Of a stretch of DNA of 64,000 bases, positions 1 to 64,000 are shown piece by piece. Origin of the DNA: Promethearchaeota archaeon (GTDB taxonomy: Archaea > Asgardarchaeota > Lokiarchaeia > Sigyniarchaeales > SOKP01); assembly GCA_016840085.1 (NCBI GenBank), contig JAEOTA010000012.1, positions 32,001 through 96,000 of the forward strand. The letters are read 5' to 3'. The translations under genes were made by a program, and so were the position numbers. The notes under the pieces are model-generated. The model made no database searches and was not told where the DNA came from. It saw nothing but the letters and a program-made list of their open reading frames with translations. The stretch's first letter is position 1. Every line of letters begins with the position of its first letter.

Positions 1-381
1 GGAAGCATTAGAAGAGAAAATCTTACTCGAGAAAAGCTTATTGCTAATTTTTCTAAGGGGTTGTCAAGGGGGCGTCAATACTACGAAGGATTTGCCGACT
101 TTTTTTATGATGAATTAGGAGCTATAACTGCAGAAAAACATTTAGATAGATTATTAGAAGGAGGATATATTGAAATTTTGCATAATCAATTAGTTTTAAC
201 AAGGAAAGGACTACGAGCGTTTTATCGTGCTAAAATGAAAGAATTTAAACAAAGATCCGAAGATATTGAGATGACAGGACATAAAATATTTAAAAGCATA
301 TCTTGTTTTATTTTTATAACTCTTATAGTTTTACTGATAATATATACTCCAGAAATTAATACCTGGTTAGCTAATCTCTAA
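1..381 (+). CDS. Hypothetical protein, 5'-partial, with winged-helix-like segment and C-terminal TM helix
   Basis: Frame 1 is open from position 1 to TAA at 381. LDRLLEGGYIE..LVLTRKG resembles a wHTH wing; the C-terminus is hydrophobic. Confidence 0.6.
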   Translation, partial: GSIRRENLTREKLIANFSKGLSRGRQYYEGFADFFYDELGAITAEKHLDRLLEGGYIEILHNQLVLTRKGLRAFYRAKMKEFKQRSEDIEMTGHKIFKSISCFIFITLIVLLIIYTPEINTWLANL

Positions 382-404
382 TATATTAATATAAAAAGGG
401 TTTG

Positions 405-1676
405 TTAATCTTTTTCATTACCGTTCTTATATTTGAAATATTCAGATTCAAGATTAGGAAAGAATTTGTTTTTTCTTCCTTCTTTTTTAATATTTATTAG
501 ATTTAATTCTTTTAATTTGTTAATGTGATAAAGAATCGTTTTATGATCTACTTTAAATTTTTTAGTAATAAGATTGTTCCATATTCCTGGATGATTTTCA
601 ATCGTTTCCAATACTTCTAAAGTTAGTTTACTTTTTTGAAGTTTTAAATCAATATTAGAAATAGGATTCTTTTGATAATAGGGAAAGTAAGCAATAAAAT
701 TCCCTATTCGTTTTTTTCCAATGATCTTATACGTTTCCAAAATATCAAGATGCCAAACCAAATTGCCCGCAGCTAATCCTGTTTTACGTAATAATTCATT
801 GAAATGAACTCCCGGTTCACTCAAAATTAAATCTATAATGTTATTTCTATTTTCATTTTCTAAAACATCATCTAAGGATAATCGATGAGCTCCTTTCTCA
901 ATCGGAATCGTTCTTGTTTTTAAGTAACGGAAATAGTCCTTTTTTGAAATTAGTATTGCTAATGCTATAATACCAACAATAATTACTGGTATTGTTATAT
1001 ATACCCATGTATAATCATATTCAACAAGTCCAATTTCTATAAGAGTAATATAATAGTCAGTATTTGCATCAATGTTTAAAAGTGAGCTTTCTAAATAACA
1101 TTCTGAATTTGAAGAGTTTATTTTTTCGTAAGTTTCAATTATTTCCCATGCTTCCTGATCCAATTTAAATAGTGCTAATGAATAAGAAGCATCCGAATTT
1201 AACCCATATTGAGAAGTTTTTAGATATTGGATAGTAAGATTGCTAATTGTAACGTTTGATTTGAAATTGAAAACTAAATCATATTGAAATCTAATTTTTT
1301 TTTCTCCTTGTTTTGGATCTTGTGGTTGTTTTATTAAACCAAAATTTTTCAAACTACTCTTAGATGTAATATTTAGAGAAAGTGGATTTTCATTAGTAAT
1401 AACAAAAGAGGTTTGTTTGTTAGCACTTCCATTTTCATATTCTATATAAAGATCTAAAAGGGTATTTGAGGAGATTTCAAACGTAATATTGTTTAAGAAT
1501 TGATACGAGACTCTTTCATATGGCTGAATTCTATCTTCAGTCCAGAATCCAGGAATGTTCTTATTTTTGGCAGCTTTAGCATAACAAATGAAAAGAGTGT
1601 AATTAAATAGAATTAAGAATAAAATAATTGCACAGACAATTTGAGTTTTCCATTTAATAGTATTATAAAAAACCAA
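405..1676 (-). CDS. Membrane-anchored transcriptional regulator (N-terminal signal/TM, extracellular domain, TM, two cytoplasmic winged HTH domains)
   Basis: N-terminal hydrophobic stretch; TM WVYITIPVIIVGIIALAILI; LENENRNNIIDLILSEPGVHFNELLRKTGLAAGNLVWHLDILE and a second HPGIWNNLI..HINKL repeat typical of archaeal ArsR-like tandem wHTH. Confidence 0.8.
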   Translation of the reverse strand: MVFYNTIKWKTQIVCAIILFLILFNYTLFICYAKAAKNKNIPGFWTEDRIQPYERVSYQFLNNITFEISSNTLLDLYIEYENGSANKQTSFVITNENPLSLNITSKSSLKNFGLIKQPQDPKQGEKKIRFQYDLVFNFKSNVTISNLTIQYLKTSQYGLNSDASYSLALFKLDQEAWEIIETYEKINSSNSECYLESSLLNIDANTDYYITLIEIGLVEYDYTWVYITIPVIIVGIIALAILISKKDYFRYLKTRTIPIEKGAHRLSLDDVLENENRNNIIDLILSEPGVHFNELLRKTGLAAGNLVWHLDILETYKIIGKKRIGNFIAYFPYYQKNPISNIDLKLQKSKLTLEVLETIENHPGIWNNLITKKFKVDHKTILYHINKLKELNLINIKKEGRKNKFFPNLESEYFKYKNGNEKD

Positions 1677-1762
1677 TTAATATCAATTTCTTATGTTTTA
1701 AATTAAATAAATAAAAATTTTAAAAAAAAAAATGTGTTATTAATAAAATTCATTCATATTAA

Positions 1763-2446
1763 TTATTTCCTTTTCTTAAGATATATTGTTATTCCTAATA
1801 TTACTACAATGCCTACTACGACTCCAACAATAACGTATATCATGGTTAAATCTTCTGATTCAGGGATTAGTACAGTCCATGTTGAAAAATGATTAGTATC
1901 ACAAACTAAATATCCATTTTGTAGTGAAGTTGGAACCGTAACCCATTCTTCAGTACTTTCATCGTAATATGCCCATTCCGCGTTTTGATTTCTGTTATTT
2001 GCTTCTATTTTAAGCTTCGCTTGACAAGAATCATTGCATTGAATTGACACGCAAAATCCCTCTTCATATCTGAAGCGATTTCGATTTCTCACTCGATACG
2101 TATGACCTTTCTGTAATCCAAGTTGGATTTGTTCTTCTGTGCAAGTCATATTCATGTGAAGATCATTTTCTGCATCTATTTCAATTTCAAAATTCTTTGC
2201 TCCAATTTTCATTGCTTCACAACTAATATTTAACTCAATATTAACATTACAGTTAAAAGTTAACCTTGTTCTCTCCCGAAATTGTAATTGAGTTCTGTTT
2301 TCAGCTTGAATTCGAGTTTGAATTGTATCTCCAGGAACATCAATGGGCGATTGCCCATTAGCTGCCATCGTATTCATCGAATAAAATGAAATAAATATTG
2401 AAAGAACTACTACACCAAAAAGTATTTTTTTAAATTTGTTTGACAT
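1763..2446 (-). CDS. Secreted, C-terminally anchored cell-surface protein with HFS motif
   Basis: Signal peptide; WAYYDESTEEWVTVPT...CDTNHFSTWTVL; C-terminal TM followed by KKRK. Confidence 0.75.
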   Translation of the reverse strand: MSNKFKKILFGVVVLSIFISFYSMNTMAANGQSPIDVPGDTIQTRIQAENRTQLQFRERTRLTFNCNVNIELNISCEAMKIGAKNFEIEIDAENDLHMNMTCTEEQIQLGLQKGHTYRVRNRNRFRYEEGFCVSIQCNDSCQAKLKIEANNRNQNAEWAYYDESTEEWVTVPTSLQNGYLVCDTNHFSTWTVLIPESEDLTMIYVIVGVVVGIVVILGITIYLKKRK

Positions 2447-2890
2447 TTTATAAACACCTAAACTTATCTATGGAATAAAAAGGGAATGATATAAAAAGCT
2501 TTGAGGAATAATTTTCCCCATTTGAAAAATAAGATATAAAGATGTTTTGAAAGGCTTTTTTTAATCTATATTTGAGGTATAGTAATGTCAAATTAAATAA
2601 GCATCAAAGTGAAGGTAGTAGAAAGATTTTTAAAATAACAAATAATTTAATGTTATAATATAAAATTCTAATGGGATAAAATAGAATGAAAACACTTCAA
2701 GATTTAGAAACTTATTCCTTTAGCAATTATTTGAAGTCTCATTCTTCATTAGAATTGTGCCCAAGTGTATTAAGCTTACACTTATTATTATTATGAAAAA
2801 CCTTCTTTATTTTTGAAGACGTATCTTTATTTCCTTCATAAAAATAAGAAGGTTATTAACTTTAAAAGAAATTTAAATAGGTTAAATGAA

Positions 2891-4513
2891 ATGAATGAAA
2901 AAAGCGATATTATGGTTTCCGATATGATGGAAAAAATTCGAGGGACATTAATCCTACCCAAAAAAGCATATTTCTTCGATACTACTCTTCGTGATGGAGA
3001 ACAAACTCCAGGAATTAGCTTTCCACTAAAAGAAAAAATATCTATTGCCCAATCATTAAATGAACTGGGTATAGATGTAATTGAGGCAGGATTTCCAGTC
3101 ATTTCACAAGGCGATTTTGAAGCCTGCAAGGAAATTGCGAAACTTGGTTTAGATTCAGAAGTAATAGGATTAGCTCGTATTAAGAAGATTGATATTGATA
3201 AGGTTATTGAAGCAGATATGGATTCAATTCATGTATTTATTGCAACTTCAGACTTACACTTGAAAGAAAAGCTAAAAATGACCAGAGAAGAAGTTGTCGA
3301 TAATGTTAAAGAATTGATATCTTACGCCAAAGAACATTATTCTGAGATTCAGTTTTCAGCTGAAGATGCAACACGTTCAGACTTAGACTATTTAATCAAG
3401 GTTAATCAAACTGCTGTTGAAAGCGGAGCTACTCGAATTAACATACCTGATACTGTTGGAACAATATCTCCAACCGCATTTGGATATATTGTTAGGAAAA
3501 ATTATGAATTATTGCCTAAAGATGTACGGATTGCGGTGCACTGCCATAATGATTTTGGATTAGCTGTGGCAAATACAATAGCGGGATTTGAAAATGGTGC
3601 TTCAGAAGCTCAAACAACAATATTAGGGTTAGGTGAGAGAGCAGGAAATGCGTCGTTTGAAGAAACTGCTATGTCTCTTTATGCGCTATATCAAATCCCA
3701 ATGCAGATAAATACAAGATTGATTTTTCCAACAGCAAAATTAGTTGAAAGCCTATGCGGGGGGAAAGTATCTATTGGTAGATTGACCCCGTTAATTGGTC
3801 AGAATGCATTTGCACACGAATCAGGTATTCACGCTCATGCAATGATTCAACATGCTCGTGCATACGAACCTATAACACCCGAATTAATAGGGATTAGACG
3901 TTCTGACAATGTTGAAGAAATAATTAAACAATCAATAAAATTGGGAAAACATACAGGAGGTCATGCACTTAAAGCAAAATTAGAAGATTTAGGTGTTCAT
4001 ACTACAGACGTTCAATTTTCCAATATTATGGATCATGTTAAAGCTTTTGGAGATAAAGGACATGAGGTAACGGAAGAAGATTTCTATGCAATTTTAAAGG
4101 ATGTTTTCGAAGAACTACCCGAAGAAGATCAATTCGTAAAACTCGAAGAATTAACAGTCCTAACTGGATCTATTACTCCCACTTCTACTGTACGTTTAAA
4201 AATTGATGATAATGGAAATAGTATTGAGAAGGTAGCCTCATCAATAGGAGTTGGCCCTGTAGATGCATCAGTTAATGCTATTATTAAATGTTTTGAGCCA
4301 ATGAGTAAAATTAAGCTATTAAATTATCAAATTGATGCTATAACGGGGGGAACTGAAGCATTAGGACATACTACTATTGAAATAATGGATATAGAAAGCA
4401 ATCACATTGTAAAAACAAGTGCAACTCATGAAGATATCGTGATGAGCTCAGTTTTATCATTACTAAAAGGACTTAACCTTATAGTCAAGAAAAAAAACTC
4501 ATCTAGCAATTAA
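2891..4513 (+). CDS. leuA: 2-isopropylmalate synthase / citramalate synthase family
   Basis: DTTLRDGEQTPG, HCHNDFG, GLGERAGNA, HESGIH and C-terminal regulatory domain (GVGPVDA). Start placed at ATG 2891; track start is 2813. Confidence 0.9.
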   Translation: MNEKSDIMVSDMMEKIRGTLILPKKAYFFDTTLRDGEQTPGISFPLKEKISIAQSLNELGIDVIEAGFPVISQGDFEACKEIAKLGLDSEVIGLARIKKIDIDKVIEADMDSIHVFIATSDLHLKEKLKMTREEVVDNVKELISYAKEHYSEIQFSAEDATRSDLDYLIKVNQTAVESGATRINIPDTVGTISPTAFGYIVRKNYELLPKDVRIAVHCHNDFGLAVANTIAGFENGASEAQTTILGLGERAGNASFEETAMSLYALYQIPMQINTRLIFPTAKLVESLCGGKVSIGRLTPLIGQNAFAHESGIHAHAMIQHARAYEPITPELIGIRRSDNVEEIIKQSIKLGKHTGGHALKAKLEDLGVHTTDVQFSNIMDHVKAFGDKGHEVTEEDFYAILKDVFEELPEEDQFVKLEELTVLTGSITPTSTVRLKIDDNGNSIEKVASSIGVGPVDASVNAIIKCFEPMSKIKLLNYQIDAITGGTEALGHTTIEIMDIESNHIVKTSATHEDIVMSSVLSLLKGLNLIVKKKNSSSN

Positions 4514-4581
4514 TAAAACCTCTAATATATGTATAAGTTAATCTATGGATTACTATTAAGCAAAGGTAAGGTAAAGAAAAT

Positions 4582-5856
4582 ATGGAGTTAACAATAACAG
4601 AGAAAATTCTGAGAGCCCATTGTGACAATAAGTCTGCTGTTGCCGGAGATTTTATTTTAGCTAATGTTGATAAATGTTTAGCAAATGATATTACTGCTCC
4701 TATTGCAATTGATGTTTTTGAAAAGATAATTAAAGGATCAGAGAAAGGTCTTTTTGATAAAAACAAAATAATTTTGACTCCTGATCATTTTACGCCAAAC
4801 AAAGATATTGCCTCAGCAGAACAGTGTAAAATACTTAGAGATTTTGCTTATAAATATAACATTTTAAATTATTTTGAAGTCGGTCATGGGGGAATTGAAC
4901 ATTGCCTTATACCAGAGCAAGGATTAGTAGGACCAGGAGATGTCTTTATTGGTGCCGACTCCCATACTTGCACATACGGCGCACTTGGTGCTTTTTCTAC
5001 CGGTGTTGGTTCTACAGATTTAGGTGTAGCAATGGCTTTAGGAAAATGTTGGCTTAAAATACCTGAATCAATAAAAATTATTTTTTCTGGCAATTTAAAT
5101 CAATGGGTTTCTGGAAAAGATTTAATTTTATTTACTATTGGTCAAATAGGTGTTGATGGAGCTACTTATAAAGCTATAGAATTCACCGGACATGTTGTTA
5201 ATACTCTATCCATAGATAATAGATTTACGATGTGTAATATGGTAATTGAAGCAGGGGCTAAAAATGGGATAATAGAGCCTGACAAAATTACAAGAGATTA
5301 TCTGAAAGAGATTGGAAATTCTAAATATAAAGTGTATAAAAGTGATAAAGATGCAGAATATATTGATGTTATAGAATTCGAATGTAAAACTATTGAACCT
5401 CAAATTGCTTTACCTCCTTCACCTGAAAATTCAAAACCAATTTCAGAAGTAAATAATATGAGAATAGAAATAGATCAATCTGTGATAGGCTCTTGTACAA
5501 ATGGTCGATTGGAAGATTTGAAAATTGCTGCTAGTATTTTAAAGAATCTCAAAATTCATCATGATGTTAGGTGTATTATTATTCCAGGAACTCAAAATAT
5601 TTATCTTCAAGCATTAAAAGAAGGATTAATAGAGATTTTTATTAATGCTGGCGCTATTGTTTTACCTCCCACTTGTGGTCCTTGTTTAGGAGGGCATATG
5701 GGGGTTCTTGCTGCTGGAGAAAGAGCCATTTCAACAACGAATAGAAACTTTTCAGGTAGGATGGGCCATATAGAAAGTGAGGTATATTTATCAAATCCTG
5801 CAATTGCTACTGCTTCAGCCATTAAAGGATATATTACATCACCAGATTTTATTTAA
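4582..5856 (+). CDS. leuC: 3-isopropylmalate dehydratase large subunit
   Basis: [32 protein letters not shown] aconitase-family motifs. Confidence 0.93.
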
Positions 5857-5866
5857 GGTTGATAAT

Positions 5867-6376
5867 ATGATTGGAAAAGTTATAAAATATGATATAAAAG
5901 ATATAAATACAGACTTAATCATTCCAGCTAGATATTTGACTATGTCTGAACCTGAATATCTAGCTAAACATTGTATGGAAGATTTAGACGCTAAATTTAT
6001 TCATAAAGCAAAAAAATTCGGTTATACAATAATGGTTGCTGGAGCTAATTTTGGATGCGGATCAAGCAGAGAACAAGCACCAATTGCTCTTAAAGCAGCA
6101 GGAATTCAATGTATAATCGCCCCCTCGTTTGCAAGAATATTTTTTAGAAATTCTGTAAATATAGGGGTGCCTATAATTGAATTTAATAAGATTGAGAACA
6201 TAAATACTAATGATGTTTTAGAAATAATATTTACAGAAGGAATCATTAAGGATACTTCCACTAAGAAGGAATATCAAGTAAAAAAAATATCTTCTTTCTT
6301 ACAAGAAATAATATCTGCTAATGGTTTGATAAATTACGCTAGAAGTAAAATTTTGGGGAAATCCATTATTAAATAA
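5867..6376 (+). CDS. leuD: 3-isopropylmalate dehydratase small subunit
   Basis: DINTDLIIPARYL, NFGCGSSREQA, SFARIFFRN; ATG at 5867 follows the leuC stop. Confidence 0.93.
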   Translation: MIGKVIKYDIKDINTDLIIPARYLTMSEPEYLAKHCMEDLDAKFIHKAKKFGYTIMVAGANFGCGSSREQAPIALKAAGIQCIIAPSFARIFFRNSVNIGVPIIEFNKIENINTNDVLEIIFTEGIIKDTSTKKEYQVKKISSFLQEIISANGLINYARSKILGKSIIK

Positions 6377-6550
6377 AATTAAATGCAAGATATTCTGTGA
6401 AATTCATAAAAAATTCAAATTTATTGAACTTTAAGTTATTTTTATAATTTTGAAAATATTATTAAAGATATTCAAATTAAAATATTATAATTCATCTTAA
6501 GTTTAATTTAATTTGAATTTCAAATTCATAGTATTTATGGAGATAAATTT

Positions 6551-8806
6551 ATGTCTTTAAAAGAATTTACGAAGGAAGTATTCACTCGATATGGTTTTAC
6601 TGAAGAACATATCAATATCTATTTAGTCTATTTAAGAGTTCCACGTGCTACCACTTCTGAAGTGTATATGACTCTTGTTGAAGAGTATGGAGATTTGCAG
6701 TATGAGACTGTGGCAGAAGTCACCAATTGGTTAGTTGAAAAAGGCTTCCTAAAAAAAATTGAAGGAATAGTTGATAGATATATCCCTCTTGAACCTTTCT
6801 TTGAATTATTTACTAATGAATCCGAAATCTTTAGAAATGAAATTGCAAAAATAAAAGATAATATTTTAGGAGATCAATCTAGTCGTTTTGAGAAACTCGA
6901 AGGAATACAAAATAAAAGCCTTCAAGAGATCGAAAAAGCAGTAGATACTCAAATTAAGGATTTTTTCGAAGATTCAGATGCAAAAAATAATACTAAAAAG
7001 AATCGAATTGAACGTGCTACAAATCGATTTACAGAAACTACCAAAGCTCTTGAAAATAATATACATACAATTACGGATACATTAAACGCAAATCTAAAAA
7101 GTATATCTGGATCAAGCGTTAGTAACAATGAAACTGAGATAAATAAAACTAAAGAAAATTTAACTACTTTAATCCAGAATTTGTTGAATGATTTTTCAAC
7201 ACGAGTTGAAAACTTAGATAAAGAATTAAAAATGGATCTTGATGAACATGTAGAAAGGCATAAAAATATTGCAAATCAGCTAAAACCGAAAATGGAACAA
7301 ATTTTAGAGAAATATCTAGAGCGAATGGATAAAGTTGTTACAGATCTAAAAGAAAGGATTTCAAATATATTAAAAGAACATACAACCCATGTTAAAAACA
7401 CTACAGACACCTTACAAATGAATTTAAAAGCTAGTGTTGATGATAGACACAGAACGCTTACTGATCAGACTAATGATTTTAAAAGCATGACTTTAACACT
7501 AATTGACAACTTACTTGAACACGCGAATAGATTTACTGATTTTTCTGAAGATATGGCTAAAAAGGGATTTTTTTGGATGGGAAAAAAGAAAAAATACAAA
7601 GCAAGACATGAAACCACCATACAAAGCATTTTAACTTACACTGAGCCAATGAAAGATGGGTTCATTAAAGTAAGTGACGATTATGTTCAAAATACAAGGA
7701 ATACTACGGATGAAATAAAAACTGACGTTACAAATATAATGTCAACTGAACATGAAAATCTAGCCACTGAAACTAATGATTTAGATTATAAAACTCAAGA
7801 AACTATTGATGCTCAATTAGAAACGTTAGCTACAGATATGGCTGGAGAAGTTGATGATACATTACAAAGTGGTATCAAAGATTGCTCTGATACGACCCTT
7901 AAATTAAAAGATTCTCTAGAGAACTCTCTAAAACAACATCATCGACAATATGATGAAGCCATCACCAATCATAGAGAAGGTTCGTTGAGACACTACACAA
8001 ATTTCGATACTGAAATTAAGAAAATCAATGCTGATTGGACAAGAGAAGTCGATACTAATTTTACTAATGGCAAAAGAGATTGTACAGAAAAAATTAATAG
8101 TGAAATTAGTCTATGGAATACTGAATCGAGAGATATGGACATGATGTTAACTGATATGTTGGGTGGCCACAAATCAAAATATGAGCAAAACGCAAAAACC
8201 CTGCAAAATAGTTTATCAAATACCACTCGGGATACCATTCAAAATGTAAAAGATGCTATTGCCGATTTTACCCTCCAATTTATGAATTCAATTGATGATG
8301 CAACTGAACTGGGTGAAAATGATGAAGAAAAATTAAAAGATATTCATCATGCTTCTAGCTCAATCCCAGAAATATCTAAGGTTACATCTTGGCAGGTAAT
8401 CGGTAGGCAAGCTATGATTAATGCAATGAAAGACGCAATCTATCGAGTCAAATCTTCAATTATCATTGTTACTCCTGTTGTAGTCCCTGAAATCTTACAA
8501 GTTGTTTCTGAATATGCTTTTCAAAAGAAAGCTGCTAGATTTATGCTCACTTCACATTTTGACCTTCAGACTTACTCTGGAATAATTAAAAAAATGCAAC
8601 AATTAGGAAATATACAATTTCGCCAACTGCAGACAGCAGCCGATTTTTACGCCTTAACCCGCGATGCAGAAGAAGTAATACTCTGTCCCCATTCAGAGAA
8701 AGAATCAGAGATGATCGCGGTTGTTTCTAATCAGACAGCATATTCTATTTTGTACAGCCAGTTTATAGGTCCTATTTTTCAAGCGAATAGTAGGCCGATT
8801 AAGTAA
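6551..8806 (+). CDS. TrmB-like protein: N-terminal wHTH, very long helical/coiled-coil insert, C-terminal TrmB/PLD-like domain
   Basis: YGFTEEHINIYLVYL...LVEKGFL...RYIPLEP at the N-terminus; about 500 aa helical middle; IGRQAMINAMKDAIYRVKSSIIIVTP...RDAEEVIL at the C-terminus. Confidence 0.65.
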   Translation: MSLKEFTKEVFTRYGFTEEHINIYLVYLRVPRATTSEVYMTLVEEYGDLQYETVAEVTNWLVEKGFLKKIEGIVDRYIPLEPFFELFTNESEIFRNEIAKIKDNILGDQSSRFEKLEGIQNKSLQEIEKAVDTQIKDFFEDSDAKNNTKKNRIERATNRFTETTKALENNIHTITDTLNANLKSISGSSVSNNETEINKTKENLTTLIQNLLNDFSTRVENLDKELKMDLDEHVERHKNIANQLKPKMEQILEKYLERMDKVVTDLKERISNILKEHTTHVKNTTDTLQMNLKASVDDRHRTLTDQTNDFKSMTLTLIDNLLEHANRFTDFSEDMAKKGFFWMGKKKKYKARHETTIQSILTYTEPMKDGFIKVSDDYVQNTRNTTDEIKTDVTNIMSTEHENLATETNDLDYKTQETIDAQLETLATDMAGEVDDTLQSGIKDCSDTTLKLKDSLENSLKQHHRQYDEAITNHREGSLRHYTNFDTEIKKINADWTREVDTNFTNGKRDCTEKINSEISLWNTESRDMDMMLTDMLGGHKSKYEQNAKTLQNSLSNTTRDTIQNVKDAIADFTLQFMNSIDDATELGENDEEKLKDIHHASSSIPEISKVTSWQVIGRQAMINAMKDAIYRVKSSIIIVTPVVVPEILQVVSEYAFQKKAARFMLTSHFDLQTYSGIIKKMQQLGNIQFRQLQTAADFYALTRDAEEVILCPHSEKESEMIAVVSNQTAYSILYSQFIGPIFQANSRPIK

Positions 8807-8922
8807 ATATGGCAGAGTAGGTTGACCAAGAAATATAGTTAGTAAAAAAACAATATTTAAAAATTTAATCCTTTTCTCTTTTCTACTTTTTTAATCAATT
8901 GTTTAAGATTACAAATTTTCTA

Positions 8923-9330
8923 TTAAGGTAAAAATTCAATTTTTCTCCTTGGAAAGGATTCATTTTCTAAATGTTCAAAAAATTCTTGTTCAGATAAATA
9001 GACTGCTTTCTTCAATTTATAGCCGTCTCCTGTGTCTTCAAGTTCTTTTAGTGCAACATTATCTAAATATATAATATCACTATGATTAATAATTCCTTGA
9101 TTTACCATTTCTCTCATTATCGAATTTCCATCAGATTGAGTCAGTATAGCTGGTGTTTGATCTAATTTATTTCCGTGAACGATGCCTACTCTTGCCTTGG
9201 TTTCAATAGCACCATTAATTATAACATAATGAACAATGAAAATAATGCAATCGTTTTTTTCACAAAAAAATTTGACCTTTTTGGCGGTGTCTTTTGAATA
9301 GACGAAAAAAATCCAAGATCTTCTCCCCAT
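8923..9330 (-). CDS. Hypothetical protein
   Basis: 135-aa ORF with ATG and upstream GAGG; no recognised motif. Confidence 0.6.
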   Translation of the reverse strand: MGRRSWIFFVYSKDTAKKVKFFCEKNDCIIFIVHYVIINGAIETKARVGIVHGNKLDQTPAILTQSDGNSIMREMVNQGIINHSDIIYLDNVALKELEDTGDGYKLKKAVYLSEQEFFEHLENESFPRRKIEFLP

Positions 9331-9401
9331 TTATATGCCCTCACTAATTATTTTTTGTCTTTTTTTTTGGAAAAACTATTAATTTGTGAAAAGAAGGTGA
9401 T

Positions 9402-9767
9402 TTAAATCCCATCTATTGAATTTATTATTTCTTCCGAAAGAACTATACTATTCTCACAGAATTTCTTATCTAACATTGTATTTAAGTGATAATCAGCTTT
9501 TACTCGATTATCTCTTAATTTATCTAACATATTTTTTAATATAGTCTCATCAAGCTCATCTAAAACATCAAGAACATCTTGATGTTGACGTTCTTTATCA
9601 AATCTTTTTGCTTTATATCTTATCAAATATTCTCTTGTTGTTAAAAAGGCAGCATAATATGCTCGCCCTATTACAGTTCTGAATTTTCCTTGTTCATCTA
9701 AATTATCGTTATCTTTTATGCTTTTCGCGACATCTAGGAAAATCTCTGGATTAAAATATATTCTCAC
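9402..9767 (-). CDS. HEPN domain protein
   Basis: RTVIGRAYYAAF...HQDV...LRDNRVKADY is the HEPN (UPF0332-like) signature. Confidence 0.85.
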   Translation of the reverse strand: MRIYFNPEIFLDVAKSIKDNDNLDEQGKFRTVIGRAYYAAFLTTREYLIRYKAKRFDKERQHQDVLDVLDELDETILKNMLDKLRDNRVKADYHLNTMLDKKFCENSIVLSEEIINSIDGI

Positions 9768-9777
9768 TAAATCTCCC

Positions 9778-10335
9778 TCACATCACGAGTTTTATGAAAA
9801 AATTCCTTTTCAATTCTTTAATTTTTCTGGCACTTTCTTCTGAGCTTATAAGAATCATTGATTTTATTCTACCGTATATTAGAGTATTTATTTTTTTCCA
9901 CAAAAACATTTCTTGATTGAAGGGGATACCTTGAAAGTTTAAATAGAGTACAAGTTTCTCATAATCTGGAATTTCCCAATCTCCTTCAAAAAGAATTGTA
10001 TTTTCCAAACTCACTTTTTCTTGTTCGATAAAATCGTTTAAACTTCTTTCTATTTGACTTATGAATTTCCTAAAAATTGAATTGTGAACGATTAAATTCT
10101 CTACTTTGTTACTAAATTGTAATAATAGTCTTACTGGTGTTTTAACAGTATGTAGAATTTGTTCCCAATAATATATATTTTCCTCAACATCAGGGCTCTC
10201 AATTCCTTTCTTGAAAACATCAACAATTCCCGTAGCATTAGTACCAAATGATAATTTAACACTTGATGTATCATTGTTGTGATAAATTATGGGATTGTCC
10301 AATGATGTTTCCAAATCAGGTTCAATTGATTCCAT
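9778..10335 (-). CDS. Hypothetical protein, probable HEPN partner
   Basis: 10 nt upstream of the HEPN gene on the same strand; DWEIPDYEKLVLYL...EMFLWKKI segment. Confidence 0.65.
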   Translation of the reverse strand: MESIEPDLETSLDNPIIYHNNDTSSVKLSFGTNATGIVDVFKKGIESPDVEENIYYWEQILHTVKTPVRLLLQFSNKVENLIVHNSIFRKFISQIERSLNDFIEQEKVSLENTILFEGDWEIPDYEKLVLYLNFQGIPFNQEMFLWKKINTLIYGRIKSMILISSEESARKIKELKRNFFIKLVM

Positions 10336-10351
10336 TTTTCCTTAAATCTGT

Positions 10352-11239
10352 TTAATTTTCTTTTTCTTCTTTCTCTTCTTTTTTAATTCCTTGGTTAGAA
10401 GGTGTTATAGGAACTCGAACAAGTGCTGGAACTTGTTCTAAAACTGGAGTTTTGGTTACTATCCTTGGTGGATTAAATAGGAAATATAATTCTCTATATT
10501 GTTTACCAATTTCCCAAAGTTCAGAATTGTATTTATTAAAATCCAGACTATCATTAAGATAATTTTTAACAATAAAATTAATATGGACTTCTAAATATTT
10601 TTGATAATCATCTTCATTTATTTCCTCTTTAGAATAGTTTTTTTCAATTACATAGTTGTATAAAATAGACAGTAGTTTAAAATACAAGTAGACCATATTT
10701 TCTTTGAGTGCGCAAGAATGGTTTTTCATTATTCTTATCATTACCCCTAAAACTCCATTTATTAAAGTACTATTTATTTTCTTTAAACTTTCTTTATTTT
10801 CTTCTAAGAATTCTAATATCTTTCTAAAAATTATGCTTGTAAACTCGATATTTTTCATATAAACTTCGGATTCTAATTCATCTTTATGAAATTCATTAAT
10901 TTTTTCTGTAAAATCTTGAAACTCTTGCCACAATCTCTCAATATTAATGCCTTGATAAAAATTATTTTTAATAGATGTAATCGTTTTTTTTCCTATTACT
11001 TTAGCAGAATTGAAAATATTTCTTTTATTTTGAAATATACCGATATAATCATTTGCAATATCCTTAAGGATTGCTGCAATAAGAAATATTTCTTTAGTTT
11101 CAAGAAAAATACTATTTTCCATGAGACGATTGGCAGCAATGTTCATTAAATTAAATTTATCATTTTCAAAAGCTTTTATACAGTATTCTAAATCTTGAGA
11201 AAGAATTTCAATATTTAAGGGATTCTTCATATCTATCAA
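10352..11239 (-). CDS. Hypothetical alpha-helical protein
   Basis: 295-aa ORF, first gene of a tight three-gene run. Confidence 0.65.
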   Translation of the reverse strand: MIDMKNPLNIEILSQDLEYCIKAFENDKFNLMNIAANRLMENSIFLETKEIFLIAAILKDIANDYIGIFQNKRNIFNSAKVIGKKTITSIKNNFYQGINIERLWQEFQDFTEKINEFHKDELESEVYMKNIEFTSIIFRKILEFLEENKESLKKINSTLINGVLGVMIRIMKNHSCALKENMVYLYFKLLSILYNYVIEKNYSKEEINEDDYQKYLEVHINFIVKNYLNDSLDFNKYNSELWEIGKQYRELYFLFNPPRIVTKTPVLEQVPALVRVPITPSNQGIKKEEKEEKEN

Positions 11240-11612
11240 AAAATAATTATTTTTTTTTTATTTTAAAATTTCTCTCTATTCAGAAAAAAAGGTTATGAAT
11301 AAATAATTTCGCTTTTCTTTATGAAAAAGTTGGTTAATCGATATTGTATTTTTTCTCAATTTTTTATTTATTAAAAAATCAAATTCAAGAATGGTAGAAT
11401 ACCATAAATCTGATTATATATGAAATGATTTCCTTCCTTTTTAGAACCAAAAAAATTGAATAGACTATTAAAGTAAGTATAAAGAGAGAACCAGAAGGAA
11501 AGTTATAAAAGTAATCTATTTGTAATATGGGTACAATTTAAATTTTTATTTTAAAGTAGCTTTAGTGAAATTTCAATTTAAACTGATTATAAAGCTTTGA
11601 GGTAGTAAAGAA

Positions 11613-12080
11613 ATGGTTGAAGAACAAGAAAGAGTCTATTTTCAGGATCAATGGCCTGAAATAGCAACTCAATGTTGGGGTTGTGGAAGAAATAATGAAC
11701 ATGGCTTACAAATCAAGAGTTAATGGGATGGAGATGAAGCAGTTTGTGAGTGGAAAGCAAAAGAATATCATATGGTATTCCCTGGTACTGTAAGTGGAGG
11801 GATTATCGCTTCAATTGTAGAGTGTCATTGTGGTAATACTGCTATTGCTCACTTATATAAAAAAGAGGGGAGAGAACTTGGCGAGGTTCCTTACCCTGGC
11901 ATTGTTAGTGGTACATTAACAGTAAAATATTTGATGCCGATACCTATAAGAAGGCCAATCACATTGCGTGCTAAAGTTGAGGATGCTACCGATAAAAAAA
12001 TTACTGTTTCCTGTTCTGTTTATTCAAGAAATAAATTATGTGCAAAAGGAGAATTAATTGCCATAAAAGTTGGTCGTTAA
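11613..12080 (+). pseudogene. PaaI/hot-dog thioesterase family gene with premature TAA
   Basis: ATG 11613 gives MVEEQERVYFQDQWPEIATQCWGCGRNNEHGLQIKS*WDGDEAVCEW..., in frame with track ORF 11772-12080; TAA at 11721-11723. Confidence 0.85.
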
Positions 12081-12304
12081 ATTAATAATATTTCTTTTTT
12101 TTCATCAGAATTTTAAAATAATTAAGGGATAAGACGAAAGCTAAAATAATTTTATTGGAACTCAAAGGAATTTGGGAAAACTAATAAAAGAAATTGGTTT
12201 TAGAAAAAACCTAAATTTTTAAGACTAGATTAAATTTTCAATCATATTATATGAAAAAAGTCGAAATATGATAAGTTTTTAAAAAAAGAGAGGACAAGAT
12301 TAAA

Positions 12305-13336
12305 ATGCGCGCAGTTATAGTTGAAAAATTTGGCAATATAACTATTAAAGATATCCCTAAACCTTCCCCTGGACATGAAGAAGCCTTAGTTAAAATCTCT
12401 AGCGCAGGTGTTTGCCATTCGGATCTACATCTCGCTTATGGGGATTGGCCCGTAGCAACACCGCCATTCCCTCTGGGGCATGAAGGTATAGGAATAGTTG
12501 AGGAATTAGGTGCTGGTGCTGAGGCTTTTGTGCAGAAGGGCGATAGAGTTATATTGGGTCTGGGTGGAACAGCAGGAGGATATTGGTGTGGAGCTTGTGA
12601 ATATTGCCTTGCTGGAAAACCTATGTTGTGTTTACAGCGTAAGAATCTTATTGGAATATATAGTGAATATGTTTCAATTTGGGCAAAAGCTTTAGTAAAA
12701 TTACCTGATGAAATAAGTGATAGAGAAGTTCCATTAGCATGTGCCGGTTTAACAGCATATAGCGCTATCAAAAAACTTGCTAAGTTTGGAATACCAGCAG
12801 GCAAATTAATTGCTATTATTGGTGCTGCGGGGGGGCTTGGACACTATGCAGTACAGATTGCTAAAGCATTCGGATATAAGGTCATCGGAGTGGATATAGG
12901 CCCTGAAAAATTGGAATTTGTTAAAAAACTGGGAGCAGATCATGCCGTAGAGGTTAGTGAAGCAATGAAGTTCGTTAAGAAGAAGCTTGGCGGTGTATAC
13001 GCAAGCATAGTATTTTCATCAAAAATAGCAGGTTTTGAGCTTGGTTTAAAATTGCTTAAGGCAGGGGGTGTACTTATTGCTGTGGGATTACCTGCCTTTA
13101 AGGAAGGATCGATATCAATAAATCCATTTGAGTTTATATTAAAGGGTTTACATATAGTGGGATCGTTAGTGGGTACTGTAGAAGAAATGAGAGAATTAGT
13201 CCAATTAGCAGCAGAAGGTAAAGTTAAAACTCATATAGGTAGAGTTGCGAATCTTTCAGAATTGAATCAAGTATTTGAGGAATTAGAGCAAGGAAAAATC
13301 GTAGGAAGGGCAATTATTGATAATATCATGGAGTAA
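12305..13336 (+). CDS. Zinc-dependent alcohol dehydrogenase
   Basis: GVCHSD, GHEG, CGACEYC..C structural Zn site, GAAGGLG. Confidence 0.93.
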   Translation: MRAVIVEKFGNITIKDIPKPSPGHEEALVKISSAGVCHSDLHLAYGDWPVATPPFPLGHEGIGIVEELGAGAEAFVQKGDRVILGLGGTAGGYWCGACEYCLAGKPMLCLQRKNLIGIYSEYVSIWAKALVKLPDEISDREVPLACAGLTAYSAIKKLAKFGIPAGKLIAIIGAAGGLGHYAVQIAKAFGYKVIGVDIGPEKLEFVKKLGADHAVEVSEAMKFVKKKLGGVYASIVFSSKIAGFELGLKLLKAGGVLIAVGLPAFKEGSISINPFEFILKGLHIVGSLVGTVEEMRELVQLAAEGKVKTHIGRVANLSELNQVFEELEQGKIVGRAIIDNIME

Positions 13337-13643
13337 TAGAACTTGGTTAATATGGTTTAAGCAGATTTCTATTGCCTAAACTCAATAATTTCAATTTTTT
13401 ATTACTCATCTGATTTTGTAAACATTATTTTCTTATTGGTGCTTGAAAGAATTCATTTTCTTCTAGTTCAACCTCAAGATGAAAGAAAATCCGTATATTC
13501 TGAAAATCCGAGGGATAAATCTACGTAAAAAAATAAATAAAAAAAGTAAATTCTTCTTGGGAATCAGCTCACTCTAAAACAATTTATCGGTAAACTAAAC
13601 CAAAAAAAAAAATATAGAATTAGTTTTAAAAAGACGTATGATT

Positions 13644-13871
13644 TTACAGTGCCTTTAAGGCTTTATCAAGTTCTTCAAGTTGCTCCTTTGAAAATTGTCC
13701 AGGAGCCATCTGTTCAGAATATTCTTGAATCTGGCGTAAACTAAAACCCATAGCCATTTGGGCTTGAGGACTTTCAACGAGCTGTTTTAGGTTTTCTCTA
13801 ATGAACTTTCCAGAAACCTCATCTTCTAAAAGATCACCAAGAGTCATGTCAACATTATACTTATCTGGCAT
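13644..13871 (-). CDS. Small helical protein resembling the C-terminal appendage of some glycoside hydrolases
   Basis: GGAG RBS and ATG; YNVDMTLGDLLED...PQAQMAMGFSLRQI...LEELDKALKAL. Confidence 0.65.
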   Translation of the reverse strand: MPDKYNVDMTLGDLLEDEVSGKFIRENLKQLVESPQAQMAMGFSLRQIQEYSEQMAPGQFSKEQLEELDKALKAL

Positions 13872-14100
13872 TTTCTATAAACTCCTTCTTATTTACTAAT
13901 ATTAAAGTTTTACTTTAATAGTTGTATTTAATTCGTTAATTGATATAAATTTATTTTAAAGATAGTCTTTAACAAAACTGTGATTTCTCTCTTTTTACAT
14001 TTAAATGCCTTTTAAAAATAAAACTTTATAATCAGAATTTTAAAAAAAATTTAGGATAAACTGAGATCTAAAAAAAATTAATCCCATGTAGCTTTTTTAC

Positions 14101-15396
14101 TTAATCCCATTTTGGTCCACCTGATTTTTCAACTGTGTTGTCATCATCTTCCGAGTGGATTCTCTTTAAGTCAATGTCTTGATATCCTGGGAGAACATTA
14201 AGCATCCGTCTCATAGCAAATTTAATATCTTTAGATGATGCGATGAAACGCCCTACAATTAAAATGTCTGCTCCTTGATTCAAGGCATATGCAGCAGAAC
14301 TTGGCTCAATACCTCCAGCGACAGCGACTAATACTCTATCTCGCCCTGAAGCCTTCTTTTGACTTGCATATAATTCTTTAATTTTCGGTACTAGTGTCCA
14401 TCTCTGCTTTTGCTGAGCGTCAGGGGATAATTTTCCTTCTGTTGACTGTTCAACATCTATAGCTCTATGAATTATAACGACATCCGGAGTTTGCTTTAGC
14501 GAACCCAGCTTCTCTATAGGATTTTGAACTTCCATTGTATCCACGAATGCGTGAATTCCAAGTCGTTGTGCTTCTAAGATAAACTTATCAAGTGAAGCAG
14601 TAGCAGCTAATCCACTTGCTACGACAGCGTCAGCAGTTGCATCAAAGGCAAAATCAACTTCTAATTTTCCTACATCCAATGTCTTTAAATCAGCAACTAT
14701 AAATTTGTCTTTGGCAACATCCCGAATTTGTTTAATCGATTCTACACCATATTTCTTAAGAAAAGGTGTTCCAACTTCAAGTATGATACGATCACTCTTT
14801 GGTAATTCCTTAACAACTTTAATTTGCTTTTCCAAGGCAGGATGATCTAATGCTACTTGTATATATGGTGGACGCCAGAGTCTAGGTACTCGAATCCCCG
14901 CAACTGGGTGTTTTGCGCGGTCTTTATCATAAAATATCTTTTCAATTGGAGGATAATTTTTAAGAGCTCTCTGAATTGCTAACTTTGTAGCACCGTAATT
15001 ATATTGATAGATTTTTCGGTAATCTGTAGCTTCAGGATGTATAAACACACTCACGATTATTACCCAATCATCCAATTTATTCATAGGGATTAAACCTTCT
15101 TCTACGGCATCAGCAATACCTTTTGCTACTGCTGCTTGAGCAGGACCAAATATTTTGTTAGCATCTTCCATATCTGACACAGTGACCTTAGGAACGATCA
15201 AAGAGACTGGTTTGGATAAGAGATTAGGACGTATAGCTCCGAGCAATCCACCGTGACCTTTTGAAGGAGTACTTAACGCATTTGCGAAAGAAATTCCGAC
15301 AGGCCCATCTTTTGAACCAACTATTAAATCTACATGAGCTAGATTGGGAGCTTCTCCGATCAGTGCTTCTCCGATAAAATATTCATTTTTAGCCAT
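14101..15396 (-). CDS. fae-hps: Bifunctional formaldehyde-activating enzyme / 3-hexulose-6-phosphate synthase
   Basis: IGEALIG...AHVDLIVG...FGPAQAAVAK...YNYGATKLAI (Fae), then PYIQVALD, EVGTP, ADLKTLDVG, VAVAGG (HPS). Confidence 0.92.
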   Translation of the reverse strand: MAKNEYFIGEALIGEAPNLAHVDLIVGSKDGPVGISFANALSTPSKGHGGLLGAIRPNLLSKPVSLIVPKVTVSDMEDANKIFGPAQAAVAKGIADAVEEGLIPMNKLDDWVIIVSVFIHPEATDYRKIYQYNYGATKLAIQRALKNYPPIEKIFYDKDRAKHPVAGIRVPRLWRPPYIQVALDHPALEKQIKVVKELPKSDRIILEVGTPFLKKYGVESIKQIRDVAKDKFIVADLKTLDVGKLEVDFAFDATADAVVASGLAATASLDKFILEAQRLGIHAFVDTMEVQNPIEKLGSLKQTPDVVIIHRAIDVEQSTEGKLSPDAQQKQRWTLVPKIKELYASQKKASGRDRVLVAVAGGIEPSSAAYALNQGADILIVGRFIASSKDIKFAMRRMLNVLPGYQDIDLKRIHSEDDDNTVEKSGGPKWD

Positions 15397-15642
15397 ATGA
15401 TTTTCCTTTTTTAATTATAAAATATTTCTTTTTATTAATTTTGGAGAGTTTATTTATTTATAATAATGTATTTTTGAGATAACACTACAATTATCTAGAG
15501 TTAATCTTCTATTAATAAAATTATTGATTGAATTATCCCTTAAATAATAAAAAAGATTTAAAGAAAATTGTGGTAAAAATACCGAAATTCTTTCATTTCA
15601 GAAATTTCATTTTCAATTTTGTTAATTTGAGATATAGACATG

Positions 15643-16770
15643 CTATCTCTTTATCTCCATGATTAAATCGTGTATACGATTAAGTCCTGATGTAAGGTAA
15701 TCTGGGGGTAATCCAAAACTGATCCGAAAAAATTTATCCATACCGAAATGATCCCCGGGTACAATAAAAACGCTTTTTTCCTTACGTAATCGCTCTGCAA
15801 ATTCAGTGGAGTTGATGTCTAAATGATATCGAACAAAAGCAATTGCGGCTGCTTGTGGAGGCACAACACTAAATGTATTTTCATGGTCATCCATCCATTG
15901 TTTTAAGATAGGATATCCTTTACGAATGTAATTACGAGTGCGTTGTATAATACGTGGTCGCACTTTAGGAGAGAGTGCGATTGCAGCAAGTTTGTTTGAT
16001 AACATCGTAGCACTAATGGTAGTATATTCATGCCGTGCCCAAATTTGATCTATAGTATCAACAGGAGCAATTACCCATCCAATACGTAGTCCTGGTAATC
16101 CATACGCTTTACTCATGCTACCAACTGCTACAAGTCTGTCATATCGTCCAAAAAAAGAGGGGGTTTGTTTATCCGTTAAACGTTCAGCGCCGCAGTAGAC
16201 TTCATCAGTTAAAATCCATGCCCTAGCTTGTTCTGCTATATCTATGATTGCTTTCATTTCATTCTCGGTAAGGATGTAACCAGTGGGATTATTAGGATTA
16301 CAAACAGCTATTAATTTGGTATTTCTGGTTACAATTTCGTTTAACTCATCTAGATCAGGTTTCCAACCATTTTCCTCTCGCAGATGGAATGTTTTTAATT
16401 TGAAATCAAAATTCTTAGCAATACCCCAAATTTGCATGTAATTAGGTAGCATAATAACGATTTCATCGCCGGTATTAAGTAGTGTGTGAATAGTGTTATA
16501 ATTAGCTTCAATTGCCCCTGTTGTAACTAAAATATTATTTATGGTAGCACCATCATACAACGCAGCAATATTTTCTCTTAATTCAGGGATACCATTAACA
16601 TATGGGTAGTTAAGATCGGTAGCAAGCAACTGGTCGATATTATTAGGATTATCTGATAATAGGTCGCTGAGCAAAATTGGATGAACACCACTTTCGGATA
16701 GGTTGAATTCAACTTCTTGCTCATACTTGGACATCCAACGTTCCATAAGAAAGGATTGAAATTGTGGCAT
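15643..16770 (-). CDS. PLP-dependent aminotransferase class I/II
   Basis: NPNNPTG, DEVY, SMSKAYGLPGLRIGW. Confidence 0.92.
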   Translation of the reverse strand: MPQFQSFLMERWMSKYEQEVEFNLSESGVHPILLSDLLSDNPNNIDQLLATDLNYPYVNGIPELRENIAALYDGATINNILVTTGAIEANYNTIHTLLNTGDEIVIMLPNYMQIWGIAKNFDFKLKTFHLREENGWKPDLDELNEIVTRNTKLIAVCNPNNPTGYILTENEMKAIIDIAEQARAWILTDEVYCGAERLTDKQTPSFFGRYDRLVAVGSMSKAYGLPGLRIGWVIAPVDTIDQIWARHEYTTISATMLSNKLAAIALSPKVRPRIIQRTRNYIRKGYPILKQWMDDHENTFSVVPPQAAAIAFVRYHLDINSTEFAERLRKEKSVFIVPGDHFGMDKFFRISFGLPPDYLTSGLNRIHDLIMEIKR

Positions 16771-16971
16771 TTTATTATCTTTTTTGTTTTGAAATATTAT
16801 AGAGAAATTATGAAATATATAATAAAAGGATCATGCATAGTAGCTTCTCAAAATATCGAATTTCTTTCTAAGGTTTAATAAAGCAGTTTTTTATTAAAAT
16901 TCAAAAATTATAAATAACCAAATTGACATTTATATCAAAGAATAAAAATTAATAGAAAGGGTGAAAATTAA

Positions 16972-17271
16972 ATCACATACACAATAGCAGAAGGTAAATT
17001 CCCTAAAAAACCTGGATATGGTAAAGTAGTAATAGCGTGCAGAAAAGATTTTAGAAATTTTAAAAAAGATAACGGAAATAGAATTGCTCAGTTTATAGAT
17101 GAAAGAATCACACGATTTGCTCAGATGGGTTTGGATCTTAAAGTAATTAATAACCAGAAAGATAATTTAGAAGGTATTAGGAAACTTTTTAGGGAAGGAA
17201 AAGAGGATACAGCATTTTCGTTGTTTTTTAGGACATTTCCAACGTGTTTACCTTATAGAACAAGGCTTTAA
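16972..17271 (+). CDS. Hypothetical 99-aa basic protein with apparent ATC start (missing from ORF track)
   Basis: GGGTGA RBS at about 16959-16964, in-frame TAA at 16969, then 99 open codons (ITYTIAEGKFPKKPGYGKVVIACRKDF...TCLPYRTRL*) filling an otherwise empty gap. Confidence 0.6.
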   Translation: MTYTIAEGKFPKKPGYGKVVIACRKDFRNFKKDNGNRIAQFIDERITRFAQMGLDLKVINNQKDNLEGIRKLFREGKEDTAFSLFFRTFPTCLPYRTRL

Positions 17272-17283
17272 TATATAAAAAAT

Positions 17284-17616
17284 CTAAATAACTTCAATTG
17301 AATCGATATTCCAGAGATATTTTTTCAGATCAATTTTAAATTCACCTGAAAACTCAATTCCTTCTAATTCTAACAGTTTTTTTTGATACTGTTTATCCTC
17401 AATTGACGACATAGATAATTTACCATTTGAACTTATGACACGGTGCCATGGCAAATGATATTTCTTACTTGAAGAATGAAGAACCCAAGAAACTTGTCTT
17501 GCGGCTTTAGGATTTCCTGCTATTTTAGCAATAAATCCATAAGTGAGAACTTTACCCTCCGGAATGTTTTTAATTATATTTATAATTCTTTGTGTAAAAT
17601 CACTAGGAATTGACAC
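17284..17616 (-). CDS. Alkyltransferase-like (ATL/YbaZ, MGMT family) protein
   Basis: IPEGKVLTYG..A...ARQV; PWHRV, with Trp replacing the catalytic Cys of PCHRV. Confidence 0.9.
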   Translation of the reverse strand: MSIPSDFTQRIINIIKNIPEGKVLTYGFIAKIAGNPKAARQVSWVLHSSSKKYHLPWHRVISSNGKLSMSSIEDKQYQKKLLELEGIEFSGEFKIDLKKYLWNIDSIEVI

Positions 17617-17629
17617 TCACCATTTTGAA

Positions 17630-18985
17630 TTATTGCTTATATCTTTCAGTAGATTTTTTTTCAATTTTTTTTGCTGAAGTATATAGTTTTTCTAATTTTT
17701 CTTTCTTTAATTCTTTTGTTTCGAAAATTATATGATTACAATCGTATTTAGCAAAGTTCTTTTCAAATATATTTATTTCAAAATATTCTTTCTCATCCCA
17801 CAAACGAGATCCGGGATAAGGAGTTGCTACAAAGTAATTTATTTCATCTCCCTCATCTAAAGGTAAAGAGTCTATATATTCATTTGTCTGGTAAAAACTG
17901 TTTTTTGTTTCGCCAGGAAGTCCTAATACGAAATATGCTTGAATTGCAATATCGTATTTTTTTAAATTTATAATTCCTTTCTTTACTTGTTCTGGATCTT
18001 GATATTTAAAATTTTTTTTGAGAACTGTTTTATTAGCAGATTCAATCCCAGTTGCAATTAATTGACATCCTGCCTCTTTTAACAAGCGAGCGTCTTCAGA
18101 GTTTATAGTATCTATCCGGAGTTCACAACCCCAAGGTATAGTAATTTCATATTCGACAAACATCTCACAAAAATTTCTAAAAAATTTTCTATTTATGTTG
18201 ATGTTATCATAAAAATTGATATAATTATAAGTTTGTAATGAAAGAATGTCATTTATTTCTGCATATATAGATTCAATGCTTCTAATTCTTGTTTTTTTAA
18301 ATAAATTTTGCCTTGAGCAGAAAGAGCATTCATTGGGGCAACCTCTGTTTACAATGACACTCGCAACAGTATAAAAGTAATTCTCTTGCGATAATTTATA
18401 ACGAGCAGGTAAAGGTAATAATTCTAAGTTTATAGGTTCTTCAGGGAATCCTGTAAATATAATTTTCCCTTTCGAATTTGTATAAGAAATCCCTTTAATT
18501 AAATTAATTTTTTCTTCAAACGTCTCTAACCTTTTTTTTTTAGTAATGTGTTGTTGTAGAATTTTGATGAGACTTAATAAAGAATACTCTGATTCGCCAA
18601 CACAAATAAAATCGATTAATCTTTCTGCTTTTGAGTCATTATTTAAAATTTCTCTATACAAGAAAGATACGTGGGGTCCTCCCATAATTACGTAATTATT
18701 TTGCTTTTGAGATTTTATGATTCTGGCAACATCAAGCGCCATATGAAAAGTATTTGTAAGAGATGTAATCCCAAAAATATTATAACCAGTTATTTTTTGT
18801 CTTATCAGATTTTCAAATTCAGATTTGTTTAAATCTTTAAATTGTTCAAGATCCAAAATATCAACTGGAGTGTTACTTAAATCTAATATCGCTGATAAAT
18901 ATAATAATCCTAAGTTAGGCTCTCTAAAAAAATCAGTTTGGACTTCTGTAGGTTTAGAAGTTTTAGGATTGATTAGTAGAATCAT
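17630..18985 (-). CDS. B12-binding radical SAM protein
   Basis: [41 protein letters not shown]. Confidence 0.9.
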
Positions 18986-19787
18986 CTTGAGTGCTTATTT
19001 CATTGTCTTCAGGTAATTGATCAGGAATTTGAAATGCCTTGGTTAAAGCATTAAAAGAGCCGGGTTTACTAAATTTTTCTTCGTATATTACGGGGATTTG
19101 TGATTCCAATGGGGGAGATTTATCATCTTCGTGTATATATAATTCTATTCCTTGGATTTTTCGATTTTTTATAACTAATCGAGTGGAGTAATTATGATCT
19201 TTGAAAAAAGTAAAACCATTGTTTAAACGTCCTAATTTTATAGGATTAATAACGGTTTTTTCTTCTTTAAGGAAAGTTTCTACGACTTCTTCATCAATAT
19301 ATATAGTTCCCCCGATTATTATGAATCGCCTTATTAATTCTTCTGGTTTGGGAAAACTATTTATGTATTCAATTGCCTTATTTGCTTTAGGGCTTACAAT
19401 CGAGACATCTCTTATAAATCTATCTTGAGTAGGTTTAGAAAAATCACTTTTCTCAATAGGTTTGGCGCGACCTGCACCAAGTGGCTTTTCTAAAATTTCT
19501 TGAAATTCTTGATCATCAATAGAATAAATGTTTAATGGATATACTCTATAAAATAATCTTAATTGTTGCCGAAACATTCCAGCCAAAATACCACCATATA
19601 TTTGAACTATGAAAGAGCTGTGCGAACCATTGAAAGTCCAAATTTTCTTTGTATCATGATCTACCAGCAAATATACCCTCTCTTTACTGGTTTCGTTTAA
19701 AATATCACTTACTATACTCCCTTGATGCACTTCTCTTGTTTCCATAAACGGAAATTCTGTGAGTGTTATAACTTCAAATATCTGCAT
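18963..19787 (-). CDS. Protein with N-terminal gelsolin-like domain
   Basis: [23 protein letters not shown] matches the gelsolin core pattern (hhhhD...IWxWxG..S). Confidence 0.55.
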
Positions 19788-19962
19788 ATATAGTTATCCA
19801 TTAAATTCTTATATAATTTATAAGGTTATTATCTTTAAAATAAATTTCATAATATGCATCAATTTAGAAAATTAATCTAAATCCTAAAATTCCATAAAAT
19901 TTTTATGAAAATAAACATTTATGGAGTTATTCTTGCTTTTTTAAGTTCAAGTATGATATATC

Positions 19963-20364
19963 GTGTCTTCTGAAAAAATAGTATATAAGTTAAACATCAG
20001 TGGTGGTACTGAAGGACCTGGAAAAGGATTATCCAAGCTTATTGAAATTGATGAAAAAAAATTTCGATTTGAAGGGATGAAAATTGGTGATGTTATTAAA
20101 GGTGGGCTTGTAGGATTTCCTAATTATGAATTCGTAATTACCGGGGGGAGTGACTCATCAGGATTCCCCATGAGGAAGGATGTACATGGCCCTGTTAAAA
20201 AGAAAATTCTTGTTTCTAAAAGAAGTATTGGATTTAAACCTCGAAGAAACGGAGAAAAAAAGAGAAGAACCGTGAGAGGTAATGAAGTAACAAGTGATAT
20301 GACATTAATTAACCTAAAAGTTACAAAATATGGAGAAGCCGAACTTTTTAAAAAAGAAAAATAA
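19963..20364 (+). CDS. rps6e: 30S ribosomal protein S6e
   Basis: GMKIGD, ITGGSDSSGFPMRKDV, RRTVRGN, INLKV. Confidence 0.96.
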   Translation: MSSEKIVYKLNISGGTEGPGKGLSKLIEIDEKKFRFEGMKIGDVIKGGLVGFPNYEFVITGGSDSSGFPMRKDVHGPVKKKILVSKRSIGFKPRRNGEKKRRTVRGNEVTSDMTLINLKVTKYGEAELFKKEK

Positions 20365-20390
20365 TAATGAAATATTTTCGATGATGCATC

Positions 20391-20573
20391 ATGGTCAAAG
20401 TTAAAAAATGTAGCTTTTGTGGGTACGACATTCCTATAGGTCGAGGGGTAATGTTTATCCAAAAGAACGGTGTAATATATAATTTTTGTACTAACAAATG
20501 TAGAAAAGCATTGTTGGTTTATAAAAAAAAAGCAAGAAAAACTAGATGGACCGCTTATTACGGGAAAGAATGA
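20391..20573 (+). CDS. rpl24e: 50S ribosomal protein L24e
   Basis: CSFCGYDIPIGRGVMFI...FCTNKC...RWT. Confidence 0.95.
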   Translation: MVKVKKCSFCGYDIPIGRGVMFIQKNGVIYNFCTNKCRKALLVYKKKARKTRWTAYYGKE

Positions 20574-20612
20574 TTTTTACTTACTCTTTCTAATATTCAA
20601 AAAAAGGTTTAA

Positions 20613-20654
20613 TTATTGTAATCGAGGAAATTTAAGTAGTTCATCGATCAGGTC
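20613..20654 (-). repeat. Synonymously recoded second copy of the rpoN 3' end (DLIDELLKFPRLQ*)
   Basis: gac ctg atc gat gaa cta ctt aaa ttt cct cga tta caa taa versus gat tta ata gat gag cta ctc aaa ttt cct aga tta cag taa at 20777-20736. Confidence 0.9.
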
Positions 20655-20735
20655 AAGTTGATCTATATAAATATAGTACTCAAATTCCTTTAGATTAAAA
20701 TAAAACGAATCAGAATCATATTTATTTAATCTAGA

Positions 20736-20967
20736 TTACTGTAATCTAGGAAATTTGAGTAGCTCATCTATTAAATCTACATGACTTACACTTATAAGGC
20801 GAAAATGCCTACTAATTTACGATCATGCGTTTACAACAAAAGCGTTCAATACCAAGCTCCTTAAACGCTTTTTCTGAGCTCTCTCCTTTTTCTAAATACT
20901 CTAAATACGGTTCATATACATGGGCTATTAATTTACCACAGGAGAAGCATCTCACAGGTATGATTAT
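20736..20967 (-). CDS. rpoN: DNA-directed RNA polymerase subunit N (Rpo10/RPB10), interrupted by a 31-nt insert; join(20817..20967,20736..20785)
   Basis: Joined product is (M)IIPVRCFSCGKLIAHVYEPYLEYLEKGESSEKAFKELGIERFCCKRMIV/SHVDLIDELLKFPRLQ (66 aa), with both RPB10 Zn motifs; GAGGAG RBS precedes an ATA start. Confidence 0.93.
20786..20816 (-). other. Candidate bulge-helix-bulge-like intron in rpoN (31 nt)
   Basis: AUUAGUAGGCAUUUUCGCCUUAUAAGUGUAA contains UAG UAG in frame and an AGGC/GCCU hairpin; flanking exons pair (GCAUGA/UCAUGU). Confidence 0.65.
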
Positions 20968-21098
20968 CGTTAATCTCCTCTATCTATATCAAATTTTCTT
21001 CTCATTTAATAAAATAGATGATCCCTTCTAAAAAAAATTTTTGATTTTTATTTACATCCAATTTTAAAAGGACAAAATACACTCAACATTTAGAACTT

Positions 21099-21938
21099 TT
21101 AAATTTCAACTAAACTACTATTTAAATAAGTCGGAATTATGGTTATTAGATTATTTCTCAAATATATTACTTTTAATGATGTTAAATTTTTAATTGATGC
21201 AGGAAGTGTTTTAAGCTTATTTTTCTCTAAAAATAAGATCTCAAGATTAGATAAATTTCCAATTGCGTCTGTTAGCTCTTGCAAGTGATTATCGTCTAAA
21301 TATAATTTTTTTAAAGAAGTTAGATTTGCTATTAATTTAGGAATATGCCTCAATCTATTGTGATCAAGACTAAGAGATTCAAGATCTTTTAATCCAAAAA
21401 TTGGTTCTGGAATAGAACTAAGACCACAACTATCCAAATTGATATGTTTTACTGAACAAATTTTCCCAGAATCAACGTAATCCCAAAACTGGTCAAGACC
21501 GATAACTCCATGAATAAAGTCCTCGTCATTAGTATTCTTAAGACGTACTAAGTGTAATTTTACACCCGGTTTATGAGCTCGAATCTTATCCCGTAAATCT
21601 TTAAGATAAAACTTTCTCTCTCTTACAAATCTTTTGTCCCATAACCCTTTCTCATGCTCCCATTTTGAAGCGTCAATTATTTTGGTCGTTAAATCATCAG
21701 GGAGAACAGATCCAGTTAAAAGAATAAAATAACCAAGAACAAGGTAAGTCTTCCTTCTTGAAGATCGTCTTTCAACTATTTTCATGATTTTATCGAAACT
21801 ATCTTCAAAAATATCCCTAGTTAATACTCTATCATCATTATGATAGTCTTTTAGATTTATCCCACATGCTTTTATGAAAAAAGATGCAAGGTCGGATTCT
21901 TCGTCTCCTTCCATAATTTCAGCTGTTAATTTTGCCAT
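21099..21938 (-). CDS. Leucine-rich repeat protein
   Basis: Repeated LxxLxLxxNxLxxLP units in the C-terminal half. Confidence 0.9.
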   Translation of the reverse strand: MAKLTAEIMEGDEESDLASFFIKACGINLKDYHNDDRVLTRDIFEDSFDKIMKIVERRSSRRKTYLVLGYFILLTGSVLPDDLTTKIIDASKWEHEKGLWDKRFVRERKFYLKDLRDKIRAHKPGVKLHLVRLKNTNDEDFIHGVIGLDQFWDYVDSGKICSVKHINLDSCGLSSIPEPIFGLKDLESLSLDHNRLRHIPKLIANLTSLKKLYLDDNHLQELTDAIGNLSNLEILFLEKNKLKTLPASIKNLTSLKVIYLRNNLITIIPTYLNSSLVEI

Positions 21939-22010
21939 AAAAACAACTATAAAATTTTCCTCATTATCAAAATAAAAAAATAAATATTTAAATAGTACAC
22001 ATATTATATT

Positions 22011-22369
22011 TCATTTCCCTAAAAAGTGACTTGTATAAAAGAGCTTAGCTTCATCAAATGTCATACCATCAAACAGATCACTCATTATTTCATCAATTTT
22101 GTTATAAATTTTATAAGTATTTATAGTACTCTCTGAATAACCAAGGTCTCGTAATAAATCTTCAGCAGTATCGCTCTCGATTATTAATCTTTTTGCTCTT
22201 GGTTTATCAAATAACTCAAGTTTTTCAACTCTAATTCCACGCATATTTTTCTCAACAAATCTTTCAACATTCCATTGGTCTACATCTAACTGATCAGCAA
22301 GTTGAATCGTTGTAATAAATCCTTTACTGATATAGGACGAAATTAATGATTTTAGATTTTTGAAAGCTC
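22011..22369 (-). pseudogene. 5'-truncated hypothetical gene (HTH-like fragment)
   Basis: Frame of track ORF 22011-22244 stays open upstream (KNLKSLISSYISKGFITTIQLADQLDVDQWNVERFVEKN) to a TGA near 22370, with no ATG/GTG/TTG start in that stretch. Confidence 0.5.
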
Positions 22370-22581
22370 ATGCACAGTTAGAAGAGACCTATTTTCATAT
22401 TACTGAAACTTACACTTTAGATGATTTTTTACCATTAGCAAAAGCCAAATGTAATAATTGTGGTTATTTTATTATTCAATTGGACAGTTATAATTATTAT
22501 TTAGATAAAGGCGAGTGTCCTAAGTGTTTTTCCAATACCTATTTCAAAATAAATGATGGAAAAAAGGAGATGGTGAACTAA
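22360..22581 (+). CDS. Small Zn-ribbon protein, possibly 5'-truncated
   Basis: CNNC...CPKC pair; no room for a promoter or RBS against the opposing fragment. Confidence 0.55.
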   Translation: MKAHAQLEETYFHITETYTLDDFLPLAKAKCNNCGYFIIQLDSYNYYLDKGECPKCFSNTYFKINDGKKEMVN

Positions 22582-22761
22582 ATGGGATATGAGGGGAGAT
22601 GAAATAATTCTGAAAGAGTTTGCTGTTCAGCCGATTCAATTGAAGCCGTACTTAGCTGTATCTTATCCATGACCACAGGAAAAGGAAAGGTCTTTATCTA
22701 CGAATTTGGCAAGGATGGGAAAATATCGAAATTGCGTAAAATAATCACCATTACAGATTAA
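22582..22761 (+). pseudogene. Small ORF with in-frame TGA at codon 7
   Basis: GGAGATGGTGA RBS; MGYEGR*NNSERVCCSADSIEAVLSCILSMTTGKGKVFIYEFGKDGKISKLRKIITITD*. Confidence 0.5.
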
Positions 22762-22779
22762 AATAATGAGGGAAAAATA

Positions 22780-22944
22780 ATGAATAGTAATGATATGGAA
22801 TGGTTGAATAGTTTTAGGAAAGAAATATATGTTGAATTCGATCAATGTGGGAATGATCGTCAAAAATTAGAAAAGGTTGCGTCAACGTTAGATGTTATTG
22901 ATCACATAATCAATCATTTTAAGGCAAAATATAATTTAAAATAA
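22780..22944 (+). CDS. Small hypothetical protein (54 aa)
   Basis: GAGGG RBS; MNSNDMEWLNSFRKEIYVEFDQCGNDRQKLEKVASTLDVIDHIINHFKAKYNLK*. Confidence 0.55.
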   Translation: MNSNDMEWLNSFRKEIYVEFDQCGNDRQKLEKVASTLDVIDHIINHFKAKYNLK

Positions 22945-23134
22945 AGTTTATTCTTTAAATTCTAATCAAATCATTAATATAATATTACCTTCTAATTTTT
23001 TTTTCTTTATTTTTGTTTCTTCTTCCGATTAGTATTGATTGGGTTTAATTCTTATTTAGTTATAAGTACCATCTAGCGAGGATTGAACGAAAATTAAAAA
23101 ATCTCACACCCATTTTCATTTATTACTTTTTTTT

Positions 23135-24580
23135 CTAGGTAATCATGTTTTTGTATTTTTCAAGGTCTATATTATATAAAAAAGGTTTAAGATGGTTGTC
23201 CATTAAAACTCTCCGAATAGGTTCAAGTTCAGGATTATTAACAACGTTTTTTAATTCATTCGGGTCATTTTTTAGGTCAAATAGTTCGACAGGTTTTTGA
23301 GTATCACTTTTAACTGTTAATTTATAACGTTCATTTCGAACCATCGAATATCCATATACTTCGCTAAAAATAACTTCCTTAATCTTTTGAGCATTAGGAT
23401 CATTAGGACCATTTTTAATTGTTGGTAAATTTGAAATTCCATTATTTTTCGTTAAAGGTTTTGCATCAGCAATCTCAATCAATGATGCGGCTATATCAAG
23501 ATGATCTGTTAATCCTTGGCATTCCCAACCTTTAATACCTCCAGGAGGTCTAATTATTAAGGGAATTCGTAAAGCTCCTTCATAAAACACTATTTTATGA
23601 CTCATCATATGGTCTCCAAGCATTTCACCATGATCAGAATTATAAATTATCCACGTATTATGTGATAAACCTTTTTCTTCGACAGCTTTGAGAATTTTTC
23701 CTATATATTCGTCGATAAGGCTAATTTTCCCATAATAATAAGTTCGTAAGAGTTGACATTGTTCTTGTCTCATATCATGCAATCCACTCCAAGCTAATAC
23801 CATTTTTACGTAAGAGGGTAGAGGTTTCTGAGGCCATTTAAATATTCCTAATGGCATTTCCTCCGATTTATACATATCTCTATATTTTTGGGGTGAATCG
23901 AATGGATCGTGAGGACCTGGAAAAAGTATTTGAAGGTAAAAGGGCTTTTTTTTAGTATAATTACTTATCCATTCTACTGCGGTACGACCTGTATAACTAT
24001 CTAGATGATCTTCATCAGGAAGTGGGCATGGTGCTAATTCCCAATGTTTACCAGTTCCTCTCGCCCATCCTTTCCAATAATCTACCATATATCTTCTATG
24101 AATTCTTAACAATCCTTTTTTTTCAAGATAATCTGTATATGGTGAATTATGTCTAATTGTCGCAAGAGGTCCAGTAAGTTCATGGATACCTAAAAAACCC
24201 CAATTCTTTAAATCATCCTTTCTTTCATTCGTATGATTCCAATCCTTTCCTTTCGCACCATGAACATAAAGATGGGTTTTACCAATTACGGCAGTATGAT
24301 ATCCTGCATCCCGAATATTACGAACATGACTTCGGCTTAAAGGAGAAGCTTCATTGTTGTTTGTCCAAATACCATGTTCACAGACATATTGACCCATCAT
24401 CATCGAAGCTCTTGCTGGCATACAAAGTGGTGAGTTTGTACAACAATTAGTAAAGTTAACACCTTCAGAAGCTAATTTATCTAAATTAGGAGTAATTACA
24501 GATGGATGCCCAACACATCCAAGTGTGTCACCGCGGTGTTGGTCTGAAAAAATATATATTATATTTGGTTTTTCTGCCAT
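23135..24580 (-). CDS. Sulfatase (formylglycine type)
   Basis: KPNIIYIFSDQHR, CMPAR (CxPxR), GKTH, PHDP, SDHGEMLGDH. Confidence 0.93.
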   Translation of the reverse strand: MAEKPNIIYIFSDQHRGDTLGCVGHPSVITPNLDKLASEGVNFTNCCTNSPLCMPARASMMMGQYVCEHGIWTNNNEASPLSRSHVRNIRDAGYHTAVIGKTHLYVHGAKGKDWNHTNERKDDLKNWGFLGIHELTGPLATIRHNSPYTDYLEKKGLLRIHRRYMVDYWKGWARGTGKHWELAPCPLPDEDHLDSYTGRTAVEWISNYTKKKPFYLQILFPGPHDPFDSPQKYRDMYKSEEMPLGIFKWPQKPLPSYVKMVLAWSGLHDMRQEQCQLLRTYYYGKISLIDEYIGKILKAVEEKGLSHNTWIIYNSDHGEMLGDHMMSHKIVFYEGALRIPLIIRPPGGIKGWECQGLTDHLDIAASLIEIADAKPLTKNNGISNLPTIKNGPNDPNAQKIKEVIFSEVYGYSMVRNERYKLTVKSDTQKPVELFDLKNDPNELKNVVNNPELEPIRRVLMDNHLKPFLYNIDLEKYKNMIT

Positions 24581-24767
24581 ATATTAAAACTCTGTATAAA
24601 TTACTTTATAATGATTATAATTAATCTATTTAAATATTTAAATCCAAGAAAAGAAATTATGTAAATGAAAAATTTTATTTTAAACCTAAAATTATCTATT
24701 GTATCATATATCGATGATTTATGAAAATATATATTAGAATTAATATATTTGAAGGAGATGATTTAAA

Positions 24768-25136
24768 ATTTCATATATTAAAATTCAGATTCCTGATAAA
24801 TTGAAAAATCAAATAAAGAATGCTCTAAACACCATAGCAGAGACCAGAGATTCTAAGATTAGAAAAGGAATGAATGAAGTGACAAAATCCATTGAACGAG
24901 TCCAAGCAAAATTTGTTGTGATGGCAGAAGATGTCAGTCCTCCAGAGATTCTCTTCCATATTCCCCTCTTATGTGAGGAAAAGGGGATTCCATACGGTTA
25001 TGTCTCAGGCAAAAAGGAATTAGGAAATTCTGTAAGAATAAACGTTTCTTCTAGTGCTATCGCAATTGAACACGTAGGAACAGGGAATGAAGGAGTCTTA
25101 GATGATGTAATTAAAAAGTTAAAAGAAATAAAATAA
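24768..25136 (+). CDS. rpl7ae: 50S ribosomal protein L7Ae
   Basis: IRKGMNEVTKSIER, AEDVSPPEI, LCEEKGIPY. The conserved N-terminus (M)SYIKIQIPDKL lies upstream of the track start, after GGAG(A)TGA, implying an ATT start at 24768. Confidence 0.93.
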   Translation: MSYIKIQIPDKLKNQIKNALNTIAETRDSKIRKGMNEVTKSIERVQAKFVVMAEDVSPPEILFHIPLLCEEKGIPYGYVSGKKELGNSVRINVSSSAIAIEHVGTGNEGVLDDVIKKLKEIK

Positions 25137-25150
25137 TGTGGTGAAGTTAT

Positions 25151-25396
25151 GTGGTTAAACTTGATAAGTCTAAAGGAGTTGTTGTTCAAGATAAATCCAT
25201 TCCTGCCCAAGTAATACAAATTATTGGCCGAACTGGTCTCACAGGTGAAATTACACAAATAAAAGTTCGAATTTTAGAAGGACCAGATAAGAATCGAATC
25301 TTGACAAGGAATGTAAAAGGTCCTATTAGAATAAATGATATTGTAATTTTGAGGGAAGTTGAAAGAGAAGCTCGAAAGATTCGAGGGCGTCGATGA
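25151..25396 (+). CDS. rps28e: 30S ribosomal protein S28e
   Basis: [24 protein letters not shown]...RNVKGPIR...EREAR. Confidence 0.96.
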
Positions 25397-25646
25397 AATT
25401 AAAGGGATTGACGATTTTATAGACGTTACTAATGTTATTTCTTATTTTATATTGAATTAATTAACAATTCCTTATTTTCTGACTAATTTTTCTAATATTT
25501 TTTTAAATATTTTTTTTTCTCAAATTTCAAAAGGTGTGAAAACATTTAAATAGTATGTTTTTCATATAATGTTTAGAGTTCATAAAGTTTGAAATTTAGA
25601 AAAGATTGGTGAAAAAAAAATTTTCTCAAAAAATCAAACAACTGTC

Positions 25647-27377
25647 TTGGAAGAAAGAGAAGAATTCATCATAATTGATAAGATAACTCGTAAAGAGCAC
25701 CGTCATCTTAGAAAATTATTAATTTTTATTATAATACTTATAATTTCTCTAACTTGTTTACAATTTAATAAAGCTCAAAGTTATAATAATTATGAAAGAG
25801 TTCAATTTAAATCCGCTGGAGCTACTCTCTATGCTAATTTATATTATCCATCGAAAACTTTAACATTTCAAGAAAAACACCCATTAATTATTTATTGTCA
25901 TGGAATTGGGAGCAAAAGGGACTTTGATCTTAGAATTCCATTAGAATTTTTAAAAAGGGGTTTTTATGTAGCGGCACTTGATTATCAAGGTCATGGTGAA
26001 AGTGGAGGAAATATTAATAATATTGACCCTATTACAGGTATTCCCGCTTTAGCTCAAGATTGTTCAAAATTATTAGATAAACTAGAGACAATGCCCTTTT
26101 ATTCAGAAATAGAAAAAAACCAAATTGGTTTAATTGGACATTCGCTAGGTGGAATGGTTGTCCTTATGAATCAAGCTTTAGATTCCCGTTTTAAAGTTTC
26201 AATAGGATTAGCTCCTTTAGTAAAGTTTGAACCACCTAGATTTGGATTTGTCTATAATAAAAATTTCTTGAATTATATTCCTGCTAATTTGTTAAATGGA
26301 GAAAACACTCATAATTTACTAATAATTCATCATGAAAATGATGAGATCTTAGATTTTACTGAAAATGCCCTAAAAGCCCAAGAATTAACAAATTGTACTC
26401 TAATTCCAATTAAAGGATTTTTGATTGGTGGAGCACACCAATTATATTCTGATAAAGTGCTTGTAAAATCAATTAATTGGTTTGAACAACATTTTTTTAA
26501 CTCCGAAATTTTAAACGGTCGAATATACATTACATTCTACTGGAATTATTTTTTAATTATATTTAATATTGCTTTTTTGCTTATAACCGTTATATGTCTT
26601 ACGTCTGTATCAAGCAGTATTTTTTTTAAAAAAGAACGTGAATTTGAAGAGTCAGAATTTAGCGATTATCGTATAGAAACAACCCGTTTTGATAAAAAGA
26701 GACAAATCTTTAAAGTATCTCTCTCTATCGGTGCATTTCTTCTTAATTGGGTAATATTTGAAAGAATTTTTGGATTGGTTGGGATTATTTTTGCTTCATT
26801 AAATATGATTTTTATTTATACACTTATTAAACTAATATTATATATTAAAAAACATAAGTCTATAAGGATAAAACATAGTTTAATCAAAATTGTAAAATCA
26901 CAGCTAAAACTAAAATATATAATCTTTATTTGTATAAGTTCCGCATATTTCATAGCTATTTACATGATCTTTTCATTCTATTATCCATTTGGTTTTATTT
27001 GGCCTTCTAATTTCGTTGTTCATTTTGCTTTAGGATACTTAATTTTCCCGGTATTTTTATCAATAGAAATTTTCTTTAGAAAAATCTTATATCCACAATT
27101 AAATTTCTTAAAATCGAAGGGCTCAAAAACAAAAGTAATCATAACCACAATGGTTTTAGTTCTAATAAGCTTAATGTTTTTAACTAAACGGTTGTCATAT
27201 TTTCCTTCCTTATTATTCACATATCTGATATTTGCAATGGTAATAATTCAAAACGAAAAATTATTTGAAAATATGAAAAATTTTTATCCTGTTGTAATAA
27301 TCTCATTTAGTATCGTTCAAATCTTCTTTGCGGCAGTGATTTCCAATGCAATTGGCATTAGTTTAAGCCTAAACTAA
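25647..27377 (+). CDS. Alpha/beta hydrolase fused to a multi-pass membrane domain
   Basis: HGIG, DYQGHGES, GHSLGG nucleophile elbow; many C-terminal TM segments. Confidence 0.85.
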   Translation: MEEREEFIIIDKITRKEHRHLRKLLIFIIILIISLTCLQFNKAQSYNNYERVQFKSAGATLYANLYYPSKTLTFQEKHPLIIYCHGIGSKRDFDLRIPLEFLKRGFYVAALDYQGHGESGGNINNIDPITGIPALAQDCSKLLDKLETMPFYSEIEKNQIGLIGHSLGGMVVLMNQALDSRFKVSIGLAPLVKFEPPRFGFVYNKNFLNYIPANLLNGENTHNLLIIHHENDEILDFTENALKAQELTNCTLIPIKGFLIGGAHQLYSDKVLVKSINWFEQHFFNSEILNGRIYITFYWNYFLIIFNIAFLLITVICLTSVSSSIFFKKEREFEESEFSDYRIETTRFDKKRQIFKVSLSIGAFLLNWVIFERIFGLVGIIFASLNMIFIYTLIKLILYIKKHKSIRIKHSLIKIVKSQLKLKYIIFICISSAYFIAIYMIFSFYYPFGFIWPSNFVVHFALGYLIFPVFLSIEIFFRKILYPQLNFLKSKGSKTKVIITTMVLVLISLMFLTKRLSYFPSLLFTYLIFAMVIIQNEKLFENMKNFYPVVIISFSIVQIFFAAVISNAIGISLSLN

Positions 27378-27447
27378 TATTTTAGTTTTAAAATAAATTT
27401 AACTTTAAAAATCTTTCATGATCATGAAATCTGTGACAATTAAAAGA

Positions 27448-28041
27448 TTATTTTTTCTTTTCTAATAATTTACTTAATTCTGCTATTAACCAGCAAAGCT
27501 CATCATATGTAGAAGAGGATTTATAAATTTCTTGAGTTTTTTTCTTAATCTCGTTTTCTGAAACTTTTTTTTTTCCTTTTAAAAAATTTAATTGTAATTT
27601 TGCTAGCTTTCGGCATAAATCTTCATAAGTGTTTTTTTGTTGAGCTAAATTATGAACTGTTATAGTTATTTCAGCTTCAAAATCAGGATCTATTCCAGCA
27701 TCGATAAGTTCCATTGTATCTTCAATATCTATTTCTAATTCGGGTCTCTTATCAATAGAAGCATTTGGTGTTAAACCTTTCTTCAATATATCCATAATTG
27801 CTAAGAATGAGCCATATTCTTGACTCTGATCCATAATCTGAATTTCAACATTTTTTTCTCGCTCATTCTTTAACTTTTCTGCCCTTTTTACACTTAAATC
27901 TTTCTTTTTTTTAGAAGCTTTTACACCAAACCATAAATAGAGATTTCTGAAATCATCAATTAAATACACTTTATTTTCGTTGAAATCAATTTTAGAAACT
28001 TTTCTTAAAGCTCCGTTTTCAGTTACATTAAAAAAAAGCAT
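27448..28041 (-). CDS. One-domain gelsolin with C-terminal helical repeat (1DGelX-like)
   Basis: FNENKVYLIDDFRNLYLWFGVKAS...DQSQEYGSF gelsolin core; tail repeats TYEDLCRKLAKL / TYDELCWLIAEL. Confidence 0.75.
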   Translation of the reverse strand: MLFFNVTENGALRKVSKIDFNENKVYLIDDFRNLYLWFGVKASKKKKDLSVKRAEKLKNEREKNVEIQIMDQSQEYGSFLAIMDILKKGLTPNASIDKRPELEIDIEDTMELIDAGIDPDFEAEITITVHNLAQQKNTYEDLCRKLAKLQLNFLKGKKKVSENEIKKKTQEIYKSSSTYDELCWLIAELSKLLEKKK

Positions 28042-28186
28042 AATTTTTCTTTATTTAATCCTTAATCCAATATAGTAAAACTAAGTAAATTAATATTTTA
28101 AATTTTAACTAAAACCTAAATTTGAATTATTGTGATATTATTTTAGCATAATAAAAAGAAATCTAAATTAGTTAAGGAGTTATCTA

Positions 28187-28396
28187 TTAAATATCCTCCT
28201 CAAAATACCCTAATAACTTCAAATTTTCATATTCGTTATGTAAAAAATCTCTAACAGCATTTCTTATCGCTTCAGATCTACTTGGAACAAGATGCATTTT
28301 TATTAATTTTTGAATATTTTTGTCATAGATTTCTGGGATATTAATGGTAATATTGACCATCTTGTTTATTTTTTTTTTTTGTTTATTCTCTGCCAT
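28187..28396 (-). CDS. Ribbon-helix-helix (CopG-like) regulator
   Basis: NITINIPEIYDKNIQKLI...PSRSEAIRNAVRDFL. Confidence 0.88.
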   Translation of the reverse strand: MAENKQKKKINKMVNITINIPEIYDKNIQKLIKMHLVPSRSEAIRNAVRDFLHNEYENLKLLGYFEEDI

Positions 28397-28679
28397 TTAG
28401 CTAGCTCCAAGTGATTTGATTTTTTGTTATTTTATATTTGGAGACAGAAAAGTGAAATATTATCGCAGATATATTCTTTTCCCTTAATCTATTCACTCTT
28501 TTCTAACATTAAATTATAAGAATCTTGAGTATTAATAATTAACTATTAATGGAAATAATTTTGATTGTTTAATTATTTAGATGAACATTTTGCATGAGTA
28601 ATTAATAGGGTGATTGAAAATATTTTATTACACTCATAGAAATTCGTTTAGATTGATAGACTCTTTAGAGTTAGAACAA

Positions 28680-29354
28680 CTATAATCTATCTTCTGAACT
28701 CACATACCTACCACGAGACTCAATAACATCAATATTTTTAATAATCTCATTACATTCATTTGGATTATACTGTTGATACTCTGAGCTATATCCTTCGAGG
28801 AAAGCTTTAAAACAAATCTCATAATCGCTACCGTGGGAAGAAATTAAAACTCTTTTCAAGAGATGCAGATCAACACTTTTGTCTTCAATCATATCAGAAT
28901 ACTCATGCAACCCAAAATCTATTAAAAAAATATCTTCATTATTAGTAATTATAATATTACTTGTAGTTATATCACCATGAACATGTCCATTTTTATGTAA
29001 TAGAGCAATTATATGTCCTATTTTTTTAAAATAGTGTCTTTTTTTAAAATCATCCAATCTAGTTAAAATATCTTTTAATTTGTTACCTTGAATATATTTC
29101 ATAACAATTGTGGAATTATTTGGGTCAATTTCAAATACTTGTGGGACGTTTATTCCGTAATTTTTAACTTTTATTAACGCTCGAGCTTCATTTAAAGTTC
29201 TTGTAGTTCTAATTATCTTATCAAGTTCTTCAATCCGATATTTTTTAGGGATTCTATATTTAAAAATCACTTCTTTATCAAACCAATACCCATAATAAAG
29301 ATTTGCCTCAGCACCTTTTCTTACGATTTTTTCCCTAATCACATCAGAACTCAA
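28680..29354 (-). CDS. bud32: KEOPS kinase Bud32
   Basis: KGAEA, KYRIPKKYR, HGDITTSN, IDFGL, VDLHLL, RGRY. Confidence 0.95.
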   Translation of the reverse strand: MSSDVIREKIVRKGAEANLYYGYWFDKEVIFKYRIPKKYRIEELDKIIRTTRTLNEARALIKVKNYGINVPQVFEIDPNNSTIVMKYIQGNKLKDILTRLDDFKKRHYFKKIGHIIALLHKNGHVHGDITTSNIIITNNEDIFLIDFGLHEYSDMIEDKSVDLHLLKRVLISSHGSDYEICFKAFLEGYSSEYQQYNPNECNEIIKNIDVIESRGRYVSSEDRL

Positions 29355-29360
29355 ATTAAT

Positions 29361-30365
29361 TTAAAACCTCCACGGGATTGATATCTGATCCATTCTTTTC
29401 TTGGGTTTAATAATTGTGTCAGAAATATTATGCCCGTCCTCAGCTTGATATCTTAAAACACCTGTCCATGCGATCATTGCGCCATTATCACCTGCATATC
29501 TCAATGGTACGACTTCAAACCTTGCATTATGCTCCTTACTGATATATTCTATCATGGATTGTAATCTTTTATTTGCAGCAACACCGCCAGTTAAAAGAAC
29601 TTCTTTTTTTTCAGTATGTGCTAAAGCTCTTTCGGTAACTTCAGTTAACATTGCAAAAGCCGTCTCCTGTAAGGAATAGGCTACATCATTTAAATTATAT
29701 TTTTTATCATATTCATCAGATTGCAGCAGATATTTTGCTGCTGTGTACAGTCCAGAAAAAGATAAATCCATACCTTTTACAACATAAGGTAATTGGATAT
29801 AATTCTTAGATTCTAACGCTAATTTTTCTATTTTTGGACCACCAGGATGTTGCAATCCGGCATCTCTAGCAAAAGAGTCAATCATATTACCCACTGCTAA
29901 ATCAAGTGTTTCTCCAAAAATTTGATATCGACTAGATTCATAGGCACTTACAATAGTATTCCCGCCTGAAACATAAAGAGTAAGCGGATCTTTAACTTTA
30001 CACATTAATCTACCAATTTCTATGTGTGCAATACAGTGATTAATTCCAACAATCGGGATATTTAAGAGTTGGCTTAGCATCCGAGCTATTAATGCGCCTA
30101 TTTTTAAAATAGGTCCCAAACCAGGACTTTGACTAAAAGCTATTAGACTAATATCTTTTATTGAGATATTTGCCTCTAATAGAGCTTTATTTATAATCTC
30201 CTTAAAATTCGCCATGTGTTGTTCTCTTACTAAGGCAGGATGTAAGCCCCCCTTTTCAGGAATAAAAGTATCGTTTATGAGACTATATACATTTCCTTCA
30301 AAATCAATTATTCCTACTCCCCATGTATGAGCTGTACTCTCTATACCCAAACACAATTCTTTCAT
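29361..30365 (-). CDS. kae1: KEOPS t6A threonylcarbamoyltransferase Kae1
   Basis: LGIESTAHT, NHCIAHIE, VSGGNT, GGVAANKRL, DNGAMIAW. Confidence 0.96.
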   Translation of the reverse strand: MKELCLGIESTAHTWGVGIIDFEGNVYSLINDTFIPEKGGLHPALVREQHMANFKEIINKALLEANISIKDISLIAFSQSPGLGPILKIGALIARMLSQLLNIPIVGINHCIAHIEIGRLMCKVKDPLTLYVSGGNTIVSAYESSRYQIFGETLDLAVGNMIDSFARDAGLQHPGGPKIEKLALESKNYIQLPYVVKGMDLSFSGLYTAAKYLLQSDEYDKKYNLNDVAYSLQETAFAMLTEVTERALAHTEKKEVLLTGGVAANKRLQSMIEYISKEHNARFEVVPLRYAGDNGAMIAWTGVLRYQAEDGHNISDTIIKPKKRMDQISIPWRF

Positions 30366-30481
30366 TTATTTTGCCATAAAATTCTTTTATTGACTTAATA
30401 TCTTTTAATAAGAAAAAATTATGTAGAGAAAGAATAGTAGTAGCTATCGAATTTGCCTTTCTTTATCGAATAAGATTTTTT

Positions 30482-30697
30482 TTAGGTTTCCCTTGATTTT
30501 GTGCGCTTTCGAGGGGCCCTTCTAGCTGTTTTTCCTTTTGCAGCTCCTTTTCGTTTAAACACTGTATAGCCACATTTTCCACAACTCCACCGATCATAAT
30601 GATTTGCAAGGAAAAAACTCGGCCCACACTTAGGACAAGATCGATGAGTCCTTATTAATTTATCTCCTTCCAATTTATAATAATCTGATGCTCCCAT
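30482..30697 (-). CDS. rps27ae: 30S ribosomal protein S27ae
   Basis: YYK...CPKCG..FLANHYDRWSCGKCGYT. Confidence 0.95.
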   Translation of the reverse strand: MGASDYYKLEGDKLIRTHRSCPKCGPSFFLANHYDRWSCGKCGYTVFKRKGAAKGKTARRAPRKRTKSRET

Positions 30698-30720
30698 GTT
30701 TATATTTACTATATTTAATT

Positions 30721-31074
30721 TTAATATTCAAAAAGATGTTTATAAGGTTCTTTTCTCTTTTTTAATTGATATATTTCAGTTCTCTTATCTTTCTCAAGAT
30801 TACGTACTTGAATATGGAATGGTTCAAAATATTTTAAATCTTTTGAGTTTTCATATATAAAGGCTTTTCCAGCAGTATAGAATGCACCAAAATGAGTATC
30901 AAGTTTTCGTATTATAGTTAATTTTTCTTCCACACCCTGCATGGCTGCAATCTTTTTTTTTACTTCTAATCTATTTGGAGTACTTTCTCCAAAATGATCG
31001 ATTCTAAATTTTAATTCTACTCTATCTATTAAGGGATTTTTCTTTTCCTCAATAACCTCAATATTAATTGACAT
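30721..31074 (-). CDS. rps24e: 30S ribosomal protein S24e
   Basis: KKNPLIDRVE, TPNRLEV, THFG; conserved gene order. Confidence 0.93.
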   Translation of the reverse strand: MSINIEVIEEKKNPLIDRVELKFRIDHFGESTPNRLEVKKKIAAMQGVEEKLTIIRKLDTHFGAFYTAGKAFIYENSKDLKYFEPFHIQVRNLEKDKRTEIYQLKKRKEPYKHLFEY

Positions 31075-31227
31075 TTTGAACCTTTTAATTTTTATTTGCT
31101 TGATAATTTGAGCTATTCTGTAGATAATTTCTGAACTATAAATTTCAAAAGAATAGATAAAAAATAAAATTTTGCTTTTTACTGAAGGTTAGAATTAGAT
31201 CATTGAGAATAAAATATATCAAAATAT

Positions 31228-31824
31228 TCAATACTTCTCCATTATATCAATGACTTCATGTACTTTTTGCTTAATTTTATCATCAACGTTAACAATTACA
31301 ATTCCTTCTGGAATCATAAAATGTGAGTCAGTAATCGGGGGTTGACCATAAAAAACGAAATGCTTAGTTTGTTCTTCTATAGGAATTTCTAAGACAAGAG
31401 GAAGGACTAATAAATCTTCTTCTCCTTCAATTATTTTAATTAAGGTTTTCTTACCAGATTTAATAACATTTCTAAATAACTTCCAAGAATCTTTATCGAT
31501 AGTACCCTCAGGATTTTTAAATTCAATGATTTTTTCAAAAAATTCTTCAAAAGTAATTTTAATTTGATTTCTTTGGGTCTTCTCATCGATAATACAGATC
31601 TTTACATAATTCTTTAAAAATTGATTAGAGAAGAAATCTTTCGCAACAATATCCCCAACAATATAAAATTCTATTTTTACCCCAGATTTAAGATAATCTC
31701 TAAACATATTTTCTACTTGGGTTATTGTTTCTTCTCGATTTCCAGCGAGTAGTATATCTAAAGGATCTGTAAAATAATGTCTTTGATTATGGGGAATCCG
31801 TAAATTATACTCCATGTAATTCAA
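31228..31824 (-). CDS. GTP-dependent dephospho-CoA kinase (DUF359)
   Basis: VGDIV, IIDEKTQR, NPEGTI, GEEDLL, YGQP; usual position between spt4 and rps24e. Confidence 0.88.
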   Translation of the reverse strand: MNYMEYNLRIPHNQRHYFTDPLDILLAGNREETITQVENMFRDYLKSGVKIEFYIVGDIVAKDFFSNQFLKNYVKICIIDEKTQRNQIKITFEEFFEKIIEFKNPEGTIDKDSWKLFRNVIKSGKKTLIKIIEGEEDLLVLPLVLEIPIEEQTKHFVFYGQPPITDSHFMIPEGIVIVNVDDKIKQKVHEVIDIMEKY

Positions 31825-32061
31825 GGTATTAAAGCAAACAAAACTTAAAAATAATTACCCTCAACTTGATTAATTTAAAGAATTATAGCAAAATGGAGAA
31901 AAAAATTAAAATAAAATATCTTTTCTTTATCTATTTAGAATTAGACAAGATATTAAATTTATTATAGATTAATTTGCGCTCTCTTCTTACATCACGCAAA
32001 TGATCCTTGCAAAAATTATTGGCAAGGAGGTTCACGGATTATGACTAAAGAGTCGATGAGA

Positions 32062-32250
32062 TCAGCGAACTCTTAAAGCGTACTTTCCTGGGAAATGAAT
32101 CTTTAAATATTGAGCAAATAATGACTGCTCTGGATCTATGATTATAACAGCACCCGTAAAATCCTCACTAAGAGTGTGAGTTTTACATTTAGGGCAGATT
32201 GTTTCATTTTTAGTTAATAGATGACAATTTTTGCAAGCTTTTTCCTTCAT
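32062..32250 (-). CDS. spt4: Transcription elongation factor Spt4 (RpoE'')
   Basis: KACKNC...CPKC...G.VIIIDPEQS..A...PGKYALRVR. Confidence 0.95.
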   Translation of the reverse strand: MKEKACKNCHLLTKNETICPKCKTHTLSEDFTGAVIIIDPEQSLFAQYLKIHFPGKYALRVR

Positions 32251-32278
32251 AGTAATTTCAAATCTCTAATTTATTATT

Positions 32279-32884
32279 TTATTCTAGTTTTTCTTCACTA
32301 ACTTTTGATTTTTGTGCTTCTTTTTCTTCAATTAATTGTGCTATATCACTTTCTATCCAATCTTCTTTCCCTAGGTATTTTTGTCGCATTGATAAACCGA
32401 GTTTACCACTTCTTCCCGTCCCTAAAGATACAGCGATTATTTTTGCTCGTACTTGATCGTTAACTTCAAGAATTCTTCCAGTCTCTTTACCAATAAATCT
32501 ATTACTTACTTGTTCATAAGAAATATAATCATCACAAATTTGGGATACATGAACTAAACCGTCGAGTGGACCTAGTCGAATAAAACTTCCAAAATCAACA
32601 ACTTCTACAACAGTTCCTTCTACTACTTCTGATAAAGTCGGTTTAAAGGTAAGAATTGTAAAATTTACTTCGTGAAACGTATTTGCATTACCAGGAATGA
32701 TCGTACCTTGCCCAACATTAAGCACATCGACAACTGCAATTATAAATCCAAAATCTCTTGTAATTATTCCTTCATAATCCTCTGAAAGTATAATTCTAGC
32801 ACTTACTTCTTTCTCTTGGCCGAATAAGAATGGTGGGATCTCGATCTTTCCTTCAATTGTAAAAAGTTTAAATATATTGAGCAC
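32279..32884 (-). CDS. rpoE1: DNA-directed RNA polymerase subunit E' (Rpo7)
   Basis: IPPFLFG, EVVEGTVVEVVDFGSFIRLGPLDGLVHVSQI, MRQKYLGK. True start may be ATA at 32875. Confidence 0.95.
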   Translation of the reverse strand: MLNIFKLFTIEGKIEIPPFLFGQEKEVSARIILSEDYEGIITRDFGFIIAVVDVLNVGQGTIIPGNANTFHEVNFTILTFKPTLSEVVEGTVVEVVDFGSFIRLGPLDGLVHVSQICDDYISYEQVSNRFIGKETGRILEVNDQVRAKIIAVSLGTGRSGKLGLSMRQKYLGKEDWIESDIAQLIEEKEAQKSKVSEEKLE

Positions 32885-33189
32885 CTGTCAAAAAAATCAA
32901 TTGTTATTTATAATATCGTTAGTGATATAAAACTGTTTAATTACTCCACTAATTAAACCAATTTTAATGTTTTATTAAATGAATTACAAAATTAATAGTT
33001 TGTGGTTTTATACTAGTATATTATCGAAATTCGGATGATTTTCAATTGCTTATACTTTTCTTTCTTATTGGGTAAAATTATCAATGAAAAGAAAGAATTA
33101 AATATTCCCGATTAAATTTCATTTAATAACAAATTGGTATTATAAAGTAGTAAGATCAATTATTTATATTTTGAGATGAGGAATTAATA

Positions 33190-34191
33190 ATGAGTAGTGA
33201 TGAATTGCCTAAGGAATTGAGTTCCGAAGAATTAATTAATTTTTATAAAAAGATGTTGTTGATTCGTGAATTTGAACTTAGAATTACAAAAGATTCTGGT
33301 AAAATCAAATCACCTTTAGTGCACCCTTATACAGGTGAAGAAGCTATAGCTATTGGAGCTTGTGCTGCAATTGATGAGGATGATTATATTACCTCTACAC
33401 ACAGAGGTCACGGTCATTTTATCGCCAAGGGAGGTGATATTAACTCACTAATGGCAGAAATTTATGGAAAAGAAGGGGGAATATGCAAAGGTCGTGGTGG
33501 ATCAATGCATGTTGCTGATTTTTCTAAAAATATGCTTGGTGCAAATGGAATTGTAGGAGCAGGCCCTCCTTTAGCCCTTGGAGTTGCCTTAGCTTCAAAG
33601 ATGAGAAATGAAGGTAAGGTTGTTCTTACTTTTTTTGGTGATGGAGCAGCAAACCAAGGAATGCTACATGAATCAATGAATCTTGCTGTTATATGGAAAC
33701 TTCCTATAATTTTTGTTTTAGAGAATAACATGTATGGATGGAGCACCTCTGTTAAATATGCTACTGCTATTAAAGATCTTTCACTTCGTGCTCAAGGGTA
33801 TGGGATGAGAGGCATTACGATTGATGGTAATGATGTAATTAAGGTATATAAGACCACTAAAGAAGCAATCGATCTCGCAAGAAAGGGAGGTGGTCCCACG
33901 TTAATTGAATGCAAGACTTATAGATGGCAAGGTCAAACTACAATGGATGCTGATAAATACCGCTCAACTGAAGAAAAAGAAGAATGGAAAAAAAAATGCC
34001 CAATTGAAGCCTATAAAATAAAACTTATCAAGAGTGAAGTTATCGATCGAACTATTATTCAAAAAATTGAGGAAGATACTTTAGCACAAGTAGAGCTAAG
34101 CGTTAAATTAGCTAAAAAAAGTCCAAAACCAAATGCTACTACAGTCTTAGATGATATTTACAAAAATCCTATAGATTTAGGAGGAAATTAA
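33190..34191 (+). CDS. TPP-dependent 2-oxoacid/acetoin dehydrogenase E1 alpha subunit
   Basis: STHRGHGH, GRGGSMH, GDGAANQG...ENN. Confidence 0.92.
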   Translation: MSSDELPKELSSEELINFYKKMLLIREFELRITKDSGKIKSPLVHPYTGEEAIAIGACAAIDEDDYITSTHRGHGHFIAKGGDINSLMAEIYGKEGGICKGRGGSMHVADFSKNMLGANGIVGAGPPLALGVALASKMRNEGKVVLTFFGDGAANQGMLHESMNLAVIWKLPIIFVLENNMYGWSTSVKYATAIKDLSLRAQGYGMRGITIDGNDVIKVYKTTKEAIDLARKGGGPTLIECKTYRWQGQTTMDADKYRSTEEKEEWKKKCPIEAYKIKLIKSEVIDRTIIQKIEEDTLAQVELSVKLAKKSPKPNATTVLDDIYKNPIDLGGN

Positions 34192-34192
34192 A

Positions 34193-35179
34193 ATGGTTGA
34201 AGAAACTAAAACTATGAGAGGTTTGGATGCTATACGATTAGCTATTGATGAAGAAATGGAACGTGATAAATCTGTTTTCTTAATAGGAGAGGATATCGGG
34301 AAGTTTGGAGGTTGTTTTTTTGTAACAGAGGGATTATTAGAAAAATTTGGTCCTGAGAGAATTCGTGATACACCAATTAGTGAAAATGCGATTTTGGGTT
34401 GTGCTGTTGGAGCCGCTATGGCTGGCATGCGCCCTATAGCAGAAATTATGTTTGCAGACTTCTTGCCTGTGTGTATGGAGATGATTGTAAATCAAGCTGC
34501 AAAAGCAAGATATATGTATGGAGGTCAAATTTCTGTTCCTGTCACGATTAGAGTTCCATTTGGAACTGGCATAATGGGGGCGGCACAACACTCCCAATCT
34601 TTTGAATCATGGTTTATGCATGTACCAGGTTTGAAAGTTGTCTTACCATCGGATGCACGTGATTTTAAAGGATTACTGAAGACCGCTATACGAGATAATG
34701 ATCCAGTCATTTTTTTTGAAAATAAGAGGGCATATTACCTCACTAGTGAAGTTCCGCTAGATAAAGAATTCACAATACCATTTGGACAAGCAAGGATATT
34801 CACTGAAGGGGATGATGTTACTATTGTTGCTACAGGAGCTATGGTCTCAGAAAGTATTAGAGCTGCTACAAAATTAGACGCAGAAAATATTCATTGTGAA
34901 ATAATTGATCCAAGGACTTTAGTTCCATTGGATAAATCAACTATCCTAAATTCTGTGGAAAAAACAGGAAGATTGCTTATTGTAGATGAAGGCTGTAAAA
35001 CTTGTTCTGTGAGTGCTGAAATCGCCGCATTTGTCGCAGAAGAAGGTTTTCAATATTTAAAGAAGAATATAATAAGACTTAATACTCCAGATGTTCCAAT
35101 TCCTTTTGCAGATAAATTAGAAAAAGCAATTATTCCGAATGCGAAATCAGTTCAAGAAAATGTTAAGAAATTACTTTAA
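34193..35179 (+). CDS. 2-oxoacid/acetoin dehydrogenase E1 beta subunit
   Basis: GEDIG, DTPISE, EIMFADF, AQHSQ, DPRTLVPLD. Confidence 0.93.
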   Translation: MVEETKTMRGLDAIRLAIDEEMERDKSVFLIGEDIGKFGGCFFVTEGLLEKFGPERIRDTPISENAILGCAVGAAMAGMRPIAEIMFADFLPVCMEMIVNQAAKARYMYGGQISVPVTIRVPFGTGIMGAAQHSQSFESWFMHVPGLKVVLPSDARDFKGLLKTAIRDNDPVIFFENKRAYYLTSEVPLDKEFTIPFGQARIFTEGDDVTIVATGAMVSESIRAATKLDAENIHCEIIDPRTLVPLDKSTILNSVEKTGRLLIVDEGCKTCSVSAEIAAFVAEEGFQYLKKNIIRLNTPDVPIPFADKLEKAIIPNAKSVQENVKKLL

Positions 35180-35380
35180 ACAAATAAAACTAAACTTATT
35201 TTTTTATTATTACAGATTTCTTAGGATAATATATATTAATATATATTGAACTAATCAAAATGAAATAATTATACAAAAAAAAGGATCTTACAGCGTATAA
35301 TCGGAACCTTTATATATATACTTTTATATATTTCTATGAGGATTAGGATTTATTTAATTAAGGGGTGATAATACCGAAAT

Positions 35381-35485
35381 ATGACCGTGAAAGAAATATA
35401 TGAAATTGTTATAGCTATTATAGGACTTTCAAGCTTAGTAGCCCTTGGTATTGTTATATTGCTACTTATCGGTCTATTTGCTTAG
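35381..35485 (+). CDS. Candidate 34-aa single-TM peptide
   Basis: MTVKEIYEIVIAIIGLSSLVALGIVILLLIGLFA*, with GGGGTGA upstream. Confidence 0.45.
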   Translation: MTVKEIYEIVIAIIGLSSLVALGIVILLLIGLFA

Positions 35486-35870
35486 TTTTATTCTTTAACT
35501 TCTTTAAAAAATCTTTTCTTAATGGAAAAAAGATATCGAGCATTATAAATGGTTCATTTCCAATACATGTATCACTATGAGGAGTATTAGCAGGAATACA
35601 ATAAATATCTCCTTTTTTAACAATCCGCTCCTCCTCTCCAATTCGTAATTTTGCTTCGCCTCCATACACCATGCCTATTTGCTCATGTTTATGCGAATGT
35701 GTAGGAACTGTATGTCCCGGCAATGTGGCATTGAATGCCATCATCATCTTCTCCCCATGTAATCCCGTGAGAATTGTTGTTTCCAATCCGTCCATCTGTA
35801 TAAATTTAGGTGCATCTTTAATATCTATAAAATATAAACTCTTTTTATTTTGGATATTTATCATCTCCAA
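35466..35870 (-). CDS. Cupin domain protein
   Basis: HSHKHEQ...G.A.L.IG...GD...IPANTPHS. Confidence 0.88.
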   Translation of the reverse strand: MEMINIQNKKSLYFIDIKDAPKFIQMDGLETTILTGLHGEKMMMAFNATLPGHTVPTHSHKHEQIGMVYGGEAKLRIGEEERIVKKGDIYCIPANTPHSDTCIGNEPFIMLDIFFPLRKDFLKKLKNKTKQIDR

Positions 35871-36118
35871 ATTGAATTAAATTTTAAAGAAATTCCTTAT
35901 ATAATTTTCGTCAAGCCTTATTATAAATTTTTAATATAGATAATAACTGAATCTCTACATCAATTTCAGATTTTTAAATATATTCTAACAGAAGATAAAG
36001 ATTTTGTGAAGATATATTTTAAAAGATAGAGTTATTAAAACTATCAGCATTTTTTTTGTATAATCATTTTAAATTGAATGATTTTAAAAATATATTAAAA
36101 TATGAGGAAATTTTAAAA

Positions 36119-36922
36119 TTGTCTGGATATATTGGGAAGAAAATTAGATTGGAAAGAATAATAAATAGAGAAACAAAAAGGACTATTATAGTCCCAATGG
36201 ATCATGGATTAACTGTCGGACCTATTAAAGGAATCGAAAAAAAAATAGGAGAAATGGTCAATAAGATAGCTCTAGGTGGTGCGAACGCTGTTTTAGGGCA
36301 TGTTGGAATCCCTTTATACGCTCATAGAGGATATGGCCCCGATATAGGATTAATTTTACATTTATCAGGATCAACTTCATTAAGTCCTGATTCAAATTAT
36401 AAAATATTAGTAAATACAGTTTTAGAAGCTGTAAAATTCGGGGCAGATGGGGTTTCAATTCATATCAATATTGGTACAAAATCAGATCCAGAAATGTTAG
36501 AAACTTTAGGAAAAGTTTCAAGAGAATGTCGAGATCTTGGAATGCCACTTCTCGCTATGATGTATCCAAGGGGAGAAAATATAGATGATGAATATGACGT
36601 CGAAGTGGTTAAGATAGCGGCTCGGGTTGCTGCTGAATTAGGAGCTGACATTGTTAAGACAAATTGGACAGGAGATCCTGATTCTTTTAAAGAAGTTGTT
36701 GACGGTTGTATGGCTCCAGTAATAATTGCAGGAGGGGAAAAGGCAGGATTAAGAGATATTTTAGAAATAACTAAACAATCAATTGATGTAGGCGGCGCAG
36801 GTGTAGCTTACGGAAGAAATGTTTTCCAAGCTGATGATCCTACTAAATTTATAAAAGCACTATATCTTATTGTTCATAAAAATTACGATGTCCATGAAGC
36901 AATAAAAGAATTAAGTCTTTAA
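36119..36922 (+). CDS. Class I aldolase, DhnA/AroA' family (2-amino-3,7-dideoxy-D-threo-hept-6-ulosonate synthase or FBP aldolase)
   Basis: [38 protein letters not shown]. Start placed at TTG 36119 after GAGG. Confidence 0.88.
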
Positions 36923-37035
36923 TTCTATGAATATCGAATTTGAAAATGAAAAGTGAGAAAATTAGAGGAGATAAGATAGTTCTAGTTTTACGATTTTTAA
37001 TCAAAAAAATGCTAATACAGTCTAAGTTTAATTAA

Positions 37036-37140
37036 CTAGATTAATTTAGCTATTTTTTCGCACGTTCACTTACAATCTAAAAATATTAATCCCAATCTTA
37101 CATCTTTCGTTGTAGAAACAGTTAATACTGCATTGTCTCC
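37036..37140 (-). pseudogene. Orphan 3' fragment of a roadblock/LC7 gene
   Basis: GDNAVLTVSTTKDVRLGLIFLDCK*TCEKIAKLI* matches the C-terminus of 38010-38387, with synonymous differences and an internal TGA at 37066-37068. Confidence 0.9.
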
Positions 37141-37253
37141 CAATTAATATAATTATAGAAAAAAAAAAAATCAACTGACTATAGTTTTATTAATTGCTTT
37201 AGTACTATACTAAATATTATAAAATTATTAAAAGAATAAAAAGTGAGAAATCA

Positions 37254-37967
37254 ATGGGTAAGAATCGACCTGAAACAACTCTTTTTCTAATGCAATCATT
37301 GGATGGAAAAATTTCTACGGGGAATGTCGATGAACGAGATCAAGAAATTGATTTTCCTAAAATCAAAGGTATTAAAGAAGGCAATTATCAATACTATGAT
37401 CTTTTACTTAAAACTGATAGACATGCTTTAATCAGTGGAAAAGTATTAGCTAAAATTGGTGTTAATTCACGTGATAGAGTTGATAATTATAAGGATGTCA
37501 ATCTAATTATAATTGATCGCAAACCACATCTCACAAAAAATGGAATGAATTATTTAATAAATTCATTTAAATCTATCTATGTTGTAACAAACGACAAAAA
37601 CCATCCAGCTTTTAATATTTCAAATGAAAAAGAACTTAGTATTATTTATTATCCGAATGAAATTAATTTTGAAGAATTATTTGGAAAACTAAAGCAAGAT
37701 TATAAAATTGAAAAGATATCAATTCAATCAGGGGGAACATTGAACTCATTATTTCTTAAACATAAAATTATTGATCATATTTCTATTATAATCGCTCCCA
37801 GTCTAGTTGGTGGAAAAGATACACCTACATCAATAGATGGAGTAGCTCCTCAGACTAATGATGATTTATTTAATATAAAGGCTCTAGAACTTAAAAAATG
37901 TGAAATATTGAAACATTCCTATATCTATCTTTATTACGATGTAATAAATGAAACAATAATAGAATAA
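37254..37967 (+). CDS. RibD C-terminal / dihydrofolate reductase family protein
   Basis: MQSLDGKI, IQSGGTLNS, IAPSLVGG. Confidence 0.85.
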   Translation: MGKNRPETTLFLMQSLDGKISTGNVDERDQEIDFPKIKGIKEGNYQYYDLLLKTDRHALISGKVLAKIGVNSRDRVDNYKDVNLIIIDRKPHLTKNGMNYLINSFKSIYVVTNDKNHPAFNISNEKELSIIYYPNEINFEELFGKLKQDYKIEKISIQSGGTLNSLFLKHKIIDHISIIIAPSLVGGKDTPTSIDGVAPQTNDDLFNIKALELKKCEILKHSYIYLYYDVINETIIE

Positions 37968-38009
37968 ACAAATTACAAAAATCTTTAAAGCCTAAAAGAC
38001 AGAATAAAA

Positions 38010-38387
38010 CTAAATCAATTTAGCAATTTTTTCACAGGTCCGCTTACAATCCAAAAATATTAGCCCCAATCTCACATCTTTCGTTGTAGACACAGTTAAT
38101 ACTGCATTGGGACCAGCTTGTAAGACTAAAAGATAACCATCACTCCCCTTCACATAGAGCTGATCGAACTCTCCCTTTTCCATCTCAATAACTGACCTTT
38201 CGGCTAAGGAGAGAAGCGCAGCAGTCATTGCGGCTATTCTAGTTTCATCCACTCCCTGCGGTAGAGCGGACGCGATAGGTAACCCCTCAGCGGATACAAT
38301 TGCGGCGGCTTTAACCTCTGGAATAGCAGCCAATAGTTTTTTTAGAATGTCATCTAATGAGTCAGTTGTGGGCTCCATGGAAGTCAT
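38010..38387 (-). CDS. Roadblock/LC7 domain protein
   Basis: AAAIVSAEGLPIASAL...IAAMTAALLSLAER...VKGSDGY...LGLIF. Confidence 0.93.
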   Translation of the reverse strand: MTSMEPTTDSLDDILKKLLAAIPEVKAAAIVSAEGLPIASALPQGVDETRIAAMTAALLSLAERSVIEMEKGEFDQLYVKGSDGYLLVLQAGPNAVLTVSTTKDVRLGLIFLDCKRTCEKIAKLI

Positions 38388-38804
38388 TTCTTTTTGTTAT
38401 TTTTAATTAGGATCTATTTTTTTGGGATAGAGAATAACAATAACAAATATACTAATATAAATATAATTTACTTATTTTAATTTTATTTAATTTTTTGTAT
38501 TACTTACTTTTTAATAAAATATATTATTACTGCTTTATTAATTTAGTTTTGAAAAATATGTAATTTAATGATAGAGAGATCGTGAGAATTCTAAAAATTT
38601 GAATTTTTAGTTTTTAGAGAAAATTCATATTTATATTTCTTTGTAGTTTCTATTATTATTTTTATATTTTGGGAATTATTTTCGTAATATTTTCAAAAAT
38701 ACTTTTAGAAATTCTTTTGTACGGGAAAGCATTAACAAATCAAAGATTAATTATTTGATTATTAATTATTAAATTAATTAATATAATTCTTTAGCTGAGA
38801 AGAA

Positions 38805-39950
38805 ATGGATTATTGGACCGTTGTTGATCAAATTTATAATTTAACCTTATCACTTTCGTTTTTTCTTTTAATGATTTTAATGTTTCAGGTCGGGAGAAAG
38901 GGATATAAAGCGGGAAATAGGTATGGGGGTGTCTCCACTATTATTTGTGGTGTTTGTTTTTTAATATTTGGATATTATAATTCAGTTGTAAGATTTTTTC
39001 CTTATCCTTATAATGGGTTTATGGTGTGGTGGATTGGTATTAATTTGCTTATTAATTTGGGTTTTTTTTCCCTCATTAAAAAAGAAGTAAAAAAAATGAG
39101 AAGTGAAAATGAGGAACACAGTTTTAAGGGGGAAAAAAAGTCGGTATTGAGAAGATATGTAGAAAGAATGACTAAAGAAAACCCATACGGAGAAGATATA
39201 TCATTTAGGATGGAGTTGATTAGAAAAAGTTTTCATTTAACAGGATTTTTGCTTCTAATAGCATATTTTGGATTTTTTATTCTACTCCCAGTGACTCTAA
39301 TAATAAGTGATAGTGTGATAGTGTTAATAAATAATATAAGTCCCTCCTACGAATTTTTATGGGGTGATATAGCCTTATTTCCATACAGTCCAGGGGAATT
39401 TCAAGCTATAATTGATTTAACTATGATGGCGTTAATTGGCGCTTTAATGTTTGCAATAATTTCTGATTTGATAAGGATTATTTGGGGTCCAGAATACTCA
39501 GTTTTCAATTTTTTAACAAAATCAATGTTAAGAAATAAGGAGAAAAACGCAATGGGGCCACAAATTTATATAATCACAGGATTTATTTTTTCCTATATGC
39601 TGTATATGGCAGGATTAATCGGCATTTTAGTATTTTTTTCAGGAGTATTGATTGCATGTCTTTCAGATGCTGCTGCTGCTTTAATTGGGAAAAACTATGG
39701 GAAACATAAAGTAAAAGTAATAAGTAAAGAAACCAAATCTATTGAAGGTTTTCTTGCGGGTGTAATAGTTGCCTATTTAATAGGTCTAATTCTCGTGGGC
39801 CCAATATATGCAATAATTGGAGCAGTTATATTCTTTATAACAGATTATTTCCCAACGGTTATAGCTGATAATATTTTAAATCCCATCTTTATACCTATAG
39901 GCATACAGCTGTTTATTTTATTATTAGGTTTGCCCGTTGGTTGGTTTTAA
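38805..39950 (+). CDS. Dolichol/phytol kinase-like (CTP_transf_1) membrane protein
   Basis: RKSFHL, SDAAAALIGKNYG, KSIEG, DNILNP. Confidence 0.82.
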   Translation: MDYWTVVDQIYNLTLSLSFFLLMILMFQVGRKGYKAGNRYGGVSTIICGVCFLIFGYYNSVVRFFPYPYNGFMVWWIGINLLINLGFFSLIKKEVKKMRSENEEHSFKGEKKSVLRRYVERMTKENPYGEDISFRMELIRKSFHLTGFLLLIAYFGFFILLPVTLIISDSVIVLINNISPSYEFLWGDIALFPYSPGEFQAIIDLTMMALIGALMFAIISDLIRIIWGPEYSVFNFLTKSMLRNKEKNAMGPQIYIITGFIFSYMLYMAGLIGILVFFSGVLIACLSDAAAALIGKNYGKHKVKVISKETKSIEGFLAGVIVAYLIGLILVGPIYAIIGAVIFFITDYFPTVIADNILNPIFIPIGIQLFILLLGLPVGWF

Positions 39951-39989
39951 TAATTCATTACAAAATATTTATTATATATAGAAATAACC

Positions 39990-40835
39990 ATGCCTGAACT
40001 AATCGAAGATTTTAAACATATCAAATTGGCAATTTTTGACTTAGATGGTGTTGTTTACCGTGGTCAAAAATTAATTCCAAATGTGGACAAGATTATACAA
40101 GAGTTAAAAGATCTATCATTAAGAGTAATCTATAATTCTAATAATTCTACAGCAACCAGGCAGATGTATGTTGAGAAGTTAAGGAATTTTGGTATACAAA
40201 GTGAAATAAATGATTTCTATACAAGTGCTTCTATAACTGCTACAGAAATAACTAATATAAAGAAAAATTCAAATATTTTTGTTATTGGAGAAAAGGGACT
40301 CAGAGATGAATTAAAAGTATTGGGTCATAAAATTATCATCAATCCTAAGAGTTTTAATGATATTGACTTTGTTATCGTAGGATTAGATAGAGAATTTTCG
40401 TATCAAAAACTAGCAATTGCTCAAAAATGTATCTTAGAAGGACAGGCACAATTTTATGCAACAAATACAGATTCTACGTTACCCGCTGCTAGTGGTTTGT
40501 TACCGGGAGCAGGAACAATGGTAAATGCATTAAAAACGTGTACAAGTAAGCAACCAATTAAAATTTTTGGAAAACCTGAACCATTTGGTATTAATTTGAT
40601 TTTAAAAGATATGAATATTCCAGCAAAAAATACATGTATTTTTGGAGATCGTTTGAGTACTGATATAGCTGCTGGTAATCGAGCAGGAATTATGACTATT
40701 GCTGTTTTAACAGGTGTCACCTCAGAAGATATGATTACTGATTTAAAATATAAATTAAAAGAATCAGATTTAATCGATAAAAATTTAGTGCCAGATTTAG
40801 TAATACAATCTTTAAGTGAGATTTTTAGGAAGTAA
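39990..40835 (+). CDS. HAD-IIA (NagD-like) phosphatase
   Basis: FDLDGV, SNNS, GKP, GDRLSTDI. Confidence 0.92.
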   Translation: MPELIEDFKHIKLAIFDLDGVVYRGQKLIPNVDKIIQELKDLSLRVIYNSNNSTATRQMYVEKLRNFGIQSEINDFYTSASITATEITNIKKNSNIFVIGEKGLRDELKVLGHKIIINPKSFNDIDFVIVGLDREFSYQKLAIAQKCILEGQAQFYATNTDSTLPAASGLLPGAGTMVNALKTCTSKQPIKIFGKPEPFGINLILKDMNIPAKNTCIFGDRLSTDIAAGNRAGIMTIAVLTGVTSEDMITDLKYKLKESDLIDKNLVPDLVIQSLSEIFRK

Positions 40836-40873
40836 CTTTAGCTTAAAGTATTTTTTTTGAAAATAAGTTTAAC

Positions 40874-41428
40874 TTATAACAATCCTGCTTTTTTTAACAT
40901 CAATCGACCAATTTCAGAAAAAACATCTTCTACATTTTGACCATTTTTGGCAGAACATTCTATATATCCATAAAGACTATTTTTTCTGGCTATGTCATAT
41001 GCCTCATTTCTAGAGACTGCTCTTTTATATTCTAGATCAATTTTACTCCCTACCATTAACACAGGGATTTGGTTGTCTGTGCCAGAATAACCTCTTTTAA
41101 AAATTTCAATCCAATCATTAAAATTTTTGAGTGATGAATATCGTGTGATGTCAAACATAAAGATTCCTCCTGAAGCTCCGATAACATAACTAGGCATGAG
41201 GAATCTAAATCTGTCTTCACCAGCAAAATCCCAGATTTGTAAACCAACTCGTTTTCCATCAATTTCAAGTTTTTTTACATGAAAATCGACCCCAATTGTG
41301 ATCTCAGAATGACTCTTAAAAACTCCCGTGAGATAACGTTTTATTAAAGTGGTCTTCCCAACACCACCATCGCCAAAAAATACCACCTTAAATAACGCGT
41401 CACTTAATGGAATACTCTCTCTCACCAT
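40874..41428 (-). CDS. Rab-like small GTPase
   Basis: GDGGVGKT, TIGVDF, WDFAGEDRF, SKID, ECSAK; no C-terminal Cys prenylation motif. Confidence 0.93.
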   Translation of the reverse strand: MVRESIPLSDALFKVVFFGDGGVGKTTLIKRYLTGVFKSHSEITIGVDFHVKKLEIDGKRVGLQIWDFAGEDRFRFLMPSYVIGASGGIFMFDITRYSSLKNFNDWIEIFKRGYSGTDNQIPVLMVGSKIDLEYKRAVSRNEAYDIARKNSLYGYIECSAKNGQNVEDVFSEIGRLMLKKAGLL

Positions 41429-41652
41429 ACTGGTTGGTTGAAAATCTTTTTATAAAATCTTATTGTCCTTAATATGCGTCTATTTTAGTTCTAATTAATC
41501 TGAATGTTTATTTTTTTTTATAATTATAATATATTCAATTTTTAAAAATAATTGTTTTTAATTAATGAAACTATAAATTACTATAATTTTTAATCTTAAA
41601 AATTGAAGAGATATATTTTAATTCCTTACTAAATTTCCAAATTTGAAAAATA

Positions 41653-42813
41653 ATGTCAACTAAAGTAGCTATTATAAATGTAAAAGACTATGAAAATACT
41701 CCAGATGCTGTTGTTGCTGGAATTAAATTAATTGAAGACGATTTAAAATTTGATTTCTTAAAAGCAAAAAAGATATTAATAAAGCCAAATTTACTTTCTG
41801 CTAATAAAAAAGCTTGTACTCAACCTAGCATTGTTGAGGGTGTTATTAATTATCTTAAACAATTTGGGGTATCAATGGATCATGTGATAGTTGGAGATTC
41901 TCCAGGACAACTTAAAATATCAGCATCTAAAGTTGCAAAAGAGATTGGACTGTTTGAGATATGTGAAAAAGAAGGTGTAAAAATCGTAAATTTTGAAGAT
42001 GGAACTCCTATAAATGGTGAAATTAAAGGTGCAATAAGAATGAATGAATTCTATGTAGCCAAAGCGGTGTATGATTGTGATATTCTCATAAACATACCAA
42101 AACTAAAAACTCATGCAGAAACAACCATTACAGGGGCAATCAAGAATTATTGGGGCATAATTCCAGGAGGTCAAAAAGCTAAATTACATCTTTTAGGTAA
42201 ATCTGCGGAGAAATTTGGTGAAGTTCTAGCTGATAATTTCTCTTGGATAGTAAATAACAAGCCCAGAAGATTAATTGTGTATGATCTTCAAAAAATAATG
42301 CAGGGTCCTAAAGGACCTGGAGCTGGAAAGATGGTAGATTGGAATTTGATTTTAGCGGGGACAGATGAGCTAGCTGTTGATGTGGTGGCTCTAGAAATTG
42401 GAAAATATAATGCAAAATTTGTCCCTCATTTGAAGAATGCAAAAGAGAGAGAATTAGGTATTGGGAATCTAGAAGATATAGAAATCGTTGGAATGACTTT
42501 AGAGGATGCGAAAAAGCAAGTGCCTAAATTTAAAGTACCTGGTAAATTTATTACGCGAATGGCCAGTTTTTTTTCAGGGAGAACCTTCTATAAGGTAGCG
42601 AAAAAGATTCCTAAATTAAATGAAAAAGATTGTGAAAAGTGTGGACAATGTGCTGAAATTTGCCCTGCTGATGCTATCAATTTCGAAGCTAAGCATTATC
42701 CTCGATTTATTAGAAAGAAATGCATTGCTTGTTTATGTTGTATGGAAATGTGCCCTCAACACGCCATAGAGGTGAAAAGTAGAGGAATAGGAGGATTATT
42801 TCACTCGTACTAA
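41653..42813 (+). CDS. DUF362 protein with C-terminal 2x[4Fe-4S] ferredoxin domain
   Basis: IKPNLL, PKLKTH, GAIKN; CEKCGQCAEICP and CIACLCCMEMCP. Confidence 0.9.
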   Translation: MSTKVAIINVKDYENTPDAVVAGIKLIEDDLKFDFLKAKKILIKPNLLSANKKACTQPSIVEGVINYLKQFGVSMDHVIVGDSPGQLKISASKVAKEIGLFEICEKEGVKIVNFEDGTPINGEIKGAIRMNEFYVAKAVYDCDILINIPKLKTHAETTITGAIKNYWGIIPGGQKAKLHLLGKSAEKFGEVLADNFSWIVNNKPRRLIVYDLQKIMQGPKGPGAGKMVDWNLILAGTDELAVDVVALEIGKYNAKFVPHLKNAKERELGIGNLEDIEIVGMTLEDAKKQVPKFKVPGKFITRMASFFSGRTFYKVAKKIPKLNEKDCEKCGQCAEICPADAINFEAKHYPRFIRKKCIACLCCMEMCPQHAIEVKSRGIGGLFHSY

Positions 42814-42821
42814 ATCTCTTA

Positions 42822-44222
42822 TCATAGTTCCTTCAAATATAAGTCAGAATAGGTCTTCAAGAAATAACTAAATCCTAGTCTTGTATTTAGGATTGAATTT
42901 ACTTGTATGAATTCATTAGGAGAATGCGCAAACCCACCTATACCTAAACCACCAGTTATGAAATTTAAACCAAGTTCTTTTTGTATTTTACTTAAAGGAG
43001 CAGCAGCAGCACTTATTGGCCATATTTCAGTAGGGATTTCTAACATTTTGGCACTTTTTATGAGACTTTTAACTAAAATAGAGTCTTTTTCAACTCTAGA
43101 ACCTTCATAACCAATGTTTTTTATTAGCTCAAAATGGGATGTTGAGTTTTTTGTATAGCTATCTATTTTTGCTTTAATCTCTTTGAAGATGTCATCAATC
43201 GAACAATTATGGGCGAATCTAATGTCAATATTGCAAATCGCTTCATTTGCAACCATGTTCTTTATACCTTCATCTAAGAATCCTGATTTTAAAGTTGAAA
43301 TATTAAATGTGGGATTAAATAAATAGCTAACAAAAATTTTTCTAGGATCTTCTTCCTTAGTTTCTATAATTCCCGCTTTTCTCTTTATTTTTTCAATATC
43401 AATTTTTTCTAGCAAACCATCTATTAAAGAACTCTCTTCTTCTGTAAGAGCATATGTAGTTTTCATACTATCTATTTGAAATTGGGTATTAGAATATATT
43501 GTGTTTAGAAGTGATACCAAGTCTGTTGCGGGGTTAGGTATCATACTGCTAAACCCAGAATGAGGTTCTTTATTCTTTGAATAAACTTTAATTGTGAATG
43601 ATAAAATACCTTTATATCCTAATTTTAACACAGCAGTTCCATCAAGATCTTGTTTAGTTGCCGGATAAAAGGCGTCAATGCAATTTTTAAAAGTCTCTTT
43701 CTTATTTTCTAAAAATTTTAGCAACGTAGGTGAGCCCATTTCTTCCTCTCCATCAAATAACAAGAGCAATGAGATAGGCAATTCATCTATTTCTTTTAAT
43801 CTTTTAACTGTATTTAAGAAACATATTAATGGCGTTTTTGAGTTATAAGCACCTCTCGCTATAATACATTCACCTAATTCCTTTAAAGGAGGAGGTAACA
43901 TTTTTTTTTCCGCTCCAAATGGAGTACTTATCCATTCTTCTTCATTATTTATAGGTTGAGTGTCATACATCATATAAATTAAAATAGATTCCTTTATCTT
44001 ACCTTTGACTCTAGCTAAGATTAAAGGATTAATAATTCCTTTAATTTCCTCGATTTTTTCGCTAAATTTTGAAATATAAGAAGTTAAGAAATTTTTAGCT
44101 TTTAAGATGCCTTTTTTATTAAGTGTATTGCTTGGAATTCTTAAAAAGGGTTGTAAATCTTTTTCGATAAATTCTTTATTACTTTCTCTTATTAAAGATT
44201 CTATACCATCGAATGATTTCAT
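42822..44222 (-). CDS. M20/M25/M40 metallopeptidase
   Basis: YDTQP, ARGA, GEEEMGS, HSG, AHSPNE. Confidence 0.88.
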   Translation of the reverse strand: MKSFDGIESLIRESNKEFIEKDLQPFLRIPSNTLNKKGILKAKNFLTSYISKFSEKIEEIKGIINPLILARVKGKIKESILIYMMYDTQPINNEEEWISTPFGAEKKMLPPPLKELGECIIARGAYNSKTPLICFLNTVKRLKEIDELPISLLLLFDGEEEMGSPTLLKFLENKKETFKNCIDAFYPATKQDLDGTAVLKLGYKGILSFTIKVYSKNKEPHSGFSSMIPNPATDLVSLLNTIYSNTQFQIDSMKTTYALTEEESSLIDGLLEKIDIEKIKRKAGIIETKEEDPRKIFVSYLFNPTFNISTLKSGFLDEGIKNMVANEAICNIDIRFAHNCSIDDIFKEIKAKIDSYTKNSTSHFELIKNIGYEGSRVEKDSILVKSLIKSAKMLEIPTEIWPISAAAAPLSKIQKELGLNFITGGLGIGGFAHSPNEFIQVNSILNTRLGFSYFLKTYSDLYLKEL

Positions 44223-44280
44223 ATATATTCAATAGTTAAATTAAGTAATTAATTAATTTAATTATCAACAATTAAGTGGG

Positions 44281-44676
44281 TTGTTTACATTGAAGAGTAA
44301 TATTCCAGAACATGAACCTAACAATATAGCATTAAGACAAATTTTTAATGAAATAAAAGAAAAAGGTAAATTATTAGGAGTTTTATTAGCTTATCGAAAT
44401 GGAGAACTTATTTTTCAAAATATTGGTGATAATTTTGATAGTATAAAATTTGCATCGATGTGTGCTTCGGTATTAGAGGGAGCAGCAGAGTTAGGTCAAA
44501 CGATTGGAAATAAAAAAATTAATAAAATTATTGCCGAATTAGAAGCAAAAACGATAATAATTGTTGAATGTAATGTTAAATCCTTTTTTATATTAATTTT
44601 AAACAAGGAATCTCAAGTAGACTTAATATTAAATCAGTTGCCCGAATATATACAAATAATTAGTGGTATATATTAA
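44281..44676 (+). CDS. Roadblock/LC7 domain protein (divergent)
   Basis: GVLLAYRNGELI...FASMCASVLEGA pattern. Confidence 0.75.
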   Translation: MFTLKSNIPEHEPNNIALRQIFNEIKEKGKLLGVLLAYRNGELIFQNIGDNFDSIKFASMCASVLEGAAELGQTIGNKKINKIIAELEAKTIIIVECNVKSFFILILNKESQVDLILNQLPEYIQIISGIY

Positions 44677-44709
44677 ATTCAACTTTTCTTGTAAAACAGA
44701 ATCATTTTT

Positions 44710-46380
44710 CTATAAATAATTCATCCATTTCGGGTCAATCCGATTTAAAGCAATTTCAATTTCTTTTCTCACATCCCAATTATCATCCCCTAAAGCTTCA
44801 ATGAGAGACTTAATTGCTTCCTTGTTACCAATTTCACCTAAGGCTCTGGCAGCAGATATACGAATTTTATCATCACTATCTTTTAAAAAAAGAATAATGG
44901 GTTCAATTGAGTCAATTTCCTTAAAGTTTCCTAAAGCCATGGCGGCCCAACTCTTAATATAAACATCTTCATCATTTAAACATGATATAAGAGTATTAAT
45001 AGATTCATTACTGCCTGTTCTTATTAATAATCTAACTATAGTTCTTCTAGTCTTCCAGTTTGAAGTTATTAATGCATCCTTTGCTAAATTAACTACTTTT
45101 TCATTGTTAAAACTAATTAAAGCATCAATAGCTGCGTTTCTTACACTTCCATTCTCATCACTTATTAGATTGAAAACATTATTTATGGTGCTGGAATCAC
45201 CAATTTCTCCTAATATCTTGGCACAATACATTCTAACTTGGGAAGATTTATCATTTAGAGCATCTATAATCATATCATTAATTTTATTATCTAAAATTTT
45301 TAAAAGTGCTCTATAAGCTGATCTTCTTATACTAGCAACTTTACTCTCAAAGGTTTTTATCAATAAAACAATAGCATTTGTATCTTTCAGTATACCTAAT
45401 AATTTAATTGCTTCTTTCCTAGCATTGAGATTTCTTTCTTTAGCAACGTCATATAATATTTCATGTGATTTTGTTTTAAGGAAAATTTTATAAAGTGAAT
45501 TTTTAGCAAGATTTCTAAGTTTAACGTCCTTTTCTTTCAGGATCTCTAACAATGGGTTAATAGCTCTTTTACTTTTTACATTCCCTAATACTCGAATTGC
45601 TTCTTTTCTAACTTGTATATTTTGATCATTAAGAGTTTCTAAAAGGTATTTAACATTTCTTAATTCTATTATTCTTTCTAAAGCCTTTATTGCATTTTTC
45701 CTTATTAAAGGATTGTTATCTTTTAGGAAATTTATCAATATTTCTTCGCTTTCTTTTTTTCCTATTTTGCCAAGAATTATAGGTATTTCTTTTTTAATAT
45801 TTGGATCTTCTGTATTAATATATTCATTAATTATCTGTAAATTACCTTTTTTGCCGATTTTTACAATTGAATCAATTAAATCATTATATATTTCTATATT
45901 TCTAAAGTGCAACAACTCAATTAGAGGTTTTAAAGCTTCTTCCTGGCCTGCTTTTCCTAAAAAGGTAACTGTTGCCTTTTTGACTTCAAAATTAAGATCA
46001 TTTAATGTCTCGATTAAGAAAGGAATTGATCCATTTAAATCATCTTTTCCAACCATTTCAATAAGACTTTTTCTAACAGATCCATCATTGCAGTTCTTGT
46101 ATTGTTCTTTTAAGAACAAGACACCTTTATTACTATAACATGTAGCTAATAAGTCTATTAATTTCAGCCTTAGTTTTGGATGCATATCACTCATAAAAAC
46201 GTTTTTTACATCTTGAAAACGTGAATTTTCATCATCATTGAATCGAATTAAATGATCTACCGCTTTTACTTTATTTTCTAACATTTCAGATTCTTTTAAA
46301 ATCGAAAGAAGTGATTCTGTAGCCTCAGTTTCGCTCAACAAATCAATTCTTTCAAATATTAAGTTATTCCTCTCACTCAA
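44710..46380 (-). CDS. HEAT/PBS-lyase repeat protein
   Basis: Many L.D....VR..A...LG.IG repeats. Confidence 0.92.
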   Translation of the reverse strand: MSERNNLIFERIDLLSETEATESLLSILKESEMLENKVKAVDHLIRFNDDENSRFQDVKNVFMSDMHPKLRLKLIDLLATCYSNKGVLFLKEQYKNCNDGSVRKSLIEMVGKDDLNGSIPFLIETLNDLNFEVKKATVTFLGKAGQEEALKPLIELLHFRNIEIYNDLIDSIVKIGKKGNLQIINEYINTEDPNIKKEIPIILGKIGKKESEEILINFLKDNNPLIRKNAIKALERIIELRNVKYLLETLNDQNIQVRKEAIRVLGNVKSKRAINPLLEILKEKDVKLRNLAKNSLYKIFLKTKSHEILYDVAKERNLNARKEAIKLLGILKDTNAIVLLIKTFESKVASIRRSAYRALLKILDNKINDMIIDALNDKSSQVRMYCAKILGEIGDSSTINNVFNLISDENGSVRNAAIDALISFNNEKVVNLAKDALITSNWKTRRTIVRLLIRTGSNESINTLISCLNDEDVYIKSWAAMALGNFKEIDSIEPIILFLKDSDDKIRISAARALGEIGNKEAIKSLIEALGDDNWDVRKEIEIALNRIDPKWMNYL

Positions 46381-46489
46381 CCTAAAAACCTTAAAAAATT
46401 CAAATTAAATTAAAACTAAAGAAAATACAAAAACCTTTGAATTATTACAAAAAAATAGAATTATTTATTTTTATTGATTTAAAAAAAGC

Positions 46490-46505
46490 TGAGTGATATC
46501 ACTCA
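46490..46505 (-). terminator. Perfect 16-bp palindrome followed by a T-run on the minus strand
   Basis: TGAGTGATATCACTCA then GCTTTTTTT, 25 nt after the GH1 stop; could instead be an operator for the HEAT gene. Confidence 0.45.
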
Positions 46506-46530
46506 AGATTTATTTTGAATTTTTGAATAT

Positions 46531-47895
<1,365 letters not shown>

Positions 47896-48059
47896 TTAAT
47901 AAACCCGTTTTCAATTTACAATTTAATTGATATTACTTATTAAAAATATATTATAAAGTTAATTTAATTTCCATAAATCGAAATAGGATTTAACTCTTTT
48001 AGTACTCAATATGAAATGATTTTAAGACTATGAATTTGGGTACTAAGAATAAGTAAAAG

Positions 48060-48413
48060 TTAAATATACATTCCCTCTGGAGGAGGTCTATAATATATAT
48101 TTCTTTGATTTCCTCCAAAAATTTCTCTAAATATCTCCCTTATATGAATATAATCATATCTTCTAAAAATTTCACTGAAATCAATCTTTCTGGGGTCGTA
48201 TCCTGCGTCATCATAAATTCTACGTTCAGTAGGATCAATTAATGTATCGTAAGCTTCCTTTAATTCTATGAATTTGTCTTTAGATTTTGGATCTTTCCTA
48301 TTAAGATCTGGATGATATTTTTTTGCTAATTTCCGATATGCTAATTTGATTTCTTCTTCAGATGCATCCTTGTTAATTCCAAGTATTTCATAATAATCAC
48401 GGTTTTCTTTCAT
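48060..48413 (-). CDS. Small J-domain protein
   Basis: DYYEILG...[12 protein letters not shown]; no Zn-finger or C-terminal client domain. Confidence 0.92.
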
Positions 48414-48605
48414 TTTATCCTTATTATTCGCTTTCTTTTGAAATTAAAAGAAAATATTTGAATAAAAAGTTATACCTTAAATATAATAAAAACCTAACTT
48501 CACTATTTTTATAAGATAAGGTAATATCAAGTAAACCTTATAATTAGAAAATTTAAAATATTCTGAAATAATGAATTTTAGAAAAATAAAAATTAATAAA
48601 AAAAT

Positions 48606-50585
48606 TTAACCTATTTCAACATCCATTTTCTTGCGTTCTTCTAATAGGGCCTCTACAACAGAGGGATCTGCTAGTGTAGTTACATTACCAATATCGGTTT
48701 TACTAGCAATTGCTTTAAGAATTCTTCGCATGATCTTCCCACTTCGAGTTTTTGGAAGAGCATCAGCAAATTGAATAACGTCTGGTTGAAATACTGGCCC
48801 AATTTCTTGTCTAACATGCATTCTTATCTCCTTAGATAGTTTAGCTGATTTTTCAATCCCTTGCATTAATGTAATGAATGCCCATATTGCCTGACCTTTA
48901 ATTTTATGTGGAAATGGGGCAACTGCTGCTTCAGCTACTTTTGGATGACTTACAAGAGCAGATTCTACTTCCATAGTTCCTATTCTATGGCCTGATACTT
49001 TGATAACATCATCAAGTCTACCTAAAATCCAATAATAGCCATCTTCATCTCGTCGTGCTCCATCGCCAGTATAATAGTATCCTGGATACTTTTCGAGATA
49101 GGTTGATTTAAATCTCTCTGTATCACCCCAAACATCTCTTAACATTCCCGGCCATGGTGTTTGAATTGCAAAATATCCACCTTCATCTGGTTCAGTTACC
49201 TCATCACCTTCTAAGTCGAATATAACTGGTTTTATACCAAAAAATGGCATACAACAAGAGCCAGGCTTGGTGGGGGTAGCAGTAGAAATAGGAGTCATAA
49301 TAAATCCACCAGTTTCAGTCTGCCAGTAAGTATCAACAATAGGACACCGACTTTTTCCTACAACTCTATGATACCAAGTCCAGGCTTCTGGGTTTATTGG
49401 TTCACCAACTGTTCCAAGAACCTTCAAAGAACTTAAGTCATGTTTTTTAACTGGTTCATCACCGTACCTCATTAAAGCGCGTATTGCCGTAGGTGCCGTA
49501 TAAAAATGGGTTACTTTGTGGCGTTCAACAATATCCCAAAAGCGATCTACATCGGGATATGTTGGTACTCCTTCAAACATTAAGGAGGTTGCGCCATTTG
49601 CTAATGGTCCATATACAATATAAGAATGGCCTGTAATCCATCCAATATCAGCAGTGCAATACCATATATCTCCCTCATGATAATTGAATACAACTCTATG
49701 AGTGAATGAAGTATAAAGTATGTATCCTGCAGTAGTATGATTTACTCCTTTAGGTTTTCCAGTTGTTCCGCTTGTATATAAAATAAACAGTGTATCCTCA
49801 GAATCCATTATTTCAGGCTCACATTCTTCACTCATCTCATTAATGAAGTCATGATACCATATATCCTTATTTGTATGAGGTATATCTCTTCCAGAACGTT
49901 GAACAACGATAACATGTTCTATGGTTGGGACATCGTCAATTATTTGAACAACATCCGCCATTTTTGGATAGAATTTTCCGGCTCTTACTGTTTCATCGCT
50001 AGTGAAAAGAATACGCGAATCAGAATCTTTAATCCTATCTTTAACAGCTTCTTTTGAGAATCCTCCGAAAACTATTGAATGAATTACACCAATTCGGGCG
50101 CATGCTAACATAATTATCGCTAGTTCAGGTACCATAGGTAGCCATATTGTAACTCTATCACCTTTTTTTAATCCTAATTTCTTCATTCCATTGGCTACTT
50201 TGCTTACTTCTTTTAAGAGTTCACTGTAAGTAAATCTTCTTACATGTCCTGGTTCGTCTGCTTCCCATATCAGAGCAATTTTATCCCCTTTTCCCGCTTT
50301 GACATGTCTATCTAAGGCATTATAGCTTACGTTAAGTTTTCCACCAATAAACCATTTGCCAGGAAATAAATCAGTTTTTTCCCAAACTTTACTATATGGT
50401 TTGAACCAATCTAAAGATTTTGCTTGTTCATCCCAGAAACCTTCCATATCTTCTATTGATTGTTTGTAAAGTTTTTGATATTCTTCAATTGAAATCCCAG
50501 TTTTTGCATAATCTGGATTAAGATCAACTGGATTAAAAATACGGTTTTCAGTGAGAATACTTTCCATCCTTTCTTCTTTTGACAT
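48606..50585 (-). CDS. acs: AMP-forming acetyl-CoA synthetase
   Basis: YTSGTTGKPKG, WQTETG, SGHRIG, PKTRSGKIMRR. Confidence 0.96.
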   Translation of the reverse strand: MSKEERMESILTENRIFNPVDLNPDYAKTGISIEEYQKLYKQSIEDMEGFWDEQAKSLDWFKPYSKVWEKTDLFPGKWFIGGKLNVSYNALDRHVKAGKGDKIALIWEADEPGHVRRFTYSELLKEVSKVANGMKKLGLKKGDRVTIWLPMVPELAIIMLACARIGVIHSIVFGGFSKEAVKDRIKDSDSRILFTSDETVRAGKFYPKMADVVQIIDDVPTIEHVIVVQRSGRDIPHTNKDIWYHDFINEMSEECEPEIMDSEDTLFILYTSGTTGKPKGVNHTTAGYILYTSFTHRVVFNYHEGDIWYCTADIGWITGHSYIVYGPLANGATSLMFEGVPTYPDVDRFWDIVERHKVTHFYTAPTAIRALMRYGDEPVKKHDLSSLKVLGTVGEPINPEAWTWYHRVVGKSRCPIVDTYWQTETGGFIMTPISTATPTKPGSCCMPFFGIKPVIFDLEGDEVTEPDEGGYFAIQTPWPGMLRDVWGDTERFKSTYLEKYPGYYYTGDGARRDEDGYYWILGRLDDVIKVSGHRIGTMEVESALVSHPKVAEAAVAPFPHKIKGQAIWAFITLMQGIEKSAKLSKEIRMHVRQEIGPVFQPDVIQFADALPKTRSGKIMRRILKAIASKTDIGNVTTLADPSVVEALLEERKKMDVEIG

Positions 50586-50826
50586 TATATTTCACAATTT
50601 TGAATTTCTTTGATTTTTATGTTGCTTAAACTAATTTAATTTTTTTTTTAAAAAATAAATTTTTTATTTTTTAAATGGAAACTTCTAAATCAAAAAAGAA
50701 TTGAATGAAATTTAAACATTTTATTTATATTTTCAAAATTAATATATGATAGAGAATAGAAATAATAATTTTATTTGATATAGATATTATTAATAATAAT
50801 TTTAGATAATTGTTTAAGAATATTTA

Positions 50827-52737
50827 ATGGAGTATAGTAAATCAATGGATTTTGAATGGAGAGTAAAGTGGAAGGATAAAGAAATTACTGCTAAAGAAGC
50901 AATACAAAAAATAATTCCGAGTAACAGAGTCTTTATAGATTCAGGGTGCTCGGAACCGCAATTATTAACTTTAGAATTAATTAAGCAATCAGATAAATTA
51001 ATAGATACAGAGATCCTTCATTTTTTAACCATAGGTCCTGGAAAATATTTCAAAGATAAAGCAGAAGATCTTTTTAGACATAATGCTTTTTTTATTGGAA
51101 AGACTCTTCGAGAGGAAATTAATAAAGGTCAAGCTGATTATACTCCAATATATGCGAGTGAAATTCCTTCATTATTTTTAACAGGTCGAAAGCATATAGA
51201 TGTTGCCCTTATACAAGTGTCTCCTCCAGATCCGTATGGTTTTTGTTCTTTAGGAATTAATGTAGATATAGCAAAACCAATAGCACAATCATCTTACCTT
51301 ACTATTGTTGAAATCAACCCTCAAATGCCACGTACTTTAGGAAATAGTTTTATTCACATGAAAGAAATAGATTATTTCGTATATAATGATACTCCATTGT
51401 TAGAATTTCATTTTGAGGAACCAGATGATATAGGTGAAAGAATTGGGCATAATCTAGAAAACCTAGTGGAGAATAAATCAACTATACATGTCGGGTTTGG
51501 AGATCTACCAAATGCTATGCTCAAATTTTTGGTAGATAAAAAAGATCTCGGGATGCACTCCCACTATTTAACAGATAATATTATTCCCCTAATTGAAGAG
51601 GGAGTTTTAACTTGTAGGAAAAAAAATTTCCACCCTGAAAAAATTATTACCAGTTTTGCTTTAGGAACTAAAAAATTATATAAATTTGTGGATAACAATC
51701 CTTATATTGAATTTTATCCTTCTGATTATGTATGTAATCCTAGGTATATTGGAATGAATAAGAATATGGTTTCAATTAATTCCGCTCGACAAATCGATCT
51801 AACTGGTCAAGTAAATGCTGCAACAGAAGGCTATAGATTCTATTCTGGTTTTGGTGAGACCATTGATTTTATGAGAGGTTCTGCATTTTCTAAAGGTGGC
51901 AAACCGATCATAATTATACCCTCAACCTCTAGAGATGGTGAAAAGTCACGAATTGTACCTCATTTAGATGAAGGAGCGGGAGTAATGTTATCGCGAGGGG
52001 ATGTATATTATGTTGTTACAGAATGGGGTGTAGCATATCTCCATGGTAAGTCAATTAGAGAAAGAATACTTGAATTGATCTGCATAGCACATCCAAAATT
52101 CCAACAGTCTCTATTAGAGGAGGCAAAAAAATTGAATTATATTTATTCTGATCAGATGCTTCCATGTGATGATAAAGGGCGGATTTGTATTTATCCATCT
52201 GAATATGAGACTATTTATAAAACACTCGATAAAGAAAGAATAATAATTCGCCCTGTGAAAACAACTGATGAGCCATTATTGAGAGATTTATATTATTCAT
52301 TAAGTGAGAGGGACAAATATTTAAGATTCTTTGAATTAAAAAAGGAATTTACTCACTCTAAAACTCAGTTTGAGGTAAATATTGATTATAATAATGTTTT
52401 TTCTATTGGGGCATTTATCGGTGAAATTGGAAATGAAGAGATGATAGGAAATGCAACTTATTATCTAAATCCTAAATTGAATATGGGAGAATATTCCTTT
52501 TTAGTTAGAGAGGATTACCGTGGTAAGGGGATTGGAGCTTTTCTTTATCAACAAATAATTATTATTGCAAAAGAAAAAGGATTAAAAGGACTTTATGGAA
52601 ATATCCACATCCAAAATAAAAGTGCTGTTAGAATAATTCAAACTGGTGGATATACTAAAATAACTCCTCCTAAATTTCCAAGCGAAAAAGAGTTATTTTA
52701 TGAGGTTTTTTTCAGTAAGGAAAATTCACTTGAATAA
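50827..52737 (+). CDS. Acetyl-CoA hydrolase/4-hydroxybutyrate CoA-transferase-like domain fused to a GNAT acetyltransferase
   Basis: QVSPPD..GFCSLG, IDLTGQV, VVTEWGVA.L.GKSIRER, IAHP; C-terminal RFF...YRGKGIG...N GNAT motif. Confidence 0.9.
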   Translation: MEYSKSMDFEWRVKWKDKEITAKEAIQKIIPSNRVFIDSGCSEPQLLTLELIKQSDKLIDTEILHFLTIGPGKYFKDKAEDLFRHNAFFIGKTLREEINKGQADYTPIYASEIPSLFLTGRKHIDVALIQVSPPDPYGFCSLGINVDIAKPIAQSSYLTIVEINPQMPRTLGNSFIHMKEIDYFVYNDTPLLEFHFEEPDDIGERIGHNLENLVENKSTIHVGFGDLPNAMLKFLVDKKDLGMHSHYLTDNIIPLIEEGVLTCRKKNFHPEKIITSFALGTKKLYKFVDNNPYIEFYPSDYVCNPRYIGMNKNMVSINSARQIDLTGQVNAATEGYRFYSGFGETIDFMRGSAFSKGGKPIIIIPSTSRDGEKSRIVPHLDEGAGVMLSRGDVYYVVTEWGVAYLHGKSIRERILELICIAHPKFQQSLLEEAKKLNYIYSDQMLPCDDKGRICIYPSEYETIYKTLDKERIIIRPVKTTDEPLLRDLYYSLSERDKYLRFFELKKEFTHSKTQFEVNIDYNNVFSIGAFIGEIGNEEMIGNATYYLNPKLNMGEYSFLVREDYRGKGIGAFLYQQIIIIAKEKGLKGLYGNIHIQNKSAVRIIQTGGYTKITPPKFPSEKELFYEVFFSKENSLE

Positions 52738-52785
52738 TTAGTCACTATTTTTATTTTTCTTCCATAATTATAACTTTGTAAGCTT

Positions 52786-53580
52786 ATGAAATTTAAATAC
52801 ACAGATTATCACATTCATTCTTCGGATTGGAGTGTAGATGTTCCAAATAAAAATTTAAAATTCAAAGATTATGCAGAAATTGCTGAGTTAAGCAGAATAA
52901 ATATTTGTTTTCTTGAGCATTTTGAGCTTTATTATGTTGAAAACGATAAATTAAATCCTTTTTACGGCGAAAAAGTTCAAGATTACTTAGAGAAAATCGA
53001 TGAAATAAAGGAGACTTATGATTTTGTATTGGGTGGCTTAGAAGTTGAATATTATAAGGATAAAGAGATTGAGTTATTAGAATTTATGGATGATTATGAA
53101 AGAGAGTTAGATTTTATTTCTGGTTCTGTCCATGAATGGATTATTGGTTATCCAGTTACCACAAGAGAAAAGCTTTTAAATTTCTTGGATAAAAAATCAA
53201 TGAGAGATGTCATTAATGAATATTTTGAAACATATGAAATGATGGTCAACTCAAAAATTTTTAAAAATGTATGCCATATCGATACAATCTTTCGTTACAT
53301 CAATGATAATGATTTGAAACCTGAAGAAAATTGTGATATTTCAGAAGATCGCGTGCTAGAACTCGGTAAACTTTGTATAAAAAATAAGATTAAAATAGAA
53401 TATAATTTATCTGGATTAAGATTCCCTATTAAGCGTCCATTTCCTTCAAAAAAGGTGGTATCTCTTTTAAAAAAAAATGGCGCTAAATTTTTTGTAGGAT
53501 CTGATTCACATTCTCTTGCCCAATTTAAGTGTTTTTTCCCTAAGGTAAAAGAAGCATATAATTTTTTAGATTATATTTAA
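52786..53580 (+). CDS. PHP-domain phosphatase (HisK-like)
   Basis: DYHIHS, EH, GSVH, HID, GSDSH. Confidence 0.85.
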   Translation: MKFKYTDYHIHSSDWSVDVPNKNLKFKDYAEIAELSRINICFLEHFELYYVENDKLNPFYGEKVQDYLEKIDEIKETYDFVLGGLEVEYYKDKEIELLEFMDDYERELDFISGSVHEWIIGYPVTTREKLLNFLDKKSMRDVINEYFETYEMMVNSKIFKNVCHIDTIFRYINDNDLKPEENCDISEDRVLELGKLCIKNKIKIEYNLSGLRFPIKRPFPSKKVVSLLKKNGAKFFVGSDSHSLAQFKCFFPKVKEAYNFLDYI

Positions 53581-53594
53581 AATAAGATTGAAGT

Positions 53595-54326
53595 TTGATA
53601 TTAATGGAGTTCAGAGATTTTTCACACAAGATAGACAGATGGGATAAAAGAGTTATTCTAAGATATAATGGGATAGGTGGTAAACCTATACTATATATTT
53701 TGAAATTTGTATCTTTCTTCGGAAGAGAAACTTTATGGCTTTTTCTAATCGCTTTTTATTTATTCATTTGGTATGATCCGTTTTTACTTTCTTATATATC
53801 TTCCACGTTTTTAATTGGGTTATTAATAATATTAGCAATTAAACAAATTGTTAATAGGGCGAGACCCTTTGAAGAGTTTAATCAAGAAGAACTTAAAGTA
53901 CTTGAAAGAAAACCCACTTCAAAGAGCTTTCCTTCATGGCATTCATACAATATAGTATCTCATGGTCTTTTATTTGGATTGTTTTTTCTGAGATCTCCAT
54001 TGATAACAATTTTAATTATATTATTTTCTATTATAGTTTCTTTTTCTAGAATCCAATTAGGCGTTCATTATCCGAGCGACGTGATTGCTGGGTTTTTTAT
54101 TGGAATAATTGGATTTCTGTTGTCAATTTATATCATTTCTCCAATATTTTTAATAGTTATTTCAAATTTGGAGCAATCTATGACGTATGAAATTCAATAC
54201 CATAAGGTAAATTCAATGTTATATGAAAATATTTGGTATCTACTCTTATCTATCCTTATTTTTTGTATAATACTCATTAGTGCCGTATATAAAAAAATGA
54301 AGGAATATATCAAAAACAAGTTTTAG
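53595..54326 (+). CDS. PAP2 family phosphatase
   Basis: K...RARP, SFPSWH, SRIQLGVHYPSDV. Confidence 0.9.
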   Translation: MILMEFRDFSHKIDRWDKRVILRYNGIGGKPILYILKFVSFFGRETLWLFLIAFYLFIWYDPFLLSYISSTFLIGLLIILAIKQIVNRARPFEEFNQEELKVLERKPTSKSFPSWHSYNIVSHGLLFGLFFLRSPLITILIILFSIIVSFSRIQLGVHYPSDVIAGFFIGIIGFLLSIYIISPIFLIVISNLEQSMTYEIQYHKVNSMLYENIWYLLLSILIFCIILISAVYKKMKEYIKNKF

Positions 54327-54331
54327 AATAA

Positions 54332-55573
54332 TTAAAGTTTTAAACTTCTCCTTTTGCTAAATAAATCTTTTAACTCGTTAAGAACTTGTAATCTAGTATT
54401 TTGTTGACCTCTTACAGGACTTTGGGAGGGATTGGAAATTACGAGGGGTTGCCCACTTTGAGCTGCTTGAAATGCTCCTGCCTCTATAGCTTGCAAGCGA
54501 CTATCAAGATCATTGAGTTGCGTAGATATACTCTCTGATAGACGAATTACTGCGTTCATTACTTGTTCAAGTATTTTTCCAAGACCTTCTACCTTCCTTA
54601 CAGTTGGATCGGTTAGTGAATAATGCGTACTCATCATATTTTTAATATATTTAGCAAATTGAGGTTCGCGCGAAATTAAAGAATATATGGATGTAAGATA
54701 GATTTCAACATCGAAATCATAATTCTTACTTTTAAATAGTTCATTTATATTATCTTTTAAAAGTTCGATGTTCAATAGGATTTCTGTGTCGTCTAAAATA
54801 TCTGGATCTACTTTATGGATGAATAGAAGTATATAAGGTTTTTCTTCTAACATAATAATTGAGTCTAAAATCTTATCTAAATACTCTAGAGCCTCATCAA
54901 ATCTATCAGGATCTTGTATATCAATCACGTAAAGAAGTAAATCTAGTTGAATAAAATATTGCTCTGGAGTACTTAAATACCTCTCTCTATACTCTTCTTG
55001 GCCTCCAAGGTCCCAGATGAACAGAGACAAATTAGAACTTCCAAATTTCATCCGAACTACTCCTTTAGTTGGATGGGTTGCAATAGTTTCACTAATTCCT
55101 AAGCGTCCTCCAAATTTTGACAAAGTAGCACTTTTCCCTGCGTTGTCCAATCCTGCGCATAGTATTTTCTGTTTACCAATCTCGATGCCTTCTTTCTCTT
55201 CTTTAACGCTAGCTATAAGTGAGCTTATTGTAATTGTCTTTTTTAATTTGTTTTCAAGATCTGGGTACTTATTTTTGAGTTCTTCGATTTTATCCTTTAA
55301 GCTTTCAGTTAATTCTAATGATTCATCTGATTCTTCGATTTGAGTTAAACTTTCAAAGGGATCCTCTTTATTTAAATTAGACGCGTCCGCTATGGTAGAA
55401 ACTTCTAGTAGTTGTTTTAATATTGTTGATTCTTCTTTGTCTATAAATTTATAATCGTGAATTGGTAATTTCAAAACATCATCTATTGTTTTCAATTTAT
55501 CAATTTTAGTAGATTTAAGGTCTAAAAACTTAGAAACCACTTTAATAAAATTAGAAATTTCTTCTGAGGACAT
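54332..55573 (-). CDS. Arf-like small GTPase with N- and C-terminal extensions
   Basis: GLDNAGKS, PTKG, WDLGGQ, HKVD, TSI. Confidence 0.9.
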   Translation of the reverse strand: MSSEEISNFIKVVSKFLDLKSTKIDKLKTIDDVLKLPIHDYKFIDKEESTILKQLLEVSTIADASNLNKEDPFESLTQIEESDESLELTESLKDKIEELKNKYPDLENKLKKTITISSLIASVKEEKEGIEIGKQKILCAGLDNAGKSATLSKFGGRLGISETIATHPTKGVVRMKFGSSNLSLFIWDLGGQEEYRERYLSTPEQYFIQLDLLLYVIDIQDPDRFDEALEYLDKILDSIIMLEEKPYILLFIHKVDPDILDDTEILLNIELLKDNINELFKSKNYDFDVEIYLTSIYSLISREPQFAKYIKNMMSTHYSLTDPTVRKVEGLGKILEQVMNAVIRLSESISTQLNDLDSRLQAIEAGAFQAAQSGQPLVISNPSQSPVRGQQNTRLQVLNELKDLFSKRRSLKL

Positions 55574-55776
55574 AGTAATTATCGATTTTTCTTTATTATT
55601 AATAGGTATATAATAATTTTTATTATTATTTATTAAACTTTTAAGATCTTAATTAAAAAGATTAAGATTTAAATTTTCACAAGTGAATGTTATATAAACT
55701 TAAATATGCATGATTTTATGTATTTCTTACAAAAAATTAAAAATTCCAAATTCTTTTCTTCACAATCTTTATAATT

Positions 55777-56700
55777 ATGCCAGCACAGTTCGAAAATGAT
55801 GATTTTTTTGATGATAACGGAGAGGAAAGCTCTCCTTGTTGTGATAGTCCAAAGATTAGTGAAGAAGATGGATTTTATGTGTGTTTAAATTGCGGGTTTG
55901 TACATTCTAGAATACTTGATGATAGTCCTCGCAGAGCTTTCACTCAAGAAGAAATACAAAAAAGAAAGAGTAGTGAAAGAGTATATAGTCCTATTGGTCC
56001 TAGAACAATTATAAGAGGATCTAGAGATGCTCGAGGCACTTTATTAAGTCCGAAATATAAATCAAAATTTAATCGTTTAGCCAAAATACATAGATCTTTA
56101 ACTACTAGTTATGAAAGAAATCTATGGATTGCGTTACCAAACTTGCAACGTTTACAAAAGAGATTAAGTATCCCTGATGCTGTAGCAGAAGATGCACTTC
56201 GTATTTATACTCAAACTGTTAAAAAAAAGTTAACTATGGGAAGAAGCATTGATACATTATTATCCGCGTCCATTTTTGCTGCTTTAAGGGTTCATGGAAT
56301 TCCTAGAACTGCTGAAGAAATAACAAAAGTTGCACAAATTCCTAAAAAGAAGGTTATTAAGAGTTATCGGTTAATCTTAATGGAAGTATTACCAAAATTG
56401 GGTATGAAGGTACAACATTTCACAGCTGATCGCTATGTTGATAAGTTTAACGAAGAATTAAGGCTTTCAATGAAATGCCGAAATATAGCGGTTAAATTAA
56501 TTGAAAAAGCGAGAGAAAGTGGATTTAATTCAGCTGGTAAGGACCCAAAAGGTATCGCTGCTGCTGCTATTTATATTGGTTCAAAAATATGTAATGAAAG
56601 TCGAACTCAAAAGGAAATTAGCAAACTTGCTCAAGTTACTGAAGTTACACTTCGTATGAGGGTAAAAGATTTGCAAAAATACGCCAATGTTGTTGAATAA
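55777..56700 (+). CDS. tfb: Transcription initiation factor IIB
   Basis: Zn ribbon (VCLNCG), ERNL..A, GRS, GKDPKGIAAAAIY, TQKEI...VTEVTLR. Confidence 0.95.
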   Translation: MPAQFENDDFFDDNGEESSPCCDSPKISEEDGFYVCLNCGFVHSRILDDSPRRAFTQEEIQKRKSSERVYSPIGPRTIIRGSRDARGTLLSPKYKSKFNRLAKIHRSLTTSYERNLWIALPNLQRLQKRLSIPDAVAEDALRIYTQTVKKKLTMGRSIDTLLSASIFAALRVHGIPRTAEEITKVAQIPKKKVIKSYRLILMEVLPKLGMKVQHFTADRYVDKFNEELRLSMKCRNIAVKLIEKARESGFNSAGKDPKGIAAAAIYIGSKICNESRTQKEISKLAQVTEVTLRMRVKDLQKYANVVE

Positions 56701-56768
56701 TAAAACAATTTGAAAATTATATTATAATCAGAATAAAATAAATGTTAAGATAAAATTTTAGATATAAT

Positions 56769-59700
56769 TTAATCTACAATTTCAATTAATTCTTTTTCTT
56801 CTTCAAATAATGGTAAAATTTCTAACATTCCCCGAATTTTTGATAAATATATTTCTAATTTATAAGAATATACATCGATCAAGAATAAAATTAACATAAT
56901 ATAAAAAGTATCTTTAACCAATTCTTTGTTTACACCCAAAGTATTGAGAAAATTATCAATATTTTGTTTGATTTGTTTAAAAGACTCCCCTGCTTTCAAT
57001 AATGATAACCCATACAAAAGTATAAGGAGAGAACTTGTTTTTAAATCTTTCCTTTTAGATAGTGTCTCGGCTAATCCAAGATACTGTAAACCAGCTTCTT
57101 TGAATTTTTGTGAATTCAAAAGATCTAACATATTTTTGTAATATCTCTTTTTCATTGCTTTTCGCTTTTTAAAGAATTCATCTTTTTCTTGTCTAATATC
57201 CCCCATTTTAGATTGGATTTTTCCAAAAATTTGATCCATTTCGATTTGAAGTGTTGAAAATTCAGCTATTTCTTTTCGGGATAACTGTTCTTTTTCTTTT
57301 TCCTCCTCAAGTACTTCTTCGCCTAAAATAGATTTTAATAATATAATTTCGGGATCGAATAATACTAATTTCTCGATTAAAGTATCTATTACTAAATTTT
57401 TTAAAAATAATTTATCGTTTTTTATTGCAGAAAATAAATGTTTCATAATTTGAATTTCTGGGAGAGATCTAAGATCGGTTTCGCTTTTCTTAAGATAATT
57501 TTCAAATGTCTCTTCAGCTATTTCAACATTCTTTTCATTAATAAGGATTATTGAACCTAGAATTAAAGAAATAGCTGCTTGTTTGAAAAAATTTTTTTCT
57601 TCTAGTTTTGTAATTGTATCAAGATAGGATAGAGAAGCATTAATCAATTTCTTATTGGAAATATCCTCTAATCCAAGTTTCCAATATTGATTCTTCATTA
57701 ATTTTCTTTTAGCAATATCTCCTTTTTCTTTTTGAATTGAATCTGCTATTTTTTTAATTTCACGTTTAATATTTTCAATCTCAGCTATTGTTTCAATGGT
57801 TTTTTCAGGCTTTAATCCACCTTTATAGTCCTTACCTAAAACGTCATAGAGTACTTTTAATTCTTCTTCAAATAACGGGAGATTTTCAAAATATGAGAGA
57901 GCCTCAATAAATTTGGATTCATCCTGATATTCTTTCACATCAATAATATATTCAACTAAAGTGACTGGATATGTTTCAACAAACAATTTTCTTAGACTAG
58001 ATAATTCCTTTTTAGTCTCATTTAAATATACTTTAATATCTTTAAATCTTTTTTCCTTTATGAGTAATAAACTGGCTATTGCTAAACATTCACTTGCTAA
58101 TTTGTATTTTTTAATTTTGTTTAATTGTAAAAGAAGTTTCTTATAAATCTCAATTGCTTTTTCATATTCTTTATTTTTAATAAGAGATAAAGCTTCTTCA
58201 AAATACGCTCTTCTTAATGCTTTTCTTTCCTTCAATTCATTTTCTTTATCTGACCGTGCTTCGCGTCCTAAATTTTTAATAATTGAAAGTTTCTCTTTTA
58301 ATAGTTCTCCTTTACGAGATTCTTTTACTTTCTTTAATCTAATAGCACTTTTTTCTGCTTCAAGGTTAGCAATTTTATTATGAATTTCAGTTTTATATTC
58401 CTTTTTTTCTATCTTATCATTATAAGAATGAGCAGAAGCCAAATCATCTATTTCAATATATATTTCAGCAATTTTTTTATAAATTCTATTAAAAGTAACT
58501 ATTATTTTCTCTTCTTTTTCTAAATATGAGCTTGAGATTTCTAGTACTTTTTTCACTAAATCTGTAGCTTTATTAATACCTGAAATATTTTCTTCGTTCT
58601 CTAATATGTTTAATGCTTCTTGTTTGATAACTTTAATAAAAATTTGATTAATCTCTCTTGATTCATCATACAACATTAAGTTCCTGAAAATCTTATTTGA
58701 ATTTTTATATATTTTTTCGTTTCTTTCATATTTTTCTGATTCTTTAATCTCCTTTAAACTTTCTAAATAGATTGGAAAAATTCTAATTAAGTAGTTTTTT
58801 TTCATAGATATTGATAATTCCTCAAAATAAGTAAAAAATTCTTCAAAATTCTTACCTTCTAGCAATAGATCCAAAGATCTTGTCAAAATCTGATCCCTTA
58901 TCTCATCTTTCCCTATCTTTTCAAGGTAATCTGCTTGATGTTTTAAGTGTTTTGCGGCTTCGATATAGCCTTTTTGTTTTATAAGTTCACTAGTTTCTTG
59001 GATTTTTTTAGTATTCATTTCAGCAATAATATCTCTTTCAGAATTAGCATAATCTCTTAGAATACTAATACCTTTATTTATAATTTCCTCAGTTTCTTTC
59101 TTGAGTTGTTTTTTATATTGATCTTCGAACTTAGCACTTAATTTCGTTAAATCTTGTTTTAGTTTCAATGAATTCAGTTTATTTATGAAAATTGTAGCCA
59201 TACCAAAATTGTTTTCCTCTAAAAAAGTATTAATTAGGGTCTTTAAAGTAGAGTCTAAATTTTTTTTTTCTACTTTATATGATTCCCACATGTTTTCAAG
59301 TTCATTATAAGTATTTTTTGCGGCATAGGTTTCTTTTTGGTTCACTTGATTTTTAAAAAATTCAATCAAAATTTTTGTTAAGCTAAATGTTAATTTTTTT
59401 AATTCCTCAAAAAGATCTTCTTGCTGATATCTATTTATAGCTCGATATAATTGTTCTTTCGCTAATTGGTAATTATTGGTACTGAATAAATAATCTGCCT
59501 CAGCTACGATTTTATCTACAATCTCCCCTAGAATCATGATAATTCCTTTATGTGGCAAGCTTTCGAGAATTCTAAATGTATCTTCAACTTTACATGCAGA
59601 AATCCACGAGTTAACTGATAATCTAAATGCTTCATGAATAAGAGATCTATCAAGTGATTCAATACTAGACCATTGCGCTGCTTGTTCATATAATCTAGCC

Positions 59701-60503
59701 GCTTCTTCGTATTTAGTGTTATTAAATAGTCGGTTTCCATCAGTAATCATAGCTTCGGCATATAGCTTCTTGTAATTATATGATTTCCTCTTATCCACAT
59801 TTTCTAAGATCTTACTAGCTTCTAAATACAGGTTAATTTTAGAATAAAGGAATGCTGTTTGTTCAGTAATGATATAGAATTCTTCCTTTTTATAGATTTC
59901 AGCAATTAAAGCTGCTTTCCTTATAGCTAGAGCGGCATAATAATAGTTTTTATTTTCAAAATAAATATTTGCCATTTGTATAAAAATAGGGAATCTCATC
60001 CACGCATTTTCTAAATTTAAAGGTGTATCACCATTAATTATTGCTAAACCTAGAGCTTGAATTGCTTGATGAAATTCATTAGGAGAAAGATTTACAAAAG
60101 CCTCTAAACTAGGATAATTAACCCAAAAATTTTCCAATAATTCATTCACAGAGAAAGGCAGGATACCATTCTGATCATAGAAAATGACAATTGTGGGGAT
60201 GTCACGTTTAACTGAAAAAATATCTGGAAGAATCATTTCAAAAAACTCGGATTCCTCTTTTATTGATGGATTTAGAAAATAGATAATTCCATCTACTTGT
60301 TCAATTATCTCATCTAAATCGGCAGAAAAACTTGTAACTACATCTATTTCCAAATCACAGACATTATCTACGATTTTTACCTGGCGTAACCATGAAAAAT
60401 AAGATTCTTTATCCTCTCCAGATTCTTCAAAAGCTCTTGAAACATAAAAATGAATAGTTTCAGGATCACCAAGAATTAAAATGTGAAAGTAAAATAATGA
60501 CAT
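56769..60503 (-). CDS. Large alpha-solenoid (TPR/SNAP-like) protein with N-terminal degenerate GTPase-like domain
   Basis: 1244 aa of helical repeats (YEEAARLYEQAA, FKEAGLQY); N-terminal HILILGD...DGIIYFLNP...IPTIVIF. Confidence 0.65.
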   Translation of the reverse strand: MSLFYFHILILGDPETIHFYVSRAFEESGEDKESYFSWLRQVKIVDNVCDLEIDVVTSFSADLDEIIEQVDGIIYFLNPSIKEESEFFEMILPDIFSVKRDIPTIVIFYDQNGILPFSVNELLENFWVNYPSLEAFVNLSPNEFHQAIQALGLAIINGDTPLNLENAWMRFPIFIQMANIYFENKNYYYAALAIRKAALIAEIYKKEEFYIITEQTAFLYSKINLYLEASKILENVDKRKSYNYKKLYAEAMITDGNRLFNNTKYEEAARLYEQAAQWSSIESLDRSLIHEAFRLSVNSWISACKVEDTFRILESLPHKGIIMILGEIVDKIVAEADYLFSTNNYQLAKEQLYRAINRYQQEDLFEELKKLTFSLTKILIEFFKNQVNQKETYAAKNTYNELENMWESYKVEKKNLDSTLKTLINTFLEENNFGMATIFINKLNSLKLKQDLTKLSAKFEDQYKKQLKKETEEIINKGISILRDYANSERDIIAEMNTKKIQETSELIKQKGYIEAAKHLKHQADYLEKIGKDEIRDQILTRSLDLLLEGKNFEEFFTYFEELSISMKKNYLIRIFPIYLESLKEIKESEKYERNEKIYKNSNKIFRNLMLYDESREINQIFIKVIKQEALNILENEENISGINKATDLVKKVLEISSSYLEKEEKIIVTFNRIYKKIAEIYIEIDDLASAHSYNDKIEKKEYKTEIHNKIANLEAEKSAIRLKKVKESRKGELLKEKLSIIKNLGREARSDKENELKERKALRRAYFEEALSLIKNKEYEKAIEIYKKLLLQLNKIKKYKLASECLAIASLLLIKEKRFKDIKVYLNETKKELSSLRKLFVETYPVTLVEYIIDVKEYQDESKFIEALSYFENLPLFEEELKVLYDVLGKDYKGGLKPEKTIETIAEIENIKREIKKIADSIQKEKGDIAKRKLMKNQYWKLGLEDISNKKLINASLSYLDTITKLEEKNFFKQAAISLILGSIILINEKNVEIAEETFENYLKKSETDLRSLPEIQIMKHLFSAIKNDKLFLKNLVIDTLIEKLVLFDPEIILLKSILGEEVLEEEKEKEQLSRKEIAEFSTLQIEMDQIFGKIQSKMGDIRQEKDEFFKKRKAMKKRYYKNMLDLLNSQKFKEAGLQYLGLAETLSKRKDLKTSSLLILLYGLSLLKAGESFKQIKQNIDNFLNTLGVNKELVKDTFYIMLILFLIDVYSYKLEIYLSKIRGMLEILPLFEEEKELIEIVD

Positions 60504-60542
60504 TTTTAATTATTTATTTCAACTTCTATTAATTTTATTTTG

Positions 60543-60576
60543 TCAAACTTATGAAATTATCAAACTTATGAAATTA
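60543..60576. repeat. Perfect 17-bp tandem direct repeat in a divergent promoter region
   Basis: TCAAACTTATGAAATTA x2. Confidence 0.9.
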
Positions 60577-60649
60577 TTTTAAAAGTAAAAAATTCTTTTA
60601 AGTATAATTAATTGAGATTGAGAATTTATATTTTTGTTTTGATTGACCA

Positions 60650-61300
60650 TTGAATAACATTGAACGGAATTATCGCATTATACAAAAGCGAATGATTGAA
60701 CAAATGGAAAATTCCATTACATTAGGAAGAAAGATAATTGATACTGAATTAGATACAGGGTTCTTAAACTTCATTATTAAACCAGTTATTAAAACTTTTT
60801 ACGATTGGTGGGCTCAAAATGAAGCTCGAGTAGGGACCTTAGAACAAATTAAAGTTACATTAGATTCTGGAAAAGTACTCTTACTTAATGGTGAATCAGA
60901 TCAAATTGTTGATGACAATTTTCAAAAATATCTTGCTGGAGATCAGACTTCACGACAATGTTCTCATTCCCACAAGAATTATGAAAGGTTAAAACAAGTA
61001 GTAAAAGAAACGTTTATAAATTATTTAAAGCAAGTAGTCAAACTTCTAGAAGTAAATGATGATCTAGATGATTATGGTGACTTATGTAGAGCAGCATTTA
61101 AAACAAAAGAATTAGCTGAAGAAAACTTAATGAAGCAACTAAGTTTTACAGAAAAAGCGATTAAAATAATCGAAAAAGATCCTTCTATACTTAAAATTCC
61201 CATAGGAAAGAAAATCTTAATCAAAGCATTGAGAAAAGGGTTTGAACAAACTAAAATTGAATTTAAAAATGCGCTTGAAGATACATATAATCAAAAATAA
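60650..61300 (+). CDS. Hypothetical protein, paralogue of 61404-62063
   Basis: Shared motifs ERNY, IDtELDTG, KP.IK.FY..W, DQT.RQC...H.NY, L.RA.FKTKE, LRKGFE. Confidence 0.8.
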   Translation: MNNIERNYRIIQKRMIEQMENSITLGRKIIDTELDTGFLNFIIKPVIKTFYDWWAQNEARVGTLEQIKVTLDSGKVLLLNGESDQIVDDNFQKYLAGDQTSRQCSHSHKNYERLKQVVKETFINYLKQVVKLLEVNDDLDDYGDLCRAAFKTKELAEENLMKQLSFTEKAIKIIEKDPSILKIPIGKKILIKALRKGFEQTKIEFKNALEDTYNQK

Positions 61301-61403
61301 TTAATCTAATAAAAAATTTCAATATGTAAACTTACTCACTGAAATTAGATAAAGTGAATATATCAAAAATATCTTAGGGAGAATTAAATAAGGAGATTTA
61401 ATC

Positions 61404-62063
61404 ATGGAATTTTTAGAGAGAAACTATAAAATCTTGGAAAAAAAAATGAAAGACCAAATGGAATTATCCCTTGATTATGGAAAATCTTTGATAGATTCTG
61501 AATTAGATACAGGGGTTTTAAATGTTTTAGTGAAACCTATCATAAAATCTTTTTATAAATACTGGGCTGATAAAGATGCTCGTACAGGAACTATAAAACA
61601 AATTCGAGTAACCTTGGATTCCGCTAAAGAATTTTTAATAAATGGAGATGGTTCAAAAGAACAATTTGATAGGATCATCAATAGACATTTCTCCATATAC
61701 CTAAAAAATGATCAAACAGATAGACAATGTAAAAAAGATCATCATAACTACAATAAATTAAGGGAAGTAACTAAAAAATGCTTTATCACGCAGGTAGAAG
61801 AAAGTGTCTTATTTTTGAATGTTAATAATAATATTAAAGATTATAGTGAATTATCAAGAGCAACATTTAAAACAAAGGAAAAAGCTTTTCAAGCTTTGAA
61901 ACGTCAGTTAGATTATAATGAGGAGGGAATATCAATTGTAGAGCGAGATGATTCAATATTAAAGGTTCCTGCTGGAAAAAAAATTATCTTAAAAGTGCTT
62001 AGGAAGGGTTTTGAGTTAACTAAACAGAAATTGCTTGAAGAACTCGACGAAATTTTTGCTTAG
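61404..62063 (+). CDS. Hypothetical protein, paralogue of 60650-61300
   Basis: Same motifs as the upstream paralogue; GGAG RBS. Confidence 0.8.
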   Translation: MEFLERNYKILEKKMKDQMELSLDYGKSLIDSELDTGVLNVLVKPIIKSFYKYWADKDARTGTIKQIRVTLDSAKEFLINGDGSKEQFDRIINRHFSIYLKNDQTDRQCKKDHHNYNKLREVTKKCFITQVEESVLFLNVNNNIKDYSELSRATFKTKEKAFQALKRQLDYNEEGISIVERDDSILKVPAGKKIILKVLRKGFELTKQKLLEELDEIFA

Positions 62064-62112
62064 TAATTATTAGTAGAATTTTAAATACACATAAAGAGAG
62101 TCTGGAATTACT

Positions 62113-63177
62113 TTGAAAGATTCTATTCAAAATAATGAGCCAAAAAATTATTTAAGAGCCATTTTTTTGAACTTATTTATTAGTGCTTTTATAATAATCA
62201 CTTATGTTTATGTTTCTGAAGCATTTGGCTCAATTTCTACAATTTTTATAAAAAATCAGGACTTTTCTATTCATTTTAGTATCACTTTATTATTATTCAC
62301 TTTTTTCTCGGTTTTAGCAGGATCTTTCCATGGTTTATTCGATGGTTTTATAAGTGAACTTCTTTTTCAATTAGCAGTTTATCATTCAATATACTATGAA
62401 TGGTGTATACTTGTGGCTATTCTTGGATTACTTGTTGGAATATATAAGTATAAACCTTTAAAATATCATGAAGCGATGAAAGTATATTATTCATTTTTAG
62501 CATTAATTATCATATCTTTTGCCCTTATGGGAATTATCATTTTATTTCAAAATGTTTTTTATCCTGGACAGTTTTCTCTTGAAACATTAATAATTAACTA
62601 CGGATTTAGATTCTTAGTTCAGGCACTTTTGTCAATAGTTTTTTTAGTCCCAATATTGTTATTTTTATATGATAGAATTTTCGCTACAGAGGAAAAACAT
62701 TTATATTATATGCTTTTAACCCATCATCCAATTTCGGCATTTGATCACACTTTTTTTCTTACATTTGGTAGAACTAAGGTTTATCTCTGTTCAAGATGTT
62801 CTGGTGTAATTACTGGGGGTGTTATAGCATTATTTTTAACTCATTTACTGGAAAAAATTTACAATACCGAATTTAGCGGAGAAATTGCTTTATTGCTATG
62901 TGTTATTTTTCCTATTCCGGGGTTGATTGATTGGGGCACTCAAAGACTCTTATTAAGAAAAAGCACAACGGAATCCAGATTATTAACAGGATTTATTATT
63001 GGAAATGCGTTGCATTTTATGTCATTTACCTATAAATACTATTTATTCACATTTTTACTACTTTTCACATATTTTACTGTGTTTGGTTTATTAGTATATT
63101 TTGGACATAAAAAAGAAATGAAATTATTAAGATCAGAACTGAATGGATTATCTTCTAAAGAAGAAAATGGTAGATAA
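62113..63177 (+). CDS. Membrane protein: ECF S-component-like N-terminus plus DUF2085-like C-terminus
   Basis: Multi-TM; THH...HT...LCSRCSG...IDWGTQ...RLLTG. Confidence 0.65.
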   Translation: MKDSIQNNEPKNYLRAIFLNLFISAFIIITYVYVSEAFGSISTIFIKNQDFSIHFSITLLLFTFFSVLAGSFHGLFDGFISELLFQLAVYHSIYYEWCILVAILGLLVGIYKYKPLKYHEAMKVYYSFLALIIISFALMGIIILFQNVFYPGQFSLETLIINYGFRFLVQALLSIVFLVPILLFLYDRIFATEEKHLYYMLLTHHPISAFDHTFFLTFGRTKVYLCSRCSGVITGGVIALFLTHLLEKIYNTEFSGEIALLLCVIFPIPGLIDWGTQRLLLRKSTTESRLLTGFIIGNALHFMSFTYKYYLFTFLLLFTYFTVFGLLVYFGHKKEMKLLRSELNGLSSKEENGR

Positions 63178-63682
63178 AAAGAATATAATTTTTATTCATG
63201 GATTAGAGAGTTCAGGTAAAGGATTCAAAGCTCAGTTATTAAAGAAAGTTTTCCCTCAATGCTTAACTCCTGATTTTGAAGCATATTCTCCTCACATATC
63301 AATCAACTTATTATTAGAGAAAAGAATGAATCAGTTATCTACGATTTTGGATGAAAAAAATTCATGGATAATTATTGGTTCAAGCTTTGGAGGTCTAATG
63401 GGAGCGCTATATACGTGCTTACATCCTCAAAAAGTCATAAAATTAATCTTATTAGCACCATATTTATCAAGTCCTCTATTAAATCCGAAAGATTTTTCTC
63501 CTTTAGACATCCCTGTTATTATTTATCATGGAAGTCATGATACTATTGTCTCAATGAAAAACTCCCGCATATATGGACAAAAACTCTTTACTAATCTTAC
63601 TTATAATATTGTTGATGATGATCATAAGCTTCAAAAAACCACAAAAAATATTGATTGGAAAAAATTAATTCTAAATTCATAA
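63167..63682 (+). CDS. YqiA/YcfP-like alpha/beta hydrolase
   Basis: IHGLESS, GSSFGG, HGSHD, DDDH; likely ATG at 63167 (track start 63143). Confidence 0.85.
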   Translation: MVDKKNIIFIHGLESSGKGFKAQLLKKVFPQCLTPDFEAYSPHISINLLLEKRMNQLSTILDEKNSWIIIGSSFGGLMGALYTCLHPQKVIKLILLAPYLSSPLLNPKDFSPLDIPVIIYHGSHDTIVSMKNSRIYGQKLFTNLTYNIVDDDHKLQKTTKNIDWKKLILNS

Positions 63683-63814
63683 AATTGCAGTAAAAAACTG
63701 CTTTATTCTGTTTTCATATAGTTAATGTTATAAAAATTGGACTCCAATTTTTTTATTATTGATTATAAACATCCATAAATTAGTATTAAAAAAAGAAAAA
63801 GGTTTGATATAAAA

Positions 63815-64000
63815 ATGGATTGGAGCAATATTTTTGAAAATATGTATTTATGGTATAATGAATTTGCTGAGTGGTATTTGATTCAACCAGTTTATGTTCA
63901 AATACTCTCAATCATTGGAATAATCACGCTTCTAAGTTTAACAATCATTTTAGTCTATTATTTAATAAAAGGCATTGCGTATTTGATATATTACATACTT
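63815..64000 (+). CDS. Membrane protein, 3'-partial
   Basis: MDWSNIFENMYLWYNEFAEWYLIQPVYVQILSIIGIITLLSLTIILVYYLIKGIAYLIYYIL runs off the window end. Confidence 0.65.
   Translation, partial: MDWSNIFENMYLWYNEFAEWYLIQPVYVQILSIIGIITLLSLTIILVYYLIKGIAYLIYYIL

What the first reader, a model, noticed from the sequence alone, without database searches (positions are those of the whole stretch)
20736..20967. Candidate BHB-type intron in the mRNA of RNA polymerase subunit Rpo10 (rpoN)
Seen: the minus strand encodes an unannotated, otherwise intact Rpo10 that breaks after ...RFCCKRMIV and resumes 31 nt later in another frame as SHVDLIDELL. The insert (20816-20786) carries tandem UAG stops. The pre-mRNA reads GCAUGA-UCGU-AA^A-UUAGUAGGC-AUUUUC-GCCUUAUAA-GUGU-AA^G-UCAUGU. 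This gives an exon-exon stem (GCAUGA/UCAUGU), a 4-nt central segment (UCGU/GUGU), a 3-nt purine bulge 3' of it on each strand, and an inner hairpin (UUA/UAA, AGGC/GCCU). Cutting after the second bulge nucleotide on each strand joins GUA A + GU CAU and restores the frame. Established: this is the cleavage geometry of the archaeal tRNA-splicing endonuclease EndA, with ligation by RtcB; short mRNA introns of this type are known from crenarchaeal cbf5. Inference: a spliced mRNA intron in a core transcription gene of an Asgard-type archaeon, possibly a regulatory switch, since unspliced RNA gives a 51-aa truncation. Caveats: the central helix is weak (U.U, C-G, two G.U), and GUAA at both junctions makes the boundary ambiguous and also fits a 27-bp insertion with a 4-bp target duplication.
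Basis: partly seen in the sequence, partly recalled or inferred. Interest (0 to 1): 0.92.

Follow-up and report, generated by a model that had tools for sequence, protein, structure and literature searches.

The report
Mobile tRNA-type mini-intron in Asgard rpo10
The only gene found for the small RNA polymerase subunit Rpo10 in this Loki-type Asgard archaeon is broken by a 31-base insert shaped like a tRNA intron, which very probably has to be cut out of the messenger RNA and which has jumped between species together with a spare gene tail and a DNA-cutting (homing) enzyme gene.

Summary
Confirmed. rpo10 (minus strand, 20967-20736) is split by a 31-nt insert (20816-20786); removing it gives a 66-aa Rpo10. 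The same-site insert occurs in 10 of 48 genomes of the genus and 7 metagenome loci. Its hairpin and central helix keep pairing through compensatory changes. Bulge-helix-bulge (BHB) excision gives the conserved junction in 17/17, and the second exon varies only silently. A +1 frameshift fails in two relatives. So EndA/RtcB splicing is very likely (0.85), but no RNA was available. The motif is 'relaxed' here (3 of 4 central pairs), and the catalytic EndA gene is missing from this assembly, apparently in a gap. Carriers are scattered on the host tree. Two hosts 23% apart share a 98%-identical intron plus tail. A second, older rpo10 tail lies downstream (20657-20613), and in six relatives a LAGLIDADG endonuclease gene sits right after rpo10; it is lost here. 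Collaborative homing is the best account (0.6). No support for a regulatory switch. The scan already reported this rpo10 intron, and similar introns in other genes, on other Lokiarchaeia DNA.

The parts
20975..20980 (-). Shine-Dalgarno-like GAGGAG, 7 nt before the first codon
   Evidence: sequence; the same leader type precedes non-AUG starts in relatives
20817..20967 (-). rpo10 exon 1 (50 codons + 1 nt; begins at ATA; holds all four zinc-binding cysteines)
   Evidence: NCBIfam PRK04016, profile positions 1-49 of 61
20823..20828 (-). 5' strand of exon-exon stem h (pairs with 20784-20779)
   Evidence: 6/6 paired in all 16 distinct copies; this Arg codon is CGC in 17/17 carriers and 0/38 intronless genes
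20819..20822 (-). 5' strand of central 4-nt helix H (pairs with 20791-20788); U.U, C-G, G.U, U.G here
   Evidence: three pairs formed in 16/16, one with changes on both sides in 3 copies; first position paired in 2/16
20786..20816 (-). 31-nt candidate BHB intron; predicted cuts 20817|20816 and 20786|20785; tandem UAG at 20814-20809; inner hairpin arms 20815-20807 and 20800-20792
20736..20785 (-). rpo10 exon 2 / incoming tail (C-terminal 16 residues and stop), silently recoded relative to the resident tail
   Evidence: 13 of 15 codons vary among 16 loci, all silently
20667..20735 (.). 69-nt AT-rich spacer; position held by a LAGLIDADG endonuclease gene in relatives, no remnant detectable here
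20613..20657 (-). second copy of the rpo10 3' end (displaced resident tail; its 5' part, up to about 20666, is decayed)
   Evidence: 50 nt, 78%, spacing 123; last 36 nt differ from intronless sister G076 at 1 site versus 6 for the first tail
20391..20573 (+). rpl24e, convergent neighbour marking the resident right flank

Best explanation
The insert is a bulge-helix-bulge intron in the rpo10 mRNA. Shown: position, structure potential, conservation, and that exon 2 is under protein-level selection. Inferred: the pre-mRNA folds so that the two-subunit splicing endonuclease EndA cuts after the second base of each bulge and RtcB joins the exons, giving 66-aa Rpo10 and a 31-nt intron (probably circular). 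Second layer (about 0.6 on its own): the intron is part of a mobile cassette of intron + recoded gene tail + free-standing LAGLIDADG endonuclease gene. The nuclease is inferred to cut intronless rpo10 near the insertion point; repair copies the cassette in, displaces the resident tail, and the intron splits the target so the new allele is immune (collaborative homing). The nuclease gene then decays and is deleted, as in this window, leaving intron and spare tail. Recombination between the two tails can remove the rest and leave a bare intron, as in G025 and G072.
For: One rpo10 match per genome in all 10 carriers. Same-site insert in 10/48 congeners, in none of the other class members searched, and in 7 metagenome loci. 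91% of cells paired, 5 pairs with changes on both sides, 0/500 shuffles reach the covariation score, slid controls 31-52%. Bulge bases vary freely; both changes at the U.U position create U.G. BHB excision yields I-V-S/G-H in 17/17; the +1 frame has a stop in L080 and is out of register in the 30-nt L034. Exon 2: 13 of 15 codons vary, none changes a residue, while the spare tail has residue changes in 5 of 12 loci and loses its 5' part in most. The lost residues align in solved archaeal Rpo10 chains. RtcB present; catalytic-type EndA in 51 of 53 congeners including all 9 other carriers. Mobility: 9 changes for 10 carriers on an unlinked rtcB tree; monophyly rejected, KH and SH p=0, AU 0.0005; G008 vs G069 differ 23% in rtcB, 26% in exon 1, 2% in intron+tail; exon 1 tracks the host (Mantel p 0.003), intron+tail does not (p 0.24). 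Duplicated tail 7/10 carriers vs 0/38. Close LAGLIDADG subfamily found full-length only beside rpo10, 5/10 carriers vs 1/38; both motifs intact; fold matches PI-SceI and I-DmoI.
Against: No spliced RNA, circular intron or junction peptide was observed. The central helix has only 3 of 4 pairs here and in 14 of 16 copies, so it is 'relaxed' by the rule in bioRxiv 10.64898/2026.10.13.758758, which notes that this class is common by chance; an equally well paired register shifted by one base would not restore the frame. The catalytic EndA gene is not in this assembly; only a paralogue without the catalytic His was found, and the usual neighbours (ATP synthase A/B) are missing too, which points to an assembly gap and also weakens 'no second rpo10' for this one genome. 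The copies are related, so covariation counts are not independent. For homing: the target site is unknown; the nuclease lies upstream in 3 carriers and downstream of an intronless allele in G012; only 2/38 intronless alleles have the same six bases at the insertion point; the structure model is low-confidence (pLDDT 53). The packaged AU test gave p 0.39 despite a 1632 log-likelihood drop; my rerun contradicts it.
Confidence: 0.85

Rival explanations
1. Translational recoding: the ribosome shifts +1 at the start of the insert, or hops over it, and no RNA is cut.
For: The +1 frame is open through the insert in this window and in 15 of 17 copies; a hairpin follows the shift site.
Against: L080 has a stop in that frame and L034 has a 30-nt insert with two in-frame stops; the 10 extra residues and those just before the conserved His vary freely; recoding does not explain the exon-exon stem or the covarying central helix. 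A precise hop of 30-31 nt cannot be excluded by sequence.
Confidence: 0.04
2. The insert is an unspliced scar; the cell lives with a 51-aa Rpo10 or uses a second copy missing from the assembly.
For: The 51-aa product keeps the four zinc cysteines; the assembly has at least one real gap; the ATA start could look like decay.
Against: Exon 2 shows only silent variation while the untranslated spare tail decays; ten independent assemblies each have one copy; non-AUG starts after a strong Shine-Dalgarno occur in 13 of 38 intact intronless genes.
Confidence: 0.05
3. The intron is spliced but is an old inherited feature lost many times, and is kept as a regulatory switch coupling RNA polymerase supply to EndA/RtcB activity; the nuclease is an unrelated passenger at an insertion hotspot.
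For: Unspliced RNA would give a truncated subunit; the locus takes many insertions on both sides; nuclease position relative to rpo10 varies.
Against: Near-identical intron+tail in hosts 23% apart, carriers nested among intronless sisters, and a resident-type second tail all point to repeated arrival. 38 of 48 congeners do without it. Regulation could still arise secondarily.
Confidence: 0.08
4. The hairpin is a DNA recombination site (att- or dif-like) and the insert is removed, or acts, at the DNA level.
For: 9-bp inverted arms with a 6-bp spacer and a duplicated gene tail resemble integration sites (own knowledge of tyrosine-recombinase sites).
Against: Spacer is 5 in L034; arms use G.U-type pairs; pairing extends into a central helix and exon-exon stem that only make sense in RNA; the ORFs between the tails are LAGLIDADG proteins, no integrase was seen.
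Confidence: 0.03

Closest known systems
cbf5 pre-mRNA intron of Crenarchaeota (Desulfurococcales, Sulfolobales; Yokobori et al. 2009, PMC2738675)
   Same: Short (16-44 bp there, 30-31 here) intron in a coding sequence; often unconventional BHB; cuts between bulge bases 2 and 3; too short to encode a nuclease; genus has two EndA paralogues.
   Different: Different gene and phylum. cbf5 splicing is shown by cDNA and enzyme work, this is not. The cbf5 intron is inherited with losses; this one moves laterally with a duplicated tail and an adjacent nuclease gene. That paper only speculated that cbf5 introns derive from nuclease-bearing introns.
Haloferax volcanii HVO_1309 5' UTR BHB intron (PMC7714728)
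   Same: mRNA substrate of the archaeal splicing endonuclease.
   Different: Lies in the untranslated leader, does not break a reading frame; the paper names cbf5 as the only other mRNA case.
Archaeal rRNA BHB introns encoding LAGLIDADG homing endonucleases (I-DmoI type)
   Same: BHB intron linked to a two-motif LAGLIDADG enzyme; fold search ranks I-DmoI chains among the top hits; mobility by homing (PMC2738675).
   Different: There the nuclease gene is inside the intron of a non-coding RNA; here it is outside, mostly downstream and antisense, and the host is a protein gene.
Collaborative homing in phages (T3/T7-like, cyanophage, ICP1 terminase; PMC10448857)
   Same: Nuclease gene beside, not inside, an intron; both acquired together.
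   Different: Phage cases involve other intron classes (group I, own knowledge); cleavage at the intron site is shown there and untested here; a gene-tail duplication is part of this cassette.
Fungal mitochondrial free-standing homing endonuclease genes between a gene and its C-terminal duplicate (cob, atp6; PMC6279837)
   Same: Gene, then LAGLIDADG ORF(s), then a partial C-terminal duplicate.
   Different: No protein-spliced mini-intron at the junction; organellar, not archaeal.

Membership tests
Archaeal BHB (EndA/RtcB) intron | Two 3-nt bulges on opposite strands spaced by a 4-nt central helix, cuts after bulge base 2 giving the functional product | tested here: met
   Geometry present in 17/17; excision restores the conserved frame and junction in all
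Archaeal BHB (EndA/RtcB) intron | All four central pairs formed (canonical class) | tested here: not met
   3 of 4 here and in 14 of 16 distinct copies; 4 of 4 in L041 and L078. Fits the relaxed class; relaxed motifs are cut by two-subunit EndA (PMC6379350)
Archaeal BHB (EndA/RtcB) intron | Flanking exon helix h and intron helix h' | tested here: met
   h 6/6 in all copies; h' 91% paired with four doubly changed pairs
Archaeal BHB (EndA/RtcB) intron | Catalytic EndA and RtcB encoded by the host | tested here: inconclusive
   RtcB and one EndA paralogue lacking the catalytic His found; catalytic subunit and its neighbours absent from this assembly but present in 51 of 53 congeners
Archaeal BHB (EndA/RtcB) intron | Spliced RNA or in vitro cleavage demonstrated | not testable with these tools
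   No RNA run could be laid on the locus; needs RT-PCR or enzyme assay
cbf5 intron family | Insertion in cbf5 at the catalytic Asp codon | tested here: not met
   Host gene is rpo10; analogue, not member
Collaborative homing cassette | Free-standing homing endonuclease gene adjacent to the intron-bearing gene | tested here: inconclusive
   Met in 9 of 17 carrier loci (6 downstream, 3 upstream), absent in this window and genome
Collaborative homing cassette | Enzyme is a LAGLIDADG nuclease with two intact motifs | tested here: met
   Two motifs with acidic residues in 8 of 9 carrier copies; Pfam LAGLIDADG_3 over cut-off in two; fold hits PI-SceI, I-DmoI
Collaborative homing cassette | Lateral spread of intron with flanking DNA | tested here: met
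Collaborative homing cassette | Nuclease cuts the intronless allele at the intron insertion site and not the intron-bearing allele | not testable with these tools
   Needs a cleavage assay
Group I or group II self-splicing intron | Ribozyme core of several hundred bases | tested here: not met
   31 nt; no meaningful Rfam match

The most novel reading that the evidence does not exclude
Lokiarchaeial mRNA mini-introns arise and spread as the immunity modules of free-standing LAGLIDADG endonucleases: a hairpin placed in the cut site, removed from RNA by the host's tRNA-splicing enzymes, travels with a recoded gene tail and the nuclease, and stays behind as an orphan intron when the nuclease is lost. 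rpo10 shows the whole cycle (intact nuclease, broken nuclease, nuclease deleted, spare tail deleted) and would explain how protein-spliced introns invade essential protein genes in the archaea closest to eukaryotes.
Probability: 0.45. Interest if true: 0.92.

Novelty: new variant of a known kind. Interest (0 to 1): 0.8.

Why it matters
The papers I could search show EndA-type splicing inside an archaeal coding sequence for one gene, cbf5 (PMC2738675, PMC7714728; the 2009 paper says introns in other protein genes were predicted, not confirmed). A second well-supported case in a core RNA polymerase subunit of an Asgard archaeon means such genes are mis-annotated as broken and that mRNA splicing may be routine in this lineage. 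A 2026 census of Asgard tRNA introns found no general route by which BHB introns arrive (bioRxiv 10.64898/2026.10.13.758758). This locus offers a concrete, testable route: one nuclease, one candidate target, one 55-nt RNA substrate.

Tried and rejected
RNA evidence: no RNA holder was listed for the locus; this is not evidence either way. Rfam: only a chance SAM-V hit, E 2.8. No tRNA in the window; no other copy of the insert in the genome at up to 8 mismatches, and the covariance model found only one weak extra hit, E 0.044, so no tRNA-intron donor was identified. De novo genome scans for BHB motifs were too permissive to count introns (2655 and 681 candidates, no shuffled control). Sequence search of the nuclease against solved structures gave nothing; only the fold search did. 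The packaged AU test gave an inconsistent p 0.39; rerun. Readthrough of the first stop into the second tail (in frame in this window): rejected, since tail spacing is not a multiple of three in most relatives. Use of the second tail as an alternative exon: it lacks the acceptor stem here. ATA start as a sign of decay: rejected. A second intron or 5' duplication explaining the ATA start: not found. The two short rpo10 matches outside the genus that I fetched (G117, G147) are contig ends. Promoter scan uninformative, bacterial consensus only. I found no paper on the need for the Rpo10 C-terminus, so that point rests on conservation. Two pattern searches for the ferredoxin insert were too strict; a DNA search worked.

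Full report
Observation. On the minus strand, rpo10 runs from 20967 to 20736 and is broken after Val50 by 31 nt (20816-20786). Read through, it stops at tandem UAG after 51 residues; with the 31 nt removed it gives a 66-residue Rpo10. Exon 1 matches the NCBIfam Rpo10 model over positions 1-49 of 61, and the missing residues align in solved archaeal Rpo10 chains. It is the only rpo10 match in the genome. The 55-nt segment folds at -15.2 kcal/mol (z -3.4), with the central segment left open. In a permissive genome-wide scan the site ranks 7th of 2655 frame-restoring BHB-like motifs, so shape alone would not settle it.

Relatives. In 54 genomes of the genus, 48 have rpo10; 10 stop matching at profile position 49-50 and all 10 carry a 30-31 nt insert at the same site. 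None of the other class members searched shows this break. A pattern that does not assume the stems found seven more distinct carrier loci in metagenomes. Record titles name Promethearchaeota (Lokiarchaeia) for most carriers. An assembly artefact is excluded.

Structure under selection. On 16 distinct copies the full BHB structure is 91% paired, five pairs change on both sides, and no shuffle of 500 reaches the covariation score; sliding partners drops pairing to 31-52%. Three central pairs form in every copy, one of them switching C-G to U-A. The fourth is U.U in 14 copies and U.G in two. Bulge bases vary. By the rule of bioRxiv 10.64898/2026.10.13.758758 this is a relaxed motif, though with both outer helices. 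A register shifted by one base pairs about as well but would remove 29 nt and break the frame. The copies are related, so these counts are support, not probabilities.

The second exon is translated. BHB excision gives I-V-S-H or I-V-G-H in 17 of 17 loci, both seen in intronless relatives. Across 16 loci, 13 of 15 exon-2 codons vary and none changes a residue. The +1 frame is open through most inserts, but L080 has a stop in it and L034 is 30 nt with two in-frame stops, so frameshifting cannot be the shared mechanism. The ATA start is not decay: 13 of 38 intact intronless genes begin with ATA, ATT, ATC, GTC or TTC behind a Shine-Dalgarno sequence.

Machinery. RtcB is present. The one EndA match in this assembly lacks the catalytic His and belongs to the weaker-scoring paralogue class. 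The catalytic-type paralogue, with Tyr, His and Lys motifs in the four copies I read, is in 51 of 53 congeners and all nine other carriers. Its neighbours, including ATP synthase A/B, are also missing here, which indicates an assembly gap (inference). Two paralogues fit the two-subunit enzyme that cuts relaxed motifs (PMC6379350).

A second copy of the rpo10 3' end lies 123 nt downstream. Seven of 10 carrier genomes and none of 38 intronless ones have it. Here it differs from the intronless sister G076 at 1 of 36 nt, against 6 for the tail in use, so it is the displaced resident tail. It decays: residue changes in 5 of 12 loci and loss of its 5' part in most. In L034 and L080 it begins exactly at the 4-base repeat that flanks the intron. 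In six carrier loci an antisense ORF starts right after rpo10, between the two tails where both are seen. It has two LAGLIDADG motifs, weak Pfam support and fold hits to PI-SceI and I-DmoI from a low-confidence model. Full-length close relatives occur in the genus only beside rpo10: 5 of 10 carriers and 1 of 38 others. It is broken in G001, upstream in three loci, and absent here.

Mobility. On an unlinked rtcB tree the 10 carriers need 9 changes, no fewer than shuffled labels. Forcing them together costs about 1650 log-likelihood units; my rerun rejects it (KH and SH p 0, AU 0.0005), whereas the packaged test printed p 0.39, which I treat as a numerical failure. G008 and G069 differ by 23% in rtcB and 26% in exon 1 but 2% in intron plus tail; exon 1 tracks the host, intron plus tail does not. 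Their nucleases are sisters. The tree uses one gene and leaves out G031 and G074, which lack rtcB.

Mechanism. Shown: site, structure potential, selection on exon 2, lateral spread, linkage to a nuclease gene. Inferred: EndA cuts, RtcB joins (0.85). Inferred with less certainty (0.6): the nuclease cuts intronless rpo10 near the insertion point, repair copies in intron, tail and nuclease, and the intron protects the new allele. LAGLIDADG enzymes leave 4-nt overhangs (own knowledge), which could explain the 4-base repeat. A difficulty is that only 2 of 38 intronless alleles match the six bases at the insertion point, so the enzyme must tolerate silent changes or cut elsewhere. An ancestral large intron holding the nuclease, later split by a duplication, fits as well.

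Comparison. It works like the cbf5 intron (PMC2738675) but is not a member of that family. It combines that splicing mode with the collaborative-homing layout of phages (PMC10448857) and the duplicated C-terminus seen beside fungal mitochondrial nucleases (PMC6279837). I found no paper describing this combination or an rpo10 intron; the library lacks most subscription journals. Earlier notes of this scan report the same intron in other genomes with the same reading; I had reached it before reading them and tested it here. Two more frame-breaking hairpin inserts in this genome, in RNase HII and a ferredoxin gene, suggest the phenomenon is not confined to rpo10.

Verdict. Real, conserved and very probably spliced; mobile; no support for a regulatory role. 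New variant of a known kind; interest 0.8.

Noticed in passing
window 20965-20980 (minus): rpo10 starts at ATA behind GAGGAG. In the genus the gene has two 5' types, leaderless-looking ATG and Shine-Dalgarno-led ATA/ATT/ATC/GTC/GTT/TTC/TTG, and the two types are scattered among sister genomes. Non-AUG initiation in a core gene, unexplained.
   Followed up: partly
G000:C83:76510-76580 (+), L146: RNase HII gene has a 30-nt insert with an in-frame TAA right after the DEAG motif, with a perfect 9-bp hairpin and the same BHB layout; removal restores the motif.
   Followed up: partly
G000:C24:121159-121231 (minus), L149: 4Fe-4S ferredoxin-like gene next to an aldehyde oxidoreductase-like gene has a 32-nt insert inside a cysteine motif; the insert is also in G024 (sequence seen) and by match length in G016, while about 13 congeners are 32 nt shorter. 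No LAGLIDADG motif nearby.
   Followed up: partly
whole genome G000: The assembly lacks the catalytic endA, its MEMO1-like neighbour and all ATP synthase A/B genes despite 98.8% marker completeness: a probable gap.
   Followed up: yes
L072:2954-5677 (G012): Intronless rpo10 with a 907-aa protein ending in the same LAGLIDADG subfamily directly downstream, no spare tail, and a divergent target region (Thr instead of Val): possible intronless homing with a resistant allele.
   Followed up: partly
L032:348-1832, L082:197-2182, L083:1226-3226: The same nuclease subfamily sits upstream of rpo10 on the same strand, in L082/L083 fused to a long N-terminal zinc-ribbon-like region.
   Followed up: partly
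L034, about 190 nt downstream of the intron: The spare tail keeps an intact copy of the 3' BHB strand, so a longer alternative intron ending at the second tail is conceivable in that genome.
   Followed up: no
window 21099-24580: Five ORFs (leucine-rich repeat protein 21099-21938, small ORFs, sulfatase-like 23135-24580) lie between rpo10 and rpl7ae, which are adjacent in many relatives; both flanks of rpo10 are insertion hotspots in the genus.
   Followed up: no
window 20691-20733 and 20731-20749: Two inverted repeats in the spacer and over the first stop codon (21 nt at 76%, 9 nt perfect); possible terminator or remnant.
   Followed up: no
G000:C19:67022-68080 and C37:30717-31721: Two distant LAGLIDADG-like ORFs (27-30% identity to the rpo10-linked enzyme) elsewhere in this genome.
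   Followed up: no
G000:C81:60363-60406 (+), L175: Weak second hit of the intron covariance model, E 0.044.
   Followed up: no
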